Shown in pieces: positions 1 to 64,000 of a stretch of DNA of 64,000 bases. Position numbers and translations under genes: made by a program. The stretch comes from Candidatus Harrisonbacteria bacterium CG10_big_fil_rev_8_21_14_0_10_40_38. Lineage in GTDB: Bacteria > Patescibacteriota > Minisyncoccia > UBA6257 > 1-14-0-10-40-38. The stretch spans positions 34,739 through 98,738 of the forward strand of contig PFAZ01000009.1 of assembly GCA_002773535.1 (NCBI GenBank), in the 5' to 3' direction. A model generated the notes under the pieces. That model had not been told where the DNA came from, searched no databases, and worked only from the letters and a program-made list of their open reading frames with translations. How positions within the stretch are numbered: the stretch's first letter is position 1; every line of letters starts with the position of its first letter.

Positions 1-770
1 TCGCCTCTGAATTTTGTGCCTGCGATAAGCGAACCTAAATCAAGCATGATAATCTCTTTGCCTTTTAGAGTTTCCGGCACTTCTCCAGATATAATTCTTT
101 GAGCTAGACCTTCTACAATAGCGGTTTTACCCACTCCCGGTTCACCAATGAGAACTGGATTGTTTTTTGTTCTTCTTGAAAGAACCTGTATCACACGTCT
201 CAATTCATCCTCTCTGCCAATAACCGGATCCAATTTTCCGGCACGAGCTTTTTCGGTTAGGTTTATTGCGTATTTTTCTAATACTTGAAATTTTGACTCA
301 GGAGTTTCATCGGTAATCCTCATCGATCCTCTTAGTTGAGCAAGGATCCTGAATGCTATTTCTTTTTTGAGTCCAAAGCTTTCGAGAAGTGTTTTTGCAC
401 TTGATTGAACATTGAGAATCGAAAGTAGTAAGTGCTCACATGACACAAATTCATCTTTTTGAGATACAGCAATTTTTCCAGCACCCTCTAGAATGTGCAT
501 TAATTCCTGAGAAAGATATAACTGACTGACTGATGTGCTGCCAAATATTTTTGGGAGCTTATCCATTTCCTCCTCGATGGATTTGTCTAAATCCTCAAGG
601 TTGATGCCTGACTTTATAAGAAGTGGCCTTACCAGCGACTGCTCGTCCGCAATGAGACTTGATAAAAGGTGAATAGCTCTGAATTCGCCATGATTTTTTT
701 GAGCTGCAATATCTTGTGCATTTTGAAGCGCCTCCTGTGCTTTAATTGTAAACTTGTGAAAATTTCTCAT
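1..770 (-). CDS. ATP-dependent Clp chaperone, ClpB/ClpC family, N-terminal part (partial; continues beyond window start)
   Basis: Minus-strand ORF from ATG at 768-770 running off the window edge, so it is absent from the ORF track. Translation reads [19 protein letters not shown]..., then Clp_N repeats, then [46 protein letters not shown], which is the Walker A of AAA+ domain 1 of ClpB/ClpC. Confidence 0.85.
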
Positions 771-843
771 TTTAAAATTAAATTTACTGACAACCTAAGC
801 TTAGACTATTGGCAATCTATGGTCAAGAGTGCTAAAAAATAGG

Positions 844-2124
844 CTATGGGCGCGCTTCTAGTTTTACTGAAATTTCCTGCTTTTTCCCCTCTCTTAAAAT
901 AGATAACCTAACAACATCACCGACATTATGCTTTTGTATGATTCCGAGCAAGGTTTTGGTTTCTGTGATTTTTTCGCTATTGATGGCTGTTATTATGTCC
1001 TCTGTTTTTAGACCGGCTTTTGCGGCTGGAGAGTTTGAAACTATCGCAGGTCCGTCTTCACCTCCGCGAACGAGAGCTCCTTCGCTTACCGGCAAATTTT
1101 CTTTTTCGCTTAGTTCTTTTGAAATTTGAATATATCTGACTCCAAGATAAGGAACTGAAATTTTGCCGGTTTTTTCAACTGACTCTAAAGCTCTTTTTGC
1201 CTGATTAATTGGTATTGCGAAACCGATGTTTTCTGCATTTCTGGCAACTGCCGTATTTATTGCAATAACCTCACCTTTAAGATTAAGAAGCGGCCCACCA
1301 GAATTTCCCGGATTTATTGCCGCATCCGTTTGGATTAACCCCTCTAAGTGTTCAATCCCATCACTTCCACTTGCCTCAATGGATCTCGCAAGACCGGAAA
1401 TGATACCCACAGAAACCGTATTTCGGAATTCTCCGAGAGCATTGCCGATTGCTATAGCGGTCTGCCCAAGCCTTACCGAATCAGAATCGCCGAGATTTAC
1501 TGTTGGTAGATTTTTGGAATCGGTTTTTATTTTTACAATGGCTATGTCCTGAACCGGGTCTAGCGCCAGGACCGTTGCCGGATATTTTTCTCCATCGTTT
1601 GTAAGGACTGTATATGAAGCACTTTCATCGCTTACAACATGCTTATTTGTGATAACAAGACCATCTTCGGAAACAATAAATCCAGATCCGCCGCCAATTT
1701 CCTGCTCTTTTGTACCGTTTTGACACGGTCTTTGAAATTTAAGGTTTCCAAAAAAGTCCTGAAATTCAGGTGGGAGATCGCCAAACGGGTTATAGGGGCA
1801 ATTTTCAATAATCGGTAAATCCTTTGATACGATTATTGAAATAACTGCATCAGAGTTTTTATCAATAGCGTTTACTATTGAGTCCTCATAAACATTATCC
1901 GATTTATAAAGCTCGGTTTTTTCAATATTATTTTCTGTTTTTGTTACAGATTCGCTTTGTGTTACCCGTATTTTATTTATTATGTCGTCTAAAATATTTG
2001 CATGGGCGCTATTTTTAACAGTTCCCAGCAAAAACCCGGCAAGTAGGGCAACGCTAATAAAAAAGAAAGCTTTTGTTGAATTATTTTTTATCATAACAAT
2101 ATTGAATACGCTTATTGGATTCAA
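844..2124 (-). CDS. htrA: HtrA/DegP-family serine protease with PDZ domain
   Basis: 426 aa. N-terminal hydrophobic anchor. Trypsin-like motifs GGGSGFIVS...TNKHVV, DIAIVKI and GNSGGPLLN, followed by a PDZ-like C-terminus. Confidence 0.85.
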   Translation of the reverse strand: MNPISVFNIVMIKNNSTKAFFFISVALLAGFLLGTVKNSAHANILDDIINKIRVTQSESVTKTENNIEKTELYKSDNVYEDSIVNAIDKNSDAVISIIVSKDLPIIENCPYNPFGDLPPEFQDFFGNLKFQRPCQNGTKEQEIGGGSGFIVSEDGLVITNKHVVSDESASYTVLTNDGEKYPATVLALDPVQDIAIVKIKTDSKNLPTVNLGDSDSVRLGQTAIAIGNALGEFRNTVSVGIISGLARSIEASGSDGIEHLEGLIQTDAAINPGNSGGPLLNLKGEVIAINTAVARNAENIGFAIPINQAKRALESVEKTGKISVPYLGVRYIQISKELSEKENLPVSEGALVRGGEDGPAIVSNSPAAKAGLKTEDIITAINSEKITETKTLLGIIQKHNVGDVVRLSILREGKKQEISVKLEARP

Positions 2125-3314
2125 TTTGTTACCTTTTTTATATCAGTAAGAGCTTTTAGTGTTTTTTTAATATCACTCTCGGTTGTTTGTCTGCCAAGAG
2201 TAAATCTTATTGATTTTTCTGCTTTTTCTTTTGGGAGCCCAATTGCCTTTAGTACGTGTGATGGCTTCATTGACCTTGTAGAACATGCTGATCCCGCGGA
2301 AGATATAATTCCCCTTCTATCTAATTGAATAAGCATTTCTTCGGATTTAATAAATGGAATATATACGTTTAAGAAATTTGGCAGAGATTTTTTTAGATCC
2401 CCATTTATTTCTGCTTTTTTTTCGATTTTTTTAATACCAGCCCAAAGTTTATTTCTTAATTTTGAAAGCCGTGCTGATTCTGATTTTGATTTCTTGTGCG
2501 AAATTTCAGCAGCTTTTCCAAACCCTAATATGCCTATAATATTTTCTGTTCCGGATCTCATCCCAAATTCTTGCCCGCCTCCTGTTAGAATTGGCTTGAT
2601 TATTTCTTTCCCGTTATTTTTTTTTACAACAAGGGCACCTATACCTTTGGGTCCGTATATTTTGTGAGATGACAGAGTAATCATGTCCGCGCCACATTCT
2701 TTGAGAATTTCTGGGTTAAATTGAAATCCCTGAACCGCATCTGTGTGAAATAGTGGGAAATCATTTTTTTTTCTGAAGCCGGTTATCAGTTTTGAAATTT
2801 CTCTAACTGGCTCGATTGTCCCTATTTCGTTATTTGCATACATTATAGAGACAACAGCGGTTTCTTTAGTGATTAAATTTTTAAGTTGACTTATATCAAT
2901 AACGCCATCGTTTTTTACAGGAATTATTTTCAAATCAATCAAGCCCTCACGTTCCATATCGCGAGCAGTCTCAAGAATTGATTCATGCTCAATATCGGAA
3001 ACAATAACCCTTGGCCTTTCTTTCTTTTGATAAGAATATTTTTTTACAGCGCCCCTTAGCGCAAGATTATTTGCCTCTGTGGCTCCACTTGTATAGATAA
3101 TCTCCTCATAATTTACACCGAGCATGTCGGAGAGTTTTCTTCTAGATTCAAAAATAAGCCTTGATGCCTCCTGCCCGATTGAGTGAGTTGATCCCGGATT
3201 GCCAAAAATGCTGTATTTTTCTCCAAAATACCTTTGAACAACCGGATCTATCGGCGTGGTTGAAGCATAATCTAGGTATATTGTCTGTTTTTTTGTCATA
3301 TTGTTAAAACACAA
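2121..3314 (-). CDS. cysteine desulfurase (class V aminotransferase, IscS/NifS-like)
   Basis: 397 aa. N-terminus IYLDYASTTPIDP. PLP-lysine motif SSHKIYGPKGIGALVV. 4-nt overlap with the upstream htrA-like gene. Confidence 0.85.
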   Translation of the reverse strand: MCFNNMTKKQTIYLDYASTTPIDPVVQRYFGEKYSIFGNPGSTHSIGQEASRLIFESRRKLSDMLGVNYEEIIYTSGATEANNLALRGAVKKYSYQKKERPRVIVSDIEHESILETARDMEREGLIDLKIIPVKNDGVIDISQLKNLITKETAVVSIMYANNEIGTIEPVREISKLITGFRKKNDFPLFHTDAVQGFQFNPEILKECGADMITLSSHKIYGPKGIGALVVKKNNGKEIIKPILTGGGQEFGMRSGTENIIGILGFGKAAEISHKKSKSESARLSKLRNKLWAGIKKIEKKAEINGDLKKSLPNFLNVYIPFIKSEEMLIQLDRRGIISSAGSACSTRSMKPSHVLKAIGLPKEKAEKSIRFTLGRQTTESDIKKTLKALTDIKKVTN

Positions 3315-3354
3315 TGTGTGCTCGTATACGTTTCATATTGTATAATTTACGGTA

Positions 3355-5280
3355 ATGAAAACGAAATATTGGTTTTGGTTCTGGAAAACTTTTTTGGGAC
3401 CAAGCCGACTTCGAAAAAGGTTTGTCCAAACTTTTTTATTTGCTGGGCTTATACCGCTGGTTCTTATGGGAGCAGTCAGCTTTTATTTGGTGAGACTCAC
3501 TCACCAACAGGATGTTTCTGCGTTAGAGCAGAATATCTCAAACCAGGTTGCCACAGAAATAAAAAGGAATCTTGATGTGGCGGGGTCAATACTAGAACTA
3601 AGGGCAATATTTGATAACTTTGCACCTATTGCCTTTGATCAACAGTCATTAATTTTAGAAGATGTTTTCCGAGCTCTCCCACCGCTTGTTGAAGCTTCGT
3701 TTATATGCACAACGCCATTGCATTGCTCTGTCGGAGTTGAAACGAGTAGATGGGTAAGAAAAGGAAATGAAGCGCAACCGGAGCTAGAACTAAGAAACAG
3801 AATAAATGATCCTCAATTTGCAGCAGTGAGAGGAAGCGAGGGCAGATCGTTTGGCGAACCAATAAAAACCGCTGATGGAAAATTTGTGATTCCATTTGCT
3901 GCTCCTGTTTTTAATAAAAATAGTGAGGTTATAGCAATACTTGCGGCTTGGCTTGATTTATCAGGACTTGTGCAAGATATAGTTGCAAATGCAAATCTTG
4001 GACAGACAGGGTACGTTTATGCCGTAATGACTGACGGCACAATAGTGGCACATAGAGATCCGTCCCTTGTTGGGGAGACAATAAAAAACACCCCTATAAG
4101 ACAGGCTCTTGATTTAAACGACAACGCACCGGTAACACAAAACACGTATGAAAGCCTTACGGGTGTTTCTGTGAGTGGATCACTTAGCACGGTTCCTGAT
4201 ACAGCGCTTGCTGTTGTGGCAGAATGGCCAAAAACTGAAACTCAGGCCCTTATTGATACGATCATTTTACAAATTTTAACTTTTGCTTTTATAAGCTTTT
4301 TCCTTTTGGCTATTATTTCGAGCTGGATGGCTCTAAAACTCATAGAACCAATTGCGCAACTTAGAATAGGAACGAGTATTATCGGCGGAGGAAATTTCGA
4401 CTATCAGGTCCATATAAATACGGGTGATGAACTTGAAGATCTTGGTAAAAACCTTAACCGCATGGCTCAAAATCTAAAAGGATTGGAAGAGGTAAATAAA
4501 CTTCGCCTTAGGACAGAGTTGCTTTCTGAAAGCCTTAGAAAAGAAAGGGAGGTGTCAAAACTCAAGGATCAATTTATAACAACGGTATCGCATCAATTTA
4601 ATACACCACTTTCTGTAATTAACTGGTCTCTTGATACACTTCGTGATCCAAAATCAACACAAGAACAGATAAAAGAAACTACTGAAGTAATTTATAAGAG
4701 TCAGAGGGATATTGCTGCAATTGTTGCCGACCTACTTACGCTTTCTGAAATTGGTTTTAGATATCAAAAAGATAGAGTAAAACAAATAGACATTGCGGCG
4801 CTTGCGGATAAGGTTCTTGAAGAATTTCAAGATGCATTAAAAATCAAGAAAATAACCGCGCAGGTCACAAGATCGGGAGACACTATTGCGGAGGTAAATG
4901 AATTTACGATGCGAAAAGTAATTGAAAACTTGGTAGACAATGCTATCGCGTATTCAAATGAAGGAGGTGTTGTAACAATATCCATTGAAGGGGCTGGAAC
5001 AAACTTGAACCTAAACGTCTCTGATCATGGAATCGGAATACCAAAAGATGAACAACCTCTCATATTTCAACAGTTCTTTAGGGCAAAAAATGCCATAGCA
5101 AAGAAAAATGTTGGAACTGGTCTAGGGCTTTTTATAACAAAAAGTATAGTGGCGGGTCATGGGGGGAAAATATCTTTTACGTCTTCTGAAAATCAGGGAA
5201 CGATGTTTTTTGTGACTATTCCTAAAAAAGCCACTATAGAACAAACACCTCCGGTAAAACCTGAACTCAAAAAATCATAA
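3355..5280 (+). CDS. sensor histidine kinase (two TM segments, periplasmic sensor, HAMP, HisKA, HATPase_c)
   Basis: 641 aa. TM helices near aa 30-50 and about aa 300-320. HAMP-like segment HINTGDELEDLGKNLNRMAQNL. H-box VSHQFNTPLSV. G-boxes GTGLGLFITKSIVAGHGGKI. Confidence 0.8.
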   Translation: MKTKYWFWFWKTFLGPSRLRKRFVQTFLFAGLIPLVLMGAVSFYLVRLTHQQDVSALEQNISNQVATEIKRNLDVAGSILELRAIFDNFAPIAFDQQSLILEDVFRALPPLVEASFICTTPLHCSVGVETSRWVRKGNEAQPELELRNRINDPQFAAVRGSEGRSFGEPIKTADGKFVIPFAAPVFNKNSEVIAILAAWLDLSGLVQDIVANANLGQTGYVYAVMTDGTIVAHRDPSLVGETIKNTPIRQALDLNDNAPVTQNTYESLTGVSVSGSLSTVPDTALAVVAEWPKTETQALIDTIILQILTFAFISFFLLAIISSWMALKLIEPIAQLRIGTSIIGGGNFDYQVHINTGDELEDLGKNLNRMAQNLKGLEEVNKLRLRTELLSESLRKEREVSKLKDQFITTVSHQFNTPLSVINWSLDTLRDPKSTQEQIKETTEVIYKSQRDIAAIVADLLTLSEIGFRYQKDRVKQIDIAALADKVLEEFQDALKIKKITAQVTRSGDTIAEVNEFTMRKVIENLVDNAIAYSNEGGVVTISIEGAGTNLNLNVSDHGIGIPKDEQPLIFQQFFRAKNAIAKKNVGTGLGLFITKSIVAGHGGKISFTSSENQGTMFFVTIPKKATIEQTPPVKPELKKS

Positions 5281-5348
5281 GCGACTTAGATTATTTGCAT
5301 AATTCTTTATTTCGGTTTAGTCTCCTTTTAACGCTCATTTAGTGGAAC

Positions 5349-5885
5349 GTGAACAGAGAGAAACTAAACATCTTAGAGGAGCGCCTCGAAGGAAAAAATT
5401 CGCACCGACTCAAGTTTACAAATTCCTTGGGTGTTTCTCTTTCTACAAATGAAGTTGTTTTTGAGATGGTGAAGTTCATGGCGGCTAATACCACGAAGCC
5501 GTATAAGGTAACCATTGGCTCTGATTCTCAAATTTATAAAAATCTGACTACAGATTTTGTGAGCGCTATAGTGGTGCATAGAATCGGGAATGGTGGGAGA
5601 TACTTTTGGAGAAGGATTGTTTCAAAAAAGAAATTCTATAGCCTACACGATAGGATGCTTGAGGAAGTGATGTTATCACTTTCCGTGGCAAAAGAATTTT
5701 TAGCAGAGTGCGAAAGAGAAAATATTCCTCAGTTTGATTTTGAAATACATGTTGATATTGGCTCGGTTGGTGAAACAAACACAATGATTCAGGAACTTGT
5801 CGGTATGATCCGAGCACATAATTTTGAGGCTAAAACAAAACCTGAGAGTTATGCGGCTTCGAATATTGCTGATAGACGCGTTTAA
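5349..5885 (+). CDS. hypothetical protein, possibly YkuK/DUF458-like RNase H-fold protein
   Basis: 178 aa. Conserved-looking acidic motifs TIGSDSQ, IHVDIGSVG and ASNIADRR resemble DUF458. This is recalled from memory, so low confidence. Confidence 0.35.
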   Translation: MNREKLNILEERLEGKNSHRLKFTNSLGVSLSTNEVVFEMVKFMAANTTKPYKVTIGSDSQIYKNLTTDFVSAIVVHRIGNGGRYFWRRIVSKKKFYSLHDRMLEEVMLSLSVAKEFLAECERENIPQFDFEIHVDIGSVGETNTMIQELVGMIRAHNFEAKTKPESYAASNIADRRV

Positions 5886-5894
5886 TTTGGTTTT

Positions 5895-6458
5895 ATGGAC
5901 AAATTAGTTATAGATATAGAAACATCAAATACGTTTGCAGATGTCGGAGGTCATAGAAATGTGGCTGATCTTTCTGTTTCCCTCGTGGGAATATATTCGT
6001 ATTCAAACGATAAATTTCATGCTTTTTATGAACACAATCTTGCTGATGCAGCTCCCCTTTTACAGTCTTGTGGTTTGCTAATTGGCTTTGCGATAAATAG
6101 GTTTGACGTGCCGGTTTTAAATAAACATTATCCGTTTAATCTTTTTTCGCTTCAGAGACTTGATTTACTTGATGAGATTGAGCTTTCGAGTGGAAGAAGA
6201 ATTAGTTTAAATATTTTGGCGAAGGCTAATTTAGGGGTTGAAAAAACTCACCATAGCCTTGAAGCAATTGATTTATACAGAGATGGAAAGTTTGACGAGT
6301 TAAGAGATTATTGTCTTACTGACGTGAAAATAACTAGGGATTTGTACGAACTCGCAAAAAAACAGGGATATTTAATCGTTCCTGATAAATTTTCAAACGA
6401 ACCACAAAAAATCGAACTCTCTTGGGAAGAACAAGCTTTCCCCGCAACTCTTTTTTAG
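5895..6458 (+). CDS. DEDDy-type 3'-5' exonuclease (RNase H-like superfamily, standalone DnaQ/PolB-exo-like domain)
   Basis: 187 aa. Exo I motif VIDIETSN, Exo II motif GFAINRFDVPVLNKHY, Exo III motif YCLTDVKITRDLYE. Confidence 0.6.
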   Translation: MDKLVIDIETSNTFADVGGHRNVADLSVSLVGIYSYSNDKFHAFYEHNLADAAPLLQSCGLLIGFAINRFDVPVLNKHYPFNLFSLQRLDLLDEIELSSGRRISLNILAKANLGVEKTHHSLEAIDLYRDGKFDELRDYCLTDVKITRDLYELAKKQGYLIVPDKFSNEPQKIELSWEEQAFPATLF

Positions 6459-7396
6459 TTTTTTATATAACCTTCCAATCTCTTAACTCCTTCTTTTAAC
6501 ACCTCTTCTTTTTTTGCTTCGACGTTTAGGCGAAGGAGGTTTTCTGTGTTTGATGGCCTTACACTAAACCACCACATATTTTCTCCTTCACCACATTCAA
6601 TACGAATGCCGTCCAAGTTGTTTGAATTTTTTATTTCGCTTATAAAAGCGTTTTGAATTTTTTCTATTATTATCTGCTTGTCGCTGACTTTGTAATTTGT
6701 TTCTGGGATTCTATAGGTTTTGAGGGATGATTTTTCCCACTCGCTTAGACTCGTGTTTTTTTCTTTTAATTTACTTAGAGCATTTAACATACTCATTGAA
6801 GCGCGCAGACCTGAATCGGCATATAAAAAATCTTTAAAATAATAATGACCGGAAACTTCAGCGCCAAAGGCAATATCTTTTTCTCTCATCATTTTTTTTA
6901 TGAAGTAGTGGCCTACGCGACAGTCTATAACAGATCTATTATTTTCTTTTAGCCATTCTCTAATTGGATAGCCGCTTCGAACATCTATGATTACCGGTCC
7001 ATTAAACTCTAATGCAATGAGTATGGCTGCTTTGTCGGGGTGAATTTCATCGCCTTTGTTATCTATAAAAAAAACCCTGTCCTCGTCAGCGTCTACAATG
7101 ATGCCTATGTCTGCATTTTGTTTTTTTACTTCTTGTTTTAAACCCTCCATCGCGCCTTCTTTTAGGGGGTTGGGGCCATGAGCGGAAAAATTAGGGTCGG
7201 GTGTTTCGTTTATTAAAATTATCTCTAAATTGTTTGGATTGAGGTTTTTTAGCTCTTCAAGAACGATGCCTGCTGTACCGTTTGATAAATCAAAAACCGC
7301 TTTTATCTTACTTGTCAGATTTAACCGACTTTGTAGAAATTTTGCATATTCTTTTGTGTAGTTTGTGTTGTTCATATCTTGAGTCAAGTATATCAA
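6455..7396 (-). CDS. phosphoglucomutase/phosphomannomutase, C-terminal fragment (alpha-D-phosphohexomutase domains II-IV). The gene is split from its N-terminal domain by a ~1.2 kb insertion.
   Basis: 313 aa. Segment YAKFLQSRLNLTSKIKAVFDLSNGTAGIVLEE matches the start of PGM/PMM domain II. Metal-binding loop IVDADEDRV. ORF-track start is TTG at 7394-7396; the first ATG is at 7373-7375. No obvious Shine-Dalgarno sequence. Confidence 0.7.
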   Translation of the reverse strand: MIYLTQDMNNTNYTKEYAKFLQSRLNLTSKIKAVFDLSNGTAGIVLEELKNLNPNNLEIILINETPDPNFSAHGPNPLKEGAMEGLKQEVKKQNADIGIIVDADEDRVFFIDNKGDEIHPDKAAILIALEFNGPVIIDVRSGYPIREWLKENNRSVIDCRVGHYFIKKMMREKDIAFGAEVSGHYYFKDFLYADSGLRASMSMLNALSKLKEKNTSLSEWEKSSLKTYRIPETNYKVSDKQIIIEKIQNAFISEIKNSNNLDGIRIECGEGENMWWFSVRPSNTENLLRLNVEAKKEEVLKEGVKRLEGYIKN

Positions 7397-7531
7397 TATT
7401 TGCCGTGGCTGTGCCTACCCCTTTACATATTTATTTATTTGGTGCTATGTTTTTTGTAGTTCTTGTTGGCTTCTTGGCTATACAAGTTTTCATGTTCATT
7501 GATAAAACCTAAGCCTCATGGAGGGCTTGTC

Positions 7532-8122
7532 GTGAGAATAACTCAAATATTGATTCTTGTTGTTTTTGTCGTTTGTGGTGTTTGTTTTTTTAACGGCCTT
7601 AAGACAAGGCGAATACCCGAAACAAAAAAGGAGGAATATCGCGAACTTCCTGTAACAGAGGTGGTGGGCGCGCCCACAAACGAGGAGGAGAGCAGGGTCG
7701 CCGTTCCTTTGGATGAGCCTGTGGTGGCAAAGAGTGAAGTGACTACCAATAATGAGGAGCAAAAAAAAGAAACCTTTCAAAATGATGAAATGGAAAGACG
7801 AGCTTATCTCATTGACGAGTGCAAAGCTGCTCTCAAATCTATCACGACTGAGAGCCTTGATGCATTCAATAATTCGGGTAGTGAAGAAGAATCGAAAGCG
7901 CAGCTGCGAAGATTTGATGATATGAAGAATGCGACATTGTGGGGATATTTCCCTTGGGCGCCGTCGATTGTGGAACAGAGAAGGTATGTTCTGTTAACTG
8001 GAAAGTACCCTCTTATTTCTAGTGAATTTAGGGAGTTGGAGAATAATTGCTTCAGTGATGCTGAGGCATGGGGAACTCTCAAACAGAAGATCGAAAACCT
8101 CAAACAGGAGAACAAAGAATGA
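7532..8122 (+). CDS. hypothetical membrane-anchored protein (insertion cassette gene 1)
   Basis: RBS GGAGGG (7520-7525), 6-nt spacer, then GTG at 7532. N-terminal TM ITQILILVVFVVCGVCFF, then an acidic/hydrophilic domain. Stop TGA at 8120-8122 overlaps the next start (ATGA). The ORF track extends further upstream to 7463. Confidence 0.5.
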   Translation: MRITQILILVVFVVCGVCFFNGLKTRRIPETKKEEYRELPVTEVVGAPTNEEESRVAVPLDEPVVAKSEVTTNNEEQKKETFQNDEMERRAYLIDECKAALKSITTESLDAFNNSGSEEESKAQLRRFDDMKNATLWGYFPWAPSIVEQRRYVLLTGKYPLISSEFRELENNCFSDAEAWGTLKQKIENLKQENKE

Positions 8123-8568
8123 AAATTGCTCACCGGTTCGCTTCCCTCTCCATCGTTCTTTCCATCTTCTTCGCCCTCACGCCCATTCTTCGGGCTGATG
8201 ACGGCCTCAAGGGAAAGAGTGTTTCCTACACCGGAAACGCAATTACCTTCACCGTGTCGTTCGGTCCGGAGGTCAACGGAACCTCGACTGCCCTCATCTC
8301 TGGAACGATTGATGGCAAAGACTTCGTTGCCGCTGCGTGGGTGCGTCAACTGGACGACGGCATGTTGGCGCTGTGTTCGGCGCCGGGGTCGGATGAACTG
8401 CCAGTGATCGAGGTAGGCGATCCTCCAAGGGTGAAGAAATACCGCTTTAACCCATGGATCGATCCGACTGAATTCGGTCAGGATGAGCCCTTTCCCGGCG
8501 GAGGTGTTCAAGACGTAGGAAATCGAGGTCCCGTGAGGTACCGACCTTTAAGAGGGAGGAGTACGTAG
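8119..8568 (+). CDS. hypothetical small secreted protein, GC-rich (insertion cassette gene 2)
   Basis: ATG at 8119 in an ATGA overlap with the upstream stop, which suggests translational coupling. Signal peptide MKIAHRFASLSIVLSIFFALTPILRA with a cleavage-like site before DDG. Codon usage is much more GC-rich than in the rest of the window. Confidence 0.55.
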   Translation: MKIAHRFASLSIVLSIFFALTPILRADDGLKGKSVSYTGNAITFTVSFGPEVNGTSTALISGTIDGKDFVAAAWVRQLDDGMLALCSAPGSDELPVIEVGDPPRVKKYRFNPWIDPTEFGQDEPFPGGGVQDVGNRGPVRYRPLRGRST

Positions 8569-8596
8569 AAAAAGCGTGTCGTGTACTGCGGTTTCT

Positions 8597-8640
8597 GCAG
8601 GCGAGTAATTGTATTTTTACTTTACTCGCCTGTTTTTTTT
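8597..8640 (+). terminator. rho-independent terminator of the inserted cassette
   Basis: Hairpin CAGGCGAGTAA ... TTACTCGCCTG followed by TTTTTTTT. The 3' arm of the hairpin overlaps the stop codon (8622-8624) of the truncated PGM N-fragment on the opposite strand. Confidence 0.7.
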
Positions 8641-9017
8641 ATAAGACTTAATATCTCCGTGCCGCTCACCGGTATGGCATTTTTTTCTACAACTTTACAA
8701 CCATTAAATTCAGGCGGGTTATGAGAAGCCGTTATCATAACACCACCTTCAGCATCCAGCTTGCCTACTAAAAAATAAAGCATGGGCGTTGTAGAGAGGC
8801 CTATTTCTATGACTTCTCTAACACCTACTTTTTTAAGGCCACTGACCATTGATTCTGATAGGCTTTTTGAACCGTTTCTTGCATCAAAACCGACAATGAT
8901 GCGGTTTTTTCCAATTCTTTCTGGGAGGGAGTTTCCGATTTTTTCCACAACTTCTTCATCTATTTCAGTTGGATAAATGCCTCTTATGTCGTAAGCTTTA
9001 AAAATATTTTCATTCAT
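8622..9017 (-). CDS. phosphoglucomutase/phosphomannomutase, N-terminal fragment (domain I with active-site serine loop)
   Basis: 131 aa. MNENIFKAYDIRGIYPTEID...GGVMITASHNPPEFNGCKVV contains the TASHNP phosphoserine loop. The last residues KKTGE and the stop are encoded by the T-run and hairpin of the inserted terminator. Confidence 0.75.
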   Translation of the reverse strand: MNENIFKAYDIRGIYPTEIDEEVVEKIGNSLPERIGKNRIIVGFDARNGSKSLSESMVSGLKKVGVREVIEIGLSTTPMLYFLVGKLDAEGGVMITASHNPPEFNGCKVVEKNAIPVSGTEILSLIKKTGE

Positions 9018-9075
9018 TATCTCTATTTTAGCTCGGGTATGCTAAAAAGAGTAGAATACGGCTATAATTATATAT

Positions 9076-11217
9076 ATGGCGAAGAGAAATAAAAAAGAGG
9101 AAGAAGAGGAAGAGGGCGAAGGCTTTTTATCACAAATAAAAACGGAGACAAAAAAGAGTGTAAGCGCGGTACTGCTTATTGCTGTGTCTGCTCTGCTTGT
9201 TTTGGCGAGTATCGAAAAAGCGGGTCCTGTGGGTGATGCGATTTTTTCCGGTTTTTCAAAAGTTTTTGGAATTGGATACTACTTAATACCAATTGCATGT
9301 TTTGCAGTTGGTGTTTTGTTTTTATCTACTCTTGAGAAGAGGTTTTTTTCAGCTTCGTTTATTGGAGCGGGGTCATTTATTCTTTTAGTTTTGGGACTTA
9401 TTGATATATTTGCGCCGAGTAAGGGAGGTTGGCTTGGAAATGTAGTTGGTTCGCTTGAAACTCCTTTTGGGGTGATAGCGGCGACGATTATTATAATGGC
9501 GCTTGCCCTTGCAGCATTTCTTCTTACATTTAATGTTTCTGTTAAATTGCCAAAACTATCACTCGGGAGAGAGGACGTAGTAGAAGAGGAGGAGGAAAGC
9601 GAGGAAGAGGATAATGACGAAGAAGGAGATATTGAAGAGGAAGGGGAAGAGGAGGAGGAAAGCGAGGAAGAGGATAATGACGAAGAAGGAGAGTCAGCAC
9701 TGGGGTCAATTAAAAAATTTGTAAAAGGAATGGTCAGTGGTGAGCCAGCTGAAGCGGGTCCAATAAACACTAAGAGAAAGACCTCTATAATAACTTCTGA
9801 AAATTATGTACCGCCGCCTTTTTCTCTTTTAAAATCTACAATTGAAAAGCCTACATCGGGAGACTTGAGGGCAAATGCAAATATTATAAAACGCACATTG
9901 GATAGTTTTGGTATACCGGTTGAAATGGGAGAGATATCAATCGGACCAAAAGTTACGAGATACACCTTAAAGCCAGCCGAAGGAGTAAAGCTTTCGCGAA
10001 TAACTGCTCTTAGCCAAGATCTTGCCCTGGCTCTTGCGGCACATCCGATAAGATTTGAGGCACCGATACCTGGAAAATCATTAGTTGGTGTCGAGGTACC
10101 AAATAAAGCAGCGGCTATTGTAAGACTGGGGAGCCTTATGACATATTCTGATTTTACCGATTCAAGCTCCAAGCCTCTTATGCTTCCTCTGGGAAGAGAT
10201 GTGAGCGGCGAACCGATTTTTATAAACCTTGAGAAAATGCCCCACCTTCTTATAGCTGGATCAACTGGTTCTGGAAAAAGCATCTGCATACATTCGATAA
10301 TAATGTCGCTTTTATATAAAAATTCTCCTGAGCAGTTGCAGCTTATACTAATTGATCCAAAGCGCGTTGAACTTTCTGCTTATGACGGGATTCCTCACCT
10401 TGTCTCACCGGTAATAACAGATGTTAAAAAATCAGTTGGTGTTTTTAGGTGGACTATCTCTGAAATGGATAGAAGATATGACTTGCTTCTTAAAGCCGGC
10501 TCGAGAGATATACGCAGTTATAATGCAGCGCATAAAGACGAGCCCATCCCCTACCTTGTCATGGTGATTGATGAGCTCGCTGATTTGATGGCGAGATATG
10601 GCCGTGAAGTTGAGGGATCTATTGTGAGATTGGCGCAGATGGCAAGAGCGACGGGAATACATCTGATACTCTCAACACAAAGACCGTCGGTTGAGGTAAT
10701 CACCGGTCTTATAAAGGCGAACATAACTGCGAGAATTGCTCTTCAGGTTGCGAGTCAGATTGATTCGAGGACTATCCTTGATACTTCCGGGGCTGAGAAA
10801 CTTTTGGGCGGAGGCGACCTTCTTTTCATTTCGTCTGATTACAGCAAACCAAAGAGAGTTCAGGGCGCTTATATTTCAGAAGAAGAAATAAAATCCGTAA
10901 CTGATTTTATTGTCGAGAATAATCCGACACAAAGAGAGGAATCAATTGATGGAGAAATAGAGGAAGCAACAGAAGATTCTTCACCTGATATTTTTAGCGA
11001 CTTTGAGGACAGCGATGATGGTGATGAGCTTTACAATGAAGCTGTGTCTGTAGTGAGAGAAGCACAAAAGGCATCTGCATCTTTTCTACAACGAAGACTA
11101 AAGGTTGGATATGCAAGAGCTGCGCGACTTTTGGACTTAATGGAAGAGAAGGGCGTTATAGGCCCTGGCGAAGGAGCGAAGCCAAGAGAGGTATTTATTG
11201 ATCAGGAAGAACAATAG
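9076..11217 (+). CDS. ftsK: DNA translocase FtsK/SpoIIIE
   Basis: 713 aa. N-terminal TM helices, an acidic linker, Walker A LIAGSTGSGKS, and a gamma-domain winged helix (FLQRRLKVGYARAARLLDLMEEKGV) at the C-terminus. Confidence 0.9.
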   Translation: MAKRNKKEEEEEEGEGFLSQIKTETKKSVSAVLLIAVSALLVLASIEKAGPVGDAIFSGFSKVFGIGYYLIPIACFAVGVLFLSTLEKRFFSASFIGAGSFILLVLGLIDIFAPSKGGWLGNVVGSLETPFGVIAATIIIMALALAAFLLTFNVSVKLPKLSLGREDVVEEEEESEEEDNDEEGDIEEEGEEEEESEEEDNDEEGESALGSIKKFVKGMVSGEPAEAGPINTKRKTSIITSENYVPPPFSLLKSTIEKPTSGDLRANANIIKRTLDSFGIPVEMGEISIGPKVTRYTLKPAEGVKLSRITALSQDLALALAAHPIRFEAPIPGKSLVGVEVPNKAAAIVRLGSLMTYSDFTDSSSKPLMLPLGRDVSGEPIFINLEKMPHLLIAGSTGSGKSICIHSIIMSLLYKNSPEQLQLILIDPKRVELSAYDGIPHLVSPVITDVKKSVGVFRWTISEMDRRYDLLLKAGSRDIRSYNAAHKDEPIPYLVMVIDELADLMARYGREVEGSIVRLAQMARATGIHLILSTQRPSVEVITGLIKANITARIALQVASQIDSRTILDTSGAEKLLGGGDLLFISSDYSKPKRVQGAYISEEEIKSVTDFIVENNPTQREESIDGEIEEATEDSSPDIFSDFEDSDDGDELYNEAVSVVREAQKASASFLQRRLKVGYARAARLLDLMEEKGVIGPGEGAKPREVFIDQEEQ
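9586..9692 (+). repeat. near-perfect tandem duplication (about 45-60 nt unit) encoding an acidic EEEESEEEDNDEEGE linker inside ftsK
   Basis: The unit gaggaggaggaaagcgaggaagaggataatgacgaagaaggaga occurs twice, separated by a short spacer. Confidence 0.7.
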
Positions 11218-11253
11218 TTGCAAAAAACCTTTATTTGACTTACGCTGGGAGCC

Positions 11254-11883
11254 GTGGACACCCTTTTTTTAAAAGACACGCTTAATCAAAGTCTTGAGGC
11301 AAAAGGCCTTACTGTTGAAAAAATTCAGCAACAAACAGGCATAGCCGAGCGTTATGTTGTTGCCTTTTTTGAAGGCAAAAAAGAAGAATTACCACCACTT
11401 CCCTATGTTCGTGGTTATCTTTTTAAAATTGCTTCTGCGCTTGACCTAGATGGTCAAGAATTGTGGAAAAATCACAGCGAAGAATTAACTGTGATGAGAT
11501 CTGGGGCCTTAGATAAGTTGCCCTCGAATAGATATGCGCTTAAAAATGTGAATAAGACATGGTTTGTCGTGGCTGCGCTCGGAGCATTGGTTGTTTTATA
11601 CCTCGTTTTAAATATGAGTAAATTTCTGGGAAAACCCGAGATTTCGATATTAAATCCTGCAGCTGAGACGCTTGTAACGACAACAGGAACAATTACTCTA
11701 TCCGGCAAGATAAGCGCCAATGATTCTTTAACTATTGGCGGAGAGGATGTTTTTGTTGATCAAAATGGTGATTTTTCGACTTCCTATACTCTAGAACCTG
11801 GGCTTAACCGTATAGAATTTACAGTGAAGAGACTTCTGGGAAGTAGGGTTAGTATTGTAAGACAGATAATTTATCAGCCGTAG
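11254..11883 (+). CDS. RodZ-like HTH-domain membrane protein
   Basis: 209 aa. N-terminal XRE-like HTH with LPPLPYVRGYLFKIASALDLD, typical of RodZ, then one TM helix (WFVVAALGALVVLYLVL) and a C-terminal domain. Start is a non-ATG codon per the ORF track. Confidence 0.55.
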   Translation: MDTLFLKDTLNQSLEAKGLTVEKIQQQTGIAERYVVAFFEGKKEELPPLPYVRGYLFKIASALDLDGQELWKNHSEELTVMRSGALDKLPSNRYALKNVNKTWFVVAALGALVVLYLVLNMSKFLGKPEISILNPAAETLVTTTGTITLSGKISANDSLTIGGEDVFVDQNGDFSTSYTLEPGLNRIEFTVKRLLGSRVSIVRQIIYQP

Positions 11884-11922
11884 CGGCTTTTGCCAAATTT
11901 AATACCCTGCTATTATTGTGAT

Positions 11923-12942
11923 ATGACAGCTAAAAAAACAGCAAAAACCACCGAAGTGAAGACCGAACATAAAGACATTGATTCACTTTTGGAAGAGCTT
12001 CAGGGTAAATATGGCGAAGGCGCGATAATGAAACTGGGGGCGGATATGAAGGTTAATGTGGATGTTATCCCAACCGGCTCCTTTTCTCTTGATATTGCGC
12101 TTGGCGTCGGGGGGTTACCAAAGGGAAGAATCGTTGAAATATTTGGACCAGAGAGCTCTGGAAAAACGACCCTTGCGCTGAATGTTGTTGCGCAAGCTCA
12201 AAAACAAGGAGGTAGAGCTGCGTACATAGACGCTGAACACGCGCTTGACCCTGAATATGCATCGAAATTAGGAGTTAAAATAAAAGATCTTTTGATTTCT
12301 CAGCCCGATAATGGAGAAGAAGCGTTGAACATACTAGAGAGTTTGGTGAGGTCTGGAATGATTGATGTTGTCGTTGTTGATTCTGTAGCGGCGCTTACCC
12401 CGAGAGCGGAAATAGAGGGAGAGATGGGAGCACAGTTTATAGGTCTTCAGGCGAGACTCATGAGTCAAGCCCTAAGGAAACTTACAGCAATTGCATCGAG
12501 AAGTAATACGCTGATTATTTTTATAAACCAAATCAGGATGCAGATTGGAATAATGTTCGGAAACCCTGAAACAACACCTGGTGGAAGAGCATTAAAATTT
12601 TATTCATCAGTAAGGATTGATATAAGGAGAATTGCTCAAATTAAAAAAGGGGAAGATGTTGTAGGAAACAGAGTTAAGGCAAAAGTTGTTAAGAATAAGG
12701 TGGCGGCACCGTTTAAAATATCTGAATTTGATATCACATATGGTGAAGGAATTTCGTATGTTGGAGATATTGTAAATACTGCGCTTAAGTACGGCATTGT
12801 AACAAAGACAGCATCTACCTATTCGTTTGAAGGGCAAAAGCTTGGGGTCGGCATTGAGAATGTTAAGTCGAAGCTAGCCGAAGAAGCCAAGCTTTTGGAG
12901 GATATTAGAAAGAAAACTCATACAGCCGCACATACACGTTGA
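11923..12942 (+). CDS. recA: recombinase RecA
   Basis: [13 protein letters not shown] (Walker A), [12 protein letters not shown], and loop L2 region. The ORF track starts at TTG 11890; the first ATG is at 11923. Confidence 0.9.
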
Positions 12943-13029
12943 CAGACCCGATGAATTTGTTATTATTGGAGTTAATGGGTCGCTCTTTCAGGCGACCTTC
13001 AGTTTTATCTAATCTACGCACTAAAAACA

Positions 13030-14256
13030 ATGATGGATTTAAAAAATATTAGGAGAGCTGTTGAGCAGATAGCCGATGAAAAAGGGATTGATTCGTCTAC
13101 TATTATTGAAGCAATAGAGACATCGATAGCGGCGGCTTATAAAAAAGAATATGAAAAAAGAGGTGAGGTTATTAAGGCGCAAATAGATATGAAAACAGGT
13201 GCCTTAAAATTTTGGCAGGTGAAAACGGTTGTTGATGACACCACGGTAAGAATCGTGTCGAAGGAAGACGAAGAAACAGAAGCCAGCCCAGAACAAGAAA
13301 GTGAAGGAGAATTTTTGCCAAGATATAACCCAGATCGACATATCTTATTAGACGAGACTAGGGAAATTAAAAAAGACGCCGAACTTGGAGAAGAATTAAC
13401 CTTTCCTCTTGAAACACATGAAACGTTTGGTAGAATTGCCGCGCAAACGGCAAAACAAGTTGTTCTCCAAAAGTTAAGAGAGGCTGAAAGAGAGTCTATA
13501 ATGCGTGATTTTAAAGGAAAAGAAGGAGACATAGTAAGCGGTGTGATACAGAGATTTGAAAGAGGAAATATTTATGTAGATTTAGGAAGAGCTATTGGAG
13601 TAATGTTTCAGAGTGAATCGATACCGGGTGAGCATTATAGAGCTGGTGACAGGATGAGGTTTTTTATCTTAGCGATTCAAGAAGAGAGTAGGTTGCCGGG
13701 AATTGTACTTTCAAGGGGACATCAGAAATTTGTAAGCAAACTTTTTGCATTAGAGGTACCAGAGATTACTGATGGTATAGTTCAGATAAACGCGATTGCG
13801 CGTGAGGCCGGAAGTAGATCAAAGATAGCAGTATCATCGACTATGGATGGAGTAGATCCTGTTGGCGCATGCGTTGGACAGAGAGGAACAAGGGTTATGA
13901 CGGTATCAAATGAATTGAGTCAGGAAAAAATAGATATAATCCAGTGGTCTGAAGACCCGGCAGTGTTTATTTCAAATTCATTATCCCCCGCAAAAGTAAA
14001 AGACATAGAAATACTTCCGAGACGCGAAGCAAAAGTTTTTGTTGACGATGATCAATTGTCACTTGCGATAGGTAAAGGCGGTCAAAATGTTCGCTTGGCG
14101 GCAAAATTAACCGGTTGGAAAATCGACGTAAGATCACAAGCAGAACCGGAAACCGAACAACCTGAAGGTGTTGCTGATTTAACTCAATCAGAAGAACCCT
14201 CAGAAACAAAACCTGAAGATGTAGCAGAAAACAATCAAGCCGCAGAAGGCTCCTGA
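13030..14256 (+). CDS. nusA: transcription termination/antitermination factor NusA
   Basis: 408 aa. NusA N-terminal domain, S1 domain (GDIVSGVIQRFERGNIYVDLG) and two KH domains (GSRSKIAVSS...VGACVGQRGTRV), followed by an acidic tail. Confidence 0.9.
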   Translation: MMDLKNIRRAVEQIADEKGIDSSTIIEAIETSIAAAYKKEYEKRGEVIKAQIDMKTGALKFWQVKTVVDDTTVRIVSKEDEETEASPEQESEGEFLPRYNPDRHILLDETREIKKDAELGEELTFPLETHETFGRIAAQTAKQVVLQKLREAERESIMRDFKGKEGDIVSGVIQRFERGNIYVDLGRAIGVMFQSESIPGEHYRAGDRMRFFILAIQEESRLPGIVLSRGHQKFVSKLFALEVPEITDGIVQINAIAREAGSRSKIAVSSTMDGVDPVGACVGQRGTRVMTVSNELSQEKIDIIQWSEDPAVFISNSLSPAKVKDIEILPRREAKVFVDDDQLSLAIGKGGQNVRLAAKLTGWKIDVRSQAEPETEQPEGVADLTQSEEPSETKPEDVAENNQAAEGS

Positions 14257-14316
14257 TTTGTTCTTCTGCGATATTATTAACTTGGTCGCTAAAAAAGATT
14301 TATTAATTTGAGTCGT

Positions 14317-16323
14317 ATGTTTTACTACCTTATTTTTGCTCCGATTGTTTTTGCGATTCTCTATAGTGTTTACGTGATTTTCTGGCTTAAAAAACAGGAA
14401 AGCGGAGATGCTGAGATGGAATCAATCTCAAAAGCGATCCAGGAAGGTTCGTCCGCGTACCTTACTCGTCAATATCGAACTGTTGGCGCAGTAGCACTTG
14501 TTCTTTTTGTTTTAATTTATTTAACCCTAGATATAACCTCTGCAATCGGTTTTCTGGTTGGAGCGGCGGCTTCTGCTCTTGCGGGATATGTCGGCATGAC
14601 AATAGCTGTAAGAGCAAATTCAAAGACTGCAAAGATGGCGTCGAAAGGTCTTGCACCAGCTTTGAATATTGCTTTTAAGGCGGGGTCTGTTACCGGCTTT
14701 CTGGTTGTGGCGTTAGGTCTTCTATCAGTAGCGGGTTTTTACTTTGCAACACACAGTGATGTGCGAGCTCTGATCGGCCTTAGCTTTGGGGCAAGTCTTA
14801 TTTCGGTATTTGCGAGACTTGGTGGAGGAATTTACACAAAGGCAGCCGACGTAGGAACTGATTTAGTTGGAAAAGTTGAGGCAAACATTCCTGAAGATGA
14901 CCCAAGAAATCCGGGTGTTATCGCAGACAACGTTGGAGACAATGTTGGAGACTGTGCTGGTATGGCGGCGGATTTATTTGAGACATATGCAGTAACTCTT
15001 ACTGCGGCGATGCTTTTGACTTCAGCAGCGGTAAAAGGGGGATATATTGGAGAAAACGCATTACTTCTTCCTCTGGTTTTGGGAGGACTTGCGATTATCG
15101 CCTCTTTAATAGGAGTTGTTTTTGTGAGGCTTGGAAAAAAGAAAAATATAATGGGCGCTCTATATAAGGGACTCATTGCATCTGTTGCGGCTTCGGCAAT
15201 TTTGTTTTACTGGGGAATTAGAAACCTAAACCTCGAAGGTGGTTATCGCCTTTTCTGGGCTTCGATAGTTGGTCTTGTTGTGACAATACTTATGGTTGTT
15301 GCGACTGACTACTACACATCAAAGAAATATAGACCTGTAAAATCTATTGCGAAAGCTTCGGAGTCTGGTCACGGGACAAATATTATAATGGGTCTCGCTG
15401 TAAGCCAGGAAGCGACTTTGATACCAACACTTATTATCGCAGTTGGGATTCTTGCAAGTTATATGATTGCCGGATTACTTGGGATATCCGTTGCTGCAGT
15501 GGCAATGCTTTCAGTGGCAGGAATTATTGTGGCTATTGATTCGTTTGGTCCGATAACAGATAATGCAGGAGGAATAGCAGAGATGTCTAATGCTCCGGAG
15601 GAAGTGCGATCAATAACTGATTCACTTGATTCTGTTGGAAACACAACGAAAGCTGTTACAAAAGGTTATGCCATTGCATCGGCCGGGCTTGCAGCTCTTG
15701 TGTTGTTTGCCGGGTACGCGGAAGAACTATTTGTTCATCGAAGTAGCTCGGAGACATTTTCCGGATTTATTTCCTTTGACCTTCAAGATCCGAGAGTTTT
15801 GATTGGGCTCTTTCTCGGAGGCGCTATCCCCTACTTCTTCTCATCATTTGCTATGAGGGCTGTTGGCAAGGCGGCTGGAGCGGTTGTTGAAGAAGTTCGA
15901 AGGCAATTTAGAGAGATTCCGGGTATTCTTGATCGAACAGCAAAACCCGACTACGGAAGAGCAGTTGATATTGTAACCAAGGCGGCGCTTAAGAAAATGA
16001 TTCTGCCTGCGATTATTCCTATTGTTTCGGTTTTGTTTGTGGGATTAATACTTGGCGCAGAAGCGCTTGGAGGATTTCTTATTGGCTCGATTATTTCCGG
16101 ACTTTTCATAGCGCTATCTATGACAACCGGAGGAGCCGCGTGGGACAACGCAAAGAAATATATTGAAGACGGACATTTTGGAGGAAAAGGATCTGAAGCT
16201 CATAAAGCTGCAGTTACAGGAGACACTGTTGGTGATCCTTACAAGGACACTGCGGGGCCTGCCATTAACCCTCTAATTAAAGTAATCAATATTGTTGCAC
16301 TACTCATTGTTCCATTCTTGTAG
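14317..16323 (+). CDS. hppA: membrane-bound proton/sodium-translocating pyrophosphatase (H+-PPase)
   Basis: About 668 aa polytopic protein with [20 protein letters not shown] and [21 protein letters not shown] motifs. The ORF track starts at TTG 14308; the first ATG is at 14317. Confidence 0.9.
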
Positions 16324-16346
16324 AAAACAAATTCTTGTAATAATAA

Positions 16347-16378
16347 ATCCCCTTCACTTGTGAAAGGGGATTTTTTAT
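16347..16378 (+). terminator. rho-independent terminator after hppA
   Basis: Hairpin ATCCCCTTCAC-TTG-TGAAAGGGGAT followed by TTTTTT. Confidence 0.75.
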
Positions 16379-16379
16379 T

Positions 16380-16660
16380 AGTTTTTTCGTGCTTGAAAGG
16401 AAGATAATTTTTGTATAGTATTTATTTGTGATTCCCAAACGGTGGGAATGTGCGCCCGTTCTTTTACCGGCTTCCCAAGAAAGGGGAACCAAAGATATGA
16501 ATGTGAGAAGGAACCTCAAGTCGGCGATGCCGAACACGTCAAACGACGGCCCGACGGCGAGCTAGAACCTTTGTTATAGGCTTGAACTCGTCAAATGCGC
16601 ACAACCTCGCTTCCAGAAAACTTCTGGAGCGGGGCTTCTTTTTTTATTTAGGTTAATTTG
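16380..16660. other. GC-enriched, structured intergenic segment: candidate ncRNA of unknown class
   Basis: About 280 nt between the hppA terminator and a terminal hairpin plus T-run (CTTCCAGAAAAC TTCTGGAG ... TTTTTTT at about 16610-16650). GC is visibly higher than in the flanks. No protein ORF over 60 aa on the plus strand. Strand and class undetermined. Confidence 0.3.
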
Positions 16661-16674
16661 ATACTCTTTCTTGT

Positions 16675-17430
16675 ATGATAATCCACTTATACGGAACTGA
16701 TTCTTATAGAATAAAAGAAAAAACTGATGATATTATATCGGAATTTATTAAAAGATATCCAAACTCTTTTCCGAATAAATATTCTTTTTCTGATAAAAAT
16801 TCTCTGGATCTTTTGAAAACTTTTGTTGAATCGCAGTCACTTTTTAATGAGTCACGAATAGCTGTTTTTGATTCCGGAGAGGAGGCGCCTAAAGAAGTGG
16901 CTCCGATTTTAAAATCTATTTTAGTCAATAAGGCGAGGGTTTTGATTTTGATTTCGCAGAAGAAAATGGTTTCACCATTTACTTTTCTTTACCGTGATCC
17001 TGTTGTGTCTCAAACATTTAAACCGCTTTCTGGGGCTGAGCTTTTGGCTTTTGTATCAAAGACGGCAAAACAGAGAGGCGTTGCTCTTACGCCTTCTGCG
17101 CAACGAGATATTGCAGAGTCTTATTTGGGAGACAGTTGGGGTATTGCAACAGAGCTAGATAAGATTGCCTTGGGTGGAAAATTTTCCAAAAAAAATATTT
17201 TAGGAGATTTTTTTCCTCTTGTACAAACCGTGGCGGGAGGACAAGATTCGTTAAATAGAGTTAGGGCTTTGACTCTACTACTAGCAGATGACGATCCTGC
17301 GAAAATATTTAATATAACAGCTGTTTTAGTTAGAGCGCCTTTTAAGCCAAGAATGGCTGATTATGATGTAGCAATAAAATCAGGAAAGCTTGAGTATGCA
17401 GAGACTCTCCTTGATTTCGTTCTTTCGTAA
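16675..17430 (+). CDS. holA: DNA polymerase III delta subunit-like protein (HolA-like)
   Basis: 251 aa. N-terminus IIHLYGTDSYRIKEKTDDIISEF resembles the HolA N-terminal domain. It lies divergent to rpsT, as in the conserved holA-rpsT arrangement. Motif-level match only. Confidence 0.5.
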   Translation: MIIHLYGTDSYRIKEKTDDIISEFIKRYPNSFPNKYSFSDKNSLDLLKTFVESQSLFNESRIAVFDSGEEAPKEVAPILKSILVNKARVLILISQKKMVSPFTFLYRDPVVSQTFKPLSGAELLAFVSKTAKQRGVALTPSAQRDIAESYLGDSWGIATELDKIALGGKFSKKNILGDFFPLVQTVAGGQDSLNRVRALTLLLADDDPAKIFNITAVLVRAPFKPRMADYDVAIKSGKLEYAETLLDFVLS

Positions 17431-17437
17431 AAAAGAA

Positions 17438-17677
17438 TTATTTTTTTGCGCCTAGTTTTGCGAGGCCAGATTTAAGCCTTGCGGCTTTATTGCGAGTTAA
17501 AATATTCGCTTTAGCTGCTTTGTCGATTTTTTTGTAAGCAGAGGATAAAAGCTCCTTGTTTGGAGATTTTTTGTAATTTTTTACCGTTTCCTTAATGACT
17601 CTCATTTTGGCGAGGTTCGCACTTCGCCTTCGCTTATTCTGCCTAAGAGCCTTTTTTGCCGATGTTGTTTGTGGCAT
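17438..17677 (-). CDS. rpsT: 30S ribosomal protein S20
   Basis: 79 aa. MPQTTSAKKALRQNKRRRSANLAKMRV... is the typical S20 sequence. Confidence 0.9.
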   Translation of the reverse strand: MPQTTSAKKALRQNKRRRSANLAKMRVIKETVKNYKKSPNKELLSSAYKKIDKAAKANILTRNKAARLKSGLAKLGAKK

Positions 17678-17769
17678 ATATGTGCCATATACACTAACCT
17701 ATTTGCCTTTTCTTTGCAAGACCCCCGATGGGTTTGCCTTTTTTATTTTTACCCTGCTATCATTAGCAT

Positions 17770-18108
17770 ATGTTTGACGATAAACAAATCAGCTTTTATA
17801 AGGAAAGACTAGAGTCAAAAATGAAGGATTTAAAGGAGCAGATTGAATCCCTAAAAACCGTTCCCGACTTTGGAAGCGATGTTGACCATTTTGAAGAGGA
17901 AGCAGAAGAGGCAGAGGCTTTTAGCGGAAACCTTGGGGTCTCAAGCGCCTTAAATGAAAGACTTCTAAACATACAACGCGCTCTTGATAAAATTGATGCC
18001 GGCACATATGGAAAGTGTGAGGAGTGCGGAGGCGAAATAGAAAAAGAGGTGCTTGATGTTGATCCGGAATCAAGACTTTGCAGGGAGTGTAAATTAAAAG
18101 CGAATTAG
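17770..18108 (+). CDS. DksA/TraR-family C4-type zinc-finger protein
   Basis: 112 aa. Coiled-coil N-terminus. C-terminus CEECGGEIEKEVLDVDPESRLCRECK has the CxxC-N17-CxxC pattern. Confidence 0.75.
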   Translation: MFDDKQISFYKERLESKMKDLKEQIESLKTVPDFGSDVDHFEEEAEEAEAFSGNLGVSSALNERLLNIQRALDKIDAGTYGKCEECGGEIEKEVLDVDPESRLCRECKLKAN

Positions 18109-18120
18109 TAAATTTAAAAA

Positions 18121-19668
18121 ATGCCTTCAAGTAAGACTGCCAAAGTTTTTTCTGCGGAGCTTGAGGGAATAGAATCTAAACTTATCGAAGTGGAGACCGA
18201 TATAAATGTCGGTCTTCATTCTTTTACGATTGTAGGATTGGCTGATAAGGCATTGTCGGAAGCAAAAGAGAGAGTTAACTCTGCCTTAAAAAATATCGGC
18301 GTTAAACCGCCATCAAAAGAAAACAGACGGATTGTAGTAAATCTTGCGCCTGCAGATTTTAAAAAAACCGGATCTCATTATGACCTACCGATAGCTGTTG
18401 GGTATCTTCTTGCAACCGGACAGATGCTTTCGGAAAATATGGATGATGCGATATTTGTCGGAGAGCTTGCTCTAGATGGAAGACTTCGTCCTGTAAATGG
18501 AGTGCTTAGCATTGCTGGGCTCGCAAAAAAATTATCAAAGACTCTTTATGTGCCACAAGAAAATGCATCCGAGGCCTCTATAGTTTCGGGAATTACTGTT
18601 GTACCTATTCCAGATTTAAAATCTCTTATTGATCACGTTGAAAGAAGAGATAAAATACAACCGCACCCTCACACAGTTCCTTCTTTTCCTGAGTCGAGTT
18701 TAGATATTGATATTTCAGAAATCAAAGGACAAGAACATGCTAAGCGCGCTTTGATTATCGCAGCGTCGGGTGGACACAATTTACTCATGGTCGGACCGCC
18801 GGGAACTGGTAAATCAATGTTAGCGCAGGCTCTTATCTCGATACTGCCGCCGCTTTCACACGAAGAGATAATAGAGACAACAAAAATTTATAGCGCGGCT
18901 GGTCTTTTAGGCGGACAGCCATTTATTGGCAGAAGACCATTTAGAACACCTCATCAATCAGCCTCTCTCCCTGCAGTTGTTGGCGGTGGCCAATCTCCAA
19001 AACCTGGAGAAGTGAGTCTTGCTCATAGAGGAATATTGTTTTTAGATGAATTGCCTGAATTTAGACGTGATGTGCTTGAGGCATTGAGACAACCCATTGA
19101 AAATGGCAGAGCCAATATATCGAGAGTTAAGGGCACTCTTTCGTTGCCTGCAAAATTTACTTTAATAGCCGCTATGAACCCTTGCCCATGTGGTTACTGG
19201 GGAGATCCTGATACAGAATGTAATTGCGCCGCAACAGATATAACCAGATACCAAAGAAGACTTTCTGGTCCTCTGCTCGATAGAATAGATTTACAAATTC
19301 ATGTTCCGCGCGTGCCGCTTGAGAAACTTCGCTCAATAAATATTAATCCCCAAGAATCACATGTTTTTAAATCGAGTGTGATTAGCGCAAGAAAAAGACA
19401 ATCTGAAAGACTTAAAAAAATTCATAAAATAACAAATGCGGAATTATCCTCAAAGGAATGTGATTCGATGATACAACTCGAAAATGGAGTTGGTGAATTC
19501 CTGACTAAAGCATCCGATAAGTTAAAACTTTCAGCGAGAGCGTATTATAGAACTCTTAAAGTAGCACAAACAATTGCTGATATAGAAAATTCTGATACGG
19601 TGTCACAAGCTCATATCGCTGAAGCCTTTAGTTATAAACTAAAAGAGCACGAATTAGGTGCTCTTTAA
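18121..19668 (+). CDS. YifB/ComM-family Mg-chelatase-like AAA+ ATPase
   Basis: 515 aa. Lon-like N-terminal domain (FTIVGLADKALSEAKERV), Walker A GPPGTGKS, and ChlI-type C-terminus. Confidence 0.85.
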   Translation: MPSSKTAKVFSAELEGIESKLIEVETDINVGLHSFTIVGLADKALSEAKERVNSALKNIGVKPPSKENRRIVVNLAPADFKKTGSHYDLPIAVGYLLATGQMLSENMDDAIFVGELALDGRLRPVNGVLSIAGLAKKLSKTLYVPQENASEASIVSGITVVPIPDLKSLIDHVERRDKIQPHPHTVPSFPESSLDIDISEIKGQEHAKRALIIAASGGHNLLMVGPPGTGKSMLAQALISILPPLSHEEIIETTKIYSAAGLLGGQPFIGRRPFRTPHQSASLPAVVGGGQSPKPGEVSLAHRGILFLDELPEFRRDVLEALRQPIENGRANISRVKGTLSLPAKFTLIAAMNPCPCGYWGDPDTECNCAATDITRYQRRLSGPLLDRIDLQIHVPRVPLEKLRSININPQESHVFKSSVISARKRQSERLKKIHKITNAELSSKECDSMIQLENGVGEFLTKASDKLKLSARAYYRTLKVAQTIADIENSDTVSQAHIAEAFSYKLKEHELGAL

Positions 19669-19687
19669 GTATTTATCTTTTTTTTAT

Positions 19688-20638
19688 TTAATAACCGAGG
19701 AGAGTAACTGCTTTTTTTAATCCATCAAAGCTTGTACTGATAACGAGGTAGTTATTGACGAAGGCATAGTTGAAAGATGCTCCTTTTTCAGAAAAGACTT
19801 TATAACGAGTCTGGAAACTGTTTAGTTGACCTGATTTAAAGTCCTGGCCATTTCCTGGATTTGCGAGATAAAACCCTGAAAGGTCTGCGCTCTCCATTGC
19901 GTTCATGTTTGATTTTACTTCATCAATATTGACTCCGTTTTTTACTTTTGCGATATAGCCAGGCCATACGCCATCATCGGTGTAATAAAGGAATGCGGTA
20001 AAATCGTTCTCAAACCAATTTTTTATCTGATCTGCAGCGAGAGCAGGGAGATATGCCGAAAGGTATGAACTCCATGGAACTTGGCTTCCTGCGCTGTCTT
20101 TGACGACTATTTCCTGAAGCGAACCACTTGGAAGCTTGGTTACGCTTATTGCCTGAAGGTTTGTGCTGATTGTTGCCGAGAGTATGTTACTTAACCTAAC
20201 TTCGGATGATGCATCTGATTGTCCGAGGAGGTATGTATTGTGAACCATCGCCTGTTCTGTTGGTGTTGGCTTTGGAGATTCCACTACCGCTGTTTCTGGA
20301 AAAAGAAGTGGGCCAACGACAAAGTAGCCTAAAAGCCCAACACCAATAATAACAACACCAAAGACTACCCAAAATAGCCATTTTTTACCGCCCTTATTAC
20401 CCTCTGGCTGACTACCTACTTCTGCGCCCGTAGAGCCATTATTCGAGCTGGGCATCGTTGATTGTGTTTCTGGTTTAAAAAATGCTTCTTTCTCGCTTTG
20501 AGGAGGAAGAACTGACTCCGGCATAGGCGCGGCGTCACCTCTCTGAACTGAATTTGTGTCGGAGCCCATTGTTCTTATCCCGACTTCGCTACTTGGCGGG
20601 GCTCCTACCCCTCCTGGGTTCTGATTATTTTGATCCAT
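19688..20638 (-). CDS. hypothetical membrane-anchored protein with a large extracytoplasmic domain
   Basis: 316 aa. Low-complexity N-terminus, a single TM helix WLFWVVFGVVIIGVGLLGYFVVG, then a globular domain. Confidence 0.5.
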   Translation of the reverse strand: MDQNNQNPGGVGAPPSSEVGIRTMGSDTNSVQRGDAAPMPESVLPPQSEKEAFFKPETQSTMPSSNNGSTGAEVGSQPEGNKGGKKWLFWVVFGVVIIGVGLLGYFVVGPLLFPETAVVESPKPTPTEQAMVHNTYLLGQSDASSEVRLSNILSATISTNLQAISVTKLPSGSLQEIVVKDSAGSQVPWSSYLSAYLPALAADQIKNWFENDFTAFLYYTDDGVWPGYIAKVKNGVNIDEVKSNMNAMESADLSGFYLANPGNGQDFKSGQLNSFQTRYKVFSEKGASFNYAFVNNYLVISTSFDGLKKAVTLLGY

Positions 20639-20717
20639 ATTAGTAAGTTTTTTCTTAAGACTAACATAAATAAGACCATCGGACTGTGGACAACTTTATT
20701 ATTTTCGAGAATAATTT

Positions 20718-22841
20718 TTATTGCCTTGGTTCCGGTCCTTTTTCTTCTAAAGCCTTCATCGAGAGGCCAATTTTACCTTCCTCAACTTTAATAACTTTTG
20801 CGCGTACGTGGTCTCCGAGCTTTACAACATCTGTGACGTTCTTAACATATCCATTTTTTAACTCTGACACATGGACCATGCCATCTTGGTGTGGCGATAA
20901 TTGAACTATGGCACCAAAGTCTAAAATTCTTACAATTTCGCCTTCTACAATCTCCCCAACCTCAAATGTTTTAGCAATTGATTTTACCATTTCTAGCGCT
21001 GCTTCGGCTTGTTCTTTTGTCTGACCGGTAATAAATACCTGACCGGTTTGTTCTATATCAATTGAAAGCGCGCCTGTATCAGCAATGATGCCGTTTATCA
21101 TTTTTCCTCCTGGGCCTATCACCTCGCCTATTTTTGATTCAGGAATATGGGTTGTGAGAATTACCGGAGCAAATTCTGAAACATCTTTTCTGGGAGCATC
21201 TATTGTCTTTTCCATCACATCCAATATGTGGAACCTTGCTTTTTTTGCAGCTTCTAAAACCTCCACAATCATTTTTCCTGTTACGCCATTTATTTTCACA
21301 TCTAACTGAATGGCCGTTACACCGTCTCTGGTTCCTGCAACTTTAAAATCCATGTCACCAAAATGGTCTTCTGGTCCTTGTATGTCTGTGAGAATCTTAT
21401 AATCGCCAGAAGAATTACTCATGAGTCCCATCGCAATACCTGCAACGGGTTTTTTAATAGGAACCCCTGCATCCATAAGAGAAAGCGATGCAGAACAAAC
21501 AGTTGCCATTGAAGATGAACCATTTGAGGAGAGGATTTCTGAGACGACTCTTATTGTGTACGGGAACTCTTCTTGTGAGGGAATAATATTTTTCAAAGCT
21601 TTCCCCGCGAGCGCTCCATGACCAATTTCTCTTCTACCCGGACCTCTTGAAGTCCCGGTTTCACCTACGGAATAAGACGGGAAATTATAATGAAGAAGAA
21701 ATCTTCTTTTACCGCTCCACTCAATACTTTCCACTGTTTGTTCGGAATTTGGAGGGCCAAGAGTTGTTACGGTAAGGGCTTGGGTATTTCCTCTTATAAA
21801 TAGAGCTGATCCGTGCATTCTTTCAAATAGTCCGATTTCCGCGTATAAATCACGGACCTGATCAAGTTTTCTGCCATCTGGACGCTTATCGGATTCGATA
21901 ACATTTTTATGAACTAGGGTATCTATCTCATCTTCGATAAAACCGTCTATTGAGCCTAATTCTTTTCCGGGAACTTCTTCTCCTTCAAGAGATTCATTAA
22001 CTGATTTTTTTAATGCGTCTATACGAACTTCTCTTTCTGTTTTATCTTCGGTGTAAATCGTATTTTCTAACTTATCGCTGATTAATGATCTTATTTTTTC
22101 CTTAATTGAGTCGCCCGGATCTGCAAGCGGAATCTGTTCCTTTTCTTTTCCTATTTTTTCAATAATCCCTTTCTGCCAAGTGACAAGTTTTGCTATTTCA
22201 TCTTGAGCTATTTTGCATCCGTCGGTGACAACCGACTCGTCGGCTTCAATGCCCTCGAGCTCGATCATGTTTATATAATTACTGGTTCCAGCAATAAAGC
22301 CCGAAAATTTTTCATCCCCGTTTAGACTTTGTCCATTTGAATTAAAAACGAACTCGCCATTTTGTTTACCAGAAATCCTAACTCCAGCTACAGGTCCATC
22401 CCAGGGAATTTTTGAAATACCTAGAGCGGTTGAAGCTGTTAAAAGAGCGATAAAGTCGGGATCGCTTTTTTCATCGATAGAGAGAACTGTCACAACTACC
22501 TGAACGGGCCTCCTCATTCTGTGGTCAAACAGCGGTCTTATTGTTCTGTCTATAATTCTGCCGGAAAGGATTGCCTCTTCTGATGGCCTGCCTTCGCGTC
22601 GAACAAATCTGCTGCCAATTATTTTTCCTGCTGCATAAAAACGTTCTTCGTAGTCAACGGTGAGTGGAAAAAAATCTCCCGGACGGTCTTCTTTTGCCAT
22701 AACTACCGTTACTAGAACGACTGTTTCTTCATATTTTCCTAAAACAGCAGACGTTGCCTGATCTGCAAGACCTGATACTTCTAGTGATAGCTGCTTACCG
22801 GCAAACTCTGTTTCAAATTTCTGCCTATTGAGATTAATCAT
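20718..22841 (-). CDS. pnp: polynucleotide phosphorylase (PNPase)
   Basis: 707 aa. Two RNase PH domains, then KH and S1 domains at the C-terminus. Sits downstream of rpsO, as in the conserved operon. Confidence 0.9.
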   Translation of the reverse strand: MINLNRQKFETEFAGKQLSLEVSGLADQATSAVLGKYEETVVLVTVVMAKEDRPGDFFPLTVDYEERFYAAGKIIGSRFVRREGRPSEEAILSGRIIDRTIRPLFDHRMRRPVQVVVTVLSIDEKSDPDFIALLTASTALGISKIPWDGPVAGVRISGKQNGEFVFNSNGQSLNGDEKFSGFIAGTSNYINMIELEGIEADESVVTDGCKIAQDEIAKLVTWQKGIIEKIGKEKEQIPLADPGDSIKEKIRSLISDKLENTIYTEDKTEREVRIDALKKSVNESLEGEEVPGKELGSIDGFIEDEIDTLVHKNVIESDKRPDGRKLDQVRDLYAEIGLFERMHGSALFIRGNTQALTVTTLGPPNSEQTVESIEWSGKRRFLLHYNFPSYSVGETGTSRGPGRREIGHGALAGKALKNIIPSQEEFPYTIRVVSEILSSNGSSSMATVCSASLSLMDAGVPIKKPVAGIAMGLMSNSSGDYKILTDIQGPEDHFGDMDFKVAGTRDGVTAIQLDVKINGVTGKMIVEVLEAAKKARFHILDVMEKTIDAPRKDVSEFAPVILTTHIPESKIGEVIGPGGKMINGIIADTGALSIDIEQTGQVFITGQTKEQAEAALEMVKSIAKTFEVGEIVEGEIVRILDFGAIVQLSPHQDGMVHVSELKNGYVKNVTDVVKLGDHVRAKVIKVEEGKIGLSMKALEEKGPEPRQ

Positions 22842-22853
22842 TGCTGTATTTTT

Positions 22854-23432
22854 TTATTTTCTTCTTTTTATGTTTAGTAAAATTTTTGGTATGTCGTCGA
22901 GACTTATAAATTTGTCTGCCGCCTCCCTGAGGCGAGAGGATGCGCTTTTACCAAAAGCGGCGACTTCGACGACCTTGCCAAGACCCCATTGGAGATACTC
23001 GATAAGAGGAACAAAGTCTCCATCCCCTGTTACGAGAATAATATTATCGAGAGAACCGGACATACGAATAGCATCGACTGCGAGTCCTACGTCCCAATCG
23101 GCTTTTTTCATGCCGCCGGGGTAAACCTGAAGATCCTTACTTCTTAGCTCGAACCCTGTTTCTTCTAATGCTTTAAAAAAAGCAGCCTCTGGCGAGACTA
23201 CTCGTCTGTTTTTCCCGCTTGTTTTTTCTTTTTCAGCTTCTCCGTGAAAGAAGCCGTCGATGCCTTCTGATTTTACAACATAAGCAACTGCGCGCATCAG
23301 CTTTCTTTCGCCGACAATATTGTTTACAAGTTCGTTGTAGTTGACGCGTGAGTTGTATAAGTTCTTTGCCGAGTGGTAAAGGTTTTGAATATCAACGAAT
23401 ACACCTATTCGCTGATCTTTTTCCGCAATCAT
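22854..23432 (-). CDS. NYN-domain (LabA-like) protein
   Basis: 192 aa. IGVFVDIQNLY ... ILVTGDGDFVPL is the NYN ribonuclease-like fold. Inserted between rpsO and pnp. Confidence 0.7.
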   Translation of the reverse strand: MIAEKDQRIGVFVDIQNLYHSAKNLYNSRVNYNELVNNIVGERKLMRAVAYVVKSEGIDGFFHGEAEKEKTSGKNRRVVSPEAAFFKALEETGFELRSKDLQVYPGGMKKADWDVGLAVDAIRMSGSLDNIILVTGDGDFVPLIEYLQWGLGKVVEVAAFGKSASSRLREAADKFISLDDIPKILLNIKRRK

Positions 23433-23695
23433 CTTTTTAGATTAAGTTTTTTTAAAATTGCTTTATATTTTTTAGGATCTGTACTTTCAACGTATTCTAG
23501 AAGCCTTCTTCTCTTTCCAACCATTTTTAAGAGACCCCGCCTTGAGTGATGGTCTTTTTGATTTGTTTTGAGGTGTGCTGTTAGCTCTTCTATTCGCTTT
23601 GTGAGTAGAGATATCTGAACCGGAGCCGATCCAGTATCTGTTTCGTGAATAGAGCTTTCCTTTATGATGTTTTTCTTTTTTCGTGATGTAAGCAT
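23429..23695 (-). CDS. rpsO: 30S ribosomal protein S15
   Basis: 88 aa. ...HLKTNQKDHHSRRGLLKMVGKRRRLLEYV is the typical S15 sequence. Confidence 0.9.
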   Translation of the reverse strand: MLTSRKKKNIIKESSIHETDTGSAPVQISLLTKRIEELTAHLKTNQKDHHSRRGLLKMVGKRRRLLEYVESTDPKKYKAILKKLNLKR

Positions 23696-23709
23696 ATTTA
23701 AAAATTATT

Positions 23710-24786
23710 TTATTTCTTTAGCTTGAGAATGATTCTTTTTTCGGACGCTTTCACAAGCTCGACCTTGAAGGTATACATCTTGCCTTCTTCAAGAGCTTTT
23801 TTCATGTCTTCAACACTTCCAAATTCAGAGACGTGAATCAATCCTTGAATATCTTCATCGAGAAGAATGAAAGCCCCAAAAGGATTAAACCTGGTAACAG
23901 AACCCTTCACTTCATCTCCTGGTTTGTATTCATCCTCAACTTTTTCCCATGGGTCAGGCTTAAGCGCCTTTAGGGAAAGGGAAACTCTGTTGTCTTTGAT
24001 TTCAATAATTTTTGCTTTTACAGCATCCCCTATCTTTACTACGTCTTTTGGATTTTCAATAAGTCTGTGATCAAGCTCTGAAATATGAATAAGACCTTCG
24101 ATTTGAGGATTGTCGGCAAATCTCATAAAGGCTCCGAAATCTGCAACGCCTGAGATGATTCCATCAACGATGTCGTCAACTTTGTATTTTGCTAAAAGCT
24201 CTTTTACGTTTTCTTGAACAGTCTCTCTTTCGGAGAGAATGATTTTATTTGCTCGAGGTTTTATATCGATAATTTTTACCTTGAGGTCGCTGCCAACAAG
24301 CTTTCGTAGTTCTTCTAAAATGCGCCCCTTATCTCCGTCATCAACTCTTGGGTAGTGATCTGTAGTGAGTTGAGAAACAGGCAGAAAAGCTCGCATATTA
24401 TTAACTTCTGCAAGAAGACCACCTGAATTTGCTCCGGTTATTTTAACAGTAATAATCTCTCCTTGCTCCATGAATTCCTTAACAGAATCCCAAACTTTTT
24501 GCGCACCTGCTTCAGTGAGAGATAATTCTACATATCCGTTTTCATTTTCTACATCAACTACTTTAGCTGATATTTTATCGCCTGTTTTGAGCCCCTTGAT
24601 GACTCTGCTGGCATTTGAAAACTCTGCCCCATAAACAATTCCAGTGCCAAAGGCCCCGAGATCGAAATATGCCGATTTTGCGGTTGATTCTATTAATATT
24701 CCTTCTACTAGGTCGCTGGGTTTTAATATTGAAAGCCCTGATGTGAGCTTTAATAGTTGATTAATTACTAAGTTGTTTTTTCGCAT
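23710..24786 (-). CDS. S1 RNA-binding domain protein (ribosomal protein S1-like, four S1 repeats)
   Basis: 358 aa with repeated S1 domain signatures (e.g. GDKISAKVVDVE..., GEIITVKITGANSGG, VKAKIIEIKDNRVSLS). Confidence 0.75.
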   Translation of the reverse strand: MRKNNLVINQLLKLTSGLSILKPSDLVEGILIESTAKSAYFDLGAFGTGIVYGAEFSNASRVIKGLKTGDKISAKVVDVENENGYVELSLTEAGAQKVWDSVKEFMEQGEIITVKITGANSGGLLAEVNNMRAFLPVSQLTTDHYPRVDDGDKGRILEELRKLVGSDLKVKIIDIKPRANKIILSERETVQENVKELLAKYKVDDIVDGIISGVADFGAFMRFADNPQIEGLIHISELDHRLIENPKDVVKIGDAVKAKIIEIKDNRVSLSLKALKPDPWEKVEDEYKPGDEVKGSVTRFNPFGAFILLDEDIQGLIHVSEFGSVEDMKKALEEGKMYTFKVELVKASEKRIILKLKK

Positions 24787-24928
24787 GCGGATTTAGATAA
24801 TTTTCTACAAAATCTGAACAAATCTGCCTTGTAGAACTTCCCGAAGAGTATACATAATGGTGCTTTTGTAGTCAAATTTAGGCTTGAGATTTTACCGCTT
24901 TTTAAGTACAATATATGTACTCAATAAT

Positions 24929-25546
24929 ATGGTAATTAACTGGTATGGAGAGGGCTGTTTTCGCATACAAAGTGGGGACACAACCCTAAAAGTTGATCCT
25001 TTCGATTCCTCTACGGGGCTAACGCCGCCCCGTTTTAAGGCTGATCTCACAATCTTTACCGACACAAATTACCCCCTCCCGGATTCTGCCTCTGAGTCGG
25101 AAGATGGAACTATTATCGTGGGTCCTGGCGAATATGAAATAAAAGGAATACAGGTTCTTGGCTGGCAAGCGGAAGCGGAAAAGGAGAAAATAAAATCTAT
25201 ATACCTTGTGAATTTTGAAGATATGCGGCTTGGATTTTTAGGGAATTTAAAATCAATACCAAAAGCTGAAGCGGTTGAGGAACTTGATGGAGTTGATATT
25301 CTTTTTGTTCCGGCAGGTGGAGAATCCTTTGCTTCACAAGCGTCTATTGGGAAACTGATAAAACAAATAAGCCCCAAAATAATCATTCCTTCATTTTTTT
25401 CAGTTCCAAATCTAAAGCGAAAAGCGGATAAGATTTCTGTTTTTCTTGATGAAATCGGAAAACAAGATACAAAACCTCAGGAAAAATTAACTATAAAAAA
25501 GAAGGAGTTATCACAATCTATGCAGGTTATTGTTTTAACTGTTTAA
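24929..25546 (+). CDS. metal-dependent hydrolase, metallo-beta-lactamase fold (UPF0173-like)
   Basis: MVINWYGEGCFRIQSGDTTLKVDPF ... ILFVPAGGESF. The ORF track starts further upstream at 24884. Confidence 0.6.
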   Translation: MVINWYGEGCFRIQSGDTTLKVDPFDSSTGLTPPRFKADLTIFTDTNYPLPDSASESEDGTIIVGPGEYEIKGIQVLGWQAEAEKEKIKSIYLVNFEDMRLGFLGNLKSIPKAEAVEELDGVDILFVPAGGESFASQASIGKLIKQISPKIIIPSFFSVPNLKRKADKISVFLDEIGKQDTKPQEKLTIKKKELSQSMQVIVLTV

Positions 25547-25550
25547 AACT

Positions 25551-25874
25551 ATGACAAGCTCAATTCATGATTTTTTGGATAGAATACGAAAATCTCCTAT
25601 TAAGACAAGAAAGAGATGGCAATATACACTTACTGCATCAGCTATGGTAATTATTATTGCCGGATGGGGAGCTTATACCGGACTTTTAATAAAACCTGCT
25701 TTTAGTGAAACTAAACAGGAAAGCGCCCAAAGTGAACCCGGCATAACTGGGACATTTTCAGCAGGCCTTGCAGTTATAGTTTCTGAGGCGCAGGATTTGG
25801 GCTCAAAACTTTCAGATTATTTACGTTCGACGATTGGGTCATCCAGAAAAATAAAAGTGGAGCGTTCACAGTAA
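25551..25874 (+). CDS. hypothetical small membrane protein
   Basis: 107 aa with one TM helix (ASAMVIIIAGWGAYTGLL). Confidence 0.4.
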   Translation: MTSSIHDFLDRIRKSPIKTRKRWQYTLTASAMVIIIAGWGAYTGLLIKPAFSETKQESAQSEPGITGTFSAGLAVIVSEAQDLGSKLSDYLRSTIGSSRKIKVERSQ

Positions 25875-25879
25875 TTAAT

Positions 25880-28351
25880 ATGGCAAACATAGAAAAAAGA
25901 GAAATAACATCAGAACTTCAGGAAGCGTATCTTGATTACGCAATGTCAGTAATAGTAATGCGCGCATTACCAGATGTTCGTGACGGATTAAAACCGGTGC
26001 AGAGAAGAATTCTCTGGACGATGTGGGACAACGGAATAACGTCAACTTCGAAGTTTAGAAAATCTGCTTACGTGACTGGTGAGACCATGGGTAAATATCA
26101 TCCTCATGGAAATTCTGCGATTTATGACTCTATTGCGAGAATGGCGCAAGATTTTTCTTTAAGATATCCGCTTATTGATGGACAAGGAAACTGGGGATCG
26201 ATAGATGGCGATGCTCCTGCAGCCGAGCGTTATACCGAGTGCCGGCTTTCAAAAATTTCAGAAGAACTTCTTACCGATATCGAAAAAGAAACCGTTGACT
26301 GGCAAGAAACGTATGACGCGAGCAGAAAAGAGCCGAAGGTTTTGCCTGCAAGAATTCCAAACCTTCTTTTAAATGGAGCTGTTGGTATCGCTGTTGGTAT
26401 GGCAACAAATATACCGCCTCACAATCTTAGAGAAGTTTCTGATGCCATTCTTCATATAATAGATAATCCAAAAGCATCTACGGCGGATGTGATGAATATA
26501 ATAAGCGGCCCTGATTTTCCAACAGGTGGAATTATTTATGACAGAAAAGCTATAACCGAAGCATATACAACCGGCAGGGGCTCATTTACTACAAGGGGTG
26601 TTGCAGAAATTGTGGAAAGAAAAGGAGGAAAGGGATCACACGATATAGTCATAAGCGAAATACCTTATCAAGTAAATAAAGCTGAGCTCATAATAAAAAT
26701 CGCAGAGTTGGTTCAGGACAAGAGACTCGTTGGTGTGAGAGACGTTCGAGACGAGTCTGATAGAGATGGACTACGAATAGTAATTGAATTGAAAGGCGAC
26801 TCGTCTCCACAAAAAACTCTCAATCAGTTGTATAGACACACGGATCTACAGAAAGATTTTCACTTGAACATGATCGCTCTTGTAGAGACGACTGATGACA
26901 CTGGAGAAAACAAAGGGCTACAACCACAGGTTCTTTCAATAAAAGATGTTCTCGAGCTTTATGTTGCGCACAGAGAAACGGTTGTGAGAAAGAGAGCGGA
27001 GTTTGACCTTAGAAAAGCTGAGGAGAGGGCTCATATATTAGAAGGACTATCCAAGGCTCTTGATTCAATAGATAGAGTAATTGAAACGATTAAAAAGTCA
27101 GCGAACAAGGAAGAAGCTCATAAGAATCTTGTTTCAAAATTTAAATTGTCAGACATACAGGCACAGGCGATTTTAGAGATGAGGCTTCAGACACTTGCTG
27201 CGCTCGAACAGAAAAAGATAGAAGATGAACTTAAGGAAAAACTAGCTCTTATAAAAGATTTACAAATTCTTCTTAAGAGCCCTACAAAAATAAGAGGTGT
27301 AATCAAAAGCGAAGTAATAGAAGTTAAAGAAAAATTTGGTGATGAGCGCAGAACCAAAGTTGTCGCAGGTGGACTGAAGCAATTAAACGAAGAAGATTTA
27401 ATTCCACAAGAAGAAGCCATAATCACATTTTCACAGAGTGGATACATAAAACGTCTTCCACCGGGAACATTTAAGAGTCAGAAGCGTGGTGGCAAGGGAC
27501 TTATCGGGTCCGAGCTTAGTGATGAAGACTTTTTGACTCATCTTATATTTGCGCAGACTCACGACAATATTCTTTTCTTCACAAACAAAGGACGTGTATT
27601 TCAGACAAAAGTTTGGGAAATACCTGCGGCGAGTAGAGTTGCTAAAGGAAAGCCGGTACACAACTTTTTAGAAATACCTCCGGAAGAACAGGTTACAGCG
27701 ATAATTTCTTATAGTGGAAAACAAGCAAAAGAAGATTCTTCCGGATTTCTGGTAATGCTTACAAGGGAAGGGGTTATGAAAAAAACATCTCTTTCGGACT
27801 TTTCACATGTAAGAAGGACCGGAATTATAGCAATAACACTTGGAAAGACTGACCAACTTGGATGGGTGCATATGTCCAGCGGTTCTGATGAAATAATTGT
27901 TACAACAGAAAAGGGTCAATCTATAAGATTTAAAGAATCACAGGTTCGCCCAATGGGTAGATCAGCGAGTGGAGTTAGAGCAATTCGTCTTGGGAAAGGA
28001 GATTTTGCAAGTTCGATGAATATTATCGATGAGGAGAGTAAAAAAAATAAAGACACGAAACTCCTTGTCGTTATGAGCAATGGATTTGGTAAACAAACCC
28101 CACTTTCCGAATATAGACTACAGAGCAGAGGCGGCAGTGGAATAAAGACTGCAAACATAACCACAAAGACCGGACCTCTTATGACAGCGCATGTTATTTC
28201 TGACGAGGAAGAGATTATTGCGATTTCTGCAAAAGGACAAACGATAAGGACTAAACTTTCTGATGTAAGGACGGCGAGTAGAGCGACACAGGGCGTGAAG
28301 GTTATGACTCTTAGACCCGGTGATAGATTAGTAGGAACTATTTGCTTGTAG
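25880..28351 (+). CDS. gyrA: DNA gyrase subunit A
   Basis: 823 aa. LPDVRDGLKPVQRRIL, HPHGNSAIYDSIARMAQDF (catalytic Tyr region), and a GyrA box (SQKRGGKG) ahead of the C-terminal beta-pinwheel repeats. Confidence 0.9.
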   Translation: MANIEKREITSELQEAYLDYAMSVIVMRALPDVRDGLKPVQRRILWTMWDNGITSTSKFRKSAYVTGETMGKYHPHGNSAIYDSIARMAQDFSLRYPLIDGQGNWGSIDGDAPAAERYTECRLSKISEELLTDIEKETVDWQETYDASRKEPKVLPARIPNLLLNGAVGIAVGMATNIPPHNLREVSDAILHIIDNPKASTADVMNIISGPDFPTGGIIYDRKAITEAYTTGRGSFTTRGVAEIVERKGGKGSHDIVISEIPYQVNKAELIIKIAELVQDKRLVGVRDVRDESDRDGLRIVIELKGDSSPQKTLNQLYRHTDLQKDFHLNMIALVETTDDTGENKGLQPQVLSIKDVLELYVAHRETVVRKRAEFDLRKAEERAHILEGLSKALDSIDRVIETIKKSANKEEAHKNLVSKFKLSDIQAQAILEMRLQTLAALEQKKIEDELKEKLALIKDLQILLKSPTKIRGVIKSEVIEVKEKFGDERRTKVVAGGLKQLNEEDLIPQEEAIITFSQSGYIKRLPPGTFKSQKRGGKGLIGSELSDEDFLTHLIFAQTHDNILFFTNKGRVFQTKVWEIPAASRVAKGKPVHNFLEIPPEEQVTAIISYSGKQAKEDSSGFLVMLTREGVMKKTSLSDFSHVRRTGIIAITLGKTDQLGWVHMSSGSDEIIVTTEKGQSIRFKESQVRPMGRSASGVRAIRLGKGDFASSMNIIDEESKKNKDTKLLVVMSNGFGKQTPLSEYRLQSRGGSGIKTANITTKTGPLMTAHVISDEEEIIAISAKGQTIRTKLSDVRTASRATQGVKVMTLRPGDRLVGTICL

Positions 28352-28365
28352 AAATTTTAAATTTA

Positions 28366-28398
28366 AAAACCCCCTTTAACTCATGAAGGGGGTTTTTA
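28366..28398 (+). terminator. rho-independent terminator after gyrA
   Basis: AAAAACCCCCTTTAACTCATGAAGGGGGTTTTT. Confidence 0.8.
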
Positions 28399-28434
28399 AT
28401 TAACACATAGTTTTTCGCAATTGCTATATACTAT

Positions 28435-29730
28435 ATGTATATGCCAAGAAGCAGAGTTATTTTGATCGGTATCTTTGGACTTTTAGCACTTTTTTTCGCA
28501 CTTTTGTTTTTGGGAATTATTCCCGGATTGCAGGAGGATGCGAAGAGTAAAACCCCTCTGACTTTCTGGGGAGTTTTTGATAGTAAGGATGTTATTGATT
28601 CTGTCTCGGCGTCTGTTCCGGGGTATACAATCACCTATCGCCAATTTAGCCCGCAAACATATGAGTCAGAACTTTTAAATGCGCTTGCTGCAGGAAATGG
28701 CCCTGATGTATTTATGTTTCACAACTCATGGTTACCGAAACATGCGGATAAAATTGCGCCTGTAACGGCGAGGGATCTTTCTATTGGGAGTTTGAGGGAT
28801 TATTTCCCAACTGTTGTGGAGCAGGATTTTGCGCCGGATCGTCAGACGATATATGCTCTTCCGCTTTACATGGATACATTAGCGCTTCTATATAATAGAG
28901 ATATTTTTGACACAAAAGGCGTTCCCCTGCCGCCAAAAAACTGGAGTGAATTTCTTGCTACTATTCCGAAGTTAAGAGAAATAGATAGTACTGGCAGAAT
29001 AACAAAAGCCGCTGCGGCGATAGGCGGATCGGGAAAGAGCATCAACAGAGCTTCTGACTTATTGTCCGAAATAATGCTTCAAGCTGGAGTTTCTATGACT
29101 TCGAACGACTACGGTAGGGCGACTTTTTCGACAAATGGCCTACAGCCGCTTCTCTTTTATACCCAATTTGCAAACTCTGCCAGCGAGGCATATACATGGA
29201 GTGACGCTTTTGGAAATTCGATAGATAGTTTTGCTGATGGCTCTACAGCGATGATGTTTAATTATTCTTATCAGATACCAATCCTACTTCAAAAAAATCC
29301 GTTTCTTTCCATTGGTGTTGCCCCATTTCCACAACCGGCCGGAGCCGAAGCAAATCCTGTAAATTTTGCCAACTATTGGGGAGTTGCTGTGGCGAGTCAA
29401 ACGCGAGTTCCTACCGAGGCTTGGCAATTTATCTTAAAACTTACGACTGATGAATCTATTGCCGGAACATATGCAAACGCGACCGGAAGATTGCCGGCTC
29501 TAAAGTCGTTGATATCGGCAAGACTCAACGACCCAATATGGGGCGTGTTTGCAAACGCAGCGCTTTCTGCCAGGTCATGGCCGCAGATTGATAACAATGC
29601 AGTTGATCAGATTTTTTCAAATTTAATTGAAAATGTAATTACCGGAAAATCTGATGCGGCAAGAGCTCTACAAGAAGCAGAGCGATCCGTGACATCTCTT
29701 ATGGAACGTCAGAGATCTACAACTTTTTAA
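28435..29730 (+). CDS. extracellular solute-binding protein (ABC transporter family 1-like)
   Basis: 431 aa. N-terminal TM/signal anchor. GNGPDVFMFHNSWLPKHADKIAP and the overall pattern resemble sugar-binding substrate-binding proteins. Confidence 0.55.
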   Translation: MYMPRSRVILIGIFGLLALFFALLFLGIIPGLQEDAKSKTPLTFWGVFDSKDVIDSVSASVPGYTITYRQFSPQTYESELLNALAAGNGPDVFMFHNSWLPKHADKIAPVTARDLSIGSLRDYFPTVVEQDFAPDRQTIYALPLYMDTLALLYNRDIFDTKGVPLPPKNWSEFLATIPKLREIDSTGRITKAAAAIGGSGKSINRASDLLSEIMLQAGVSMTSNDYGRATFSTNGLQPLLFYTQFANSASEAYTWSDAFGNSIDSFADGSTAMMFNYSYQIPILLQKNPFLSIGVAPFPQPAGAEANPVNFANYWGVAVASQTRVPTEAWQFILKLTTDESIAGTYANATGRLPALKSLISARLNDPIWGVFANAALSARSWPQIDNNAVDQIFSNLIENVITGKSDAARALQEAERSVTSLMERQRSTTF

Positions 29731-29731
29731 T

Positions 29732-30136
29732 ATGAAAAGACGGATAAATCTTGATAAAGTTATAAAAATTTTTTTGGTTTCAGTTTTTGTTTTGGGTTTA
29801 TTTGCATCTGTTGCGCCACAAGCGTTTGCGGCAGTGAGGCTTTTTGGAATCAATGTTGATTGTGACCCATCTCTACCTCCTGCAAGCGGTGGATGCGGTA
29901 TTTCAACTTTTTTCCAATTTTTATGGATTATTATAGACAGGCTTATGAAGTACATAGCCATACCTGTTTCGGTGCTTATGTTTATATGGGGCGGATATGA
30001 TATGATTTTGTCAGGAGGATCGCCGGGGAAATACGAAGGAGGTTTAAAAAAGATGAAGGCGGCGTTTATAGGTTTAGTTATTTCTTTGTCTGCGATTGTT
30101 ATCGTAAGTTTTATAGGAAATTTTTTCTTTAAATAA
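29732..30136 (+). CDS. TrbC/VirB2-like pilin (T4SS-type pilin family), paralog 1
   Basis: 134 aa. Long signal peptide ending AFA. Two hydrophobic helices separated by the short loop SGGSPGKYEGG. Confidence 0.55.
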   Translation: MKRRINLDKVIKIFLVSVFVLGLFASVAPQAFAAVRLFGINVDCDPSLPPASGGCGISTFFQFLWIIIDRLMKYIAIPVSVLMFIWGGYDMILSGGSPGKYEGGLKKMKAAFIGLVISLSAIVIVSFIGNFFFK

Positions 30137-30139
30137 TTT

Positions 30140-30610
30140 ATGAAATTTTTACTGCTATTATTTCTGATTCAGCCGTTAGTTTTTTATACAACTGTTGTTT
30201 TTGCTTCAAATAGTTTGGGTCAAATTTCACAATCAGCAGGAGGTGGAGGGACATTGCCCGGACCAGGAGGATCAGCAGGAGGTGGAGGGACATTGCCCGG
30301 ACCAGGAGGATCAGCAGGAGGTGGAGGGGCATTGCCGCCAAAAGGCGGTTCCGGAGGAGTTCCGACAATAACGCCATCAAAATCACTTGAAGATATTTTA
30401 GATGATCTTACAAGATATGCTACGGGCATTGCTCTTGCGGTTGCTGGACTGACGATAATATATGCAGGGTATTTAATACTTTTTGCGGGAGGTGATCCGG
30501 GAAAGTTTGCGGAAGGGATGAGAGTGATACGTTATACGATAATCGGAATTATTGTGATATTCCTATCTGCGGCAATTGTTGCTATAGTTAAGAGGATAAT
30601 TATTGGATAG
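30140..30610 (+). CDS. TrbC/VirB2-like pilin, paralog 2, with a Gly-rich tandem repeat
   Basis: 156 aa. Signal peptide, then a GGGGTLPGPGGSA x2.5 repeat, then the same two-helix pilin core (AGLTIIYAGYLILFAGGDPGKFAEG...IIGIIVIFLSAAIVAIV). Confidence 0.55.
   Translation: MKFLLLLFLIQPLVFYTTVVFASNSLGQISQSAGGGGTLPGPGGSAGGGGTLPGPGGSAGGGGALPPKGGSGGVPTITPSKSLEDILDDLTRYATGIALAVAGLTIIYAGYLILFAGGDPGKFAEGMRVIRYTIIGIIVIFLSAAIVAIVKRIIIG
30236..30340 (+). repeat. 39-nt tandem repeat (about 2.6 copies) encoding GGGGTLPGPGGSA
   Basis: gcaggaggtggagggacattgcccggaccaggaggatca repeated head-to-tail. Confidence 0.8.
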
Positions 30611-30644
30611 AAAGGTCGAGTTTGTTTAGATTTTATTTTGATTT

Positions 30645-30998
30645 ATGGATCGATCTTTAGTTAAAAAGATTTTTGGAGTAGTTGCCGTTTTTGTTCTAGC
30701 AGGCGCTCCCCTTCTTGCGTCTGCCCAAGTTGATTTTCAGGGGCCGGCACCTCAAGCAGATGAGTCACTCATTGGAAAAACTATTGATAGAATATTTAGT
30801 TTTGCGTTTGGAATCCTTTTGGTTGTCGCGGGTCTTATGATTCTATATGCGGCTTTCCTATACCTTCAGGGTGGAGCAAATGAAGCAAACGTAACAAAGG
30901 CAAAAAATTATATTTTGTATGCGGTTATCGCTATAATTGTTGCATTTCTATCGAGAGCGCTTGTTGCTTTCATAAATAGCACAATTCTTGGAAATTAG
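30645..30998 (+). CDS. TrbC/VirB2-like pilin, paralog 3
   Basis: 117 aa. Signal peptide ...LLASAQV. Core FGILLVVAGLMILYAAFLYLQGGANEANV...IAIIVAFLSRALVAF. Confidence 0.55.
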   Translation: MDRSLVKKIFGVVAVFVLAGAPLLASAQVDFQGPAPQADESLIGKTIDRIFSFAFGILLVVAGLMILYAAFLYLQGGANEANVTKAKNYILYAVIAIIVAFLSRALVAFINSTILGN

Positions 30999-31014
30999 TT
31001 GATTGGTTTTAGTA

Positions 31015-31076
31015 AAAAACCTCTGCTTAGCGCAGAGGTTTTTGTTTTTAAAAAACCCCGCTCAAAGAGCGGGGCC
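31015..31076. terminator. pair of hairpin terminators (convergent genes)
   Basis: AAAAACCTCTGCTTAGCGCAGAGGTTTTTGTTTTT (plus strand) and AAAAAACCCCGCTCAAAGAGCGGGGCC (serves the minus-strand gene). Confidence 0.7.
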
Positions 31077-31568
31077 TTGCACGGATTCAGTCATGGTAAT
31101 TTGCCCTTTACCATAACCATCCGTACAGATGAACCTAAACGTGTTTGACGGTAATTTGCCGTCGGGAAATGTTCTGAGTAGAGAATTGAATGAATTTGCG
31201 GCGTTCTCATGAAGAGTGCCGTCCATCCACCACAATTTGAAGTGGTCACTGGGCATTTTCACCATAGGCGTTGCGCCTCTTGGACCCGTGAACGCGACTG
31301 TCGGTTTGTTGAGCGTAGCATCAAATTCGACAGTTTCCCCGATTTTCACATATATGATTTTTGGGGAGTCAGTCCATGGGATTTTCTCTATCACAGGCTT
31401 TCCCTGCGATGGAGAATGAGTTGGAGAGGTTAAAGTTACCCGCGGAGCTACGTCAGTAGACTTGCTATACTTGGAGCCGACAAAAATGATTGCGCCTCCA
31501 AGTATAGCCATACCGATAGCGAATGAGGAGCCGAAGAATGACTTTTTTTCACCGGCGATGTGTGTCAT
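31062..31568 (-). CDS. hypothetical membrane-anchored protein
   Basis: 168 aa with an N-terminal TM helix (FAIGMAILGGAIIFVG). Confidence 0.4.
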   Translation of the reverse strand: MTHIAGEKKSFFGSSFAIGMAILGGAIIFVGSKYSKSTDVAPRVTLTSPTHSPSQGKPVIEKIPWTDSPKIIYVKIGETVEFDATLNKPTVAFTGPRGATPMVKMPSDHFKLWWMDGTLHENAANSFNSLLRTFPDGKLPSNTFRFICTDGYGKGQITMTESVQGPAL

Positions 31569-32464
31569 TACTCCTTCCCTTTCAAAACTTTGATGATAGC
31601 AGGGATGTCTATACCACTTATGTCGATGTGGCTAGATTTTCTTTTTTCGCTCTCTCCCAGCGATACTTCCGAGGCCACGATCGCCTGCTGTGGAGTGACG
31701 CCCTTGTAGATGTATTCATCTATAAGGCGGAGCTTTGATTGTGCGGCATCTGCCCGAGCTTCGTTTTGCTTTTTTTGCTCTAGGGCTTTTGTTGTTGCCT
31801 CCCCAAAACTGACATCTGCTAGGGCAAATCTGTGAATCTCAATACCAAAAAGGCGTTCTATATCGGAGATTTCACGCTCTGATTTTAAGGGTTCGTCCTC
31901 CATGTTTTTCTTCTTTTTCCCATTTGTTTTTACTTCGAGTGCCTCTCTTACGCCATCTCTATTGTCATTGTAGTATGCCAACCATTCCCCAGGGGCTTTG
32001 TTTATGTGTGGGGGGGTTTCCAAACGAAGAACTGCGTTTATAAGGAGATCTATAGCTTCTCTTTCACGAATGAAATCGCTTCCTCCTTTTTGCCCGGCAA
32101 CAATTCCTAAAATGGATTGGACTGTTTCACCCATTCCTCCTCTAATTGAATCTTCAGACCTTTGAATGAAGGTTTTTAGGAGCCTTCTATCTGGTTGCCA
32201 AAGTATGGAGCCTTTAACCCTTACCTCAAATTGGTCGTGGGCTAGAAATGTTTCATCGATAGGCGTCCTTTCTTGTTTGTATTCAAATAATTGAACTTTT
32301 TCGATAAATGGGATTATGAAGCGGAGTCCTTCTTTGAGAACTCTACCAGTTCTTCTACTGAACCGAAGGACCAATCCATAGTTGACTGTAGGAATGATAA
32401 TGATTGATGGAAATGTAATAGCTATAAGTACTGCAATGATTCCAATAATCATTAGCCAATTCAT
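31568..32464 (-). CDS. SPFH/band 7 family protein (HflC/prohibitin-like)
   Basis: 298 aa. N-terminal TM helix, then the SPFH core VNYGLVLRFSRRTGRVLKEGLRFIIPFIEKV..., and a coiled-coil C-terminus. Confidence 0.7.
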   Translation of the reverse strand: MNWLMIIGIIAVLIAITFPSIIIIPTVNYGLVLRFSRRTGRVLKEGLRFIIPFIEKVQLFEYKQERTPIDETFLAHDQFEVRVKGSILWQPDRRLLKTFIQRSEDSIRGGMGETVQSILGIVAGQKGGSDFIREREAIDLLINAVLRLETPPHINKAPGEWLAYYNDNRDGVREALEVKTNGKKKKNMEDEPLKSEREISDIERLFGIEIHRFALADVSFGEATTKALEQKKQNEARADAAQSKLRLIDEYIYKGVTPQQAIVASEVSLGESEKRKSSHIDISGIDIPAIIKVLKGKE

Positions 32465-32622
32465 GCTACTCTCCTTTTTATTCCTGGTGTTTCTGCTGAT
32501 GAAATTGGGAAGGTTCTACTGATTTATGTTTAGCATATTTTACTTAAAAAGTCAAATAATTGCTATTTATATAAAGTAATAGCCCCGAGGTCTTTTTTGA
32601 CTTCGGGGCCATGAGCCGGAAC

Positions 32623-33741
32623 TCAGCTATTGATTCTATCCTTCACTTCACTCCAGTTTTTGATGATGATTCTTCCGCTTCCGCTTTCTTGTGAAGTTCT
32701 GAGACGAAAGCTGAGTGGCTCACCTATTGCCTTATATTCTTTTGACTCTGTTATCTCTCCAAGTAGATTCGGGACTATGTACCCACGAATTGAAGGATTA
32801 ATTGGAGCGAACCACCAATCGAAAAACCCTGAAATTCCCTCGATGCAAAGTTTTACGTTGCCGCATCCTTGAGGGATTGTGAAATAACGGTCTGTGAACT
32901 CGCTAGTCTCAAAGACAAAGGATGTGACTTCTTGTTTTAAGACACATTCTTCCGCGCCAGATTCCCATTCTTTGCTGTCTAGTCTTGAGAGAATTACTTC
33001 TCTTTCACTAGTGGGCATATCTGAACCGCTGCCGAAATCACTAGCCCCCGATGAACCGGTGGCTCCATCGGCAGATGGATTGGCTGACTCAGGAGGCGTG
33101 GTTGGCTCAGGCGCTTCTTTTTCTTTCGAGATAACGCCTTCTGCCTTTTCGATCAGGGGGTTGGCAATTTTGCTTAACTCGCCTAACGAACCGAAGTTCG
33201 CGATGGCGATGAGAATCACGATGAGAAGAAGTAATCCTGCGAACCACTTGAAGAGATTGAGGCTTCCTGATGATGAAGGCGATCTCTCTCTTGCCTCCAT
33301 GGCGCTTATGATATCGCTCGTCGTTGGAAGTTTGCCAACAAAATTTTTGGCAACTTCCTCGGACATCGCGAGACCCGCATTTGGAATGTGGACGCAGATG
33401 GGCGACGGAGTAATCACCGTCGGCGACTCTGTTACGGGCGGTGACTTTCTTTCATCATTCTTGGAATCTTCTGTATCTGCCATGGGTTGCCCCTCCTCTT
33501 TTTTTTCTTTCTTTTCTTCCGTTTCTTCCGAGCTTGTTGGTTTCGGTGACTCGTCGTTTGTATCTTCCGATATGAGCGGACGAAGTTCGTCGGCAATACC
33601 GGATGACTTGAGAAAGATTTTCGATCCTTCGTCACCAAGCGCTTCTCGGTGTTTTTTAAATCCCGCGAAAACAGCTTTCAGTGACTCATTTAGAGTATTC
33701 GGTCCTGTGGTGAGATCTGGCTTTTCGCCTTCGCTACTCAT
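32623..33741 (-). CDS. hypothetical membrane protein with a Ser/Glu/Lys-rich N-terminal region
   Basis: 372 aa. Low-complexity region KKEKKEEG, a central TM helix (FAGLLLLIVILIAIANFG), and a C-terminal domain. Appears co-oriented with the SPFH gene as an operon. Confidence 0.45.
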   Translation of the reverse strand: MSSEGEKPDLTTGPNTLNESLKAVFAGFKKHREALGDEGSKIFLKSSGIADELRPLISEDTNDESPKPTSSEETEEKKEKKEEGQPMADTEDSKNDERKSPPVTESPTVITPSPICVHIPNAGLAMSEEVAKNFVGKLPTTSDIISAMEARERSPSSSGSLNLFKWFAGLLLLIVILIAIANFGSLGELSKIANPLIEKAEGVISKEKEAPEPTTPPESANPSADGATGSSGASDFGSGSDMPTSEREVILSRLDSKEWESGAEECVLKQEVTSFVFETSEFTDRYFTIPQGCGNVKLCIEGISGFFDWWFAPINPSIRGYIVPNLLGEITESKEYKAIGEPLSFRLRTSQESGSGRIIIKNWSEVKDRINS

Positions 33742-33939
33742 ATTAAATCCCCCTTTTTTATTGCGATGGGTTTTGTTCTGATTTGGAAAGGAACGTGGAT
33801 ATTATGATACACTTAAATCAGTCAATAGTCAAATCAAAACCTTGAAAACTATTATCGTTGCATGATTTACTTTTATCTATGCCTTCTGGTGGTTTACCAG
33901 TCGGCAGATGATAAGCTATATTTAGGTACGTTTTATATT

Positions 33940-34021
33940 GCCCTCGTGGCGGAACTGGCATACGCGCATGGTTTAGGACCATGTCCCGAAAGGGTTAGAG
34001 GTTCAAATCCTCTCGGGGGCA
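33940..34021 (+). tRNA. tRNA-Leu (anticodon UAG)
   Basis: GCCCTCG acceptor stem paired with CGGGGGC. D-arm GTGGCGGAACTGGCATACGCGC. Anticodon stem CATGG/CCATG with loop TTTAGGA. Long variable arm. T-arm AGAGGTTCAAATCCTCT. Confidence 0.85.
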
Positions 34022-34025
34022 CAAT

Positions 34026-34979
34026 CTATTTTTTATCTCTTCGCCTTGCGTGAAACGCGCGGTGGATGTCTTTAAGCTCCTTGTTTGTAAGGTGGGTGTA
34101 CACTTGTGTTGTTGAGATATGACTATGCCCGAGGAGTTCCTGAACCGATCTTAGGTCAGCGCCATTTACAAGAAGATCTGTTGCAAAGAGATGTCTGAAA
34201 CTGTGCGGCGTTACACGTGAGCCAACACCTGCTTTTCTGGCGTATTTTGTTACCAAGCGTTCAACAGAGCGCGGAGAAATTTTTCCCATAACGCTCCCCT
34301 GTTTTGAAATACTAATAAACAGCGCCTCTTCTGTGTCTACTCTTTTTTTTAGATATTCTTTAATTGATTCTTTAGCGCCGTCGGAGAGAAAAACTACGCG
34401 GATTTTACTCCCCTTTCCTCTGACACTTACCTCTCCCCGATCAAGATCGATGTATCTGCCAAGACTGCAGAGCTCGGAAAGTCGAAGACCTGTAGAAAAT
34501 AATGTTTCTAAAATTGCTCTGTCGCGAAGTGAGCGGAGGTTTTTTCCCTCTGGTGAATTTAATATTCTTTCGAGATCTCGGGCATCGAGCATCTCGATTT
34601 CTCTATCCGGTAGTTTGGGAAGCTCAACTTCATCTGGCGCTGCTGGTGTGTGTCCTTTTTTAATCAGGTATCTTAAAAAATTTCTGATGGCGATAGCATA
34701 ATAACTTTGGGTGCTTTTTTTGAGCTCAATCCCTTCTTCTGTTTTTGATCTTGCAAGCTTAAGACGAAAATTTCTGATAGTGTCTACCGTTATATCGCTT
34801 GGCTTAGATATGTTTTCCTCTTTGAAAAATCTTTTAATATATCTATCATAGTTATCCCTAGTGCGAAGGGATCTATTTTTTTCTATCTCAAGATAATCAA
34901 GATATTCTTTTAGAGATTTTTCTGCTTCTGTCATAGTTGTCTTATATATACATATAAGTATACGACAATGGTGAATCAA
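34026..34979 (-). CDS. tyrosine-type site-specific recombinase (XerC/XerD family)
   Basis: 317 aa. N-terminal core-binding domain. C-terminal catalytic motifs HSFRHLFAT, LLGHSHISTTQVYTHL. Its 3' end abuts tRNA-Leu. Confidence 0.8.
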   Translation of the reverse strand: MIHHCRILICIYKTTMTEAEKSLKEYLDYLEIEKNRSLRTRDNYDRYIKRFFKEENISKPSDITVDTIRNFRLKLARSKTEEGIELKKSTQSYYAIAIRNFLRYLIKKGHTPAAPDEVELPKLPDREIEMLDARDLERILNSPEGKNLRSLRDRAILETLFSTGLRLSELCSLGRYIDLDRGEVSVRGKGSKIRVVFLSDGAKESIKEYLKKRVDTEEALFISISKQGSVMGKISPRSVERLVTKYARKAGVGSRVTPHSFRHLFATDLLVNGADLRSVQELLGHSHISTTQVYTHLTNKELKDIHRAFHARRRDKK

Positions 34980-34991
34980 ATTTTATTTTTG

Positions 34992-35021
34992 TTGACCCGA
35001 AACTGATAAGCCACGTATAAT
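34992..35021 (+). promoter_or_regulatory. sigma70-like promoter upstream of ftsH
   Basis: TTGACC (34992-34997), 18 nt spacer, TATAAT (35016-35021). Confidence 0.5.
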
Positions 35022-35093
35022 ACCAGTGCGTCAAGTGGTTCTTTGTCACAGACACTTGTGCGCTTTTGTTTACTTATTCCATCACGAAGAATT

Positions 35094-36929
35094 ATGAAAT
35101 TACTATATAAAAATATTTTTTGGTCAATTACCACTCTTTTAATCATAGCTGTGCTTTTTTCTCTTTTACTGGAAGGCGGACAGAGTAAGGACACAATCAC
35201 TTTAAATAAGCTTGCTGAGAGAATAAATCAGGGAGATGTTGAGAGAATCATAGTTACTGGCAATGAGCTTGATGTTGATTTTAAAGATGGAACAAGCGCG
35301 GTTTCACAAAAGGAACCCGGTGTGAGTGTTACGGAACTTTTTGCGAGTTACGGCGTAGATCCAGAAACTCTTAGGTCTTTTTCTTTAGAAATAAAAGATG
35401 AGTCTGGAACACAATTTTGGCTTGGAGTTCTTATACCAACTCTTCTTCCTGTAATTATTATCGTGATTATTTTCTGGATAATATTTAAACAGGCGCGCAC
35501 GGGGTCATCACAAGTTTTCAGTTTTGGGAAATCAAACATAAAACTTTCCTCGCCACATAAAGACAGAGTGACATTCGCAGACGTAGCCGGACTTGAAGAG
35601 GCAAAGCAGGAGTTAGAGGAGGTTGTTGATTTTCTAAAGCATCCGAAAAAATTCCTTGACGTTGGAGCGAAGATCCCACGCGGTGTGCTTCTTATGGGAA
35701 GCCCAGGAACTGGAAAGACTCTTCTTGCCAGAGCTACTGCAGGAGAAAGCGGAGTCCCCTTCTTTCATATTTCCGCTTCAGAATTTGTTGAAATGTTTGT
35801 AGGCGTAGGAGCGTCTAGAACACGCGATGCGTTTGCTACTGCAAAAAAAGCGGCGCCATCAATCTTGTTTATAGACGAAATTGATGCGATTGGACGGGAA
35901 CGCGGTGCTGGACTTGGCGGTGGGCACGATGAGCGCGAACAAACTCTTAATCAGATACTTGTAGAAATGGACGGATTTGATAGAGATACAAAGGTTATCG
36001 TAATGGCGGCAACAAACAGGGCTGATATTCTTGATTCCGCCCTTCTTCGACCGGGACGTTTTGACAGAAGAGTTGTTCTTGATTTACCAGACTTAAAAGA
36101 CCGTGAAGCAATTCTTAAAATTCACGCAAAAGATAAACCGCTTGATGACAAGGTTGAGCTTAAGGTTGCGGCTATTAGAACCCCCGGCTTTTCTGGCGCT
36201 GACCTCGCAAATTTGATTAACGAAGCGGCAATTCTTGCGGCGCGTAATAATAGAAAAACTATTATTCAAAGCGATGTGCTTGAATCTATTGAAAAGGTGC
36301 TTCTTGGTCCAGAAAGACGTGGTCGTGTGATTTCAGATCGCGAAAAAAAGATTACAGCTTATCATGAGGCTGGACACGCACTTGTTACCGCAAGTCTTAA
36401 AGACTCTGATCCGGTACATAAAATATCTATTGTGAGTCGAGGACGAGCCGGTGGATACACGCTTAAGTTGCCGAGTGAAGATATGCATCTTAGAACACGA
36501 TCCCAATTTTTGAGCGATCTTGCAATCATGATGGGTGGATACAGCGCTGAAAAAGAAGTCTTTGGAGATATATCTACAGGAGCTTCAAATGATCTTCGTG
36601 AAGCGTCATCTTTGTCTCGAAGACTCGTTACTAAATATGGTATGAGTGATTTAGGTCCAATCACGTTTGGTAAATCCGAAGAGATGGTTTTCTTAGGAAA
36701 AGAAATTGCTGTTGATAAAGACTATTCAGAGACAATTGCGACAAAGATAGATATCGAAGTTCAGAAGTTTATTAAAATGGCTCACATGGCGGCAGAAAAA
36801 ATCGTATCAACTCACCGCGCTGTTCTTGATGCAGTTGCTAAAGCTCTTCTTGAAAAAGAAACTCTGGAGCAGGAGGAGTTTTATGAAATCATAAAAGGAT
36901 TTGATTTGAAACAAATATCGGTTGCGTAA
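35094..36929 (+). CDS. ftsH: ATP-dependent zinc metalloprotease FtsH
   Basis: [18 protein letters not shown] (Walker A), SRF motif, HEAGHALV zinc site. The ORF track starts at 35043; the likely start is ATG 35094 ([10 protein letters not shown]...). Confidence 0.9.
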
Positions 36930-36940
36930 AATAATAAAAA

Positions 36941-36968
36941 ATGACCCGCTTAGCGGGTCGTTTTTTTA
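36941..36968 (+). terminator. rho-independent terminator after ftsH
   Basis: GACCCGCTTAGCGGGTC followed by TTTTTTT. Confidence 0.8.
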
Positions 36969-36990
36969 TTGTTTAATTTATTTGTTTTTT

Positions 36991-37204
36991 TATTTATTTG
37001 TGAGCCTGCCTGGAATCTCACGCGCTCCGCAATGCGGGGCTTTTAAAACCCCTCGGTTTTAATGTTTCCGCCACGGTAAAACAAGTGTTTTCCCGACCCC
37101 TGCCTGCCGGCAGGCAGGCCTTTCCTGTTCGAATCGCATTCAAATAATTTTTATAAGATAGATCCTGTTAAGTAAAAATATATTTATTTGTGCGCCTGCC
37201 TGGA
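36991..37204. repeat. 24-nt direct repeat of the tRNA 3' end (36991-37014 and 37181-37204, one mismatch), flanking a decayed tRNA-like remnant and a 20-bp perfect palindrome
   Basis: tatttatttgtgAgcctgcctgga versus tatttatttgtgCgcctgcctgga. The sequence between them contains GATTCCAGGCAGGCTCAC (a degenerate tRNA T-arm/acceptor read on the minus strand), the palindrome cctgcctgccggcaggcagg (37099-37118), and GGGGCTTTTAAAACCCC. Confidence 0.6.
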
Positions 37205-37262
37205 TTCGAACCAGGGGCCAATGCCTTATAAGAGCACTGCTCTGCCACTGAGCTACAGGCGC
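37191..37262 (-). tRNA. tRNA with an Ile-type anticodon loop and anticodon UAU (putative tRNA-Ile reading AUA)
   Basis: Read on the minus strand: GCGCCTG TA GCTC AGTGGCA GAGC A GTGCT CTTATAA GGCAT TGGCC CCTGG TTCGAAT CCAGG CAGGCGC A. The loop CTTATAA gives anticodon UAU. The loop is identical to the E. coli tRNA-Ile(GAU) loop except at position 34. Confidence 0.75.
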
Positions 37263-37444
37263 GAATTTTTTTGTATTCTAAGTGTACGACGATATTTAAA
37301 AGCCTTCAAGTTCTTTAAAAAATGTTTTCAAAATTAATATGCCTGTTAGCAAATGTGCATAACTTTGCCTATTGCCGAATGTTGCCGATTTGCCTTATTC
37401 TAGTTAGCTTTTTTGACTATCTGCTTTTTTTATTTTCTCGCTGT

Positions 37445-37473
37445 TTGCACACTTTATCCACAGGCAGTATAAT
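37445..37473 (+). promoter_or_regulatory. sigma70-like promoter for tRNA-Val; the spacer contains a perfect DnaA-box 9-mer
   Basis: TTGCAC (37445-37450), 17 nt spacer, TATAAT (37468-37473). The spacer includes TTATCCACA (37454-37462). Confidence 0.55.
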
Positions 37474-37491
37474 CGAGTATATTCATATCTT

Positions 37492-37563
37492 GGGCGCTTA
37501 GCTCAGTGGCAGAGCGACTCGTTTACACCGAGTAGGCCGTGGGTTCGATCCCCTCAGCGCCCA
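37492..37563 (+). tRNA. tRNA-Val (anticodon UAC)
   Basis: GGGCGCT paired with AGCGCCC. D-arm GCTCAGTGGCAGAGC. Anticodon stem ACTCG/CGAGT with loop TTTACAC. T-loop TTCGATC (one T-stem mismatch). Confidence 0.8.
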
Positions 37564-37586
37564 CAAAACAATTCTCAAATATTTGT

Positions 37587-38633
37587 GTGAAACATTTTTA
37601 TTTGTTTCACGCTTTTTTGTTACAAAGTGTTTCACGTGAAACACTTTGTAACAAATTTCGAGTGCTTTAAAATATTTTTAACTTATTTTTTTGGTTTGGT
37701 GTTTGACGTGAAACACTTAATAAAATTAATGAGATTGTTATCTGATGTTTCACGTGAAACATATTTCTTTTTTTAGATTAGGTTTACCCATAAATGTTTT
37801 TATTTACTTCTGTGCATCAATGCTTGATGAGCTTATTTAAAAAATATCTACGCGGCATGTTTGACGTGAAACATGTCTCTTTATTGCGCTCTCTGCTATT
37901 AATTTCTTTTTGTGAGTGTTTGACGTGAAACACTTAATAAAATTATTTTTTCCAAATCCCCTATTCTTACTTTTTTAAATTTTAGTCTTTTGGTTTAGCT
38001 TGTGTGTTTGACGTGAAACATGTAAAACTTTTTACGGCTTTATTAACTGCTGACTTTTTTATTTTCCTCCGCTCGATTTTGGAATATCTTTTCTGTTCTA
38101 TGTGTTTCACGTGAAACACTGTTTAATACCTTTTACCTGTCTGAAAAATTTTTTACGCACGATGTTTCACGTGAAACATATTTTTACCTTTGTTATCATA
38201 CTTCACAAGAGGTCAGGTGTTGTAGGTATCTTCGAGCACAGATGCGCGATTAGTCTCTCACCGATGTGCTCGTATTCCTTCATGTTTGGCCTCTCTTTTT
38301 TTAAAACGATTTGTTTCTCACTTTGAATAGAAGTGTTTGGCGTGAAACACTTGGATCGGTTTTTAAGCTGCTCGGTTTCCTGCTTTTTTGTTTTTTATCT
38401 TTTAGTAATTCCTTTTGTACTTTTATGACTTTCACAGATTTATCGATTTTCTAAACCTGGTTTTCAAATTTTGTTTAATACTTTTATTTTTACTTAGATA
38501 CTTTTTTGGGTAGAATTTTTTTTCTTTTAAGAAAATGTTTCACGACAAACATTTATTGATGCTTTATTTGTGTTGAGATGTGAAACATAGTGTGAAACAT
38601 GTGTTTTAGTGTGAAACATTTTAAATGTTTCAC
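37587..38633. repeat. dense array of ParB-binding parS sites (16-bp palindrome TGTTTCACGTGAAACA and variants): centromere-like array
   Basis: Full sites at: 37628-37643 (perfect), 37700-37715 (TGTTTGACGTGAAACA), 37746-37761 (perfect), 37858-37873 (G variant), 37917-37932 (G variant), 38005-38020 (G variant), 38103-38118 (perfect), 38163-38178 (perfect), 38334-38349 (TGTTTGGCGTGAAACA), 38536-38551 (TGTTTCACGACAAACA). Additional half-sites: 37587-37594, 37603-37610, 38580-38587, 38592-38599, 38611-38618, 38626-38633. Spacing is irregular, about 46-200 bp. The region is non-coding. The 74-aa ORF at 38102-38326 (MFHVKH...) is just a translation of parS copies. Confidence 0.85.
37617..37654. repeat. 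38-bp perfect palindrome centred on the first parS site
   Basis: ttgttacaaagtgtttcac|gtgaaacactttgtaacaa. Confidence 0.8.
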
Positions 38634-38663
38634 ACTTGTTTCTTGTATGCTTTACTTATTTAC

Positions 38664-39077
38664 ATGGCAACACATAATGAAATCGGCATATTGGGCGAGT
38701 TGATTGCCGAGAAGTATCTTAAATCGATTGGTTGCCGAATTATTAATAAAAATTTTTTAAGAACTTGGGGGGAGATTGATCTTATTGTTTTAGCAAAGGA
38801 TAAAACATTGGTATTTGTAGAGGTAAAGACTATGAGGAAAAATGCTTTTTTAAAACCCGAAGATAATGCGACTTATAGCAAACTCGAAAAAGTAAAGAGA
38901 ACTGCCATGTTTTATGTAGGAGAGAACCAAAAACTTATTAGCGACAAGAGGGGGTGGAGAGTTGATGTTGTTTCAATACTTCTGCCACAAAATTTTTCTA
39001 TCGCATCGGAAGTTAATATGAAAAAATTTGTTAAAAAATTTTCTGATTACAAACTAAATCATTTTGAAAATGTGTAG
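38664..39077 (+). CDS. yraN: YraN-family (UPF0102) endonuclease
   Basis: MATHNEIGILGELIAEKYLKSIGCRIINKNFLRTWGEIDLIVLAKDKTLVFVEVKT is the typical UPF0102 pattern. The ORF track start at 38625 lies within the parS array; ATG 38664 is the more likely start. Confidence 0.8.
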   Translation: MATHNEIGILGELIAEKYLKSIGCRIINKNFLRTWGEIDLIVLAKDKTLVFVEVKTMRKNAFLKPEDNATYSKLEKVKRTAMFYVGENQKLISDKRGWRVDVVSILLPQNFSIASEVNMKKFVKKFSDYKLNHFENV

Positions 39078-39094
39078 AATTGTTTTCCCCATGG

Positions 39095-39124
39095 GTTTAT
39101 TCTTTTAGATTTTCATGGTATACT
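39095..39124 (+). promoter_or_regulatory. putative extended -10 promoter for tRNA-Lys and recG
   Basis: TGgTATACT at 39116-39124, just upstream of tRNA-Lys. No good -35 element. Confidence 0.35.
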
Positions 39125-39140
39125 CTGTCAAGAAAATTAT

Positions 39141-39213
39141 GCATCCATAGCTCAATTGGCAGAGCAGCTCCCTCTTAAGGAGACGGTTCCAGGTTCGATT
39201 CCTGGTGGATGCA
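39141..39213 (+). tRNA. tRNA-Lys (anticodon CUU)
   Basis: GCATCCA TA GCTC AATTGGCA GAGC A GCTCC CTCTTAA GGAGA CGGTT CCAGG TTCGATT CCTGG TGGATGC A. Confidence 0.8.
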
Positions 39214-39215
39214 CA

Positions 39216-41351
39216 ATGATTACTCTTTCGACTGAACTTTTACGCATCAGGGGCATAAGCCCTTCACTTATCGCCCACCTAAAAAAACTGAAGATTGAAA
39301 CTGTGAGAGACCTTCTTTGGCACTTCCCAACGCGGTATGAAGATTTTTCACGAATCACTCAAATTGCTGATTTGTCGCCTAATCAATCGACGACAGTTTC
39401 TGGTGTAATTAAAAAAGTTTCCAGCAGATATTTACCGCGCAAACGTTTTACTATAGTTGAAGCTGTAATAACTGATAGTACTGGTGAAGTAAAAGCTATC
39501 TGGTTTAATCAACCTTATATCACACGCATACTTAGGCCCGGACTGAAAGTTAATTTTGCAGGTAAGGTTGTTATAGATAAAATTTCCAGAACACTGTGTT
39601 TTTCAAATCCAACACACGAAATTTATAGAGGTTATCAAAAACAAACTCATACAGCTGGCCTTATTCCAATTTATCCGGAAACAAGGGGACTCACATCAAG
39701 AGGAATAAGATATTTAATTCAGCCAATATTAAAAGTACTTCCAAAAATTCCCGATTTTATACCTGAACATATTTTGAAATCCGAGCGTCTTCCGAGTATC
39801 AACAACGCACTCAATTACATTCACTTTCCAAAAAATTTAGGTGAAGTAGAACAGGCAAAGAAAAGATTTTCTTTTGAATCTCTTCTCCTTATACATTTAA
39901 ATAATTTAAAAATTAGAGCCGAGATATCTGGAGAGAGAGCGCATTCATTTTTGTTTAGTGACGGCGAGATTGACCAACTCTTATCGAGTCTTCCTTTTAC
40001 TCTTACAAAAACACAGGTGAGGAGTCTCGAGGAAATATTGGAAGACTTAAAAAAACAAACTCCTATGAATAGATTGCTACAAGGGGATGTTGGTAGTGGA
40101 AAAACCGTTATTGCAGCTATTGCGGCTTTGAGCATAGCAAAAACCGGGAAACAGGTGGCGATTATGGCGCCGACTGAAATACTTGCAAGGCAACATTACG
40201 CAACTTTTAAAAAATTATTTGGAGAAATTATGAAGGAGTGGGGGGTATCCTGCGCATTTATTTCCGGAGGGATATCAGCCTCTGCGAGGAAGCTTATTGC
40301 GGCGAGTATAAAAGCTTCTGAAATAAATGTTGTCATAGGGACACATTCACTAATACAAAAATCTATATCTTTTTCTGATCTGGCTTTTGTTGTTGTTGAT
40401 GAGCAACAAAGATTTGGTGTTGCGCAGAGGGCGAGACTTTTAAATGCATATAATACGGAACCTGTAACCGCTTCAACGAGAAAGACTTCGACTTATCCTC
40501 ATTTTTTATCAATGAGCGCAACTCCTATACCTCGAACTGTTTCTCTTACGATTTTTGGAGACTTAAATATTTCCACAATTGAAGAGTTGCCGAGTGGAAG
40601 AAAGCCAATAGTCACAAAAGTGGTTGATCCCGAAAACAGGGACAAGGCCTACTTATTTATGAGAGAACAAATAAAGAAGGGGAGGCAGGTGTTTATCGTA
40701 TGCCCAAGAATTGAAAATAGTACAGAAACAGAATCTAAGCTTCTTATAGATAAGAGGCAAGTTGAAGTTAAAACTGTGCAGGAAGAATATGACCGATTAT
40801 CGAAAGAGGTTTTCCCCGATCTTCGAGTTTCAATGATTCACGGCAGGATGAAAGCGAAGGAAAAGGATATGATAATGAAACAATTTTCTTCTGGATATAC
40901 AAATATACTTGTTTCAACATCTGTTATTGAGGTTGGTGTTGATGTTCCAAATGCGGCTGTGATGGTGATAGAGGGCGCTGATAGATTTGGCCTTGCACAG
41001 CTTTACCAATTTAGAGGCAGGATAGGCAGGGGGGAGCATCAATCTTTTTGTCTCTTGTTTTCAGAATCTTCCAGCAGCACAACTGCGCAGCGACTTGGCG
41101 CGCTACTTAAAGCTCGCAATGGATTTGAGCTTGCCGAGCTTGATTTAAAGCTTAGGGGGCCTGGGGAATTTTTGGGCGACAGACAGACCGGTATGCCAGA
41201 CATAGCAATGAATGCGCTAATGGATCCCGTACTGATAAGATCGAGTAGGCAGGCGTCAATGAAACTTCTTTCGGAAAGCCCAACCCTTGATTCTTATCCG
41301 TTGCTTAAGGAGAGACTTAGCTTAATAAGATCAGCTACTCATCTTGAATGA
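39216..41351 (+). CDS. recG: ATP-dependent DNA helicase RecG
   Basis: N-terminal wedge domain, helicase motifs GDVGSGKT and DEQQRFGV, and the C-terminal TRG motif. The ORF-track start (39156) runs through tRNA-Lys; ATG 39216 (MITLSTELLRIRG...) is the likely true start. Confidence 0.9.
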   Translation: MITLSTELLRIRGISPSLIAHLKKLKIETVRDLLWHFPTRYEDFSRITQIADLSPNQSTTVSGVIKKVSSRYLPRKRFTIVEAVITDSTGEVKAIWFNQPYITRILRPGLKVNFAGKVVIDKISRTLCFSNPTHEIYRGYQKQTHTAGLIPIYPETRGLTSRGIRYLIQPILKVLPKIPDFIPEHILKSERLPSINNALNYIHFPKNLGEVEQAKKRFSFESLLLIHLNNLKIRAEISGERAHSFLFSDGEIDQLLSSLPFTLTKTQVRSLEEILEDLKKQTPMNRLLQGDVGSGKTVIAAIAALSIAKTGKQVAIMAPTEILARQHYATFKKLFGEIMKEWGVSCAFISGGISASARKLIAASIKASEINVVIGTHSLIQKSISFSDLAFVVVDEQQRFGVAQRARLLNAYNTEPVTASTRKTSTYPHFLSMSATPIPRTVSLTIFGDLNISTIEELPSGRKPIVTKVVDPENRDKAYLFMREQIKKGRQVFIVCPRIENSTETESKLLIDKRQVEVKTVQEEYDRLSKEVFPDLRVSMIHGRMKAKEKDMIMKQFSSGYTNILVSTSVIEVGVDVPNAAVMVIEGADRFGLAQLYQFRGRIGRGEHQSFCLLFSESSSSTTAQRLGALLKARNGFELAELDLKLRGPGEFLGDRQTGMPDIAMNALMDPVLIRSSRQASMKLLSESPTLDSYPLLKERLSLIRSATHLE

Positions 41352-41653
41352 TTCTTATTAACACACAATACTTTGTTTTAGTTAAGCATAACTCCTATAA
41401 TGTATGTAACATGGATACAGTTCGTCCACCTTCTCCGCTTTCGGAGCGCGATCATAAGCGTTCGCTCATTATTATTATTTTGGCGTTAGCGCTTGTTGCT
41501 GGTTTTATTATTTGGCAGTCGTTTTTTAGAACAGAGCCATATATAAGAGACGGAAATTTATCTGAAGAGGAATATATTAAAAAATTAAAAGAGCCGATTC
41601 CTACGCCTGCAAGAACAATTGACCCGAGTATAATTGATATACTTACACCTTAA
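41348..41653 (+). CDS. hypothetical small membrane protein
   Basis: 101 aa. ATGA overlap with the recG stop. One TM helix (LIIIILALALVAGFIIW). Confidence 0.45.
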   Translation: MILINTQYFVLVKHNSYNVCNMDTVRPPSPLSERDHKRSLIIIILALALVAGFIIWQSFFRTEPYIRDGNLSEEEYIKKLKEPIPTPARTIDPSIIDILTP

Positions 41654-41655
41654 AA

Positions 41656-42285
41656 ATGAAATTTTTTGAAAAAAAATCCTGGTTAATCATAAAGACATCT
41701 ATTGCGCTAATTTCTGTTTTCTTTTTTACAACTCTTGTTGCGCGTGGAGGATGGTTTTCAAACGGTGGCAACCCGCCAAACAATCAACCCCCTTTTCCTA
41801 TTACAGTAGGAAGTGATTTAGATTCTTTAGGTGAAGCCCAAATAAAGTCAGGTAAATTAGTTGTTAATTCAAATGTTTCGAACCCTGGAAAAATTGGTTT
41901 GCTTGTGCTGGGCTCTGACACTAGTGGAAAAGTTGGAGTAGGAACGAATGTTCCAGGCCAAGCAAAACTTGATGTTGCTGGAAACGTGGGCATTGATAAT
42001 GATGGGATAATAATCCCACGAAATAAAATTGTTTTAGAGGGTTTTTCTTTGAAGAAGATAACTCAATCTGGAACTGATTCTATGACATGGTCTCCTCAAA
42101 GAGCTTGGATGACTCTTTCTGGAACGCCGGTTGACTCTCCTTCGTGTAGTAGCATAAGGTCCAGTGACAGACCCGGTCCATGCCCTCCAGGATTTCAGAC
42201 GTATGTGTCGAATCAGTGTTTAAAGGCTAGGGATTCTTCTACGGGCAATGATTATGTTATAGCTGTTTCTGTTTGTTATAAATAA
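41656..42285 (+). CDS. hypothetical secreted/membrane-anchored protein (paralog family A)
   Basis: 209 aa. N-terminal TM helix. Motif GKVGVGTNVPGQAKLDVAGNVGID, which is shared with the next two ORFs. Confidence 0.5.
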   Translation: MKFFEKKSWLIIKTSIALISVFFFTTLVARGGWFSNGGNPPNNQPPFPITVGSDLDSLGEAQIKSGKLVVNSNVSNPGKIGLLVLGSDTSGKVGVGTNVPGQAKLDVAGNVGIDNDGIIIPRNKIVLEGFSLKKITQSGTDSMTWSPQRAWMTLSGTPVDSPSCSSIRSSDRPGPCPPGFQTYVSNQCLKARDSSTGNDYVIAVSVCYK

Positions 42286-42288
42286 TTT

Positions 42289-42909
42289 ATGAGAGAAAAA
42301 TTTTTAACAATTTCATCGCGATTTATAATTTCTGTTTTTGCTTTTTTGATTTCCGGAGTTTTGGCAGTTTATGCTTTTTCGGAACCAACAAATACCGACT
42401 ACAATCAAAGCATTCCGTCTACATTAAATAACGGGTCTGTAACTCAGCATAAGTTAGGTAATCTTATATTAAATTCTCAAAACTGGTTTGGGGAGGGTCT
42501 TATTGTTTATGATTTTAATAATCCGCAAGACGCCAAGTTTGGGATAGGGACGGAGAATCCGAGCGAGCGATTGCAAGTATTGGGAGATGTTTTTGTATCT
42601 GGGGTTATCAATGTTTTAAATAGTGGTGGTCTTGATTATGGTCAAGATAATCAATTTCTTCTTAGGGTTAGAAACAATCAAATGGATTGGGATTTCAGCT
42701 CTGCGTGGCTTAGCATACCCCAGATAATGACTGTTGATACGAACGGCAATTGCACTGTTGCTATTGCTGACTGCCCAACAGATTGGACTGTTCCTGATTC
42801 GAGAATTTGGAACGAATACGCTTCGTCGGTTGTATATCTTAATAATTGCCCTCTAACCCCGGGAGTTTATATAGGTCGGCAAGCTAAGTTGTGTTATAGA
42901 GCTTACTAA
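42289..42909 (+). CDS. hypothetical secreted/membrane-anchored protein (paralog family A)
   Basis: 206 aa. N-terminal TM helix. Motif KFGIGTENPSERLQVLGDVFVSG. Confidence 0.5.
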   Translation: MREKFLTISSRFIISVFAFLISGVLAVYAFSEPTNTDYNQSIPSTLNNGSVTQHKLGNLILNSQNWFGEGLIVYDFNNPQDAKFGIGTENPSERLQVLGDVFVSGVINVLNSGGLDYGQDNQFLLRVRNNQMDWDFSSAWLSIPQIMTVDTNGNCTVAIADCPTDWTVPDSRIWNEYASSVVYLNNCPLTPGVYIGRQAKLCYRAY

Positions 42910-42916
42910 AATTTAT

Positions 42917-44200
42917 ATGAATTTAAATAATTTCAGAAAAAAAATTGGTTTGTCTTTTGTTTATGCATTGTTTTCGGTTTTGTTTATATCTGGATTAGTA
43001 GCTTATGCATATTGGGTTGATCCACTAAGTAATAGCGGGAACATAAGAGCTCCTATAACAACAAGTAGCAGTGGTCAACTTAGAGAGGGGACTCTTACTG
43101 TTGGCGCGATTTCTGTTATGGGTGGAGCTAATACAGGTAAAGTCGTTCTTACAAATAGGGGAACCAATGGCCTTCCTTCTGATGGCGAGTTGGGAACGGC
43201 GAGGTTGTATGTCGAAGGAGATGTGAGAGTGGATAATTTAATAATACCTAATAGAGATCAGGGCTCGGATCCGAGCGACCACCTTCATAAACAAGTTCTT
43301 ACACTCACTGACAAAGATTCTGATTCTTGGGATCCCTGGCATCCTTCAATGGCGTGGGAGCCACAGCTTGCGTGGCTGACAATTGTTTCTAGGGAAAAAT
43401 TGCCTGGTAATTCATGTGGTGATGGAGTGTGCACTGACCCGGAAAACGCTGTCACGTGTCCAAAGGATTGCAGTAGTCAATGTCCATTACCGGGGACACC
43501 GGGTTGGGACGGAAATCAATTTACTTGCATACAACCATATTGCGGTGACTCTGTTTGTCAGAGAGTTGCGGGCTATTTTGAAAAGCCGGCTGGAGCGCCT
43601 GGCCCTGGTAATGTGTGCTTGAATGATTGTGGAACGTGGAGCGGTGATGAATTTCCGCCTGTCTATCCAGGAGGTTTTTGCGGAGATGGCATAGTACAAA
43701 GCGGTGGACCGAGATTTGAGCAATGTGATCCACCGGGAACATCTAGGTGGTATACTCATCCAAACGGCTTGGATTGTCTTGTTGGGTGTTCTGATATATG
43801 TACTGCGTTTAGCTGGTGCGGAGTTTTTCCACCCCCACCACTTGATGGAACACCGACGCCAACTCCATCGCTCGATCCTACGCCAACGCAATCGCCAACT
43901 ATCACTGATTGTAATGACTCCGACTCAGCACTCTCATGTGGAGAGAGGAGATGTGGTAGACCAAGTGAGGTTTGTGTGTCTGTGGGAAGTTCGTGTAGGT
44001 GCCAAGGAACTGGTGGTGGAGTAGAGAGAGACGCGCCGTCAAATCTTGCTTCGTTTATTGATGTGGCTAAGGCTCAAACAAGTTGTGATAACTTGGCTCT
44101 TCCGCAGTTTTGTTCTGATGGATGGCTTGAGCAGGGTCTTTATTGTGACAATGGATCAAATCCGGCATGGGTCAGGGTTTGTTATAGACCAATTGAATAA
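42917..44200 (+). CDS. hypothetical Cys-rich secreted protein with a Pro/Thr linker (paralog family A N-terminus)
   Basis: 427 aa. N-terminal TM helix. GTARLYVEGDVRVDNLII motif. Many Cys residues (CGDGVCTDPENAVTCPKDCSSQCP). Linker TPTPTPSLDPTPTQSPT. Confidence 0.5.
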   Translation: MNLNNFRKKIGLSFVYALFSVLFISGLVAYAYWVDPLSNSGNIRAPITTSSSGQLREGTLTVGAISVMGGANTGKVVLTNRGTNGLPSDGELGTARLYVEGDVRVDNLIIPNRDQGSDPSDHLHKQVLTLTDKDSDSWDPWHPSMAWEPQLAWLTIVSREKLPGNSCGDGVCTDPENAVTCPKDCSSQCPLPGTPGWDGNQFTCIQPYCGDSVCQRVAGYFEKPAGAPGPGNVCLNDCGTWSGDEFPPVYPGGFCGDGIVQSGGPRFEQCDPPGTSRWYTHPNGLDCLVGCSDICTAFSWCGVFPPPPLDGTPTPTPSLDPTPTQSPTITDCNDSDSALSCGERRCGRPSEVCVSVGSSCRCQGTGGGVERDAPSNLASFIDVAKAQTSCDNLALPQFCSDGWLEQGLYCDNGSNPAWVRVCYRPIE

Positions 44201-44208
44201 AATTCAAT

Positions 44209-45342
44209 ATGAACAGATTTAAATATTTAATAACGTTCTTATCGCTCGCTTCAGTCGCTTTGTTTTTTGTAGTTTTAACTGCTTCCGCTAGTCATTATGG
44301 AGGTCAGGGTAACACAACGACTGGATGGCTCTGGGGAGGATCAACAAATAGTTCCGAGCAGGGATGTAGCGGTATTGGCGCAGGAGCTGATTGTGGAGCT
44401 TTGGGTTGGGGGAGCGCGACTTATTTAAACGGTGGGCTTGTACTTAACGAGCATGAATATGGTCTTTCTATTCCGGATTCCACTTGCAGTGGATTAGGAT
44501 GCAATATTATTGGTGGTGTGTGGTTTTCAAATGTTGGTTGGGTAAATTTTCAACCGGCTGGAGGCTTTCCATCTGGGGGATGCAATCCTGCATGTCCAAA
44601 CCATGGGGTTAAGAGATCGGGCAACGGTATTATAGGTTGGGCTAGGGTTGAGAGCATTCGTGAGGCAGCGGCTGGTTCTCCACCAAATAATGGTGGCTTT
44701 AGTGGATGGATTAAGATGAGTGGGATTGCCCAAAATAGTTCTTCTTACGGAGTGTCGATTTCACCAGAAGGCCACCTTGGAGGCAAGGCGTGGTCAGATG
44801 AATTTGGATGGATTGATTTTGATGTTAACTATAGTGGAGGAGGTCCTCCGCCACAGAGCTACTGCAATCCTACTAACTTTACGTGTGACCCGAATTTAAC
44901 GAGTGGCGTGCCATGTACGAGCAATAATGAATGCGATGCTTATGTCCACTATCAATGTGTGAATCAGGATTGTAGACAAGTATGGGGGGATCCGGGAGAT
45001 CCAGATACCTGTTCAAGCCCCAATGACTGTAATGGAGGCGGAGGAGGTCTTGTAGTGACATGTTCCGGAGCACCTGACCCAGCGTTTCTATCTAAAGGAG
45101 GGGACGTTACATGGACGCCTGTTGTAACCGGTGGTCAGGGAGATATAACTTACGCGTGGACATTTATGCCGCCTCCTGCAACACGAACTGATCTTGGGGG
45201 AGGAAAAGTACGCGCAGTTTATGATTCAACTGGTGTTAAAGATGCTTCAGTAACTGCAACGGATGAAGATGGTTTAATAGGCTCTGGTGATTGCTCTGTA
45301 AATATGAGGTGGTCACAGCTTCAGGAGACGATTCCTTTCTAA
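44209..45342 (+). CDS. hypothetical secreted protein with Gly/Trp-rich repeats and a C-terminal PKD domain
   Basis: 377 aa. Signal peptide or TM helix. Repeated GW..F motifs (GGVWFSNVGWVNF, FGWIDFDV). C-terminal GGDVTWTPVVTGGQGDITYAWTF is PKD-like. Confidence 0.5.
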   Translation: MNRFKYLITFLSLASVALFFVVLTASASHYGGQGNTTTGWLWGGSTNSSEQGCSGIGAGADCGALGWGSATYLNGGLVLNEHEYGLSIPDSTCSGLGCNIIGGVWFSNVGWVNFQPAGGFPSGGCNPACPNHGVKRSGNGIIGWARVESIREAAAGSPPNNGGFSGWIKMSGIAQNSSSYGVSISPEGHLGGKAWSDEFGWIDFDVNYSGGGPPPQSYCNPTNFTCDPNLTSGVPCTSNNECDAYVHYQCVNQDCRQVWGDPGDPDTCSSPNDCNGGGGGLVVTCSGAPDPAFLSKGGDVTWTPVVTGGQGDITYAWTFMPPPATRTDLGGGKVRAVYDSTGVKDASVTATDEDGLIGSGDCSVNMRWSQLQETIPF

Positions 45343-45365
45343 GAGAAAAGAAAAATGAACAAATC

Positions 45366-45390
45366 AAAACCCCTTTTTAGAGGGGTTTTT
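45366..45390. terminator. bidirectional hairpin terminator
   Basis: AAAACCCCTTTTTAGAGGGGTTTT. Confidence 0.75.
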
Positions 45391-46000
45391 GATTGTCTGT
45401 ATTTATATTTTCTTTGGCTTCAAATTTTTTGGTTAATACCTTACCCATTATGCGGCTCCCGATAATAAAGGTGAGGAATAATATAATAACGAAGGCCCAT
45501 ATTCTATGCAGAACCCATCCAATACCGACTAGGTCTATAAAGGAACCGAGTATGACGCCTATGGTTGTCAATATGCTTAACCATAGAAGGCCTGTGGCGA
45601 AGTGGATTTTTAAAAATTTCCTGTATGGTAGTTTATGCCACCCTGCAAGAAATGGCCCGATTCTATTTACATATGCCACAAATTTTCCAAAGAATGCGAA
45701 TACTGTATACCTGCCGATAAAATTTACATCAAGCCACTCGTGATATTTTTTAAACTTTCTTGTGAACCAAGTTCCAAATCTCGTTTCTCTGGAATATCTT
45801 CCTAAAAAATAAAAACATATATCGCTTAAAATCATTCCCCCAAAGGCGATACCTGCTACGATAAACCAGTTTAATTGCTTGCTATGAGCTAAGAGGGCGG
45901 CGCTTAGATAGAATATGTCGCTATCTATAAACATCCCGCCTAAGAGGATGAGGTAGGCGGTTAGTTGATGGTTGGCTATAAATATTTCAAATGAACCCAT
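45377..46000 (-). CDS. DedA/VTT-domain family membrane protein
   Basis: Polytopic membrane protein. FYFLGRYSR ... GRYTVFAFFGKFVAYVNRIGPFLAG is typical of DedA. The ORF track starts at 46027; the ATG at 46000 avoids overlap with the upstream gene. Confidence 0.6.
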   Translation of the reverse strand: MGSFEIFIANHQLTAYLILLGGMFIDSDIFYLSAALLAHSKQLNWFIVAGIAFGGMILSDICFYFLGRYSRETRFGTWFTRKFKKYHEWLDVNFIGRYTVFAFFGKFVAYVNRIGPFLAGWHKLPYRKFLKIHFATGLLWLSILTTIGVILGSFIDLVGIGWVLHRIWAFVIILFLTFIIGSRIMGKVLTKKFEAKENINTDNQKPL

Positions 46001-46010
46001 ATAATTGAAC

Positions 46011-46547
46011 TTAGTTTTGTACTTCAATCATCATAATGTGTTCGTTAAAGTCTTGGTAGGGATTATATACTGTTTTAATATGACTAAACCCCGCTTTTTC
46101 GAAAGATTTTACTGATGGCGTATTTCCTTCATCGGGGCCGGCGATGCAACGGGGGAGATTGAATAATTTTACTATTATTTCTTTTATAAATTTTTTAATA
46201 ATTTCACTCCCAAGGCCTTTGCCAAGATACTCTTTTTCACCGATAAAAAGGTCTATACCAGAAGCGTCGAAAGATAGGTCTAATAATTTTTGATATTTTG
46301 GAGAATCGGAAAGTTTCCATGTTTGGATATAGCCGATTATTTTTTGGTTGTAAAGAATAATAAAAGGTTTAACTTTTTCTGTGTCTATTCCATCTATTCG
46401 TTTTCCAAATTTTTCTTTTACTTCTTTTTCTGAAACCAATCCTTCTGGATAGTACGTTCCTTGGATGTGTGCCATATTGAGCCATTTGTGGAGAAGGAGA
46501 AGATCGGTATGTTTTAGGGGTCTAAAAGAGATATTAACTGGTGACAT
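46011..46547 (-). CDS. GNAT-family N-acetyltransferase
   Basis: 178 aa. ...EKEYLGKGLGSEIIKKFIKEI is the acetyl-CoA binding motif (Q/RxxGxG/A-like). Confidence 0.75.
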   Translation of the reverse strand: MSPVNISFRPLKHTDLLLLHKWLNMAHIQGTYYPEGLVSEKEVKEKFGKRIDGIDTEKVKPFIILYNQKIIGYIQTWKLSDSPKYQKLLDLSFDASGIDLFIGEKEYLGKGLGSEIIKKFIKEIIVKLFNLPRCIAGPDEGNTPSVKSFEKAGFSHIKTVYNPYQDFNEHIMMIEVQN

Positions 46548-46561
46548 ATAGTATTTTTCGG

Positions 46562-46633
46562 GGTGGGTGAAGGGAATCGAACCCTCATCACCGCTGCCAC
46601 AGAGCGGCGCTTTACCACTAAGCTACACCCACC
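46562..46633 (-). tRNA. tRNA-His (anticodon GUG) with an encoded G-1
   Basis: Minus strand: G GTGGGTG TA GCTT AGTGGTA AAGC G CCGCT CTGTGGC AGCGG TGATG? GAGGG TTCGATT CCCTT CACCCAC C. The extra 5' G paired with discriminator C is the hallmark of tRNA-His. Confidence 0.85.
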
Positions 46634-46954
46634 ATGAGCTTTATTAATGTACACTATTACTATTTTTTTTTCAAAAAAAACGAGGCCTGCTTTGCGCAAG
46701 GCCCCTATGGAACAGGGCTTTCGGCCCTGGGGTGATATAGAGTTGGTTGTGAAGTAGCTGATCTAATGATAACGCATTTGAAGAGCCGTACAAGGACGGG
46801 GTGTGGATAAGTTTAGATGGTGATAGGAGTTGTATACCAAAGCAGTCTCATAATCCGTTTAAGAGCTTATTAAATAATATTGATTGAGGTTATGGTAATG
46901 ATTTTGGGTTTACCCTGAGTGAGCCTTGTTTATAAAACAAGGCGAATCAAAGGG

Positions 46955-47231
46955 TGCCTGGGCGGTGAATCGAACACCGGACGCCAGCCTCTTCCGAGAG
47001 TTGGACTATATCATCATCCCGTAATTACGGGAGCTGGGCGCTTGTGCGAGTTTATTGTTGGGACTCACCCGCTAGTCTCTACACCTTCCGGAAAACCTAT
47101 GCCCTTTCCGGCTTGGCTCGGGATTGTACTTTAAAAAGTCTTTCCCCGAATTCACCCAGTTTTTAATCATGTATTACTACAAGATGCCCCAAAGAGTTTA
47201 GGGCTGCGCTCTACCACTGAGCTACCCAGGC
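46955..47231 (-). tRNA. intron-containing tRNA: exons assemble into tRNA-Phe (GAA); a 205-nt group I intron is inserted between positions 33 and 34
   Basis: Exon 1 is 47200-47231: GCCTGGG TA GCTC AGTGGTA GAGC G CAGCC CT. Exon 2 is 46955-46994: GAAGA GGCTG GCGTC CGGTG TTCGATT CACCG CCCAGGC A. Standard numbering places the junction at U33|G34, giving the loop CUGAAGA. Confidence 0.7.
46995..47199 (-). ncRNA. group I self-splicing intron (small, about 205 nt) within the tRNA anticodon loop
   Basis: In tRNA orientation: P1 is exon GCCCU paired with IGS GGGGC, with a U.G pair at the splice site. P10 is exon-2 GAAGAG paired with CTCTT. P7 strands are ...GGTGTAGAGACTAGCGGG... and ...GATATAGTCC.... 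P8 hairpin CTCCCGTAATTACGGGA. The intron ends ...CTCG with omega-G. Segments AATTCGGGGAAAG and CCCGAGCCAAGC resemble small bacterial tRNA introns; this is from memory. Confidence 0.7.
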
Positions 47232-47259
47232 ATTCTGACATCAGTCAGTGGTTTGTATT

Positions 47260-47955
47260 CTATAGGAAATTTTTAATTCCTTCAATATGTCCCATGATTT
47301 TGTGATAGAGCTTTGTATTATTAACTCTAACCTCTAATGTTCCGTACGGAAGACGATTAAATGGTCTTTTGTTTAAACTTGATTTACTTATTCCATAGTA
47401 TGATTTTTTAAAGTTTTCTCGGGGAAAATTTGTAATATTTTGCCAGAATTTTATTAGTTCTTCTTCATTTTGGTGTTCAAATATTCTAATGCTTAATTTA
47501 ATGTCTTTTTTAGGGATATTATAGATTTCTATTAAAAACTTTAGAAAAACTTTAATTAGTATTGGATCTGAATTTGTTAGCGAAACTGGATGACTCGTAA
47601 GAGGTCTACCATTTCTTGTTTTTTGTCTTTTATATCCTTCCGCCCAATATAATGCAGTTCCTGCAATCAGAAGGTCTTTTTTTGAAAAATTTGTTATTTC
47701 ACTAGCTCCTTCTTTTTTGAGTTCTAAAGCCCTTTTTTGAGCTTGTATGGTTTGATATTTATTTCTTTTAATAAGTGCTTTTAGTGATTTTTTTTGTGTT
47801 CTTTTGTTGATTTTTTCTAATGTATTTTTTGAGAGTATTATTTTAGAAAGCCAGTCAGAAAGCGTTGACTTTGGGACACCAATACTTTCATTAATTTCTC
47901 TATAGCTTTTTCCTAAAAGCCTTAGTTTAATTGCTGATTCTTTATCTTTTCTCAT
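47260..47955 (-). CDS. HTH-domain protein, possible homing-endonuclease-like (LAGLIDADG-like fold?) adjacent to the intron-containing tRNA
   Basis: 231 aa. N-terminal HTH (SYREINESIGVPKSTLSDWL). A central LLIAGTALYWAEGYK segment loosely resembles a degenerate LAGLIDADG motif. Very Lys-rich. Function uncertain. Confidence 0.35.
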   Translation of the reverse strand: MRKDKESAIKLRLLGKSYREINESIGVPKSTLSDWLSKIILSKNTLEKINKRTQKKSLKALIKRNKYQTIQAQKRALELKKEGASEITNFSKKDLLIAGTALYWAEGYKRQKTRNGRPLTSHPVSLTNSDPILIKVFLKFLIEIYNIPKKDIKLSIRIFEHQNEEELIKFWQNITNFPRENFKKSYYGISKSSLNKRPFNRLPYGTLEVRVNNTKLYHKIMGHIEGIKNFL

Positions 47956-48137
47956 TTTGGTTATCGCGCCAACTACTTTAAGTGTAGTATATGCAGTTCT
48001 ATTTTAAAATTTAAAGGGCTTTTTGAAAATAAAAAAAATTATCGTCAACGTGTTAGCAACTTATAATTTTTGCAATTTTTCCATGGGGTATAATGAGTTT
48101 ACTAAAGGCCTTTTTTATTCACCAAATTAACAAAAAT

Positions 48138-50885
48138 ATGCCCAAAACAAAGATTCGGGTAGGCCAAGCCCCACAAATTGGCACGAGTTCTCAATCTCTT
48201 AATTTCGATAGAGTTTTTACGAAACAAGGGGTTCATCCTTTTGATGCCGTGACTTGGGTTAAACGGGATGCGGTGATAGAAAGTGGTGATAAAAAGGTTT
48301 TTGAGCAATACGGAGTTGAGTTTCCCGACTTCTGGTCACAGAATGCGGTGAATATAACAACTTCTAAATATTTTAGGGGGAAATTAGGATCGCCGGAGAG
48401 AGAAACCAGCCTGAAACAAATGATAACAAGAGTGGCCCACACTATTCGGGTTTGGGGCGAAGAGAGGTTTGGCTACTTTGACAGCGCGAAACAGGCTGAG
48501 CTTTTTGAGTTGGAGCTTTCTCATATGATCTTGCACCAACAAGGATCTTTTAATAGTCCTGTTTGGTTTAATGTTGGGGTAGCCGAAACTCCTCAATGCT
48601 CTGCGTGTTTTATTTTATCCGTTGAAGATAATATGCCCTCGATACTTGAGTGGATTTCTAATGAGGGGATGATTTTTAAAGGTGGGTCTGGTGCAGGAAA
48701 TAATCTTTCGGCAATCAGGTCAAAACAAGAATCTCTTTCAAAAGGTGGGAAAGCATCTGGACCGGTTTCTTTTATGAGAGGGGCTGATTCTGTGGCTGGA
48801 ATGATTAAATCCGGTGGCACAACAAGGCGAGCGGCTAAGATGGTCATATTAAATATTGATCACCCTGACATTATGGAATTTATTCGCTGTAAGGCAGAGG
48901 AAGAGAAAAAGGTTCAAGCCCTTCGCGCAGCAGGATTTGATATGTCTAATCTTAATAATGAAGCTTGGACATCTATACAGTTTCAGAATGCAAATAACTC
49001 TGTCCGAATAACTGATGACTTTATGGAGGCTGCTGAACAAGATGAGAAATGGAATACTCGCCTCGTAACAACGGGCGAAGTTGCAGATACATATAATGCG
49101 CGAGAGTTGCTTTTAGAAATTGCAGAGGCGGCCTGGGAATGCGGAGACCCTGGGGTGCAGTTTGATACGACGATAAATAACTGGCACACATGTCCTAACT
49201 CGGGGAGAATAAACGGTTCGAACCCTTGTTCGGAATACATGCATATCGATAACTCGGCGTGTAATCTTGCTTCGATTAATTTACTTAAATTTCTTAGAGA
49301 TGACGGCTTGTTTAGTGTTCGGGAATTTATGCATGCTGTTCGTATTTTTATTTTAGCGCAGGATATCATAGTTGATGCTTCGAGCTACCCAACTGAGCTC
49401 ATTGCCAAGAACGCTCGTGATTTTAGGCAACTTGGACTTGGCTTTGCAAACTTAGGAGCTTTGCTTATGACAAAAGGCTTGCCGTATGCATCTGAAGAGG
49501 GCCAGGCGGTAGCAGGAGCTATATCATCTGTATTGTGTGGCGAGGCATATAGGTTTTCTGCGGAGATAGCAGGCAGGAAAGGCGCTTTTGCTGGATTTGA
49601 AAAAAATAAAAAACCAATGCTTCGTGTTATTGGAAAACATAAAAAAGCATCAAAAGGTATTAACTACAAATTACTGAATGATAAAGATCTTGCCGATGCG
49701 GCGACATCTGTATGGGAAGAGGCATATAAATTAGGAGAAGAGAATGGATTTCGTAATTCACAAGTTACTGTGATAGCCCCAACTGGAACTATCGCCCTTA
49801 TGATGGACTGCGACACAACGGGTATTGAACCGGATTTTTCTTTAATAAAATATAAACAACTTGTTGGTGGGGGTTGGATGACCATCGTGAACAATGGTGT
49901 TCCGATAGCTCTTGAACGACTTGGATACACCCAAGAAGCTATTGGCGAGATAATTCATTGGATAAAAGAAAATGAGACTATTGAGGGCGCTCCGCACATC
50001 AAAGAAGAGCACTTATCTATATTTGACTGCGCTGTAAGACCGGCAAAAGGAACGAGGTCAATCTCATGGAAGGGACACGTAAAACTCGTGGCAGCTGTTC
50101 AGCCATTTATATCCGGAGCTATTTCAAAAACGTTTAATATGGACAAAGAGACAACGAAAGAAGAAATAGCTGACGCGTACATAATGGCTTGGAAGCTGGG
50201 TATAAAGGCATTTGCGGTTTACAGAGATGGATCAAAATCATCACAGCCTCTTCAGACAAGCAAGTCTGATTCTGGCGCCGAGAAAGCTGCTCCACAGTCA
50301 GGAGCCACCAGAAGAAGACTTCCTTCAACAAGGATGTCGGAGACACATAAATTTTCTATTGCCGGTCATGAAGGATATCTTACATATAGTTTATTTGAAG
50401 AAGATGGCGAGCTTGCAGAAATATTTCTTAGAGTCGCAAAACAGGGGAGCACGCTTGCTGGTTTACTAGACTCTTTTGCAATTTCCGTGTCCATGGCTTT
50501 GCAATATGGTGTGCCAGTAAAAGATTTGTGCCATAAATTTATCCATAGCAGATTTGAGCCTGCGGGATATACAAAGAACCCGGACATACAGGTGGCAACG
50601 AGTATCATCGACTATATATTCCGCTATATTGCGCTTAGATTCCTTTCTGATGAGGATTTGGGAGAGTTTGGGATGGAGAGAGAGCATGCGCATATAAGTG
50701 AGTCTGTTGAAGCTCCGATCGCATCGACAGTGGCGGCTAAGGCTACGGCGAGTGTGGAGGCGCCAAAGAAATCGGCATACGTAGCAGCAGGAACTGTTTG
50801 TAAGCATTGCGGAGGAATGATGGTAAGGACTGGATCGTGTATGACGTGTCTTCAGTGCGGCACGTCGAGTGGAGGGTGTTCGTAA
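48138..50885 (+). CDS. nrdJ: ribonucleoside-diphosphate/triphosphate reductase, class II (adenosylcobalamin-dependent, NrdJ-like) with a C-terminal Cys-rich zinc ribbon
   Basis: About 915 aa. N-terminus LNFDRVFTKQGVHPFDAVTWVKRDAVI, catalytic region with NPCSEY..., C-terminal CKHCGGMMVRTGSCMTCLQCG. TATAAT at 48089-48094 favours the ATG 48138 start over the ORF-track start 48093. Confidence 0.8.
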   Translation: MPKTKIRVGQAPQIGTSSQSLNFDRVFTKQGVHPFDAVTWVKRDAVIESGDKKVFEQYGVEFPDFWSQNAVNITTSKYFRGKLGSPERETSLKQMITRVAHTIRVWGEERFGYFDSAKQAELFELELSHMILHQQGSFNSPVWFNVGVAETPQCSACFILSVEDNMPSILEWISNEGMIFKGGSGAGNNLSAIRSKQESLSKGGKASGPVSFMRGADSVAGMIKSGGTTRRAAKMVILNIDHPDIMEFIRCKAEEEKKVQALRAAGFDMSNLNNEAWTSIQFQNANNSVRITDDFMEAAEQDEKWNTRLVTTGEVADTYNARELLLEIAEAAWECGDPGVQFDTTINNWHTCPNSGRINGSNPCSEYMHIDNSACNLASINLLKFLRDDGLFSVREFMHAVRIFILAQDIIVDASSYPTELIAKNARDFRQLGLGFANLGALLMTKGLPYASEEGQAVAGAISSVLCGEAYRFSAEIAGRKGAFAGFEKNKKPMLRVIGKHKKASKGINYKLLNDKDLADAATSVWEEAYKLGEENGFRNSQVTVIAPTGTIALMMDCDTTGIEPDFSLIKYKQLVGGGWMTIVNNGVPIALERLGYTQEAIGEIIHWIKENETIEGAPHIKEEHLSIFDCAVRPAKGTRSISWKGHVKLVAAVQPFISGAISKTFNMDKETTKEEIADAYIMAWKLGIKAFAVYRDGSKSSQPLQTSKSDSGAEKAAPQSGATRRRLPSTRMSETHKFSIAGHEGYLTYSLFEEDGELAEIFLRVAKQGSTLAGLLDSFAISVSMALQYGVPVKDLCHKFIHSRFEPAGYTKNPDIQVATSIIDYIFRYIALRFLSDEDLGEFGMEREHAHISESVEAPIASTVAAKATASVEAPKKSAYVAAGTVCKHCGGMMVRTGSCMTCLQCGTSSGGCS

Positions 50886-50956
50886 ACGTAGAGAAAAATA
50901 TAAAGAGGATAGAGGATAGATCAAAAAAACGCATATGCGGTTTTTTTGATTACTTG

Positions 50957-51028
50957 TCTCCCCGGTAGGAATCGAACCTACATCTACTCCTTAGAAGGGA
51001 GTTGTTCTATCCATTGAACTACGGGGAG
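50957..51028 (-). tRNA. tRNA-Arg (anticodon UCU)
   Basis: Minus strand: CTCCCCG TA GTTC AATGGATA GAAC A ACTCC CTTCTAA GGAGT AGAT GTAGG TTCGATT CCTAC CGGGGAG A. Confidence 0.85.
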
Positions 51029-51139
51029 GGGGTGGAAAATTTTGTTTTTAATTTTGCCCTCCTTCGCCCCACAGAGCGGGGCTACGGCGGGGCATAAGAA
51101 CACCTAAACTCGTTTACACTCGTTAAGTTGTTCTAATGT

Positions 51140-51210
51140 CGGGGTGCCGGGAATCGAACCCGGTCTACATGCTCCCAAAGCATGCGTACTACCAGTATAC
51201 GACACCCCGT
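51140..51210 (-). tRNA. tRNA-Pro (anticodon UGG)
   Basis: Minus strand: CGGGGTG TC GTAT ACTGGTA GTAC G CATGC TTTGGGA GCATG TAGA CCGGG TTCGATT CCCGG CACCCCG A. Confidence 0.85.
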
Positions 51211-51265
51211 GTGCCGCTTTTAGAGCTTAACCTGAATTTTGTTTTCAGGTAAAGCTCTAAATACA

Positions 51266-51856
51266 TTAAGGCTGAAGCAAGGAATCTAATTTCGTTAGAG
51301 ATTCATTAAATCTGGCATTTAATTCGTTAATTGCCTGCGATTCCTTGTTCATATTATCGAGAAGTTCTTCAATCTTTCCGTTTGTGTACTTTTGAGGATC
51401 TTGGAACTTTTCGCCCAAGGCTTCGAAAAGTTGGCTAAAGTATTCATTATAGCTAACCAGTCTGCTTACAAGAGTAACTTCGGAGCTTACTGCTTCTGTA
51501 GCGGCGATCTTGGCGCTATCGGGTTTTATTCTATCGATTGACCTCGCCATTTTTTCGAGTTCACTGGAAAGCTCAATAGCTTTTCTTTGAGCATCCTGAT
51601 TTCTCGTTATTTCCTCCTCAAGAAGGTCGAAGGCGCTTGCTATGTCGCCCTCTTTTTCGTATTGTCCTATCTGGCGCAAATTATTGAGTGATTGGTCGTA
51701 AAGAGCGGCTATTTCACTAGATAACTCTGCTCCTTTAGTCCTTCCTTCAATAAATTCGCTTGGCAAGCCTTCTTGTGATACTATAGTTTTCGTAAAAAAA
51801 TAAACCACAAGCCCTATTGCCACTATAAGCGCCACAATCTTTACCGTCTGCTTCAT
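51266..51856 (-). CDS. hypothetical membrane-anchored coiled-coil protein
   Basis: 196 aa. N-terminal TM helix (IVALIVAIGLVVYFF), then a helical/charged domain. Confidence 0.4.
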   Translation of the reverse strand: MKQTVKIVALIVAIGLVVYFFTKTIVSQEGLPSEFIEGRTKGAELSSEIAALYDQSLNNLRQIGQYEKEGDIASAFDLLEEEITRNQDAQRKAIELSSELEKMARSIDRIKPDSAKIAATEAVSSEVTLVSRLVSYNEYFSQLFEALGEKFQDPQKYTNGKIEELLDNMNKESQAINELNARFNESLTKLDSLLQP

Positions 51857-51904
51857 TGCAAGCTATTATATGAAAAGGCTCTATAAAAGGCAATAAGCCA
51901 AAAT

Positions 51905-51975
51905 GCGGGTATCGTATAACGGCATTACCACAGGTTTCCAACCTGTTGACAGGGGTTCGACTCCCCTTACCCGCT
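51905..51975 (+). tRNA. tRNA-Gly (anticodon UCC)
   Basis: GCGGGTA paired with TACCCGC. Anticodon stem ACAGG/CCTGT with loop TTTCCAA. T-arm AGGGGTTCGACTCCCCT. Confidence 0.85.
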
Positions 51976-51985
51976 CAGATTAGTT

Positions 51986-53443
51986 TTAATCCAAAATCTT
52001 AAGTATTGGATCGTAATGTTTGAGGGTCTTCTTACTTATTGAGACACCGTAGACGAGCGGAGAAAGGAAGAAAAATAAGCCCGCGATAAGACAGACGTAG
52101 GTCATGTAGCTTATGGCTATTTTTTTTGATTTAAACCCGAGTTTTCCTGCGAACGAATGGTTGGTTTCTTTAATATTTTTATCTTCAAAAAAGGAATCGT
52201 ATAAAAGCGCTGTAATCAGAGAAGCAAAAAGAAGGGGTGGGAGATAATGGTAGAGAAAGGCAACTCTGCTTATGCCTATAAATGGAAGATAGTTCCCTAT
52301 AAACCCGACTGTAAAGAAAAGAAGGGGGAGTGTTACCCTTTTTCTGGCCCATTTTATTTTAAGAGCAGCAAGAAGCATGAGGATGGCGAGCGCAACCGAT
52401 GCGGAAGCAGTCCACCAAATAATAGGGTTTGCAATAAGATAAACATTTGCGACATTGTCTCCCTCTGTTTTTGTCCAATACCACGCAGTTCTTCTCCCGA
52501 ATGGCCACTCTGACCATTTACTTGAGTATGGGTGTGTTGCTGTTATGCCTGCGCTATAGTTATACATCGCTTTTGTAAGCTCTGAAAATTTTCCCCAAAA
52601 TCCGAGGGGTTCTATGTCTTCGCCGACTTTATTGCCTTCAAGAGTTTTTTGAAATTCCTGACTCATGTAAGCGTCTCCGGGACCGGATTTTTTAAGTAAG
52701 GAAAAATGAATCGCAATTGAGCCGGAATAAACGATAAAAGGAATGATAAGAAGTATGACAAATTTGAGGATAGTTTTTTTGAAACTGAAATTTTTTATTG
52801 AATCGATAAGCGCCATAAATAGTATAAGGGCGAGAAATGCTATGGCGGTGTATTTTACACTAGCTGCGGCGCCGGCAAGGGCGGCGGAGGAGGCGAGCCA
52901 AATGTATTTATGCTTTTCATTGTTTCTTGAGCGAAAATAGCAAAATATAGCGAATACTCCAAAACAAATAAAGAAACTGTCAGTAAGAATAAACCTTGAT
53001 TGGCCAAGGATGGCGGTATCAAAAAGAAGGAGAGAGCTACCAAGAAATGCTGCGCGCTTTGACGCTTTTATTTCTCGAAGGAGGAGATACGCGCCTATTG
53101 GAATGAGAGCTCCCATAAATGCCGGGAGAAAGCGCAGAGCAAAAAAAGTTTTGGGGTCAAACCCGCTGCCGATTTCTTTAAAAACACCTTCTATTTCATC
53201 AAGTCTGTCTATGCCCATCATCGATGCGAAGCCGGCAATCATCATCTTGGCGAGTGGGGGATGGATATCAAAATAGTATTCGTGAATTACATACGCTGCG
53301 GCAAATTTCCCAAAATAAATCTCATCAAACACCACCTCCGGTGGGGTAGAGAGAAAAATAAATCTAGTAGCAAATGATAAAACTACTAAAGAAATAAAGG
53401 CTATATGTTTTTTATAACTTTTCATTGAGCTGTAGTATAGCAC
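51986..53443 (-). CDS. dolichyl-phosphate-mannose-protein mannosyltransferase-like glycosyltransferase (GT39/PMT family)
   Basis: 485 aa polytopic protein. VVFDEIYFGKFAAAYVIHEYYFDIHPPLAKM is the DE-x-YF/HPPL signature of PMT/ArnT-like GT-C enzymes. Confidence 0.75.
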   Translation of the reverse strand: MLYYSSMKSYKKHIAFISLVVLSFATRFIFLSTPPEVVFDEIYFGKFAAAYVIHEYYFDIHPPLAKMMIAGFASMMGIDRLDEIEGVFKEIGSGFDPKTFFALRFLPAFMGALIPIGAYLLLREIKASKRAAFLGSSLLLFDTAILGQSRFILTDSFFICFGVFAIFCYFRSRNNEKHKYIWLASSAALAGAAASVKYTAIAFLALILFMALIDSIKNFSFKKTILKFVILLIIPFIVYSGSIAIHFSLLKKSGPGDAYMSQEFQKTLEGNKVGEDIEPLGFWGKFSELTKAMYNYSAGITATHPYSSKWSEWPFGRRTAWYWTKTEGDNVANVYLIANPIIWWTASASVALAILMLLAALKIKWARKRVTLPLLFFTVGFIGNYLPFIGISRVAFLYHYLPPLLFASLITALLYDSFFEDKNIKETNHSFAGKLGFKSKKIAISYMTYVCLIAGLFFFLSPLVYGVSISKKTLKHYDPILKILD

Positions 53444-55515
53444 TTAATTCTTAGGATTTTACGGTCACTGTTTTCATAGACAATTTTACCAAGTTTATTT
53501 ATTGATTCTTCTGTAATAGTGCCAAATGCTTTTTCCAAACCAGAATCAATAAGAATAAAATCTACATTTTCGCTACATGCCACACTTAAATCTCCTTGTA
53601 TTATTTTTTTGGCGTTCTCTCTGGCGTTTCCATACTCAAGACCATGAGACCAAAGCCAACCATCGTAGCCCATAAAAACTTTTCTTCCGGAAAGAAAAAG
53701 CGGTATTGGGTCAATTGATGTATCTGTAAGAAAAAGATCGTTGGGATTTGTGTTTTTTTCTATCCATGATGCTACTTCCAGAGCATCTCTTGACCCGTCT
53801 ATATACCCTGATGACTTTGCATTTGCATCGCCGGTTAACTTACTTAAGACATCTACTGATCCTGCTATTAACCCGAAAAATATTATTAAGCCAACAATTA
53901 TTTTAAATAAAACATTTTTCTCCCACATTTTTTTTAAAAAGGGGACTACTAGAAAAATTATTGCCAATGTCCACCAGTAGAAAAACATTTTCCCATTATC
54001 AAAATCCCATGGTTGAAGCAAAAAAAGATTGGGGACTAAAAATAACATGGCAGATGCCGCTACCCATTTACTGTTTTGAATTCCAAAATTTATTTTTGTT
54101 AGCCATTTTGTAGAATATGCGACTAATAGCGTTGACCAAATAAGAAACATAACTCCGAAATTGTTTATCCAAAACCATAGCGCATTTGAATTCGTACCCG
54201 GCTCTGGAGAGCACTTGATCCACGAGGTTCTATGGACACAAGTCATCCACCCAAACCATGGCTTTAAGAAGCTGTCACCTAAGGCATTTGCTGGATTCGT
54301 AAAGAAAAATATAAGCATTGGAACTGCGATCGCTGTGGTTATTAAACCTAAATAAATCCATGCTTTCCATTGTTTTAGATGCCAAAAGAATAAAGTCAAA
54401 AGAACGATAAAAAGGGAAAGGAAGGTGTGACCGTGAACGAAAGGCATTGCGCCTGCTACAAACCCATATCGCCACCATTGTTTTTCCTTTCCGTATGTTA
54501 CAACTCCAAGCATTATTAATAGGAACATTCCAAACCCCCAAATAAAACTTCTTTGGTGAGCGAGAAAGGAAACCACGGGAACTATCCAAACAATATTGTC
54601 GTTTGTGTTATGAGATGAAGTTATTTTTCCACCGGTTCTGTTATCTAGATGAGTGTATTCGTGTGGCGGATTACTTATAAACTCGTTTATATTACTGAAT
54701 TGATTTTGGCTATACTCGTCTTTTATATCCCTCCACAGCGAAGTGAATCCTAAGCCACTACCTAAAAGAATGAGGAGTAGGGCTATAACTGCGAATCTTT
54801 GAGATTTTGATATCCCCTTAGCTAGTGAAAAACAAAGAATAAAAGCTGATACGCCACCTAGAATAATTGGGATTTGATATGCTAATACAATATTTGCTCC
54901 TAAAAAGTGAAGGATGCTGGATGAAAAATCTATAAGAAATGGATATACAAGCCTTGAATTTGCTAGGAGTGGATGCGCTAAATTAAACGGACTGGTAGCT
55001 GAAAATCTTTTTATAAAATTTACATGGAGCGCATTATCGCCCCAACCCGGCATCATGGATCGAAGCTCTCCATTGGGACCAACGTGAAACATTCTTAAGA
55101 GGTACCATGTATACAAACCGATAATTAATATAAGGGCTATAATTATTCCGATATTTTTAAAATATTTTTTTTGTATTTTTATTTTTTTTAATTTTCTAAA
55201 AAAATTGAAAATACTATTCCAGCGTAAAGCTATTATTATAAAAAAAAGAATTTCATAAATCGTGATTGCTAGTGACTGAGATTTAGTGATGAGACTGCCG
55301 ATTAAAAAAATATATGAACTGGCTATTTGCCCAATCAGAATCGTTCCTGCTGTTTTTTCTAAAATAGAAAATTTACCAAGAGGATCAAGCCAGTTTATAA
55401 TTAGCGCTCCAAATAAAAATGTTGAAAGCGTTAGTGCTATTGCGCTTATCATGATGTTTTTATTTATGATACTCAAACATATAAAAAGAGGCGAGCCCCG
55501 AAATTCGGGGCTCAT
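53422..55515 (-). CDS. large polytopic membrane protein (putative GT-C-type glycosyltransferase or related) with a C-terminal soluble domain
   Basis: 697 aa, with at least 12 predicted TM helices. Adjacent to and co-oriented with the GT39 gene. No confident family match from motifs. Confidence 0.35.
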   Translation of the reverse strand: MSPEFRGSPLFICLSIINKNIMISAIALTLSTFLFGALIINWLDPLGKFSILEKTAGTILIGQIASSYIFLIGSLITKSQSLAITIYEILFFIIIALRWNSIFNFFRKLKKIKIQKKYFKNIGIIIALILIIGLYTWYLLRMFHVGPNGELRSMMPGWGDNALHVNFIKRFSATSPFNLAHPLLANSRLVYPFLIDFSSSILHFLGANIVLAYQIPIILGGVSAFILCFSLAKGISKSQRFAVIALLLILLGSGLGFTSLWRDIKDEYSQNQFSNINEFISNPPHEYTHLDNRTGGKITSSHNTNDNIVWIVPVVSFLAHQRSFIWGFGMFLLIMLGVVTYGKEKQWWRYGFVAGAMPFVHGHTFLSLFIVLLTLFFWHLKQWKAWIYLGLITTAIAVPMLIFFFTNPANALGDSFLKPWFGWMTCVHRTSWIKCSPEPGTNSNALWFWINNFGVMFLIWSTLLVAYSTKWLTKINFGIQNSKWVAASAMLFLVPNLFLLQPWDFDNGKMFFYWWTLAIIFLVVPFLKKMWEKNVLFKIIVGLIIFFGLIAGSVDVLSKLTGDANAKSSGYIDGSRDALEVASWIEKNTNPNDLFLTDTSIDPIPLFLSGRKVFMGYDGWLWSHGLEYGNARENAKKIIQGDLSVACSENVDFILIDSGLEKAFGTITEESINKLGKIVYENSDRKILRIKCYTTAQ

Positions 55516-55522
55516 TTCTTTT

Positions 55523-56122
55523 TTATCTGGATTTTATTACTTCGTCTATAAGGCCGTAAGCTTTTGCCTCTTCTGCGGTCAGATAGAAATCTCTATCTGT
55601 GTCTTTTTCAACTTGTGCTATAGGTTTCTTTGTGTGTTTTGAGATTATCTGGTTGAGTCTGTTTTTTAGATGCATTATATGTTTTGCAGAAATTTCTATT
55701 TCTATAGCCTGTCCTTCTATACCACCTGCCATAACTTGGTGAAGTAATATTTCGGAATTTGGCAGAGCAAGCCTTTTACCTTTGGTTCCTGCGCCTAAGA
55801 GAACCGCGCCCATAGATGCCGCCATGCCTACGCAAATAGTGGAAACGTCGGGTTTTACGTATTGGATTGCATCGTATATCGCGAGTCCGGCAGAGACTGA
55901 ACCGCCTGGGCTGTTTAAATAAAGTTTGATGTCTTTTTTTGGATCTTCGTGTTCAAGAAATAAGAGTTGAGCTATTACAAGATTTGCCATCTGGTCTGTC
56001 ACTGGGCCGCCAAGAAAAATGATTCTTTCCTTGAGAAGTCTTGAATAGATATCATACGCCCTTTCTCCGAATTGGGATTTTTCGATGACTGTTGGTATGA
56101 GATATTGGTATGCGTCGTCCAT
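55523..56122 (-). CDS. clpP: ATP-dependent Clp protease proteolytic subunit
   Basis: 199 aa. ...[24 protein letters not shown]..., active-site GMAASMGA (Ser), His region ILLHQ. Confidence 0.9.
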
Positions 56123-56161
56123 AATATTGTTAAATGTTTAATGCGACATGCAAAATGGGAT

Positions 56162-57409
56162 TTATTTTTTTTCTTCGAGGGATTCTAAGAATTCAAAAAC
56201 TTTCTTCTGTTCAACAACACCGTAACTATAGTCATAGTGTGTATTAGGGTCAAGATTATGAATACTCATTTCTGTTTTAATTTCTTCTTCTGTTGGTTCG
56301 AGTTTTTCGTCTTTACTTATTTTATGAATTATAAGGTTCACCATAAGACGTTCCTTTGCTCTTTCTTTGAGACTTTCTCTTAACTTTTCGTCAGAAACCG
56401 GAATTTGGTTGTTGCCTATCATAGCTTTTGTTTCATGTATCATGCTTTCAAGAGATTTTTCGAGCATGATGTCTGGGATTTCCGCATTAGATTCTTTTGC
56501 TACTTCGCGAAGGATTTTTGAGATAATTCGTTCTTTTTCTCGTTGTTCTTTTTCGTGTTTAAATCCTTCTACGATACTACTTTTTACATCTTCAATGGTT
56601 TCAAATTTTGCGCCTAGAGTTTTTGCAAATTCATTATCTGCGGTGGGTAGCTCTCGTTCGTAAACTCCTTTAATGGTTACTTTGAATTCTATTTCTTTGT
56701 TTTGAAGATCTTTTTGCCAATAATCAGCCGGGGCTTTCAGTGAAAATATTATTTCTTCGTTCTCTTTGCGGTTTTCGAGTTTTTCATCAAACCCCGGAAT
56801 AAATTTACTCTCGCCTAAAACCATTTTTTCTCCATGAAGCGTTCCTCCTTCGATTGGCTTTCCTTCTAAACTGCTTTCAACGTCTACTTCTATGAGATCT
56901 CCTTTAACTGCATTTCTTGAAACACGGGTTATTTTTGCTCGAGACTCTCTTAACCATGAAAAGGTTTTATTAATTTCTTCTTCTTTTACTTCCGGAACAT
57001 TTTTCTCTTTTAAAATATCCTTTGCAATTTTTTTATAATCTCCTAGTTTTACTTCGGGGAATATAGAGAACTCGGCTTTGTATTTAAGACCTGGACCTTC
57101 TTTGCCTATTGGGTTAGCTTCTATGATTTCGATTTTGGGCTTACTTACAACAATCCAATTATTATCCTCTATAACCTCATCCAAGCTCCATTTAACAGCT
57201 TTAAGAGAAGCTTCTTCGAAAACCTTGTCTTTGTTTACTGCCTGATCAGATAATTCCTTTGGCGCTGTGCCCGGTCGAAAGCCTTTTAAGTGGATTTTGC
57301 TTGCTGCTTCGTTATGGGCTTCCTGCCAATAGGTATCAAATTCTTTTTGCTCAAGTATTACTTCGACTTCTATTTCTGAACCGGTCTTTTTTTTGTGTGT
57401 TTCTTTCAT
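56162..57409 (-). CDS. tig: trigger factor
   Basis: 415 aa. N-terminal ribosome-binding domain with KGFRPGTAPK. Sits upstream of clpP, in the conserved order. Confidence 0.85.
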   Translation of the reverse strand: MKETHKKKTGSEIEVEVILEQKEFDTYWQEAHNEAASKIHLKGFRPGTAPKELSDQAVNKDKVFEEASLKAVKWSLDEVIEDNNWIVVSKPKIEIIEANPIGKEGPGLKYKAEFSIFPEVKLGDYKKIAKDILKEKNVPEVKEEEINKTFSWLRESRAKITRVSRNAVKGDLIEVDVESSLEGKPIEGGTLHGEKMVLGESKFIPGFDEKLENRKENEEIIFSLKAPADYWQKDLQNKEIEFKVTIKGVYERELPTADNEFAKTLGAKFETIEDVKSSIVEGFKHEKEQREKERIISKILREVAKESNAEIPDIMLEKSLESMIHETKAMIGNNQIPVSDEKLRESLKERAKERLMVNLIIHKISKDEKLEPTEEEIKTEMSIHNLDPNTHYDYSYGVVEQKKVFEFLESLEEKK

Positions 57410-57448
57410 AAAAAAATTTATATAAGTCAGTGTTTTTTACCATTTTTT

Positions 57449-57916
57449 TTATTTAAAGGCAAGCTTTCTTTCGGTTTCCAGTTTTCCGTGACTTATTGTT
57501 ATCCACTTGGCGTTTTTGGGTATTATTTTTTTTATTCTATCGGCCCATTCAATAATGACTATATTTTCAGGGTTATTGAGGATCTCATAAAATCTTATGA
57601 CCTCGAGTTCTTTTATTTCTTTTATTCTATAACAATCTACGTGATATAAGGTTTTGAAATTTTTTATTTTTTTAGATATTGAGTAGGGTTTAAATATAAC
57701 AAATGTTGGACTGGTTACTTTTTTTATACCCAAAGATTTTGCGAAGCCTTTTGTGAATGCGGTTTTGCCTGCGCCAAGATCACCGACGAGAGCTAAAACA
57801 AATGCATTTTCTGATTTTTTCTTTTTTACTATTTCGAGCGCGAGTTTTTCCGCTATCTGGCTTGTTTCCTTTTCCTCTTTTGTAAAATGAGTATTTTTAG
57901 TTTTCTCCTTCTTCAT
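57449..57916 (-). CDS. tsaE: tRNA threonylcarbamoyladenosine biosynthesis protein TsaE
   Basis: 155 aa. Walker A LALVGDLGAGKTAFTKGFAK ... SPTFVIFKPY ... YHVDCYRI. Confidence 0.85.
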   Translation of the reverse strand: MKKEKTKNTHFTKEEKETSQIAEKLALEIVKKKKSENAFVLALVGDLGAGKTAFTKGFAKSLGIKKVTSPTFVIFKPYSISKKIKNFKTLYHVDCYRIKEIKELEVIRFYEILNNPENIVIIEWADRIKKIIPKNAKWITISHGKLETERKLAFK

Positions 57917-58415
57917 GAAAATATTTAAATTTTTTCATACTATACACTGCGATTATCGATAGTAAAAGCGCACTTATGAGGCCATAGCCGATAAACATAT
58001 ATGGAGAGTTGTTTTCTTGTATTGTGGCAACGCCTTTTGTATTACTGATGTTTTTGATGAGCTCTTTGTTTAATGGCGAGTTTACTTGTTGAATATTTTT
58101 ATCGCCTTTCTTTATTACCTCGCCTTCAGAAGGTGAGGTGATTTCTAGTTTATCGATTTCTTCACCTTTTTCATTTTGTAGAAAAATAGTCTCTTTGTCG
58201 TTATTGAGAGAGATTTTTGTAGTTTTATATAAAAGTTTTAGATCCTCGTTTGGGTTGATCGTGTATCCAGTTAAGCTAAAAGTTTTTCCGCTTAAATCTT
58301 TTATTTTCCAACCTGACAGATTTACAGAATCGACTCCTTTATTGGTGAGGGTTATGTATTCACCATCGGTATCTTTTCCTATTGGATTTGGAAGGGCTTC
58401 TTTGATTTCAACCAT
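57897..58415 (-). CDS. lamin tail domain (LTD) protein, membrane-anchored at the C-terminus
   Basis: 172 aa. EALPNPIGKDTDGEYITLTNKGVDSVNLSGWKIKD is an LTD signature. C-terminal TM helix. Confidence 0.7.
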   Translation of the reverse strand: MVEIKEALPNPIGKDTDGEYITLTNKGVDSVNLSGWKIKDLSGKTFSLTGYTINPNEDLKLLYKTTKISLNNDKETIFLQNEKGEEIDKLEITSPSEGEVIKKGDKNIQQVNSPLNKELIKNISNTKGVATIQENNSPYMFIGYGLISALLLSIIAVYSMKKFKYFHEEGEN

Positions 58416-58421
58416 TAATTA

Positions 58422-59420
58422 TTAGTTGAGTTTTTTTGATATTTTTCCAAGATGTTTATACGCGTGATCTGTAGCAACTCTTCCTGAGGGAGTTCTGATC
58501 ATAAGACCGATAGACATAAGGAAAGGTTCGTGTACATCTTCTATATTTCCTCTGTCGTCATTGAGGGCTGCGGCGAGAGTAGCGACTCCAACAGGACCTC
58601 CGTTGAATTTGTCTATTATCATTTCTAAAAGTCGCCTGTCGTATGGCTCGAGACCGAGAGTGTCTATTTCGAGCATTTTAAAGGTTTCTTTTACTATTTC
58701 TTCGCTTATTGCTTCTCCTTGATTATAAACTTCTCCGTAATCTCGTACCCTCTTTAGGAGACGATTTGCTACACGAGGGGTAAATCTTGATGCTTCGGCA
58801 ATTATAGACACTGCTTTTTGATCAATTTTCATGCCGAGTATTTTTGCAGATCTTTCGATAATGGATTGGATGTTTTCTGTGTTGTAATAATCAAGCTTAA
58901 ATGAAGCCCCAAATCTTGATCTTAGGGGACCTGAGAGAAGATTTGCTCTTGTGGTCGCGGCGATAAGCATAAAAGGCGGCAGATCAAGAGCTATTGTTCT
59001 GGCTGTTGGACCTTTGCCGACTATGAGGTTTAATTTTCTCTCTTCCATAGCAGGGTAGAGAACTTCTTCATTCATCCTATTTAATCTATGGGCTTCGTCT
59101 ATAAATAGAACATCTCCTTGTTCAATATTTGTGAGAACTGCCGCTATGTCACCAACTTTTTCTAGTGATGGGCCTGAGGTTATTTTAAGATTCGCCCCCA
59201 TTTCTCTTGCAACCAAGTGAGCTAAGGTTGTCTTACCAAGACCAGCCTGCCCATAGAACAAAACGTGGTCGCAAACCTCATTTCGCCTTTTTGAGGCTTC
59301 TAACATTATTTTTAACTGCTCTTTTACCTTTTCCTGACCCACATATTCGTCCCATTTTGTGGGCCTTAAAATAACATCTATGGCCTGTGTATCGTTTATA
59401 TTATTCACTTCGCTTTCCAT
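58422..59420 (-). CDS. ruvB: Holliday junction branch migration helicase RuvB
   Basis: 332 aa. LRPTKWDEYVGQEKVK ... LFYGQAGLGKTTLAHLVA (Walker A) ... sensor motifs. Confidence 0.9.
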   Translation of the reverse strand: MESEVNNINDTQAIDVILRPTKWDEYVGQEKVKEQLKIMLEASKRRNEVCDHVLFYGQAGLGKTTLAHLVAREMGANLKITSGPSLEKVGDIAAVLTNIEQGDVLFIDEAHRLNRMNEEVLYPAMEERKLNLIVGKGPTARTIALDLPPFMLIAATTRANLLSGPLRSRFGASFKLDYYNTENIQSIIERSAKILGMKIDQKAVSIIAEASRFTPRVANRLLKRVRDYGEVYNQGEAISEEIVKETFKMLEIDTLGLEPYDRRLLEMIIDKFNGGPVGVATLAAALNDDRGNIEDVHEPFLMSIGLMIRTPSGRVATDHAYKHLGKISKKLN

Positions 59421-59504
59421 AGTGGGTTATTGACTTCTTTATATTGATATGATACAATATGCCGGCTCTTCACTAAGAGGGGTATTCCTTATATTATATC
59501 TTTT

Positions 59505-59640
59505 CGCTAGGGGACACTGACCTGGGGGCTGGGAGATATCCTTAGATTTAGGATGATCTGGTTTTGGCTGGGTCACTCCTCGGGGCATTTCTAGTCTGTT
59601 TCGGCAAGAAACATTTTGCCCCCAGATCAGTGTCTCTTAA
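59505..59640. other. GC-rich structured intergenic element (candidate cis-regulatory RNA or small ncRNA) between pilB and ruvB
   Basis: GACACTGACCTGGGGGC (about 59513-59529) pairs with GCCCCCAGATCAGTGTC (about 59621-59637), forming a 17-bp closing stem (one mismatch) around roughly 90 nt. The enclosed region contains sub-hairpins (AGATATCCTTA/TTAGGATGATCT; TGTTTC-GGCAA-GAAACA). GC is visibly above that of the flanks. Confidence 0.35.
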
Positions 59641-59675
59641 CTTTTATAAAGTTAAGTTGCTATCTATTTAATCCA

Positions 59676-61400
59676 TTATATTAGGCCTGTTACTTCTTCG
59701 ACTTCTTCAAAAGTGGTCATTCCTGTTATAACTTTCAAAAATCCATCCTGTTGCATTGTTACCATACCTTGTTCTTTTATAGCATAATTCATTATTTCTG
59801 ACTCACTAGATTTTTTTTCAATAAGTTGTTCTAGATTTTTTTCGGATCCGAGCTCATTTTGCGCCTCGTTGTTTTTGATTTTCTCAAAATGAGGGTCATT
59901 AAGGAGTAGTTCAAAAATTGCGACTCTGCCCTTAAAACCGGAGCCGCCACAATGATCACATCCCTTTGGTTTAAAGAGGGTTATTTTTTTATATGGAGAT
60001 TGATCAACTCTTTTTGGAAGGGTTTTTAAGAAGTTATTTATTTTATTTGCCTGATCTTCTGTAACTGTTACTGATTCTTTGCATTCTTTACAGAGTCGTC
60101 TGATTAATCGTTGGGCGATAATAAGGTTAAGTGATGGGCCTATGCTTGAAGACTTAACATCTAAGTCTAGTAAGCGGGGGATTGCGCCTGCGGCTTCATT
60201 GGCGTGAATTGTAGAAAAAACCAAGTGACCTGTTAGCGCAGCTTGAATTGCTATCTCTGCGGTTTCTTTGTCTCTAACCTCGCCTACAAGAATGACGTCT
60301 GGGTCCTGACGCATGATGGATCGGAGTCCATCGGCAAATGTATAACCGGCTTCTTCGTCAATCTGGGTTTGCTCTATTCCTTGTAGGTGATATTCGATTG
60401 GGTCTTCGATTGTGATGATTTTAATTTCGGGATTGTGTTTTGATTTTAAAAATGCGTAAAGGGTTGTTGTTTTACCGGAACCTGTTGGGCCAGTGTTTAA
60501 AATCATGCCGTTGGGGCGCTTTAATTCGGTTTCGATTATTTCTAAATCATCTTTTCTAAATCCAAGTTCTGGGAGAGTTATATTTATGGCGTCGGGGTCT
60601 AAGACGCGCATTACTATGATTTCACCGAATTCTGATGGCGCGATAGCAACACGAAGTTCGATATCTTTTGTTGCGAGCCCTATTGTAAACCTGCCATCTT
60701 GAGGTCTGTCTGATACGTTTAATTTGAGATTAGATAAAAGTTTTATTCTTGAGGTAATAGCCTTGTAGTGTTTCGAAGGCAGGGTACCGGAAACATCCTG
60801 AAGAACGCCGTCTATTCTGAACCTAACTTTTAAATTTTTTTCTTCCGGCTCAAAGTGTATGTCTGATGTTCTATTAGCGAGGGCGCCTGATAATATAATT
60901 TCCAGAAATTCAGTTACCGATGATCCGTCGAAGTCAAAAGAGTTTACTTCCTCACTAACTTTTTTTATGGAAATAAGTTTTTCTGCTAGTTCTGAAACTC
61001 TCTTTTTTTCTATATTTACCCTACTGGTTATGGATGATTTTTCCGGAGTAGCGAATCTGTAAAAACTCCATATATGCTCAAGCCCACGCATGGAAGTTAT
61101 AAATAACCTGACTTCAAATCCTTGTTTTTTAAAGTTTGATATGACTTCGTTTGTTTCTTTTGATTTTGGATCTAAAACCACTAGTCCTATAACAGGTTTT
61201 TTCATTTCGAAAACAGCAACTTTCGCGTTCCTTGCAGTTTCTTCGTCCAAGAGACGAAGGACGTCAACTTTTACAGGAGTTGTTGTTATATCCAAGTAGG
61301 GGAGCCCACTATCATCTGCTTTTTTACGTGCATCTCTTTCTTCCGCTTCTTGCCGGATTTTTACAAGCTGTTCTTGTAATTTTGAAGATGGAAGAGCCAT
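59676..61400 (-). CDS. pilB: type II/IV secretion system ATPase (GspE/PilB family)
   Basis: 574 aa. N-terminal GSPII_E_N-like domain. Walker A ILNTGPTGSGKTTTL. Asp and His boxes. C-terminal tetracysteine motif (CKEC...CDHCGGSG). Confidence 0.85.
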   Translation of the reverse strand: MALPSSKLQEQLVKIRQEAEERDARKKADDSGLPYLDITTTPVKVDVLRLLDEETARNAKVAVFEMKKPVIGLVVLDPKSKETNEVISNFKKQGFEVRLFITSMRGLEHIWSFYRFATPEKSSITSRVNIEKKRVSELAEKLISIKKVSEEVNSFDFDGSSVTEFLEIILSGALANRTSDIHFEPEEKNLKVRFRIDGVLQDVSGTLPSKHYKAITSRIKLLSNLKLNVSDRPQDGRFTIGLATKDIELRVAIAPSEFGEIIVMRVLDPDAINITLPELGFRKDDLEIIETELKRPNGMILNTGPTGSGKTTTLYAFLKSKHNPEIKIITIEDPIEYHLQGIEQTQIDEEAGYTFADGLRSIMRQDPDVILVGEVRDKETAEIAIQAALTGHLVFSTIHANEAAGAIPRLLDLDVKSSSIGPSLNLIIAQRLIRRLCKECKESVTVTEDQANKINNFLKTLPKRVDQSPYKKITLFKPKGCDHCGGSGFKGRVAIFELLLNDPHFEKIKNNEAQNELGSEKNLEQLIEKKSSESEIMNYAIKEQGMVTMQQDGFLKVITGMTTFEEVEEVTGLI

Positions 61401-61474
61401 AGAGGTTTATTGCCTCAAGCGTAGCTTATTTTTGCTCGTTTCTGCAAGGAATTTTAGAGGAAAAACTTACTCTA

Positions 61475-61504
61475 TTGACATCTTGATATATTATATTGTA
61501 TAAT
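61475..61504 (+). promoter_or_regulatory. sigma70 consensus promoter
   Basis: TTGACA (61475-61480), 18 nt spacer, TATAAT (61499-61504). Lies upstream of the lipoprotein gene. Confidence 0.55.
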
Positions 61505-61554
61505 ATATCCAGTTTCTTTCATTCCTTTCCCTCTTATTACTAGAGAGGTGATCT

Positions 61555-61977
61555 GTGAGATTTCTAGTTGTTTGCTTTTTTTCTCTTCTTTCCGGGTGCT
61601 CTGGTTTTTTTTACCACTGCTCACTAGGAGTGGCGAATAAAACCGATGAGCCAATCACGATATCCGTTTACCAGGAATACAGCGACTATGTTTGGGAAAA
61701 CAATAGTCGCGTGACTCTTATTTGTGGGGGAGAAAACTATGTAATTGATCAAGGCGGGGTGACCGTTCGGCGACTAGAGCCGAACGAGTCGACGGTTCTT
61801 TTGTTTTCTAATTTCCGATCCGATTTTTCACAGACGGTAATCGTCAGTGTTGTATCGGATTCAGGGAAGGAGGGTAGAAGAAATTTCTTAATTCCGTCCG
61901 TGTACCATAACCCATACCAGAGATCGTGGGAGTGGGTCGTTAGTGATTACGAATGGACGGATTTTTTCGGATGGTGA
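61555..61977 (+). CDS. hypothetical lipoprotein
   Basis: 140 aa. Signal peptide with lipobox LLSGCSG. Confidence 0.5.
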   Translation: MRFLVVCFFSLLSGCSGFFYHCSLGVANKTDEPITISVYQEYSDYVWENNSRVTLICGGENYVIDQGGVTVRRLEPNESTVLLFSNFRSDFSQTVIVSVVSDSGKEGRRNFLIPSVYHNPYQRSWEWVVSDYEWTDFFGW

Positions 61978-62012
61978 CGCGCCGGAGGGGGAAACCCCTC
62001 GGCGCTTTTTTG
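61976..62012 (+). terminator. rho-independent terminator
   Basis: GCGCCGGAGGGGGAAACCCCTCGGCGC followed by TTTTTT. Confidence 0.8.
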
Positions 62013-62054
62013 TTTCTTGCAGATATTATCTTACTTTTTTAATATACTTCTTAT

Positions 62055-62579
62055 ATGTCAGGACATAGTCATTGGTCACAAATACAAAGAAAAAAAGGCG
62101 CTAACGATCAGAAGCGTGGGCTTCTTTTTTCCAAACTTTTAAAAGCTATATCTATTACTGCCAGAGAAAATCCCGACCCTCAATTTAACCCCCGCCTTAG
62201 AACCATGATTGATAAGGCTAGGGCTGCAAATGTTCCGAATGACAATATCGACAGGGCAATAAAAAAATCTTCTGGTACATCAAATCTTTCAGAAGTTTTA
62301 ATCGAGGCGTATGGACCGGAAGGATGCGCGATACTTGTTGAGGGAATTACTGATAATAAAAATCGAACTATTTCAGAGATAAAACATATTCTTTCACAGA
62401 ACGATGCAAAAATCGCTGAACTTGGTTCTGTTTTATGGTCTTTTGAAAAGCGTGATAATGAGTGGGTTTCTAAATTTAGCAATCAAATATCTGAAGAAAG
62501 TATTAAAAAAATTGATAAACTAATATCTTTACTAGAAGACCATCCGGATGTTCAGAGAGTTATTACTAATACAAAATAA
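62055..62579 (+). CDS. YebC/PmpR-family transcriptional regulator (short form)
   Basis: 174 aa. MSGHSHWSQIQRKKGANDQKRGLLFSKL... is the typical YebC N-terminus. Upstream of ruvC, as in the conserved yebC-ruvC cluster. Confidence 0.8.
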   Translation: MSGHSHWSQIQRKKGANDQKRGLLFSKLLKAISITARENPDPQFNPRLRTMIDKARAANVPNDNIDRAIKKSSGTSNLSEVLIEAYGPEGCAILVEGITDNKNRTISEIKHILSQNDAKIAELGSVLWSFEKRDNEWVSKFSNQISEESIKKIDKLISLLEDHPDVQRVITNTK

Positions 62580-62582
62580 TTT

Positions 62583-63071
62583 ATGCGTTTTATTGGAATA
62601 GATCCGGGAACAACGAGGATAGGGTATGGGGTTGTTGATTATGAGAAAGATCTATCTTTAGTAAAGTACGGAGTTCTTGAGATATCCGCATCTAGTGATA
62701 TAGACAGGTTGAATGAGTTAGGAACAAGATTTTTGGATTTACTGAAATCAGTGTCTCCGGATGTAGCGGGTGTTGAGGTTTTGTATTTTGCAAAAAACCA
62801 AAAAACTGCTCTTTCTGTATCTCAAGCAAGGGGAGTTATTTTATACCTTCTTTCAAAAACCGGCATACCGATATATGAATATGGCCCAAATCATGTAAAA
62901 CAAGCGCTAACCAGTTATGGTGCCTCTGACAAAAAAGCAGTTGCTCTTATGGTTAAAAAACTTTTAAAAATTGATATATTATCCGGTCATGATGATGCGA
63001 GTGATGCTCTCGCGATTGCTATTACGACTGCTTATAGCCATGGTCGTTTTGATTTCTATAGGAGTGGCTAA
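62583..63071 (+). CDS. ruvC: crossover junction endodeoxyribonuclease RuvC
   Basis: 162 aa. MRFIGIDPGTTRIGYGVV ... catalytic acidic residues ... HDDASDALAIAI. Confidence 0.85.
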   Translation: MRFIGIDPGTTRIGYGVVDYEKDLSLVKYGVLEISASSDIDRLNELGTRFLDLLKSVSPDVAGVEVLYFAKNQKTALSVSQARGVILYLLSKTGIPIYEYGPNHVKQALTSYGASDKKAVALMVKKLLKIDILSGHDDASDALAIAITTAYSHGRFDFYRSG

Positions 63072-63154
63072 AAACACTTGTTGACAGTTGATTTACTGTT
63101 ATTATAATGAGTAAATATTTTTATTAAAAAAGGTCGTGCCAATTTTAAAAGGCT

Positions 63155-63367
63155 ATGATTGAGACAAAAAATAATCACAATCCATATTTTTTGAGTGATC
63201 AGAGTGAAGACGAGTTCAACAACGATCACGCTATCAATATGCACAATGATGAAGATAAGGAGGAAGATATGGATGGTGATGATACGGGATCGGATTTTGA
63301 TGAAGATGAAGAGGAAGATATGGATGGTGATGATGATAAAGAAGACGAAGACGAAGAAAGTTTTTAG
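63155..63367 (+). CDS. hypothetical highly acidic small protein with an internal repeat
   Basis: 70 aa, D/E-rich, with EEDMDGDD repeated. Followed by a hairpin terminator. Confidence 0.35.
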   Translation: MIETKNNHNPYFLSDQSEDEFNNDHAINMHNDEDKEEDMDGDDTGSDFDEDEEEDMDGDDDKEDEDEESF

Positions 63368-63400
63368 TTTTTGTTTTTGATACAATCTTCCGCAATTCAC

Positions 63401-63430
63401 AAAACCCCTTTGTAATACGGAGGGGTTTTG
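63401..63430 (+). terminator. rho-independent terminator
   Basis: AAAACCCCTTTGTAATACGGAGGGGTTTTG. Confidence 0.7.
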
Positions 63431-63470
63431 CTATCTTTGTTATTTTGCTTTACTTTTGTTCTTAGAGTGT

Positions 63471-64000
63471 TATGAAAAATAAATTTGTTAAAATTTTTAA
63501 AAAATGGAGTTTAAAAACCATCTTAATTGGTCTTAGTTCCTTTGTTTTGATTGGGATTTTAGCTTTTGCTTTATTTGTTTTTTTTACAATACAAACACTT
63601 CCATCGCCTGAGCTTTTAGAGAATCGTCAGATTGCACAATCAACAAAGATATACGATAGAACCGGAAAGGTTCTTTTATATGAAATCCATGGTGAAGAGA
63701 TAAGAACTATTATAGATTTTGCGAATATACCACAGAGTGTCAAGGATGCCACGATAGCTGTTGAAGATGCCGGTTTTTACACACACAATGCAGTGGAAGT
63801 GCAATCAATAATAAGGGCGTTTTTTGCAAATATAAGAGTGTTTCTTTTTGGACAGGGTATTGTTCAAGGTGGATCGACTATAACCCAACAGCTAGCAAAA
63901 AAAGCTTTTCTATCAGATGAGAGAACTCCAACGAGAAAAATAAAGGAACTTGTTTTATCAATACAACTTGAGAAGAAATTTACAAAAGATGAGATTTTAG
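63471..64000 (+). CDS. penicillin-binding protein 1A-type transglycosylase/transpeptidase (5' part; continues beyond window end)
   Basis: N-terminal TM helix, then GT51 transglycosylase motifs: TIAVEDAGFYTHNAVE, GGSTITQQLAKK. Confidence 0.85.

Follow-up and report, generated by a model that had tools for sequence, protein, structure and literature searches.

A 64,000-nucleotide stretch of DNA (the window) from Candidatus Harrisonbacteria, a CPR bacterium of groundwater, encodes a phosphoglucomutase/phosphomannomutase (PGM/PMM) in two pieces, which are separated by two genes of foreign appearance. This arrangement raises the question as to whether incoming DNA cut an intact gene or entered a gene that was already divided. 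We consider the second answer probable: the locus would descend from an old, naturally split two-cistron α-D-phosphohexomutase, and an orphan transcription unit would have been inserted later at the cistron junction.

Two halves of a phosphohexomutase

Both pieces are encoded on the minus strand. The N-half (8622..9017, 131 aa) consists of domain I (Pfam PF02878, PGM_PMM_I, E 5.7e-33) and terminates with a TAA stop at 8622-8624. It contains the catalytic phosphoserine loop TASHNP (MITASHNPPEFNG), which is conserved across all split relatives. The C-half (6455..7375, 306 aa) contains domains II, III and IV (PF02879, PF02880 and PF00408; PGM_PMM_II/III/IV; E 2e-18, 6e-17 and 5.5e-10). Its open frame extends over 6455-7396, the residues upstream of the ATG at 7375-7373 contribute no homology, and the gene-call pipelines agree on this start. 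All four domains exceed the Pfam curated cut-offs, the first on the N-half and the other three on the C-half. The metal loop of the C-half reads VDADEDR, with three Asp and the Arg kept and Gly replaced by Glu at the variable fourth position; relatives contain FD(A/G)DGDR, which makes the DADEDR substitution atypical. The sugar loop of domain III (GAEVSGHYYF) and the phosphate loop of domain IV (VRPSNTEN) also reside on the C-half. The source record labels this protein, as well as the second of the two intervening genes, "hypothetical protein".

The approximately 1.24 kb between the halves hold two plus-strand genes, antisense to PGM. ORFs and Pfam agree on this layout, as given in a preliminary description made from the sequence. 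That description also called the halves nearly contiguous. On the 456-position NCBIfam profile PRK09542 (PMM/PGM), the N-half does cover positions 9-135 and the C-half about 154-453 (start 152/154), but some 16-18 profile positions are absent between them. We take this missing segment to be the last strand and the linker of domain I. An α-D-phosphohexomutase is expected to be a single polypeptide; here and in 9 further lineages we find two ORFs. Each half, and also an artificial fusion of the two (310 bits vs a cut-off of 618), scores below the NCBIfam equivalog cut-offs.

The junctions are real. Across both junctions, the sequence is 100% identical in at least 7 contigs, which stem from 7 samples and from several sources of assemblies (JGI 3300004210, 3300004209 and 3300025850; ENA ERZ27293400, ERZ27293414 and ERZ27293412; Logan SRR6240789). 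Because these contigs were assembled independently and agree on the arrangement, an assembly mis-join, which the preliminary description had left to be checked, can be dismissed.

The inserted transcription unit

The first of the inserted genes (gene 1; 7532..8122, plus strand, 196 aa) was found both as an ORF and by gene calling. It begins with a GTG codon, 6 nt downstream of the Shine-Dalgarno (SD) sequence GGAGGG (7520..7525, plus strand). In its product, a TM helix at the N-terminus is joined by a low-complexity, acidic linker to a C-terminal domain that is helical throughout; the AF2 model (pLDDT 71.7) contains helices at residues 3-24 (hydrophobic) and 72-195. Gene 2 (8119..8568, plus strand, 149 aa) starts with ATG, is preceded by AGGAG and overlaps gene 1 by ATGA (8119-8122). 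This overlap and the GGAGGG site are both present as first described. The gene 2 protein comprises a putative signal peptide, a beta-rich core and a tail rich in G, P and R. Its AF2 model is of low confidence (pLDDT 47.5) and places a hydrophobic helix at residues 4-24, which, read by eye, looks like a Sec signal peptide that is likely cut after LRA.

Both proteins are orphans and appear to be lineage-specific. Gene 1 matched only itself among 5.8e9 protein clusters and nothing in Pfam, PHROG, NCBIfam or PADLOC; its AF2 model found no fold match in the PDB or BFVD. Gene 2 matched only itself in a word-indexed protein search, and an exhaustive HMMER search of 1.84e9 representatives returned itself plus one weak match to a repeat protein (E 1.8e-5). 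Credible homologues of either protein are absent among the billions of proteins searched, and no phage homology was detected for either. The two proteins may have a role in the cell envelope.

The composition of the insert is foreign to its surroundings. The window has a GC content of 0.399. Its richest 300 nt (8246-8545) reach 0.583, followed by 0.527 for the runner-up anywhere in the window, and gene 2 is the GC-richest stretch at the 200, 300 and 450 nt scales, which bears out the preliminary description. GC3 is 0.607 in gene 2 vs 0.329±0.061 in 48 long ORFs (z ~4.5), and 0.426 in gene 1. An SD 4-mer precedes both cassette genes (2/2) vs 3/38 native genes (hypergeometric p ~0.013). Composition and SD usage together suggest that the cassette was acquired by horizontal transfer. 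That no donor or homologue of the cassette was found is odd for a recent transfer.

As to the means of entry, the insert contains only the two ORFs without family match, neither of them a transposase or integrase. Pfam identified no integrase in these two ORFs or in three neighbouring ORFs, nor do the precomputed Pfam annotations of the other called genes within 10 kb list one. An integron gene cassette would call for an integron integrase nearby and for an attC recombination site at its 3' end, where the insert has a terminator-like hairpin. At the borders, no repeat exceeds chance as a target-site duplication (TSD) or terminal inverted repeat (TIR); the best are a 10-nt direct repeat with 9/10 matches (7525/8574) and an 11-nt inverted repeat (7392/7544), both at chance level. 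The absence of these marks, already remarked on in the first description, persists under closer inspection. A transposable element, IS or MITE was rejected for lack of transposase, integrase, TIR and TSD.

The insert carries candidate control elements at both ends. An AT-rich divergent spacer between the C-half and gene 1 (7376..7531), read from the sequence, contains a candidate extended -10 element of the C-half (TGaTATACT, 7395->7387, minus strand) 11 nt ahead of the ATG. Comparable -10 boxes stand 7-12 nt ahead of the ATG in native genes of the window. A consensus scan returned a candidate cassette promoter at 7422-7451 on the plus strand (TTTACA-18-TATGTT, with TG upstream). Both candidates may function as promoters. 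At the 3' end of the cassette, a hairpin with a perfect 11-bp stem followed by T8 resembles an intrinsic terminator (8598..8640, plus strand; stem 8598-8608/8622-8632, T-run 8633-8640). Its predicted fold has an energy of -22 kcal/mol (z = -5.35), and the TAA stop of the N-half falls within the 3' arm.

Age of the split

Nine other lineages of the same PGM clade have the gene cut at this point, give or take a few residues, six of them without any insert. In these six, the halves overlap by ATGA (L017 and L018) or by 8 nt (L027), or meet as TGA-t-ATG (L021 and L023) or TAA TAA ATG (L019). Spacers of 131 nt (L026), 272 nt (L014/L015) and 1869 nt (L024) occur elsewhere; these inserts are unrelated to one another and to that of the window, and the orthologous loci fetched for the PGM relatives contain nothing homologous to the cassette. 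In L035/L039, the C-half stands alone and no N-half lies within 10 kb. Since the gene order FtsK <- | -> PGM-N PGM-C | <- RNaseH2-like <- RNaseH-like is conserved, the split loci are orthologous. Seven other lineages possess orthologous N-halves, 130-145 aa in length, and 8 other stand-alone C-halves align with their starts at the same position as that of the window. No relative above about 45% identity to the window's PGM was found in the databases searched. The motifs TASH(N/S/L)P, D-x-D-x-DR, E-x-SGHYYFKDF and R-x-SNTE persist in every split lineage at an overall identity of only 40-55%, which indicates that both halves are under constraint.

A tree of the C-halves places all split forms and three intact ones in one clade (bootstrap 99). 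A tree of concatenated N- and C-halves, built from the seven split forms that possess both, recovers the same clade with a bootstrap of 100. The outgroups are all intact. Within the clade bootstraps are 4-63 and the window branches first. The tree may fit one ancient fission followed by re-fusions or several independent fissions, and does not distinguish between them.

The preliminary description had proposed that the cassette cut an intact PGM and thereby created the truncation, which would be a recent and independent fission in this lineage. The cassette does occupy the very junction of the halves, and its terminator hairpin contains the stop codon of the N-half. The tree would also permit an independent event, the window being the earliest branch of a clade with some intact members. 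This explanation was already disfavoured by the split that nine other lineages share, six of them insert-free, and a shared deletion also speaks against it. The same 11-18 residues of the linker are missing from every split form, and none of the catalytic motifs has been lost; NGxK and FDxSxG lie 43-50 residues apart in split forms (50 in the window, by hand count) vs 58-88 in intact ones. The sequence that flanks the window's insert contains no vestige of the missing codons, so that an insertion alone would not suffice: a matching deletion would have been needed as well as a new ATG at the position used by the relatives. The terminator does not rescue the proposal. Read on the minus strand, it does encode K K T G E stop, the end of the N-half, as first noted, but the KKT codons were not imported. 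The AAAAAAAACA run that encodes them is common to the insert-free relative L018, where the N-half ends natively in SLVKKTL* (SLIKKTGE* in the window; codons AAA AAA ACA). The T-run of the terminator is therefore ancestral coding sequence. On balance, we regard the cutting of an intact gene as unlikely. The preliminary description had itself conceded that an old two-subunit PGM would be indicated if relatives shared the split around an insert of native composition. They do share the split; most of them carry no insert, however, and the insert in the window still looks foreign.

A second alternative, which we judge slightly less probable again, is that the two halves are remnants of a decaying pseudogene; the enzyme would have been lost, or a paralogue elsewhere would have taken its place, and the insert would be no more than neutral DNA. 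Metabolic genes are commonly lost from CPR genomes. The insertion also disrupts the translational coupling that is present in relatives, the promoter of the C-half is a candidate, and the Gly->Glu exchange in the metal loop is unusual. The C-half also has no SD site, but this is the norm in the Harrisonbacteria genome. Also against decay, both ORFs are full length and free of frameshifts and internal stops, the catalytic motifs are intact, the branch length of the window is not raised (0.38-0.41 vs 0.15-0.54 in relatives), and the sequence of the locus is identical in all samples.

Very improbable, finally, is a self-splicing intron or other element through which a continuous PGM would be regained in the RNA or the protein, or a chimeric assembly: structured RNAs often account for GC-rich islands in AT-rich genomes, and a group I intron is present elsewhere in the window, but Rfam returned only noise on both strands of the insert at E <= 10 (likewise for the L014 insert), the at least 7 independent contigs agree, and the halves of insert-free relatives lie in different reading frames with an ATG for every C-half, so that splicing is neither needed nor possible there. 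A group I/II intron or intein was also rejected on the grounds that the insert has no Rfam match, its sense-strand frames are closed by stops and its ORFs are antisense.

The preferred history, an old split followed by a later insertion, would have unfolded as follows. In the ancestral state, the PGM-N and PGM-C cistrons would have overlapped or abutted (ATGA, TGAnATG), as they still do in several relatives; such cistrons are presumably co-transcribed and translationally coupled. The two polypeptides would join non-covalently to form one active site, and the resulting two-piece enzyme is presumably active. In the Harrisonbacteria lineage, about 1.24 kb would then have entered in antisense orientation exactly at the inter-cistronic junction. 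This unit seems to be self-contained: two coupled ORFs with SD sites lie between a candidate promoter and an intrinsic terminator. It is predicted to encode one helical protein that is anchored in the membrane and one beta-rich protein that is secreted. Its terminator would have formed on an A-run that the 3' end of the N-half already possessed. The insertion would have uncoupled PGM-N from PGM-C, and the C-half may now rely on a near-leaderless promoter of its own within the AT-rich spacer.

Four split lineages contain unrelated inserts at this junction: a structured one of 131 nt, one of 272 nt (-123 kcal/mol), one of 1.87 kb and the 1.24 kb of the window. Intact relatives contain long, non-canonical linkers with hairpin-rich coding DNA (L020, z -3.3). 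A tentative reading, which we hold to be possible though rather doubtful, is that domain I and domains II-IV meet at a joint that has stayed open in evolution, passing back and forth between the fused and the split state and capturing foreign or palindromic DNA time and again. If so, the long linkers would be exapted inserts or re-fusions through inserts, and the two pieces would function together as a heterodimer, which would make them a natural split-enzyme system.

Significance and comparison with known systems

PGM/PMM connects glycolysis with cell-envelope and storage sugars. A census that counts only full-length PGM/PMM would mark Harrisonbacteria and about ten related CPR lineages as devoid of this enzyme. 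If the pieces do assemble, they would constitute a natural two-chain phosphohexomutase, ready-made for investigating the docking of domain I onto domains II-IV in enzymes whose catalysis depends on motion between domains. The locus also illustrates gene uptake by a CPR genome that is streamlined and has only tiny spacers between its genes: an orphan, apparently secretion-targeted gene pair would have entered the only soft spot of the operon, and the same spot in other lineages has been struck independently.

The solved relatives that matched are all single chains of 455-485 residues. The two halves together contain the same four domains and four active-site loops as PGM from Xanthomonas citri (5BMN/6NN2) and AlgC from P. 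aeruginosa (1K35). On the Xanthomonas enzyme, the best solved relative of the N-half (5kl0/6nn2), the N-half aligns with residues 24-144 and the C-half with residues 184-455. In contrast to these single-chain enzymes, the protein described here comes as two polypeptides, with the break between domains I and II, and apparently lacks the final strand and the linker of domain I (the ~16-18 profile positions).

The insert invites comparison with phage morons, which are autonomous transcription units between two genes of a conserved operon. Like these, the cassette has a candidate promoter (a consensus match), SD sites and a strong intrinsic terminator, differs in composition from its surroundings, carries no mobility gene and sits between genes that are adjacent in relatives. 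Unlike morons, it resides in a bacterial chromosome with FtsK, RecA, NusA and RNase H-like genes as neighbours, is antisense to the host operon and has no phage homology.

In the searchable literature, we came across no phosphohexomutase described as split. Natural split genes are a feature of the reduced genome of Nanoarchaeum equitans. The class II ribonucleotide reductase of P. aeruginosa is also described as split (PMC4520616). The PGM pieces share with such genes that an enzyme of usually one chain is encoded by two ORFs cut at a domain boundary, that the pieces are conserved across a clade, and that they are even unlinked in one lineage (L035/L039). In contrast to other natural split genes, the PGM pieces mostly lie next to each other and seem to be coupled in translation, and the states of fission and fusion are interleaved within one clade.

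A PGM/PMM gene in two pieces and its relatives

The ORF map, the raw sequence and Pfam searches bear out the preliminary description of a phosphoglucomutase/phosphomannomutase (PGM/PMM) gene that is split around a pair of intervening genes. The N-terminal half (N-half; 8622-9017, minus strand, 131 aa) is domain I (PGM_PMM_I, E 5.7e-33) and contains the phosphoserine loop TASHNP. The C-terminal half (C-half; ORF 6455-7396, minus strand) comprises PGM_PMM_II, III and IV. Two plus-strand ORFs, referred to here as the cassette, sit between the halves. On the NCBIfam PMM/PGM profile the two halves cover positions 9-135 and 154-453. From its ATG at 7375 the C-half begins M-N-N-T-N-Y-T-K-E-Y; the starts of all other split lineages lie 0-5 residues away from this position. 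When the 13 residues that precede this ATG in frame are added, the profile alignment grows by just two positions, and a search on either side of the insert, including upstream of the C-half, found no vestige of the missing linker codons. All motifs that define phosphohexomutases are found in the halves, on two chains rather than a single one. By this motif content, the halves together are a PMM/PGM-type alpha-D-phosphohexomutase, with activity predicted for the two-piece form.

The closest PGMs after the window's own are 45% identical, with no nearer relative in the databases searched, and a scan of genome contigs with the fused PGM as query returned only two intact PGMs, both distant. Among the 45% matches is a protein of 330 aa that consists of domains II-IV only (P0020). 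Its contig (locus L014, GCA_964365655.1) shares its gene order with the window, H+-PPase, NusA, RecA, HTH_25 and FtsK followed by PGM, and this PGM is cut at the same position, the halves lying 272 nt apart. A metagenome scan seeded with both these C-halves, of the window and of L014, provided 80 loci, in each of which the N and C parts were located. The stop of the N-half and the start of the C-half overlap as ATGA in L017 and L018 and by 8 nt in L027; the junction reads TGA-t-ATG in L021 and L023, and TAA TAA ATG in L019. A 131-nt spacer separates the halves in L026, and an insert of 1869 nt (166-2034) in L024. Two contigs from Hainich groundwater carry a stand-alone C-half (L035, 4662-5627; L039, 5001-5966), with a divergent gene beside it that we read as TatD-like. 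Since no N-half occurs within the 10-kb locus around these C-halves, the halves are either unlinked or the N-half has been lost. More distant PGMs are all single ORFs. These loci keep the same neighbours, FtsK on one flank and two RNase H-like genes on the opposite one, which indicates that the PGM loci are orthologous. The alignment with related loci that the preliminary description had proposed therefore yielded split forms, several of them insert-free, as well as intact forms.

Comparing the four junction inserts all-against-all revealed no homology. The L014 spacer (7729-8000, 272 nt), called by the pipeline as an 86-aa ORF, folds with -123 kcal/mol (z -8.6) and a stem of ~25 bp, matches its own reverse complement and has no match in Rfam or Pfam; it resembles a palindromic or MITE-like element more than a gene. 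The junction spacer of L026 (768-886) is strongly structured as well (-41.5 kcal/mol, z -4.6), and a 35-nt piece of it is found again in L035 and L039. The 1.87-kb insert of L024 includes a GC-rich block (50-56% versus roughly 40% in the remaining contig), ORFs at 430-951 and 964-1146, a TrpR-like HTH ORF (1382-1861; PF01371, E 2e-10) and perfect inverted repeats of 24 and 28 nt.

In neighbor-joining trees the window falls into a single clade, with bootstrap values of 99 for the C-half and 100 for N- and C-half combined. In the C-half tree this clade contains all split forms and three intact ones (L016, L020 and L025); in the combined tree it contains the seven split forms with both halves and the intact forms L016, L020, L025, P0005, P0006, P0008, P0009 and P0013. 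Resolution within the clade is poor, and the window is the first branch. The segment from NGxK to FDxSxG measures 43-50 residues in split forms, 58-66 in canonical intact forms and 69-88 in a long-linker subgroup. What the split forms lack is '(K/R)G-x-I-x-x-x' at the end of domain I, which by comparison with solved PMM/PGM structures we take to be the last strand of this domain. Judged from these alignments, the shortened segment is a derived feature common to the split forms.

At the split point the intact L020, P0008, P0006, P0005 and L016 have low-complexity, poorly conserved linkers that exceed the canonical length by 20-25 residues. The linker DNA of L020 (4825-4960) forms nested perfect hairpins (z -3.3), which hints at in-frame palindromic inserts or at re-fusion through an insert; in L016 (z -0.14) and L025 (z -1.37) the corresponding DNA has no excess structure.

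Order of fission and insertion

The preliminary description had held that the insertion itself truncated PGM, and had taken as proof that the terminator hairpin and T-run of the cassette encode the last five codons of the N-half. This overlap is real. The cassette ends on the plus strand with a perfect 11-bp stem (8598-8608/8622-8632) followed by T8 (fold -22 kcal/mol, z -5.35), and the 3' arm of the hairpin holds the minus-strand stop codon of the N-half. As proof of truncation, however, the overlap does not hold. The N-half tail reads AGT CTT ATA AAA AAA ACA GGC GAG TAA (SLIKKTGE*) in the window and AGT TTA GTA AAA AAA ACA CTA TGA (SLVKKTL*) in the insert-free L018. Since L018 has the same AAA AAA ACA run, the A-run, read on the opposite strand as the T-run, belongs to the native coding sequence, and the inserted DNA could have supplied no more than the final two codons plus the stop. 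Moreover, relatives are split at the same point, several without insert, and have the deletion in common, which speaks against the claim that the insertion created the truncation. What survives of the insertion reading is the presence of a foreign-looking, lineage-specific insert, but this insert very probably did not bring about the split. In the simplest history, PGM would already have consisted of two abutting cistrons before a 1.24-kb unit came to lie between the stop and the start. Our verdict from these sequence comparisons is that a natural, clade-wide two-piece enzyme replaces the picture of a gene broken by horizontal transfer, and that its junction appears to gather unrelated DNA repeatedly.

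An independent fission caused by the insertion, a reading for which the overlap of hairpin and stop codon had spoken, is improbable given the split point and deletion found in relatives. We give slightly less credence still to the possibility that the interrupted halves are a decaying pseudogene. TASH(N/S/L)P, DxDxDR, ExSGHYYFKDF and RxSNTE are kept in all split lineages at an overall identity of 40-55%, a pattern that points to purifying selection on the two halves.

That the intervening DNA is an intron or an assembly chimera seems very remote: Rfam at permissive thresholds returned only noise for the window and L014 inserts, so the intron idea was dropped, and exact-protein look-ups found the same split with cassette in contigs of seven samples that stem from several assembly sources (JGI 3300004210, 3300004209 and 3300025850; ENA ERZ27293400, ERZ27293414 and ERZ27293412; Logan SRR6240789). 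Both junctions are 100% identical between these contigs and the window, which excludes a mis-join and confirms the junctions as real. Contigs that carry these proteins reach 160,501 bp. Neither an empty site nor a variant allele came to light when the same population was searched. In JGI samples 3300004209 and 3300025850 the locus is divided between two contigs, which end at 7824/7828 and start again at 7834/7836. This break (7824-7836) has the same position in the two samples, lies within cassette gene 1 and away from the cassette borders, and could reflect a coverage drop or a micro-variant.

The cassette and other features of the window

Gene 1 of the cassette (GTG 7532 to 8122, plus strand, 196 aa, from ORF map and raw sequence) encodes a protein with a hydrophobic helix at its N-terminus and is preceded by GGAGGG 6 nt upstream of its start. 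An ATGA overlap joins it to gene 2 (ATG 8119 to 8568, plus strand, 149 aa, same sources), which has AGGAG upstream of its ATG. By eye, the N-terminus of the gene 2 product (MKIAHR-FASLSIVLSIFFALTPILRA|DD) reads as a putative Sec signal peptide. In the AF2 model of the gene 1 product (pLDDT 71.7) a disordered acidic linker joins a TM helix to a helical domain; the model of the gene 2 product is of low confidence (pLDDT 47.5), with beta strands after a helix at the N-terminus, and too poor for a fold search. The predicted destinations of the products are the membrane and the cell exterior.

The foreign, GC-rich appearance that had been ascribed to gene 2 is upheld by a sliding GC profile and by GC3. 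Against a window mean of 39.9% GC, the richest 300-nt stretch is 8246-8545 with 58.3% (runner-up 52.7%), and GC3 is 0.607 for gene 2 and 0.426 for gene 1, while 48 long ORFs from the window average 0.329±0.061. A good Shine-Dalgarno motif precedes each cassette gene, whereas even a 4-mer match occurs in just 3 of 38 native genes (hypergeometric p ~0.013). In two independent respects, then, the cassette departs from what is usual in this genome. A TATAAT-like box 7-12 nt ahead of the ATG is present at many of the 38 native starts (for example 3355, 9017(-), 9076 and 28435). Together with the rarity of Shine-Dalgarno motifs, these boxes suggest that leaderless or very-short-leader mRNAs may be the norm in this genome. 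Two more ORFs, 31062-31568 and 32623-33741 (minus strand), combine raised GC3 (0.49 and 0.45 versus a mean of 0.33) with upstream motifs of GGAG/GGGGG type and may be further acquired genes.

The two cassette proteins, for which homology searches had been suggested, are orphans. A word-indexed search of 5.8 billion clusters matched each to itself alone; neither has a family in Pfam, PHROGs, NCBIfam or PADLOC, nor any match in IMG/VR. Exhaustive HMMER with gene 2 against 1.84 billion representatives returned itself and a 1247-aa repeat protein (E 1.8e-5), whose repeats resemble HYR/Ig-type repeats by eye; we take this match as no more than a possible pointer to a beta-sandwich and not as homology. 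Foldseek with the gene 1 model gave no match below E 0.03 in PDB or BFVD, blastn of the cassette DNA against phage genomes gave zero matches, and tblastn of gene 2 against plasmids gave a single meaningless one (E 0.08). In agreement with the earlier observation that transposase, integrase and obvious target-site duplication are absent, repeat and family searches found no mobility genes at the cassette, no significant TSD/TIR signal and only unconvincing terminal repeats. Our best, tentative guess is that the cassette is a lineage-specific envelope/secreted pair gained by illegitimate recombination of foreign DNA.

Elsewhere in the window, Rfam detects a group I intron on the minus strand (46985-47209, within 46953-47231; 62.6 bits, gathering cut-off 50, E 1.7e-13). 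As read by hand, it interrupts a tRNA gene without ARAGORN call: the 5' exon runs from 47231 to 47200 (minus strand) and ends at U33, and the intron extends from about 47199 to 46995 on the same strand and ends in G. In its P1, also read by hand, exon GCCCU pairs with IGS GGGGC. The 3' exon begins GAAGA-GGCTG, and the spliced anticodon loop CU-GAA-GA identifies the gene, on this manual reading, as a probable tRNA-Phe(GAA), interrupted between nucleotides 33 and 34. FtsK (9076-11217) contains in its linker region (9540-9720) a highly acidic, duplicated insert in which EEEEESEEEDNDEEG occurs twice; a G/T SNP among the contigs (9672) lies within it.

Proposed working and known systems

Ancestrally, the PGM halves would have formed a single operon of two translationally coupled cistrons, whose two polypeptides would make up one enzyme. 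In the window the antisense insert would break this coupling. The C-half may be served instead by a candidate extended -10 promoter (TGaTATACT, 7395->7387, minus strand), 11 nt before the ATG. This candidate lies within the AT-rich spacer 7376-7531, and its layout is like that of the native genes 3355 and 9076. Transcription of the cassette could start at a candidate plus-strand promoter in the spacer, a consensus match of the form TTTACA-18-TGnTATGTT, and, having crossed both coupled ORFs, would end at the hairpin and T8.

No account of a PGM/PMM or phosphohexomutase in split form came up in full-text literature searches. The closest solved structures, Xanthomonas PGM (5BMN/6NN2) and Pseudomonas AlgC (1K35), are each a single chain, whereas the window encodes two. 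With its candidate promoter, the cassette may be likened to a phage 'moron' in architecture, though it is unlike one in context.

Follow-up and report, generated by a model that had tools for sequence, protein, structure and literature searches.

How is the codon AUA read in a bacterium whose genome encodes a tRNA-Ile with the anticodon UAU? The canonical bacterial solution is tRNA-Ile2(CAU), the C34 of which is converted to lysidine by TilS. For the 64,000-nt stretch of DNA analysed here (the window), an initial annotation made from the sequence alone had proposed a tRNA-Ile with a UAU anticodon and, with it, AUA decoding independent of TilS. The question raised by this locus is whether such a tRNA supplements the lysidine system or stands in for it, both in the host and in the clade to which the host belongs.

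A tRNA-Ile(UAU) gene in a Patescibacteria chromosome

The window covers a region of housekeeping genes on a bacterial chromosome with a GC content of ~40% and encodes FtsH, RecG, a XerC-like recombinase, YraN, NrdJ, FtsK, RecA, NusA, an H+-PPase, PNPase, S1, GyrA, ClpP, trigger factor, TsaE, RuvB and RuvC. JGI and ENA metagenome contigs with identical proteins also bear T4SS-pilin genes. Among the GTDB species representatives, the closest FtsH proteins are those of Patescibacteria MAGs (Ca. Paceibacterota, 65%; Jorgensenbacteria, 60%; Minisyncoccales, 59%). A reduced genome had been hinted at in the initial annotation, and the best FtsH matches place the organism in the CPR; judged from its sequence, the host is a Paceibacteria-like member of the Patescibacteria (CPR).

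ARAGORN called a tRNA-Ile(tat) on the minus strand at 37190-37262, and the Rfam model RF00005 matched 37191-37262 of this strand over its full length (1-71/71) with 72.7 bits (gathering score, 29; E 5.6e-14). Thus, both the isotype and the anticodon proposed at the outset were recovered, and the Rfam coordinates are identical to the proposed ones, with the strand now given as minus. The 72-nt gene (37191..37262, minus strand), which is supported by ARAGORN, Rfam, its own sequence and covariation in 25 homologues, can be parsed as GCGCCUG/UA/GCUC/AGUGGCA/GAGC/A/GUGCU/CUUAUAA/GGCAU/UGGCC/CCUGG/UUCGAAU/CCAGG/CAGGCGC/A, in which all four stems (7, 4, 5 and 5 bp) are intact. Its anticodon occupies positions 37228-37230 of the window and lies in the loop CUUAUAA (C32, U33, U34-A35-U36, A37 and A38), just as the initial annotation had read it; the discriminator is A73, and CCA is not encoded. 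The single-sequence MFE fold (z = -2.6) recovers the acceptor and T arms but forms wrong pairs in the D and anticodon arms, so that the evidence for the cloverleaf is the covariance model together with the covariation in the 25 homologues. ARAGORN, Rfam, the parse and the covariation all agree on a canonical cloverleaf with a genomically encoded UAU anticodon, and the gene is thereby confirmed as real and intact.

The identity elements of E. coli IleRS are A73, A35, U36, t6A37, A38, U12-A23 and C4-G69. When this set was taken as the Ile identity elements, A73, A35, U36, A37, A38, U12-A23 and C4-G69 were all found in the tRNA-Ile(UAU) sequence, with G29-C41 replacing C29-G41. A BLAST comparison with the annotated E. 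coli tRNAs was uninformative, giving weak matches (77-81%) to tRNA-Arg genes that occur in 18 of 5,426 genomes. A scan for sigma-70-type promoters revealed no site directly upstream of the minus-strand gene, the sigma-70 model being not informative for CPR bacteria.

The gene lies between ftsH and recG/yraN, 264 nt beyond the stop of ftsH (35043..36929, plus strand; TIGR01241 FtsH, 775 bits), which served as the synteny anchor. It is accompanied by its conserved neighbour, a tRNA-Val(UAC) gene called by ARAGORN at 37492..37564 on the plus strand. On the other side of ftsH, where outgroups have tilS, a XerC-like recombinase gene is found (34026-34979, minus strand). A repeat search further detected, at 36991..37017 on the minus strand, a 27-nt partial copy of the tRNA 3' end with its 3' flank. 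This copy matches the original (37181-37207) at 25/27 positions, lies at a distance of 190 nt from it and is possibly a rearrangement or an att-like scar. The spacer at 36991-37190 was considered as the site of a second or decayed tRNA, but no tRNA was detected in it at E <= 10, and its fold was unremarkable. A GC palindrome in this spacer occurs once in the window.

A37 following U36 is the standard site of t6A. A component of the t6A37 machinery, tsaE, is encoded in the window at 57449..57916 on the minus strand (Pfam PF02367 TsaE, 117 bits), and was the only tRNA-modification component seen. This machinery should act on A37 in tRNAs that read ANN codons, with tRNA-Ile(UAU) as one of its presumed substrates.

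Conservation of the gene and the meaning of AUA

Among the best 80 ftsH loci from GTDB genomes, 22 carried a tRNA-Ile(tat) downstream of ftsH, at a distance of <=120 nt in 10 and <=1 kb in 16 of these 22 loci. The next gene is often a tRNA-Val, as in the window, and the order ftsH - tRNA-Ile(UAU) - tRNA-Val was found in L003, L004, L005, L007 and L009. One of these, L007, is a MAG of the Minisyncoccales, the group to which the cultured relative Minisyncoccus belongs (PMC12281837). A DNA pattern for this type of tRNA recovered 21 of the 22 UAU loci and no other locus among the fetched set. When metagenomes were searched with this pattern, independently of ftsH, at least 120 loci were obtained; 17 of those listed contain ftsH, and the tRNA in these 17 mostly lies between -6 and about 2,200 nt past the ftsH stop.

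An alignment of the 22 UAU tRNAs with three neighbouring CAU tRNAs (25 in total) was used to examine covariation. Paired cells made up 98.7%, and compensatory double changes were seen at 17 of the 21 pairs, giving a covariation score of 0.773, as compared with 0.187 for shuffled alignments and at most 0.14 with slid partners, a difference well above chance. No variation occurs in the alignment at U8, A14, G18-G19, C32, U33, A35, U36 and A37, in the T loop or at A73. Moreover, in an unbootstrapped NJ tree of this single protein, the FtsH of the window and those of all 22 UAU loci formed one clade, with every tilS locus outside. Conservation, covariation and the single FtsH clade together exclude that the gene is a pseudogene or was acquired sporadically.

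The initial annotation had called for a check of AUA codon usage, and this revealed heavy use: in 26 confidently annotated ORFs of the window (11,559 codons), AUA had a frequency of 34.5 per 1000 codons and supplied 39.5% of the Ile codons. For Borrelia burgdorferi, which has been put at the upper end for bacteria, the value is 39 per 1000 (PMC12514573). At matched GC, the median share of AUA among Ile codons was 0.28 in the UAU loci versus 0.12 in tilS-bearing CPR loci (p = 4e-4), the latter group consisting of only five loci; several CPR loci of unassigned decoder type are likewise AUA-rich.

The CPR is known for changes of the genetic code, such as UGA=Gly in Gracilibacteria/Absconditabacteria, and the meaning of AUA was therefore tested by aligning the ftsH codons of the UAU clade against sequences from outside this clade only. 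The 230 AUA codons of the clade faced mainly I (39%), V (19%) and L (15%) in the outgroup, and at strongly conserved outgroup columns they corresponded to Ile 53 times, Val 13 times, Leu 8 times and Met not once. This profile is indistinguishable from that of AUU/AUC, whereas AUG differs, with Met at 87 conserved columns. On this alignment evidence, AUA is Ile in the UAU clade. Since AUA is both an Ile codon and heavily used, an efficient AUA decoder is indispensable.

tilS and tRNA-Ile2(CAU) beside ftsH and in complete genomes

In many bacteria, tilS is located just upstream of ftsH. Six CPR loci (L011, L012, L018, L026, L036 and L050) and nine outgroup loci, mostly Chloroflexota-type MAGs, were found to have an ORF with the PP-loop motif that abuts the start of ftsH. 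The five of these that were scanned with NCBIfam TIGR02432 (L011, L012, L018, L026 and L036) are all TilS, with 170-197 bits against a cutoff of 93.6. In tilS loci, a CAU tRNA sits downstream of ftsH. The L036 copy lies 79 nt past the ftsH stop; it shares 85.9% identity with E. coli tRNA-Ile(CAT) and has the same anticodon arm, which also occurs in the L011 tRNA. Thus, the canonical tRNA-Ile2(CAU)/TilS system is present in L011, L018, L026 and L036, which lie outside the UAU clade.

The window locus has the anticodon TAT and no local TilS. A TilS HMM built from the five TIGR02432-confirmed loci gave no match anywhere in the 64-kb window, the UAU loci or another 240 loci of viral and metagenome origin. 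No tilS was detected in about 20 kb of window flanks (L083 and L087), and ARAGORN identified no CAU tRNA within the 64-kb window. A tRNA split by a group I intron (46985-47209; Rfam) was considered as a hiding place of Ile2(CAU), and in silico splicing yielded tRNA-Phe(GAA). Furthermore, none of the 39 UAU loci with ftsH contained tilS or an Ile2-type CAU tRNA. The inspected extent of the host genome is about 84 kb (window plus flanks), and tilS is presumably absent from the rest of it as well.

A comparison of gene orders suggests how this state arose. L018 has the order rpsA(S1)-tilS-ftsH-tRNA(CAU), and L003 and L004 have rpsA-ftsH-tRNA-Ile(UAU)-tRNA-Val with an rpsA-ftsH gap of 77-109 nt, which looks like a clean excision of tilS. 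The simplest reading of these arrangements is that the Ile2 gene beside ftsH acquired T34 and that tilS was then excised. Overall similarity was also tried as a guide to descent from Ile2 or Ile1; it is non-discriminating, the Ile, Val, Lys and Met(CAU) tRNA bodies being 67-72% alike. Because tRNA-body similarity cannot separate the two sources, descent from the CAU gene rests on synteny.

Genome-wide evidence came from Nakagawa et al. 2026 (PMC13011429), whose Table S2 gives per-amino-acid tRNA counts from tRNAscan-SE 2.0 and ARAGORN for 95 complete Patescibacteria genomes. ARAGORN labels all CAU tRNAs as 'Met', and the tRNAscan-SE 'Ile' column excludes Ile2; this reading of the columns is based on canonical genomes, which show Ile 1 and Met 1 with tRNAscan-SE versus Ile 1 and Met 3 with ARAGORN. 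Parsed in this way, 50 of the 95 genomes have one Ile tRNA and at least three CAU tRNAs, 40 have at least two Ile tRNAs and fewer than three CAU tRNAs, five have both extra tRNAs, and none has neither (Fisher p about 1e-21). The class with at least two Ile and fewer than three CAU tRNAs comprises 14/20 Paceibacteria, 12/12 Microgenomatia and 7/7 Dojkabacteria, and the canonical class 34/36 Saccharimonadia and 7/7 JAEDAM01. Accordingly, a second Ile tRNA comes without a third CAU tRNA in 40 of 45 genomes (14 of 15 in Paceibacteria). Because the table gives counts and no anticodons, we infer that the second Ile tRNA is UAU; with this identity, the either/or counts are precisely what a replacement of tRNA-Ile2(CAU) by tRNA-Ile(UAU) would produce. 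The authors of that study make no comment on the Ile/CAU count pattern.

A probable lysidine-independent route for AUA and its alternatives

These results make it probable that tRNA-Ile(UAU) is a dedicated AUA decoder that replaces tRNA-Ile2(CAU) and TilS in a Paceibacteria-like bacterium. The TilS-independent decoding suggested in the initial annotation thus gains support from the reduced-genome CPR host, the heavy use of AUA and its meaning as Ile, the covariation across the clade, the position of the gene where outgroups have tRNA-Ile2(CAU), the missing tilS beside ftsH and the genome counts. In the proposed route, U34 would read the A of AUA by Watson-Crick pairing, and because of this direct pairing no C34-to-lysidine conversion would be needed; A37 after U36 would presumably be made t6A by the TsaBDE pathway. 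By analogy, IleRS must accept the UAU anticodon, and misreading of AUG would be held down by competition from tRNA-Met and/or by the ribosome, as in M. mobile. An IleRS able to charge the UAU tRNA was defined as one with Arg/Lys at the position of E. coli Trp905, or a type-2 IleRS. A motif search for ileS in the window and all fetched loci returned only a LeuRS (L261) and non-CPR ORFs, with no ileS in the window or any fetched CPR locus, and aminoacylation is assumed because the IleRS of the clade was not found there. As to the history, the ancestral local order would have been (rpsA)-tilS-ftsH-tRNA-Ile2(CAU); in the clade ancestor, the tRNA downstream of ftsH would have come to have T34 instead of C34 and tilS would have been excised, and AUA may have become a major Ile codon once a decoder with an unmodified anticodon existed. 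We infer aminoacylation by IleRS, the states of U34 and A37, the avoidance of AUG and the descent from a CAU gene.

The only serious rival is that a functional tRNA-Ile(UAU) coexists with tilS and tRNA-Ile2(CAU) encoded elsewhere in the genome, which we consider unlikely. Such coexistence, which Taniguchi et al. call a 'transition state', is documented in other bacteria, namely Lactobacillus casei and L. plantarum (PMC3575796); the host genome has been seen over about 84 kb, and the five of 95 complete genomes with at least two Ile and at least three CAU tRNAs may correspond to this Lactobacillus-type state. However, none of the UAU loci has tilS at the conserved site, with rpsA-ftsH in place of rpsA-tilS-ftsH, and the 0/39 score for tilS or an Ile2-type CAU tRNA in the ftsH-bearing UAU loci, as well as the 40/45 genomes (14/15 in Paceibacteria) with a second Ile tRNA and no third CAU tRNA, speaks for replacement. 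Far less likely is an accessory tRNA of a phage or mobile element, acquired horizontally and merely boosting AUA decoding, as do tRNA genes of many phages. Genes of phages and giant viruses that resemble tRNA-Ile(UAU) are indeed abundant on viral contigs (at least 120 matches) and share the anticodon loop and general tRNA features; in addition, the 27-nt partial repeat of the tRNA 3' end, at a distance of 190 nt, is att-like, and a tyrosine recombinase gene lies 2 kb from the tRNA. Nevertheless, no viral sequence matches the exact tRNA core, and among the matches listed the viral tRNAs reach no more than 81% identity and ftsH occurs in 0/120 viral loci. These viral genes lack ftsH synteny and are accessory decoders, not sole ones, while the tRNA studied here sits in a housekeeping region, from ftsH to recG/yraN, and keeps its adjacency to ftsH across a deep clade, with a divergence that tracks the host and with compensatory changes.

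Codon reassignment or mischarging, in which the UAU tRNA would be charged with, for example, Met, as in many mitochondria, and AUA would not be Ile, seems extremely improbable. The code changes in the CPR (UGA=Gly) and the unusually frequent AUA could be taken in its favour, but AUA aligns with Ile/Val/Leu in the outgroups, with Met at 0 conserved columns versus 87 for AUG, and A73 together with the A35-U36-A37 context is compatible with Ile identity. Finally, the chance that the gene is a pseudogene or a fortuitous tRNA-like sequence is negligible: the mispaired D and anticodon arms in the lone-sequence MFE fold and the empty sigma-70-type promoter scan directly upstream on the minus strand are outweighed by the full-length 72.7-bit covariance-model match with all stems intact and by strong covariation and invariant functional positions over at least 39 homologous loci.

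The preferred reading, replacement of the lysidine system by tRNA-Ile(UAU), has its closest parallel in Mycoplasma mobile, for which an unmodified U34, the IleRS Arg865 and ribosomal rejection of AUG were established by experiment (PMC3575796, Taniguchi et al. 2013); acceptance of UAU by this IleRS depends on Arg865, which replaces the Trp that contacts the wobble base (PMC3575796). The two systems share an encoded UAU anticodon with A37, a reduced genome, frequent AUA read as Ile and a tilS that is not detected where expected, and the model of a CAU-to-UAU change followed by tilS loss fits the synteny here. They differ in phylum and in breadth, the trait being common to a deep and species-rich clade here and M. 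mobile being a single species; furthermore, the three properties named are experimental results for M. mobile, whereas the CPR system is known from its genes. Bifidobacterium and Neorickettsia likewise combine a UAU tRNA with tilS loss (PMC3575796; PMC8450103) and are thought to depend on a horizontally acquired eukaryote-type IleRS2 (PMC3575796). L. casei/L. plantarum, Cyanothece and Ferrimonas have the same kind of tRNA coexisting with tilS (PMC3575796); unlike these, the CPR UAU loci are all without tilS, and the genome counts are nearly exclusive. In Bacillus subtilis, a wobble change to U34 in the tilS-suppressor tRNA-Ile1(G34U) makes TilS dispensable (Fabret 2011; Kohrer 2014, PMC3919564). 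This suppressor is a laboratory mutant derived from tRNA-Ile1(GAU), whereas the CPR synteny points to tRNA-Ile2(CAU) as the source, with tRNA similarity being non-decisive. A parallel from ultra-small symbionts (DPANN) is offered by Nanoarchaeum equitans and Korarchaeum cryptofilum, which have tRNA-Ile(UAU) without agmatidine (PMC8450103); these, however, are archaea, and the enzyme lost is TiaS, not TilS.

Published lists of UAU tRNAs cover nine species (2013, PMC3575796) and 17 bacterial genomes (2021, PMC8450103) and include no CPR organism. The view that such an anticodon is known only in a few reduced genomes, as given in the initial annotation, holds for the literature but not for nature, where the trait is clade-wide in Patescibacteria and genes resembling tRNA-Ile(UAU) are also common on viral contigs. 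Our search for literature yielded no relevant work on lysidine or TilS in the CPR or Patescibacteria; a paper on tRNA introns in Patescibacteria mentions neither UAU nor TilS, and TilS papers from 2025 still describe tilS as present in nearly all bacteria. The mechanism is the known TilS-independent tRNA-Ile(UAU) route, and its clade-wide replacement of the lysidine system in the CPR is apparently undescribed. Within its lineage, there is nothing unusual about the tRNA-Ile(UAU) gene; the interest lies in the lineage-wide replacement, of which this locus gives an unusually clean picture, with the same ftsH-adjacent slot and tilS excised.

Overall, a large bacterial group appears to read AUA without the lysidine system. 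On balance, we favour the broader view that lysidine is not near-universal and that much of Patescibacteria has dispensed with TilS and tRNA-Ile2(CAU). According to the published tRNA counts, this would concern about 40 of 95 complete genomes, among them the majority of the Paceibacteria and every Microgenomatia and Dojkabacteria genome sampled; at least the Paceibacteria-type clade would have done so by in situ conversion of the ftsH-adjacent tRNA and excision of tilS, followed by the rise of AUA. TilS is treated as essential and bacteria-wide, and for this reason as a target for antibacterials and a marker in phylogeny. Should TilS be missing from a major CPR clade, the exceptions would no longer be a few species but would make up a considerable share of bacterial diversity, and tools that use TilS as a completeness or phylogeny marker would be systematically biased for CPR genomes. 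In that case, IleRS, and possibly the ribosome or the modification of U34, would be adapted for telling AUA from AUG, which may represent a new solution with a parallel in DPANN, and the clade would offer many independent combinations of IleRS, ribosome and tRNA for studying the discrimination of AUA from AUG with a plain UAU anticodon.

Inversion and partial repeat of tRNA-Ile(UAU) beside ftsH

The tRNA-Ile(UAU) gene of the window (37191-37262, minus strand) lies on the opposite strand to ftsH (35043-36929), whereas the same gene is on the ftsH strand in 19 of the 22 related genome loci and is inverted only in L032, L033 and L048. Therefore, a local inversion of tRNA-Ile(UAU) occurred in the window's lineage. 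A direct repeat of 27 nt, matching at 25 positions, was also found at 36991-37017 and 37181-37207 (190 nt apart); it comprises the 3' strands of the tRNA-Ile(UAU) T-stem and acceptor stem, A73 and 11 nt of downstream flank. Between the two copies lies a 163-nt spacer, which is not a tRNA but carries a pair of GC-rich palindromes. This partial tRNA copy may represent an att-like scar, or may have been left behind by the rearrangement in which tRNA-Ile(UAU) was inverted.

In two metagenome ftsH loci (L248 and L310), tRNA-Ile(UAU) is located upstream of ftsH, not downstream, and is accompanied by two CAU tRNAs, one initiator-like and the other elongator-Met-like. The set of two CAU tRNAs plus one UAU tRNA thus appears here once more, in a different gene order.

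An intron-split tRNA-Phe and other genes of the window

A tRNA-Phe(GAA) gene not called by ARAGORN was recovered at 46953-47231 (minus strand) by in silico splicing. It is split between U33 and G34 by a 205-nt group I intron (46995-47199, minus strand; Rfam RF00028, 62.6 bits), the removal of which in silico yields a clean tRNA-Phe(GAA). The P1 helix of this intron has a U.G pair at CCCU|AAA, and a P10 can form between the 3' exon GAAGAG and the intron CUCUUU. The relative locus L005 carries a tRNA-His/tRNA-Phe pair in the same arrangement without the intron. According to PMC13011429, group I introns are described in Patescibacteria tRNAs for Asn/Asp (at 35/36), and the 33/34 site is known for fMet and Ile2 tRNAs; tRNA-Phe was not found as a group I intron host in the portion of its tables examined.

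Elsewhere in the window, a phosphoglucomutase/phosphomannomutase is split over 6455-9017 (minus strand, Pfam), with domain I at 8622-9017 (114 bits) and domains II-IV at 6455-7396. The roughly 1.2 kb between them holds two opposite-strand ORFs (7532-8122 and 8119-8568) with no Pfam match, and the arrangement could stem from an insertion, from gene splitting or from gene decay. Several long ORFs of the window also had no Pfam match, such as 53422-55515 (697 aa) and 42917-45342. Small T4SS-pilin (PF18895) gene clusters, a typical Patescibacteria feature, are present at 29.8-30.6 kb of the window and at 19014-19649 of its flank L083.

tRNA-Ile(UAU) variation and tRNA counts across genomes and viruses

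tRNA-Ile(UAU)-like genes are very common on IMG/VR contigs, giant-virus MAGs included (at least 120 matches, L089-L208). They show standard D, anticodon and T-arm features and often lie within arrays that hold as many as 25 tRNA genes.

FtsH groups with Patescibacteria in several GTDB representative MAGs (L009, L013, L014, L016, L017, L022, L023, L034, L039, L041 and L049) that bear the TPA titles 'uncultured Gammaproteobacteria' or 'Candidatus Saccharibacteria'; the record titles are unreliable as taxonomy for these MAGs. Among complete genomes, those of true Saccharimonadia have the canonical set of one Ile and three CAU tRNAs.

In the clade alignment, many tRNA-Ile(UAU) genes (L028, L030, L032, L034, L035, L038, L041, L044, L048, L062 and metagenome loci) have C1-G72 as their first pair rather than the usual G1-C72. 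C38 (loop CUUAUAC) is present in most, whereas A38 (CUUAUAA) is retained in the subclade of the window. These features may have arisen by co-adaptation with IleRS or RNase P.

Table S2 of PMC13011429 lists a single CAU tRNA (ARAGORN) for four Microgenomatia genomes, possibly owing to intron-split genes. Furthermore, at least two Ile tRNAs occur together with at least three CAU tRNAs in 5 of its 95 complete genomes (two ABY1, one Paceibacteria and two Saccharimonadia), which makes these five candidates for a transitional state with both AUA decoders.

Follow-up and report, generated by a model that had tools for sequence, protein, structure and literature searches.

A compact array of canonical parS sites as the probable chromosomal centromere of a Candidatus Harrisonbacteria bacterium

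The window, the whole 64-kb stretch of DNA analyzed here, contains a 1,099-bp spacer bounded by a tRNA-Val(TAC) gene (37492 to 37564, plus strand; ARAGORN; Rfam tRNA, 67.9 bits) and by yraN of the UPF0102 family (38664 to 39077, plus strand), as a preliminary description of this DNA had correctly stated. The GC content of the spacer is 0.30, versus 0.40 across the window. Using the pattern TGTTTCACGTGAAACA and allowing at most two mismatches, we found 10 matches in the window, all within 37628 to 38551: four perfect, four with one mismatch, and two with two. Dinucleotide shuffles gave a chance expectation of 0.02, and 10 matches were reached in none of 100 shuffles. The sites are 16-bp inverted repeats matching the chromosomal parS consensus, tGTTNCACGTGAAACa (PMC7022226). 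Six of them depart from the consensus, four at the normally conserved C6; eight differ from the pan-bacterial parS by at most one mismatch, and four of these are exact copies. The pattern count bears out the earlier claim of at least 10 parS sites plus half-sites in about 1 kb of noncoding DNA, and the motif is indeed the canonical chromosomal parS, vastly overrepresented and limited to one spot. No further parS with up to two mismatches was found from −9.1 to +81.6 kb in window coordinates (∼91 kb).

Perfect sites are found at 37628 to 37643 (site 1), 37746 to 37761 (site 3), 38103 to 38118 (site 7), and 38163 to 38178 (site 8). Site 1 is the center of a 40-bp perfect palindrome (37616 to 37655), and site 3, with its ATG..CAT flank, forms an 18-bp palindrome. 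Sites 2 (37700 to 37715), 4 (37858 to 37873), 5 (37917 to 37932), and 6 (38005 to 38020) share the one-mismatch form TGTTTGACGTGAAACA. Site 9 (38334 to 38349; TGTTTGGCGTGAAACA) has two mismatches and one intact half-site, and site 10 (38536 to 38551; TGTTTCACGACAAACA), also with two mismatches, resembles the hybrid TGTTTCACGACCAACA of a relative, L299. The preliminary description spoke of tandem iteration, which does not fit the spacing: Tandem Repeats Finder (TRF) detected no array-wide period, and successive sites are 72, 46, 112, 59, 88, 98, 60, 171, and 202 bp apart. Its proposal of growth by unit duplication fared better, as three site pairs (2/5, 4/8, and 1/7) show extended flank similarity. 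The flank of site 2 is duplicated at site 5 (37685 to 37728 versus 37902 to 37945; 86% identity over 44 nt), the 36-nt unit of site 4 is 81% identical to that of site 8, and the 67-nt unit of site 7 is 70% identical to that of site 1. The site 2/5 duplication contains “cacttaataaaatta,” one of two spacer repeats quoted earlier; the other matches only loosely. Contigs of four independent assemblies carry the array with 100% identity, and sequencing reads exceed its repeat units (16 to 44 bp) in length, which makes collapse unexpected; an assembly artefact, raised at the outset as a possible refutation, is therefore ruled out.

Half-sites accompany the full sites. The half-site GTGAAACA occurs 24 times in the window (2.2 expected), with 20 of these within 37587 to 38633, and six extra half-sites accompany the 10 full parS sites. 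Half-sites in swapped order had been reported at both ends of the array; they are present (37587 to 37610 and 38611 to 38633), with spacers of 8 and 7 nt instead of 7 and 9. The left bookend, GTGAAACA-N8-TGTTTCAC (37585 to 37612, plus strand), lies 20 nt past tRNA-Val and forms a terminator-like hairpin with a 10-bp stem followed by TTTTTT; it is 88% identical to a hairpin of L299 (L299:14832-14863). The right bookend, GTGAAACA-N7-TGTTTCAC (38608 to 38636, plus strand), folds into a hairpin (13-bp stem) shortly before the yraN start and is 90% identical to L299:14830-14858. Beside it, two direct half-sites, (G/A)TGTGAAACA (38580 to 38599, plus strand; TRF period 12), align with relatives, four of which have a homologous block, containing the invariant GTGTGAAACA, upstream of yraN. 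The spacer also contains a GC-richer long hairpin followed by a U-run (38208 to 38305, plus strand; fold, −30.1 kcal/mol; z = −1.95). A promoter-like match (38171 to 38199) overlaps parS site 8 and precedes this hairpin, which might conceivably mark a small transcript; it had no Rfam match and no homologue in the relatives. Among RNA families searched with Rfam in the spacer, tRNAs alone passed.

Based on Pfam annotation, the array neighbors include FtsK, RecA, NusA, PNPase, GyrA, FtsH, RecG, RNR, RuvABC, and ClpP; proteins of this region are PIR88947.1 to PIR88965.1 (locus tags COU07_). The genes dnaN, dnaA, and rnpA-yidC-jag begin ∼2 kb past the window end on the same contig. Of the 11 DnaA-box matches found, 6 are grouped within the rnpA-dnaA spacer and upstream of it, which places the cluster ∼30 kb rightward of the array. 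Within the window, DnaA-box matches are at chance (19 versus 16.7 expected), with one perfect box beside the array (37454 to 37462). Cumulative GC skew shows no turn at dnaA and no inflection at the array and is uninformative as an origin marker; the position of the origin is based on gene content and DnaA boxes only. Gene content and DnaA boxes put the array in the origin-proximal part of the main chromosome, in housekeeping surroundings.

We found no ParA or ParB gene in the window, in agreement with the earlier reading, whether by tblastn with Soj/Spo0J, Pfam annotation, or a ParB profile. The same approaches, with a profile of 51 ParB sequences, found none from −9.1 to +81.6 kb, and none lies within ∼40 kb on either side of the array. 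No ParB was detected in any of the CPR loci collected (tblastn and ParB profile HMM); the probes do work, because they found ParA/ParB in 53 non-CPR loci. In many bacteria, parAB adjoins the rnpA-jag side of oriC, a place occupied here by a T4SS-like cluster. Chromosomal parB is reported for 89 to 98% of species in Moranbacterales, UBA9973, and UBA6257 (PMC12704722 Dataset S1; PMC11974145), which are three of the four listed orders of the class Paceibacteria; Moranbacterales has it in 96% of species, and species of the fourth order, Paceibacterales, mostly lack it (present in 19%) (PMC12704722 Dataset S1). We found nothing in the literature on parS in CPR.

Other public genomes, above all those of CPR, also contain arrays of 7 to 12 parS per ∼1 kb, of which we found no published description. 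Tight clustering had been taken as a plasmid trait, a view that finds no support, as close parS pairs are widespread on bacterial chromosomes: at least 120 listed loci from many bacterial phyla have two parS sites 28 to 58 bp apart, and 53 of these are listed with soj-spo0J homologues in the same 8 kb, which links the motif to parAB; chromosomal parS sites are, moreover, usually clustered (PMC8357415). Locus L108 (Lachnospiraceae), one of these 53, has eight parS in a 46- to 47-bp tandem array directly upstream of ParA-ParB, with no match in PLSDB, and L066 (low-GC Bacilli) has 10 parS in 2 kb just after recF-gyrB-gyrA. Three CPR loci carry 12 perfect parS in 1.65 kb (L212), 8 perfect parS (L213), and 11 parS (L062), with no parS outside the dense array in any of these loci. 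Their arrays, which span 1 to 1.6 kb, are inside a Wzy_C membrane-protein gene, with sites in all three reading frames. The window array shares a canonical consensus and a chromosomal location with all five loci. It differs from L108, a true tandem array beside parA-parB, in being irregular and in having no par gene in ∼91 kb, and from the three CPR arrays in being intergenic. Genes of the window neighborhood shared with L212 and L213 include GyrA and Lactamase_B_3, and L212 also shares S1, FtsH, and XerC. We ruled out a decayed Wzy_C pseudogene as host of the window sites: tblastn with 122 Wzy_C proteins detected no Wzy_C gene in the window, and every match was anchored on the peptide that parS encodes, in alignments interrupted by stop codons.

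We conclude that the tRNA-Val–yraN spacer is probably where this Candidatus Harrisonbacteria (Parcubacteria/CPR) bacterium has its main-chromosome parS centromere and ParB-loading site, in a very compact form. Given its position on the main chromosome, close to the origin genes, the locus is best read, among the options offered at the outset, as a concentrated centromere or ParB-loading hub. We infer binding at the array, and all that follows from it, from the behavior of ParB elsewhere. Each 16-bp palindrome would be recognized by ParB dimers, which, with CTP bound, would close as clamps and then slide outward onto the neighboring DNA, as ParB is known to do in other systems. The clamps would build one partition complex close to the origin, which ParA and/or SMC loading could then use to separate sister chromosomes. 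With 10 full sites and six half-sites in 1.1 kb, one locus would take all ParB loading. Local duplications of a site together with its flank are the most likely way in which the array expanded, and the everted half-site hairpins at its two ends probably have a second role as terminators or insulators of transcription for tRNA-Val and yraN. Overall, there is good reason to regard the array as a chromosome-segregation site of an ordinary kind in unusually compact form.

We also compared the locus with relatives whose FtsH is 73 to 77% identical and which retain the order XerC-FtsH-...-tRNA-Val-spacer-yraN (tRNA genes of relatives were scanned in L299 and L300 only). Here and in four relatives, yraN is directly downstream of a repeat-bearing spacer. 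In the four closest relatives, of which 12 to 22 kb were examined, this spacer contains no canonical full parS and has other repeats: TGTTGG(C/T)TGACCAACA in L300 (three full copies and one shorter), two copies of the hybrid TGTTTCACGACCAACA plus TGTTTGCCGGCAAACA in L299, about four copies of TATGCAGACGGCAAACA in L301, and ..GACCAACA types in L302. These repeats are of the TGTT-N8-AACA kind around an invariant parS half-site, GTGTGAAACA, the sole invariant element in an alignment of the spacers. Conservation next to recG was examined in 80 metagenome loci of RecG relatives (41 to 56% identity), which add up to 963 kb of further Parcubacteria sequence; neither TGTT-N8-AACA clusters (background, 0.44 per 20 kb) nor a parS array occurred there, and synteny is too eroded at that distance.

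One bolder reading, which we put forward tentatively and think rather doubtful, is that a Paceibacteria family keeps its centromere at a conserved position, in this spacer, with a binding-site sequence that is turning over between close lineages, and that CPR have a general habit of packing the whole centromere into ∼1 kb. The spacer has canonical parS here and hybrid TGTTTCAC/GACCAACA, TGTTGGCTGACCAACA, and GGCAAACA-type repeats in the relatives, with the GTGTGAAACA half-site common to all, and on this view Moranbacteria-like lineages would write 8 to 13 parS into the Wzy_C membrane-protein coding sequence in all three frames. If true, the spacers would record, as a natural series, either switches in ParB-parS specificity or another binder taking over from ParB, the latter in a class in which one order has largely lost ParB.

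The relatives' spacers, with other repeats and no canonical parS, suggest that the locus might serve a different binder. The spacer would then be a conserved platform for something other than canonical ParB, either a diverged ParB-like protein or an unrelated DNA-binding protein tied to the region upstream of yraN, and the palindromes would be this lineage's version of a fast-evolving TGTT-N8-AACA family. The invariance of GTGTGAAACA amid differing repeats, the absence of such clusters from other Parcubacteria DNA, the lack of a detected ParB in ∼91 kb around the array, and the scarcity of ParB in Paceibacterales are all consistent with this idea. However, most sites are identical to pan-bacterial parS or one mismatch from it, the same palindrome occurs in arrays of CPR orders that have ParB (such as Moranbacterales), and no candidate alternative protein was identified. 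The relatives may also carry canonical parS outside the sequence examined. On balance, we consider another binder unlikely.

The palindromes could instead have a mainly transcriptional role, with tRNA-Val, yraN, or a small RNA using them as terminators or operators. Terminator-like hits exceed expectation (6 versus 1.7) and include both terminal hairpins and several parS sites; the array extends up to the yraN start, and the promoter-like site overlaps site 8. Yet termination needs no 10 copies of a parS-identical 16-bp palindrome, most sites have no T-tract, and a role of this kind explains two bookend hairpins at most, making it a very improbable account of the array.

Three further explanations appear to have almost no chance of being correct. 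A sopC/parC-type partition site belonging to a plasmid- or phage-like replicon, integrated or episomal, would fit the many sites in ∼1 kb, the T4SS-pilin genes in the window, the integrase-family gene that adjoins tRNA-Leu 2.6 kb from the array (34026 to 34979), and a few IMG/VR contigs with canonical parS arrays of up to eight sites. This option, raised in the preliminary description, is contradicted by the housekeeping flanks syntenic with relatives, a contig shared with dnaA/dnaN, and the lack of adjacent parAB or a fixed repeat period; the integrase is a XerC/D-type gene found beside FtsH in every relative examined, and the array had no match beyond the tRNA in PLSDB (plasmids) or INPHARED (phages). 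Selfish REP/MITE-like palindromes or a CRISPR/TIGR-like array with no segregation role would account for palindromic units with duplicated flanks, and TIGR arrays are common in CPR (PMC12045711), but all copies are in one spacer with none in the other ∼90 kb of the ∼91 kb examined, so a dispersed repeat, the refutation anticipated earlier, was not encountered. Nor does the irregular spacing fit the 36-nt dual-repeat TIGR unit (PMC12045711) or a CRISPR period; no Tas/Nop or Cas gene is present in the annotated region, and no Rfam family matched. A replication origin or iteron field for an initiator would suit a long, AT-rich, noncoding spacer in a compact genome with a perfect DnaA box beside it, but DnaA boxes in the window are at chance, their cluster is beside dnaA 30 kb away, and the skew has no inflection at the array.

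parS is the near-universal bacterial centromere sequence, and parS/ParB is the main bacterial chromosome-segregation system. To our knowledge, it has yet to be studied experimentally in CPR/Patescibacteria, with their tiny cells and genomes of <1 Mb. A natural centromere with 10 predicted loading sites in 1 kb would be an extreme case for ParB-CTP clamp models, with implications for loading flux, for the blocking of clamps at neighboring sites that are occupied, and for a single collision-avoiding SMC entry point. Arrays within a coding gene in some CPR, and a conserved spacer with changing repeats, offer two testable handles on the coevolution of centromere sequence and ParB specificity. If the organism lacks ParB, the evident maintenance of 10 perfect or near-perfect parS would point to a binder not yet known.

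The array closely resembles chromosomal ParABS of Bacillus subtilis, Caulobacter crescentus, Corynebacterium glutamicum, Pseudomonas aeruginosa, and Myxococcus xanthus, with the same 16-bp palindrome in multiple copies (PMC7022226 Table 1; PMC8357415). It is likewise in the origin-proximal domain, and ParB-CTP loading with roles for ParA and SMC would be expected. Known ParABS clusters have 1 to 22 sites, typically over 5 to 40 kb and often beside parAB (PMC7022226 Table 1; PMC8357415). Unlike these, the 10 sites here are 46 to 202 bp apart in one 1.1-kb spacer, with no parAB in ∼91 kb. In the F-plasmid centromere sopC, a 43-bp repeat occurs 12 times, and SopB, a protein of the ParB family, binds these repeats. 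Like sopC (named in PMC3597684) and comparable iterated centromeres of plasmids, the array has about 10 predicted ParB-family sites in 1 kb or less that would nucleate one partition complex. sopC is a strict tandem repeat of plasmid-specific sequence, adjacent to sopAB and on a plasmid, whereas the window array has no period, a chromosomal consensus, housekeeping flanks, and no adjacent par genes. Finally, GTTTCAC-type half-sites are bound by several ParBs, those of P. aeruginosa and others (PMC7022226, PMC5961200), and isolated half-sites of this type are found at both ends of the array. The Pseudomonas half-sites number in the hundreds and are distributed genome-wide, whereas here six are attached to the array, one of them invariant across relatives.

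Between tRNA-Val (37492-37564) and yraN/UPF0102 (38664-39077; COU07_03570 / PIR88947.1) lies a 1099-bp spacer with a GC content of 0.30, versus 0.40 for the window, which holds exactly ten matches to TGTTTCACGTGAAACA with ≤2 mismatches (37628-38551), all that occur in the 64-kb window and against a shuffle expectation of 0.02. As in the preliminary description, four sites are perfect, four read TGTTTGACGTGAAACA, and two have two mismatches. Of 24 copies of the half-site GTGAAACA in the window, 20 fall at 37587-38633 (expected, 2.2). A 40-bp perfect palindrome is centered on parS site 1 (numbered from the left), and the extended flanks shared by sites 1 and 7, 2 and 5, and 4 and 8 fit the earlier proposal that the array may have grown by segmental duplication of units. 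Spacing is irregular (46 to 202 bp), and Tandem Repeats Finder detected no period in the array, so the sites are clustered and the earlier term "tandem" does not apply. Everted half-sites, GTGAAACA-N8/N7-TGTTTCAC, bookend the array as first reported, with spacers of N8/N7 rather than N7/9; both are predicted hairpins with terminator-like scores, and the left one lies 20 nt past tRNA-Val, with T6 directly after. Inside the array, at 38171-38305, a promoter-like site with a -35 element overlapping parS site 8 accompanies a GC-richer hairpin of 87 nt that has a U-run after it. This hairpin may be a small RNA; its fold z-score is only -1.95, Rfam gave no match, and the relatives have no homologue.

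The 2.1 kb around the array are 100% identical in contigs of two ENA assemblies and one JGI assembly, and a shorter Logan contig that starts inside parS site 1 is identical across its whole 1.5 kb. Identity across these independent contigs rules out an assembly artefact, including the collapsed repeats considered earlier. The window encodes FtsK, RecA, NusA, H+-PPase, PNPase, S1, GyrA, a XerC/D-type recombinase, FtsH, RecG, ribonucleotide reductase, RuvABC, ClpP, and trigger factor, and contigs with its last genes run on into dnaN, dnaA, and rnpA-yidC-jag. This DNA is the main chromosome of a Candidatus Harrisonbacteria MAG (Parcubacteria, CPR), not the integrated or episomal replicon once envisaged. 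Based on the location of dnaA (∼67.3-68.7 kb in window coordinates) and the grouping of 6 of 11 DnaA-box matches within the rnpA-dnaA spacer and immediately upstream of it, the array lies ∼30 kb from the probable oriC. Of the markers originally suggested for finding oriC, dnaA and dnaN served, but the cumulative GC skew climbs steadily from -9 to +82 kb (numbering extended beyond the window ends) with no turn at dnaA; the probable position comes from gene content and DnaA boxes, not from skew. The suggested search for parS elsewhere on the contig yielded no site with ≤2 mismatches outside the array from -9.1 to +81.6 kb.

T4SS-pilin/PrgI/TraC/VirB4-like clusters flank the origin region on both sides (at 29732-30998 in the window and past its right end at L130:5436-9997), and a pilin gene differs by 39 nt in length between the window and other assemblies around 30271-30297. 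Also in the window is a split phosphoglucomutase gene (6455-9017, minus strand), with domain I (8622-9017) separated from domains II-IV (6455-7396) by ∼1.2 kb of higher-GC DNA containing two ORFs without Pfam hits.

The absence of parA/parB from the window, noted previously, was confirmed and extended: neither tblastn with Soj/Spo0J nor a profile built from 51 ParBs gave a match in the window and flanks (together -9.1 to +81.6 kb), and Pfam annotation of the flanks revealed no ParA or ParB. These probes work: of 120 unrelated loci listed, 53 gave Soj/Spo0J homologues. The parAB genes are often located on the rnpA-jag side of dnaA; here, a T4SS-like cluster occupies that side, next to jag. Chromosomal parB is reported in 96% of species of Moranbacterales, 98% of UBA9973, 89% of UBA6257, 97% of Saccharimonadales, 19% of Paceibacterales, and 0% of Absconditabacterales and BD1-5 (PMC12704722 Dataset S1); the class Paceibacteria includes UBA9973, UBA6257, and Paceibacterales (PMC11974145). 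We consider it quite probable that the array is the chromosome's parS centromere, a single intergenic array ∼30 kb from oriC, and that the ParB binding it is encoded in another part of the genome.

The comparative pattern around the array is more surprising than the array itself, which alone is of moderate interest. The four closest relatives (L299-L302), whose FtsH matches that of the window at 73 to 77% identity, retain XerC and FtsH, then a spacer directly upstream of yraN, preceded by tRNA-Ile(TAT) and tRNA-Val in the two scanned (L299 and L300). No full canonical parS occurs in this spacer in any of the four. Instead, L300 (5160-5603) has TGTTGG(C/T)TGACCAACA in three full copies and a fourth, shorter one; L299 (14830-15610) has an everted half-site hairpin like the window bookends (88 to 90% identical), direct half-sites, and two hybrid sites, TGTTTCACGACCAACA, plus TGTTTGCCGGCAAACA; L301 (13650-14030) has about four copies of TATGCAGACGGCAAACA; and L302 (5365-5760) has sites of the GACCAACA type. 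Window site 10, TGTTTCACGACAAACA, is similar to the L299 hybrid. Lineage-specific 16-mers in these spacers are TGTTGGCTGACCAACA, TGTTTCACGACCAACA, TGTTTGCCGGCAAACA, and TATGCAGACGGCAAACA, and the block TTGACAAAAGTGTAAAACAAGTGTGAAACA is common to L300-L302. In an alignment with the window, the parS half-site GTGTGAAACA is the one element invariant in 5/5 genomes. In 963 kb of DNA from other Parcubacteria, there were no such TGTT-N8-AACA clusters (background, 0.44 per 20 kb). The spacer is kept while its repeats differ and is thus conserved in position, not in sequence. Either the relatives have canonical parS elsewhere and a spacer that serves something else, or divergence is affecting both the centromere motif and its binder. 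These noncanonical repeats point toward the main rival explanation, a different or diverged binder in place of canonical ParB, which we regard as unlikely for the window array.

L299 carries a free-standing LAGLIDADG gene within the spacer upstream of yraN, and in relatives both the XerC/D-type recombinase (726 aa) and an FtsH of 1057 aa contain intein/LAGLIDADG insertions (L301:7300-9480, protein P0194). A tRNA-Ile of a kind rare in bacteria, with the anticodon TAT (UAU), is conserved beside FtsH in this lineage (window 37190-37262, L299:11920-11992, L300:4378-4450); in the more distant CPR genome L212, TilS is encoded in the same neighborhood. Short repeats in direct and inverted orientation lie beside the tRNA genes (window 37370-37400, L299:14750-14830, L300:5040-5130, L301:13490-13640, L302:5240-5330); their unit is AATGCGGCAAT, AATCCGGCAAT, or AATCCTGCAAT, with TTGCCG in the window, and some of the repeats form perfect hairpin-plus-T-run terminators. 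Separately, the palindrome TTGACGCGTCAA occurs in four copies in each of two RecG-relative loci (L138:2994-6715 and L143:2743-5140), spanning 2.4 to 3.7 kb.

A mainly transcriptional role of the palindromes is very improbable and would explain the two bookend hairpins at most. Further readings were rejected because each fails a tested defining feature: an origin, a TIGR/CRISPR array, a plasmid or episome, and, across the ∼91 kb covered, REP-like repeats dispersed in the genome. The most likely interpretation of the array is the ordinary function of parS in an unusual, compact form.

Chromosomal parS sites number 1 to 22 and usually cluster across 5 to 40 kb near oriC (PMC7022226, PMC8357415); our literature searches turned up nothing about parS in CPR or about arrays this dense. 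A scan for pairs of parS sites 28 to 58 bp apart, run on a single genome per species and thus limited to preselected pairs, recovered at least 120 loci over many phyla, with soj-spo0J within 8 kb in 53 of the 120 listed; tight pairs are therefore common, contrary to the earlier view that such clustering is unusual for chromosomes. Among the 120 listed, the maximum per 1.1 kb was two sites in 82 loci, three in 16, four in 13, five in 5, and seven, eight, nine, and ten in one each. IMG/VR contained 85 contigs with tight pairs, with 8 sites at most.

Two of the four densest listed loci, L070 and L062, are from CPR genomes. A single gene, encoding a Wzy_C membrane protein (O-antigen-ligase family), holds all 8 to 12 perfect sites in L070/L212 (Parcubacteria group), L213 (Moranbacteria), and L062 (Moraniibacteriota); the arrays are at L212:10001-11653, L213:10001-11617, and L062:6189-7973. 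The sites form a repeated three-site module in L070 and are translated in all three frames (LFHVEQ, CSTWNN, NVPRGT). Such peptides, 1 to 13 each, occur in 120/120 best Wzy_C homologues, a selection by shared words that favors carriers; those named are Moranbacteria, Parcubacteria, or Patescibacteria. We found no published description of parS arrays embedded in Wzy_C genes. The gene lies between those for the CCA-adding enzyme and gyrA, with Lactamase_B_3 past gyrA, followed in L212 by S1, FtsH, and XerC; the window's GyrA, Lactamase_B_3, S1, FtsH, and XerC are all 1 to 14 kb from the array. No Wzy_C gene lies in the window, nor is a remnant of one detectable in the array spacer. With arrays both within and without Wzy_C, packing of a whole centromere into ∼1 kb looks like a CPR habit, of which the Harrisonbacteria version would be intergenic.

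The other two of the four densest loci are not from CPR. L066, from a low-GC Bacilli MAG, has ten parS sites in 2 kb, starting 11 bp past recF-gyrB-gyrA. In L108, from a Lachnospiraceae chromosome, eight canonical sites recur every 46-47 bp (1014-1353), a true tandem array directly upstream of parA-parB-DUF4446-serS; its layout is like that of sopC, but its units are chromosomal parS.

Follow-up and report, generated by a model that had tools for sequence, protein, structure and literature searches.

An ORF-less IA-like group I intron in a tRNA-Phe(GAA) gene, of a type widespread in Patescibacteria, and a neighbouring candidate homing endonuclease gene

The stretch of DNA analysed here (64,000 nucleotides; hereafter, the window) carries on its minus strand an interrupted tRNA-Phe gene and, 28 nt upstream of it, an unannotated 231-aa ORF (47955..47260, minus strand), a candidate gene for a free-standing homing endonuclease (see below). 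The genes around the locus code for RecG, a class II ribonucleotide reductase, a PMT-family glycosyltransferase, a GNAT protein and a DedA/VTT protein, and the product of the 231-aa ORF is 100% identical to a protein of the Ca. Harrisonbacteria bacterium CG10_big_fil_rev_8... A phage origin of the window was considered and rejected: many tRNAs are present, yet the gene content and the 100% protein match are those of Ca. Harrisonbacteria and, judged from the sequence, the host organism is a member of this group of the Patescibacteria (CPR). In searches of phage records with the window, megablast gave no match and blastn gave short matches to the group I core only, and a scan of IMG/VR with the intron pattern described below gave 0 matches. 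The tRNA-Phe gene and its intron are identical in sequence in three independent (groundwater) assemblies carrying the same contig. With default settings, ARAGORN called eight other tRNAs in the 64-kb window and missed the interrupted tRNA-Phe; no second tRNA-Phe was found in the window by this program. A candidate promoter (TTGAAG-17-TAGAAT) lies 26 nt upstream of the tRNA-Phe gene, and in a promoter and terminator scan the number of such sites was no higher than in shuffled sequence.

The initial annotation placed the two halves of a tRNA-Phe(GAA) gene 205 nt apart on the minus strand, at 46955-47231, and these coordinates proved exact, both in the sequence and in the output of ARAGORN run with the -i option, which reports a tRNA-Phe(GAA) with a 205-nt intron at 33-34. 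Exon 1 (47231..47200, minus strand; GCCUGGGUAGCUCAGUGGUAGAGCGCAGCCCU) is formed by 32 nt, corresponding to nt 1-33 of the tRNA; its 3' end reads ...CAGCC CU, the last two residues being C32 and U33, and U33 is the -1 base. The intron (47199..46995, minus strand; 205 nt) starts with AAACUCUUUGGGGC, ends with CUCUCG and contains no ORF. Exon 2 (46994..46955, minus strand; GAAGAGGCUGGCGUCCGGUGUUCGAUUCACCGCCCAGGCA) opens with GAAGAGGCUGG and runs from G34, A35 and A36 to A73, where the gene ends, CCA being absent. Folding of the spliced exons had been suggested as a check, and the exons joined in silico (ARAGORN) indeed give a canonical tRNA-Phe cloverleaf with a 7-nt anticodon loop, a GAA anticodon and A73. 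Eight junctions are possible within the anticodon loop, and a U at position -1 together with a G at the last position of the intron (omega-G) is obtained solely after loop nucleotide 2. Because this combination arises at no other loop junction, the junction between U33 and G34 is forced by the sequence; it is also the one given by ARAGORN, and the loop CUGAAGA proposed earlier stands. For some homologs ARAGORN reported other anticodons (Phe(AAA), Val, Tyr, Pro and Ile), all of which re-resolve to Phe(GAA) 33/34 with U-1 and omega-G.

That the intervening sequence is a group I intron, as first proposed, is borne out by the Rfam model Intron_gpI (RF00028), which matches 46985..47209 on the minus strand over its full span (positions 1-253) with 62.6 bits, against a gathering score of 50, and an E-value of 1.7e-13 for the whole window. 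The elements named at the outset (P1 GCCCU/GGGGC with its U.G pair, P10, P7 GACUA/UAGUC, P8 and omega-G) are all present, and others can be added; all coordinates that follow are on the minus strand. In P1 (47186..47204), residues G29-U33 of exon 1 (GCCCU) pair with intron nt 10-14 (GGGGC), with the U33.G wobble at the 5' splice site. The loop of P1 holds the P10 guide, CUCUUU (47196..47191), which pairs with G34-G39 of exon 2 (GAAGAG, 46994..46989). Next come the P2 hairpin, with a GUAA tetraloop (47166..47185), the 5' strand of P3 (47159..47153), the P4-P5-P6-P6a domain (47149..47083) and the 5' strand of P7 (G-AGACUA, 47073..47079), which pairs with UAGUCC (47008..47003) to form the guanosine-binding helix. 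A P7.1 hairpin (GCGGG/CUCGC, 47046..47072) with a conserved 17-nt loop, UGAGUCCCAACAAUAAA, is located between P7 and P3', and is followed by the 3' strand of P3 (47040..47034) and the P8 hairpin (UCCCGU-AAUU-ACGGGA, 47032..47017). P2, the 3' strand of P3 and P8 are placed by both covariation and the MFE fold, and the 5' strand of P3 and the P4-P6a domain by covariation. The intron closes with the 3' strand of P7, an 8-nt tail, AACUCUCG, and omega-G at 46995 (together 46995..47008). The tail takes the place of the P9 hairpin, which is absent, and its CUCU is able to pair with A36-G39 of exon 2 across the 3' splice site. A single-sequence MFE fold recovers P1, P2, P3, P4, P5, P6a, P7.1 and P8 (z = -2.8).

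Helices P1, P2, P3, P4, P5, P6, P6a, P7, P7.1, P8 and P10, drawn on the window copy, were counted on an alignment of 103 homologs. Paired cells amounted to 90.3%, versus 77.3% in shuffles (0/500), and the covariation score was 0.396, versus 0.156 in shuffles and at most 0.157 in slid controls. The pair between exon nt 30 and the guide within P1 is formed in every one of the 103 sequences, as C-G in 74 and as G-C in 29; the U33.G pair is found in 103/103. P7 is invariant and 100% paired, and compensatory changes occur in P2, P3, P4, P6a, P7.1 and P8, the proportion of paired cells being 99.7% for P3, 99.8% for P4 and 96.1% for P6a. In P2, both-side changes are seen at all eight pairs, of which the five proximal to the loop are paired in nearly all of the sequences and the two outermost in few. 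All five stem pairs of P7.1 covary, and in about one quarter of the homologs two hairpins are found in place of the single P7.1. The alignment establishes the helices and the nucleotides at the splice sites, as well as selection for pairing between exon and guide. The window copy deviates from the consensus at none of the 93 columns conserved in at least 90% of the family and, since it matches at 93/93 of these columns, no decay is visible in it. A P7.1 between P7 and P3' is a hallmark of subgroup IA, and the intron is IA-like, in agreement with the published assignment of tRNA introns from Patescibacteria, nearly all of which were assigned to IA and none to IC (PMC13011429).

To survey its distribution, the pattern AGAGACUA...AUAGUCC...GAAGA-15N-UUCRA was scanned over one genome per GTDB species, and at least 119 loci were found. 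An intron between U33 and G34 of tRNA-Phe(GAA) is present in at least 113 species-representative genomes of Patescibacteria, and U-1 and omega-G are found in every one of these at least 113 resolved loci; most of the other loci listed are cut by a contig end or were missed by ARAGORN. Among the matches listed, the sources are Patescibacteria MAGs throughout, save two records with doubtful labels, omega-G is present in 116/116 family members, the length of the intron ranges from 195 to 336 nt (median 216) and the identity to the window intron is 82% at best, with a median of 75%. One listed locus (L041) shows how a decayed copy looks: an intact tRNA-Phe free of any intron precedes a truncated remnant of one, in which A replaces omega-G, and the window copy differs from it. 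IA-like introns of this family are common in the tRNA genes of Patescibacteria.

Nakagawa and co-authors surveyed the tRNA introns of 95 complete Patescibacteria genomes (Nakagawa et al., mSystems 2026, PMC13011429; preprint 10.1101/2025.07.03.662931). In their Table 1/S3, a Phe (GAA) 33/34 intron is listed for the Doudnabacteria genome GCA_016699995.1, the only one of the 95 with such an intron (PMC13011429). A type with one record among complete genomes is thus widely distributed among drafts, in at least 113 species. The initial annotation took a Phe host with an insertion at 33/34 to be unusual and held that known tRNA introns sit at other loop positions. Neither view survives: with the host and position tabulated in 2026 and found in at least 113 related GTDB species representatives, the intron is ordinary and belongs to a documented class, and 33/34 is the classical, well-known site of the tRNA-fMet intron of cyanobacteria (PMC13011429), the class named "fMet.2Ug" in Williams (2020, bioRxiv 10.1101/2020.01.27.920355), in which the four classical types of tRNA intron are extended to 21. 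Its 205 nt, held to be among the smallest, are small and not extreme; the family reaches down to 195 nt, and published tRNA introns from Patescibacteria are as short as 184 nt (PMC13011429).

The closest published counterpart is close in structure as well. In the complete Doudnabacteria genome GCA_016699995.1, the single tRNA-Phe is the interrupted one (ARAGORN). Its intron shares with the window copy the phylum, the host tRNA, the insertion site, U-1 and omega-G, the core and the same P7.1 loop, GUGAG(U)CCCAACAAUAA, and is 73% identical to it (211 versus 205 nt). The two differ in class (Doudnabacteria versus Harrisonbacteria/Paceibacteria) and in the 3' tail, which is shorter in the window copy and lacks the stretch that pairs with exon 2 nt 39-43. 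The Doudnabacteria intron is tabulated in the survey, where neither the intron nor its neighbourhood is analysed (PMC13011429). The tRNA-Asn and tRNA-Asp 35/36 introns of Patescibacteria self-splice in vitro (PMC13011429), and one of these, the Asn 35/36 intron of GCA_016700035.1, is 78% identical to the window intron, with the same P3-P8 core and P7.1. The Asn(GUU) and Asp(GUC) IA introns differ from the window intron in host tRNA, in insertion site (35/36) and in having the P9 hairpin, which the window intron lacks; some of them hold an internal HNH endonuclease gene, whereas the Phe introns have no internal ORF. The cyanobacterial tRNA-fMet(CAU) intron shares the 33/34 site, after the universal U33 of a bacterial anticodon loop, but is of subgroup IC3 and interrupts another tRNA, and some copies encode an internal PD-(D/E)XK endonuclease. 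The intron in the tRNA-Ile(CAU) of Azoarcus, a member of the Pseudomonadota, is an ORF-less minimal IC3 ribozyme of 205 nt, located at site 36/37 of the anticodon loop, with P9 and without P7.1. It is equal in length to the window intron and both are without an ORF, whereas site, subgroup, P9 and P7.1, and phylum differ; the Ile class is named "Ile2.5Ug" in Williams (2020, bioRxiv 10.1101/2020.01.27.920355).

Established group I chemistry, together with the in vitro splicing of the related Asn and Asp introns, suggests how the locus would work. The transcript would fold into P1-P8 and P7.1, and the internal guide GGGGC would pair with G29-U33 of the exon, forming the U33.G wobble. Exogenous guanosine, bound at P7, would attack after U33; the guide CUCUUU would hold G34-G39 of exon 2 in P10, aligning this exon, and the freed 3'-OH of U33 would then attack after omega-G205, so that the exons are ligated with the loop CUGAAGA and the intron is released. 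CCA would be added after splicing, because it is not encoded. Taken together, the evidence makes it very probable that the tRNA-Phe(GAA) gene is functional and that the 205 nt separating U33 from G34 are an ORF-less, IA-like group I intron. By itself the intron is of little consequence, save for confirming that in many Patescibacteria an essential-looking tRNA-Phe gene escapes standard tRNA finders; the ORF beside it is of greater importance, and lifts the interest of the locus above routine.

The product of the 231-aa ORF was modelled with AlphaFold (AF2) from 44 homologs (pLDDT 87). The model consists of an N-terminal three-helix HTH, a long helix and a C-terminal globular alpha/beta domain, the best structural matches of which are homing endonucleases. 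The sequence GTALYWAEG (G99-G107) closes helix 92-107; L102, Y103, W104, E106 and G107 are invariant in 44 ORF sequences, and the motif is kept in relatives at 30-36% identity. As in LAGLIDADG proteins, a conserved acidic residue and a Gly (E106-G107) stand at the end of the motif helix. The homologs listed are all intact and of about 231 aa. Comparisons by sequence and profile recognised only the HTH (Pfam, NCBIfam, PHROGs and hhalign against I-CreI): no LAGLIDADG match was obtained in Pfam (LAGLIDADG_1/2/3) or NCBIfam for any of 44 members or 10 distant relatives at E-values up to 10, nor among PDB sequences by phmmer and profile searches for the family, and Foldseek of the model against PDB and BFVD gave nothing significant. 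A transitive link through distant relatives was also sought and rejected; a profile search found 3,248 clusters, and of the ten scanned none has a LAGLIDADG Pfam domain. The C-terminal domain is predicted to have a LAGLIDADG-like fold and motif, an assignment that is moderate and not firm because neither Foldseek nor any comparison with LAGLIDADG families by sequence or profile was positive.

The genomic behaviour of the ORF points to a selfish gene. In loci selected through the intron, ORF and tRNA are no more than about 200 nt apart, the ORF being upstream on the same strand in 19, downstream on the same strand in 17 and upstream and divergent in 12; at least 32 intron-bearing loci with 1 kb of sequence to either side lack it. 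In a second, independent sample, chosen through the protein (80 metagenome loci with an ORF homolog of at least 48% identity, 70 of them informative), a group I core was found within 450 nt of the ORF homolog in 68-70 of the 70 informative loci; the ORF was upstream on the same strand in 36, downstream on the same strand in 21 and upstream and divergent in 11, and 55 loci were fully resolved as Phe 33/34. Database homologs, where sampled, were beside an intron-bearing tRNA-Phe in 5/5 cases. Two loci 97% identical to each other (L042 and L050) differ by a deletion, in L042, of about 665 bp comprising ORF codons 1-188, with the intron-bearing tRNA kept. The GC content of the ORF is 28.4%, versus 39.9% for the window, which places it in the lowest 0.2% of equal-sized windows, and across loci it is below that of the flanks in 86/87 and correlated with host GC (r = 0.78). 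The presence of the ORF showed no association with intron sub-variant, the ORF being patchy in both. Co-conversion is not indicated, since the tRNA exons are no more uniform in ORF-bearing than in ORF-less loci (0.80 versus 0.83). At 30-36% identity, distant relatives are found directly upstream of tRNA-Gln, tRNA-Glu and tRNA-Gly genes that have no intron; one is beside another intron-bearing tRNA-Phe and another has no tRNA in view. Because distant relatives flank intron-less tRNAs, the wider family (3,248 clusters at 50% identity) is tRNA-adjacent, with the Phe clade alone linked to the intron.

Two other readings of the interrupted tRNA gene have to be weighed. LAGLIDADG proteins can serve as group I maturases, as I-AniI and the bI3 maturase do, and the LAGLIDADG-like ORF might be such a protein rather than an endonuclease, the intron being real and dependent on it in vivo. 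The missing P9 of the Phe introns could weaken folding, and linkage between ORF and intron is tight. This would, however, leave the ORF-less intron-bearing loci without their maturase, as well as L042, which has deleted the ORF and retained an intact intron and tRNA; moreover, the E-G of the motif, of the catalytic type, is invariant, relatives of the ORF flank intron-less tRNAs, and the closely related Asn and Asp introns self-splice protein-free (PMC13011429). We regard dependence on the ORF product as unlikely. The locus could instead be a tRNA-Phe pseudogene in decay, or hold an intron that does not splice, the cell relying on an intron-less tRNA-Phe elsewhere. Only 64 kb of the genome are in view, the intron has no P9 hairpin, and in the related genome L041 an intron-less tRNA-Phe does stand beside an intron remnant. 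That true remnant is truncated and has lost omega-G, unlike the window copy, in which the core helices are all intact, the U.G pair and omega-G are present and every highly conserved column agrees with the consensus. The identity of the sequence in three independent assemblies, the structural selection on the family in over 100 species and the finding that intron-bearing and intron-less copies of one anticodon seldom coexist (PMC13011429) also speak against decay, which is in our view highly improbable, and for a functional, interrupted tRNA-Phe gene.

For the ORF, the balance is different. It may have nothing to do with intron mobility and belong to a family of HTH DNA-binding proteins kept beside tRNA genes, for example for regulation or as what is left of an integrative element; the association with the intron would in that case go back to shared ancestry of this type of tRNA-Phe locus. 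We give this reading close to an even chance. The HTH is the only part recognised by sequence models, and distant relatives stand just upstream of intron-less tRNA-Gln, tRNA-Glu and tRNA-Gly. The correlation of ORF GC with host GC suggests long residence, and the uniform integrity of the listed homologs and the lack of a co-conversion signal also count for this reading. It accords less well with an ORF that is found on either side of the tRNA and on either strand at a distance of about 200 nt or less, that is present or absent among close relatives and that is AT-shifted in 86/87 loci, or with a globular domain best matched structurally by homing endonucleases. Moreover, tRNA-Phe is mostly intron-less in Patescibacteria (an intron in 1/95), yet nearly all informative close homologs (68-70/70) adjoin the intron-bearing form. 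These observations are those expected if the ORF is a free-standing selfish gene of the homing-endonuclease type travelling with the intron, a reading that accommodates the evidence best and to which we attach appreciable, though less than even, credence. A wider proposal, which we put forward a little more tentatively, is that the family is a new, Pfam-invisible clade of free-standing, single-motif LAGLIDADG-type endonucleases targeting tRNA genes of Patescibacteria, the Phe clade and the intron forming a chromosomal collaborative-homing pair. Cleavage by the putative endonuclease would fall in or close to the palindromic anticodon stem-loop of tRNA-Phe alleles that have no intron; the intron would shield the carrier allele from cleavage, and intron and ORF would be co-converted together. 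More speculatively, the anticodon stem-loop DNA, a natural palindrome, would suit a homodimeric single-motif enzyme.

A 231-aa ORF beside the intron is not described in PMC13011429 or in the other literature searched. In that survey, endonuclease genes were sought inside introns only and limited mobility was inferred (PMC13011429); a homing endonuclease encoded next to the tRNA would contradict this inference of low mobility of Patescibacteria tRNA introns for want of internal endonuclease genes. If the ORF does code for a homing endonuclease, it would explain at the DNA level why tRNA introns without an ORF persist and spread in reduced genomes, a function could be assigned to an uncharacterised tRNA-adjacent protein family (over 3,000 clusters at 50% identity), and the collaborative-homing route to mobile introns would become testable on abundant natural variation. 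Collaborative (trans) homing is described for the free-standing F-CphI encoded beside an ORF-less psbA intron in cyanophage S-PM2 (Zeng, Bonocora and Shub, 2009; reviewed in PMC3984707). That system is found in a phage, in a protein gene, and its enzyme is Endo VII-like, whereas here the setting is a cellular chromosome and a tRNA gene, with a predicted LAGLIDADG-like domain; unlike the F-CphI/psbA pair, relatives of the 231-aa ORF also flank intron-less tRNA genes.

The 3' tail of the Phe intron (positions -8 to -4 from omega-G, the last intron base) pairs with nucleotides 39-43 of exon 2 in about 70% of the family, as scored on the related loci L005-L123, among the matches listed. This pairing is specific to its register, with 73% paired compared with 28-51% when the strands are set in other registers, and compensatory changes occur in it; the paired tail is a mimic of the 5' strand of the anticodon stem, and its pairing with exon 2 may release that strand for P1, the helix between exon 1 and the internal guide. 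The window intron, however, departs from this majority: its tail is shorter, and CUCU pairs with A36-G39 instead. The insert between the core strands P7 and P3' (the P7.1 region; columns 223-262 in alignment A1 of the Phe 33/34 introns, window 47046-47072) has two architectures inside this single family, one being a lone hairpin whose loop, UGAGUCCCAACAAUAA, is conserved, and the other consisting of two hairpins, CCCGAAAGGG and a second.

The ORF found upstream of the interrupted gene is a candidate homing endonuclease. Two loci, L042 (JAKAGX010000020.1) and L050 (JAMCYI010000004.1), are 97% identical outside one deletion of about 665 bp, which has cost the ORF homolog of L042 its codons 1-188; at both loci the tRNA-Phe with its intron is undamaged. 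Relatives of the ORF (30-36% identity) also lie 0-50 nt upstream of intron-less tRNAs, namely tRNA-Gln(UUG), tRNA-Gly(GCC) and tRNA-Glu(CUC), at the loci L214, L217 and L219. The family of its C-terminal domain comprises 3,248 clusters at 50% identity and is without a Pfam model.

At another related locus (L041, CAVRXN010000002.1, 6210-6441), a tRNA-Phe(GAA) without an intron stands intact, and 30 nt beyond it lie exon 2 and, before it, the Phe intron's 3' half; omega-G in this remnant is changed to A. This is an interrupted tRNA-Phe copy replaced and decaying in nature. Separately, L124 and L125 carry at about 4240-4320 a direct repeat of about 75 nt, formed by the tRNA-Phe 3' end and its flank and located about 230 nt downstream of the tRNA-Phe gene. 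Beyond tRNA-Pro/Arg, scaffold L125 has an additional intron-less tRNA-Phe; it may represent a second copy or result from a strain chimera.

An 8-bp hairpin, GCCUUGUU-UUAUA-AACAAGGC (window 46923-46943, minus strand), begins 12 nt past the tRNA-Phe 3' end; no U-run follows it, and it may signal processing or termination. The nine tRNA genes in the window are spread across 18 kb and include a tRNA-Ile (37190-37262, minus strand) with the anticodon UAU, uncommon in bacteria for reading AUA. The mechanically called RecG ORF (39156-41351, plus strand) begins within tRNA-Lys(CUU) (39141-39214), and the true RecG start codon must therefore be sought further downstream.
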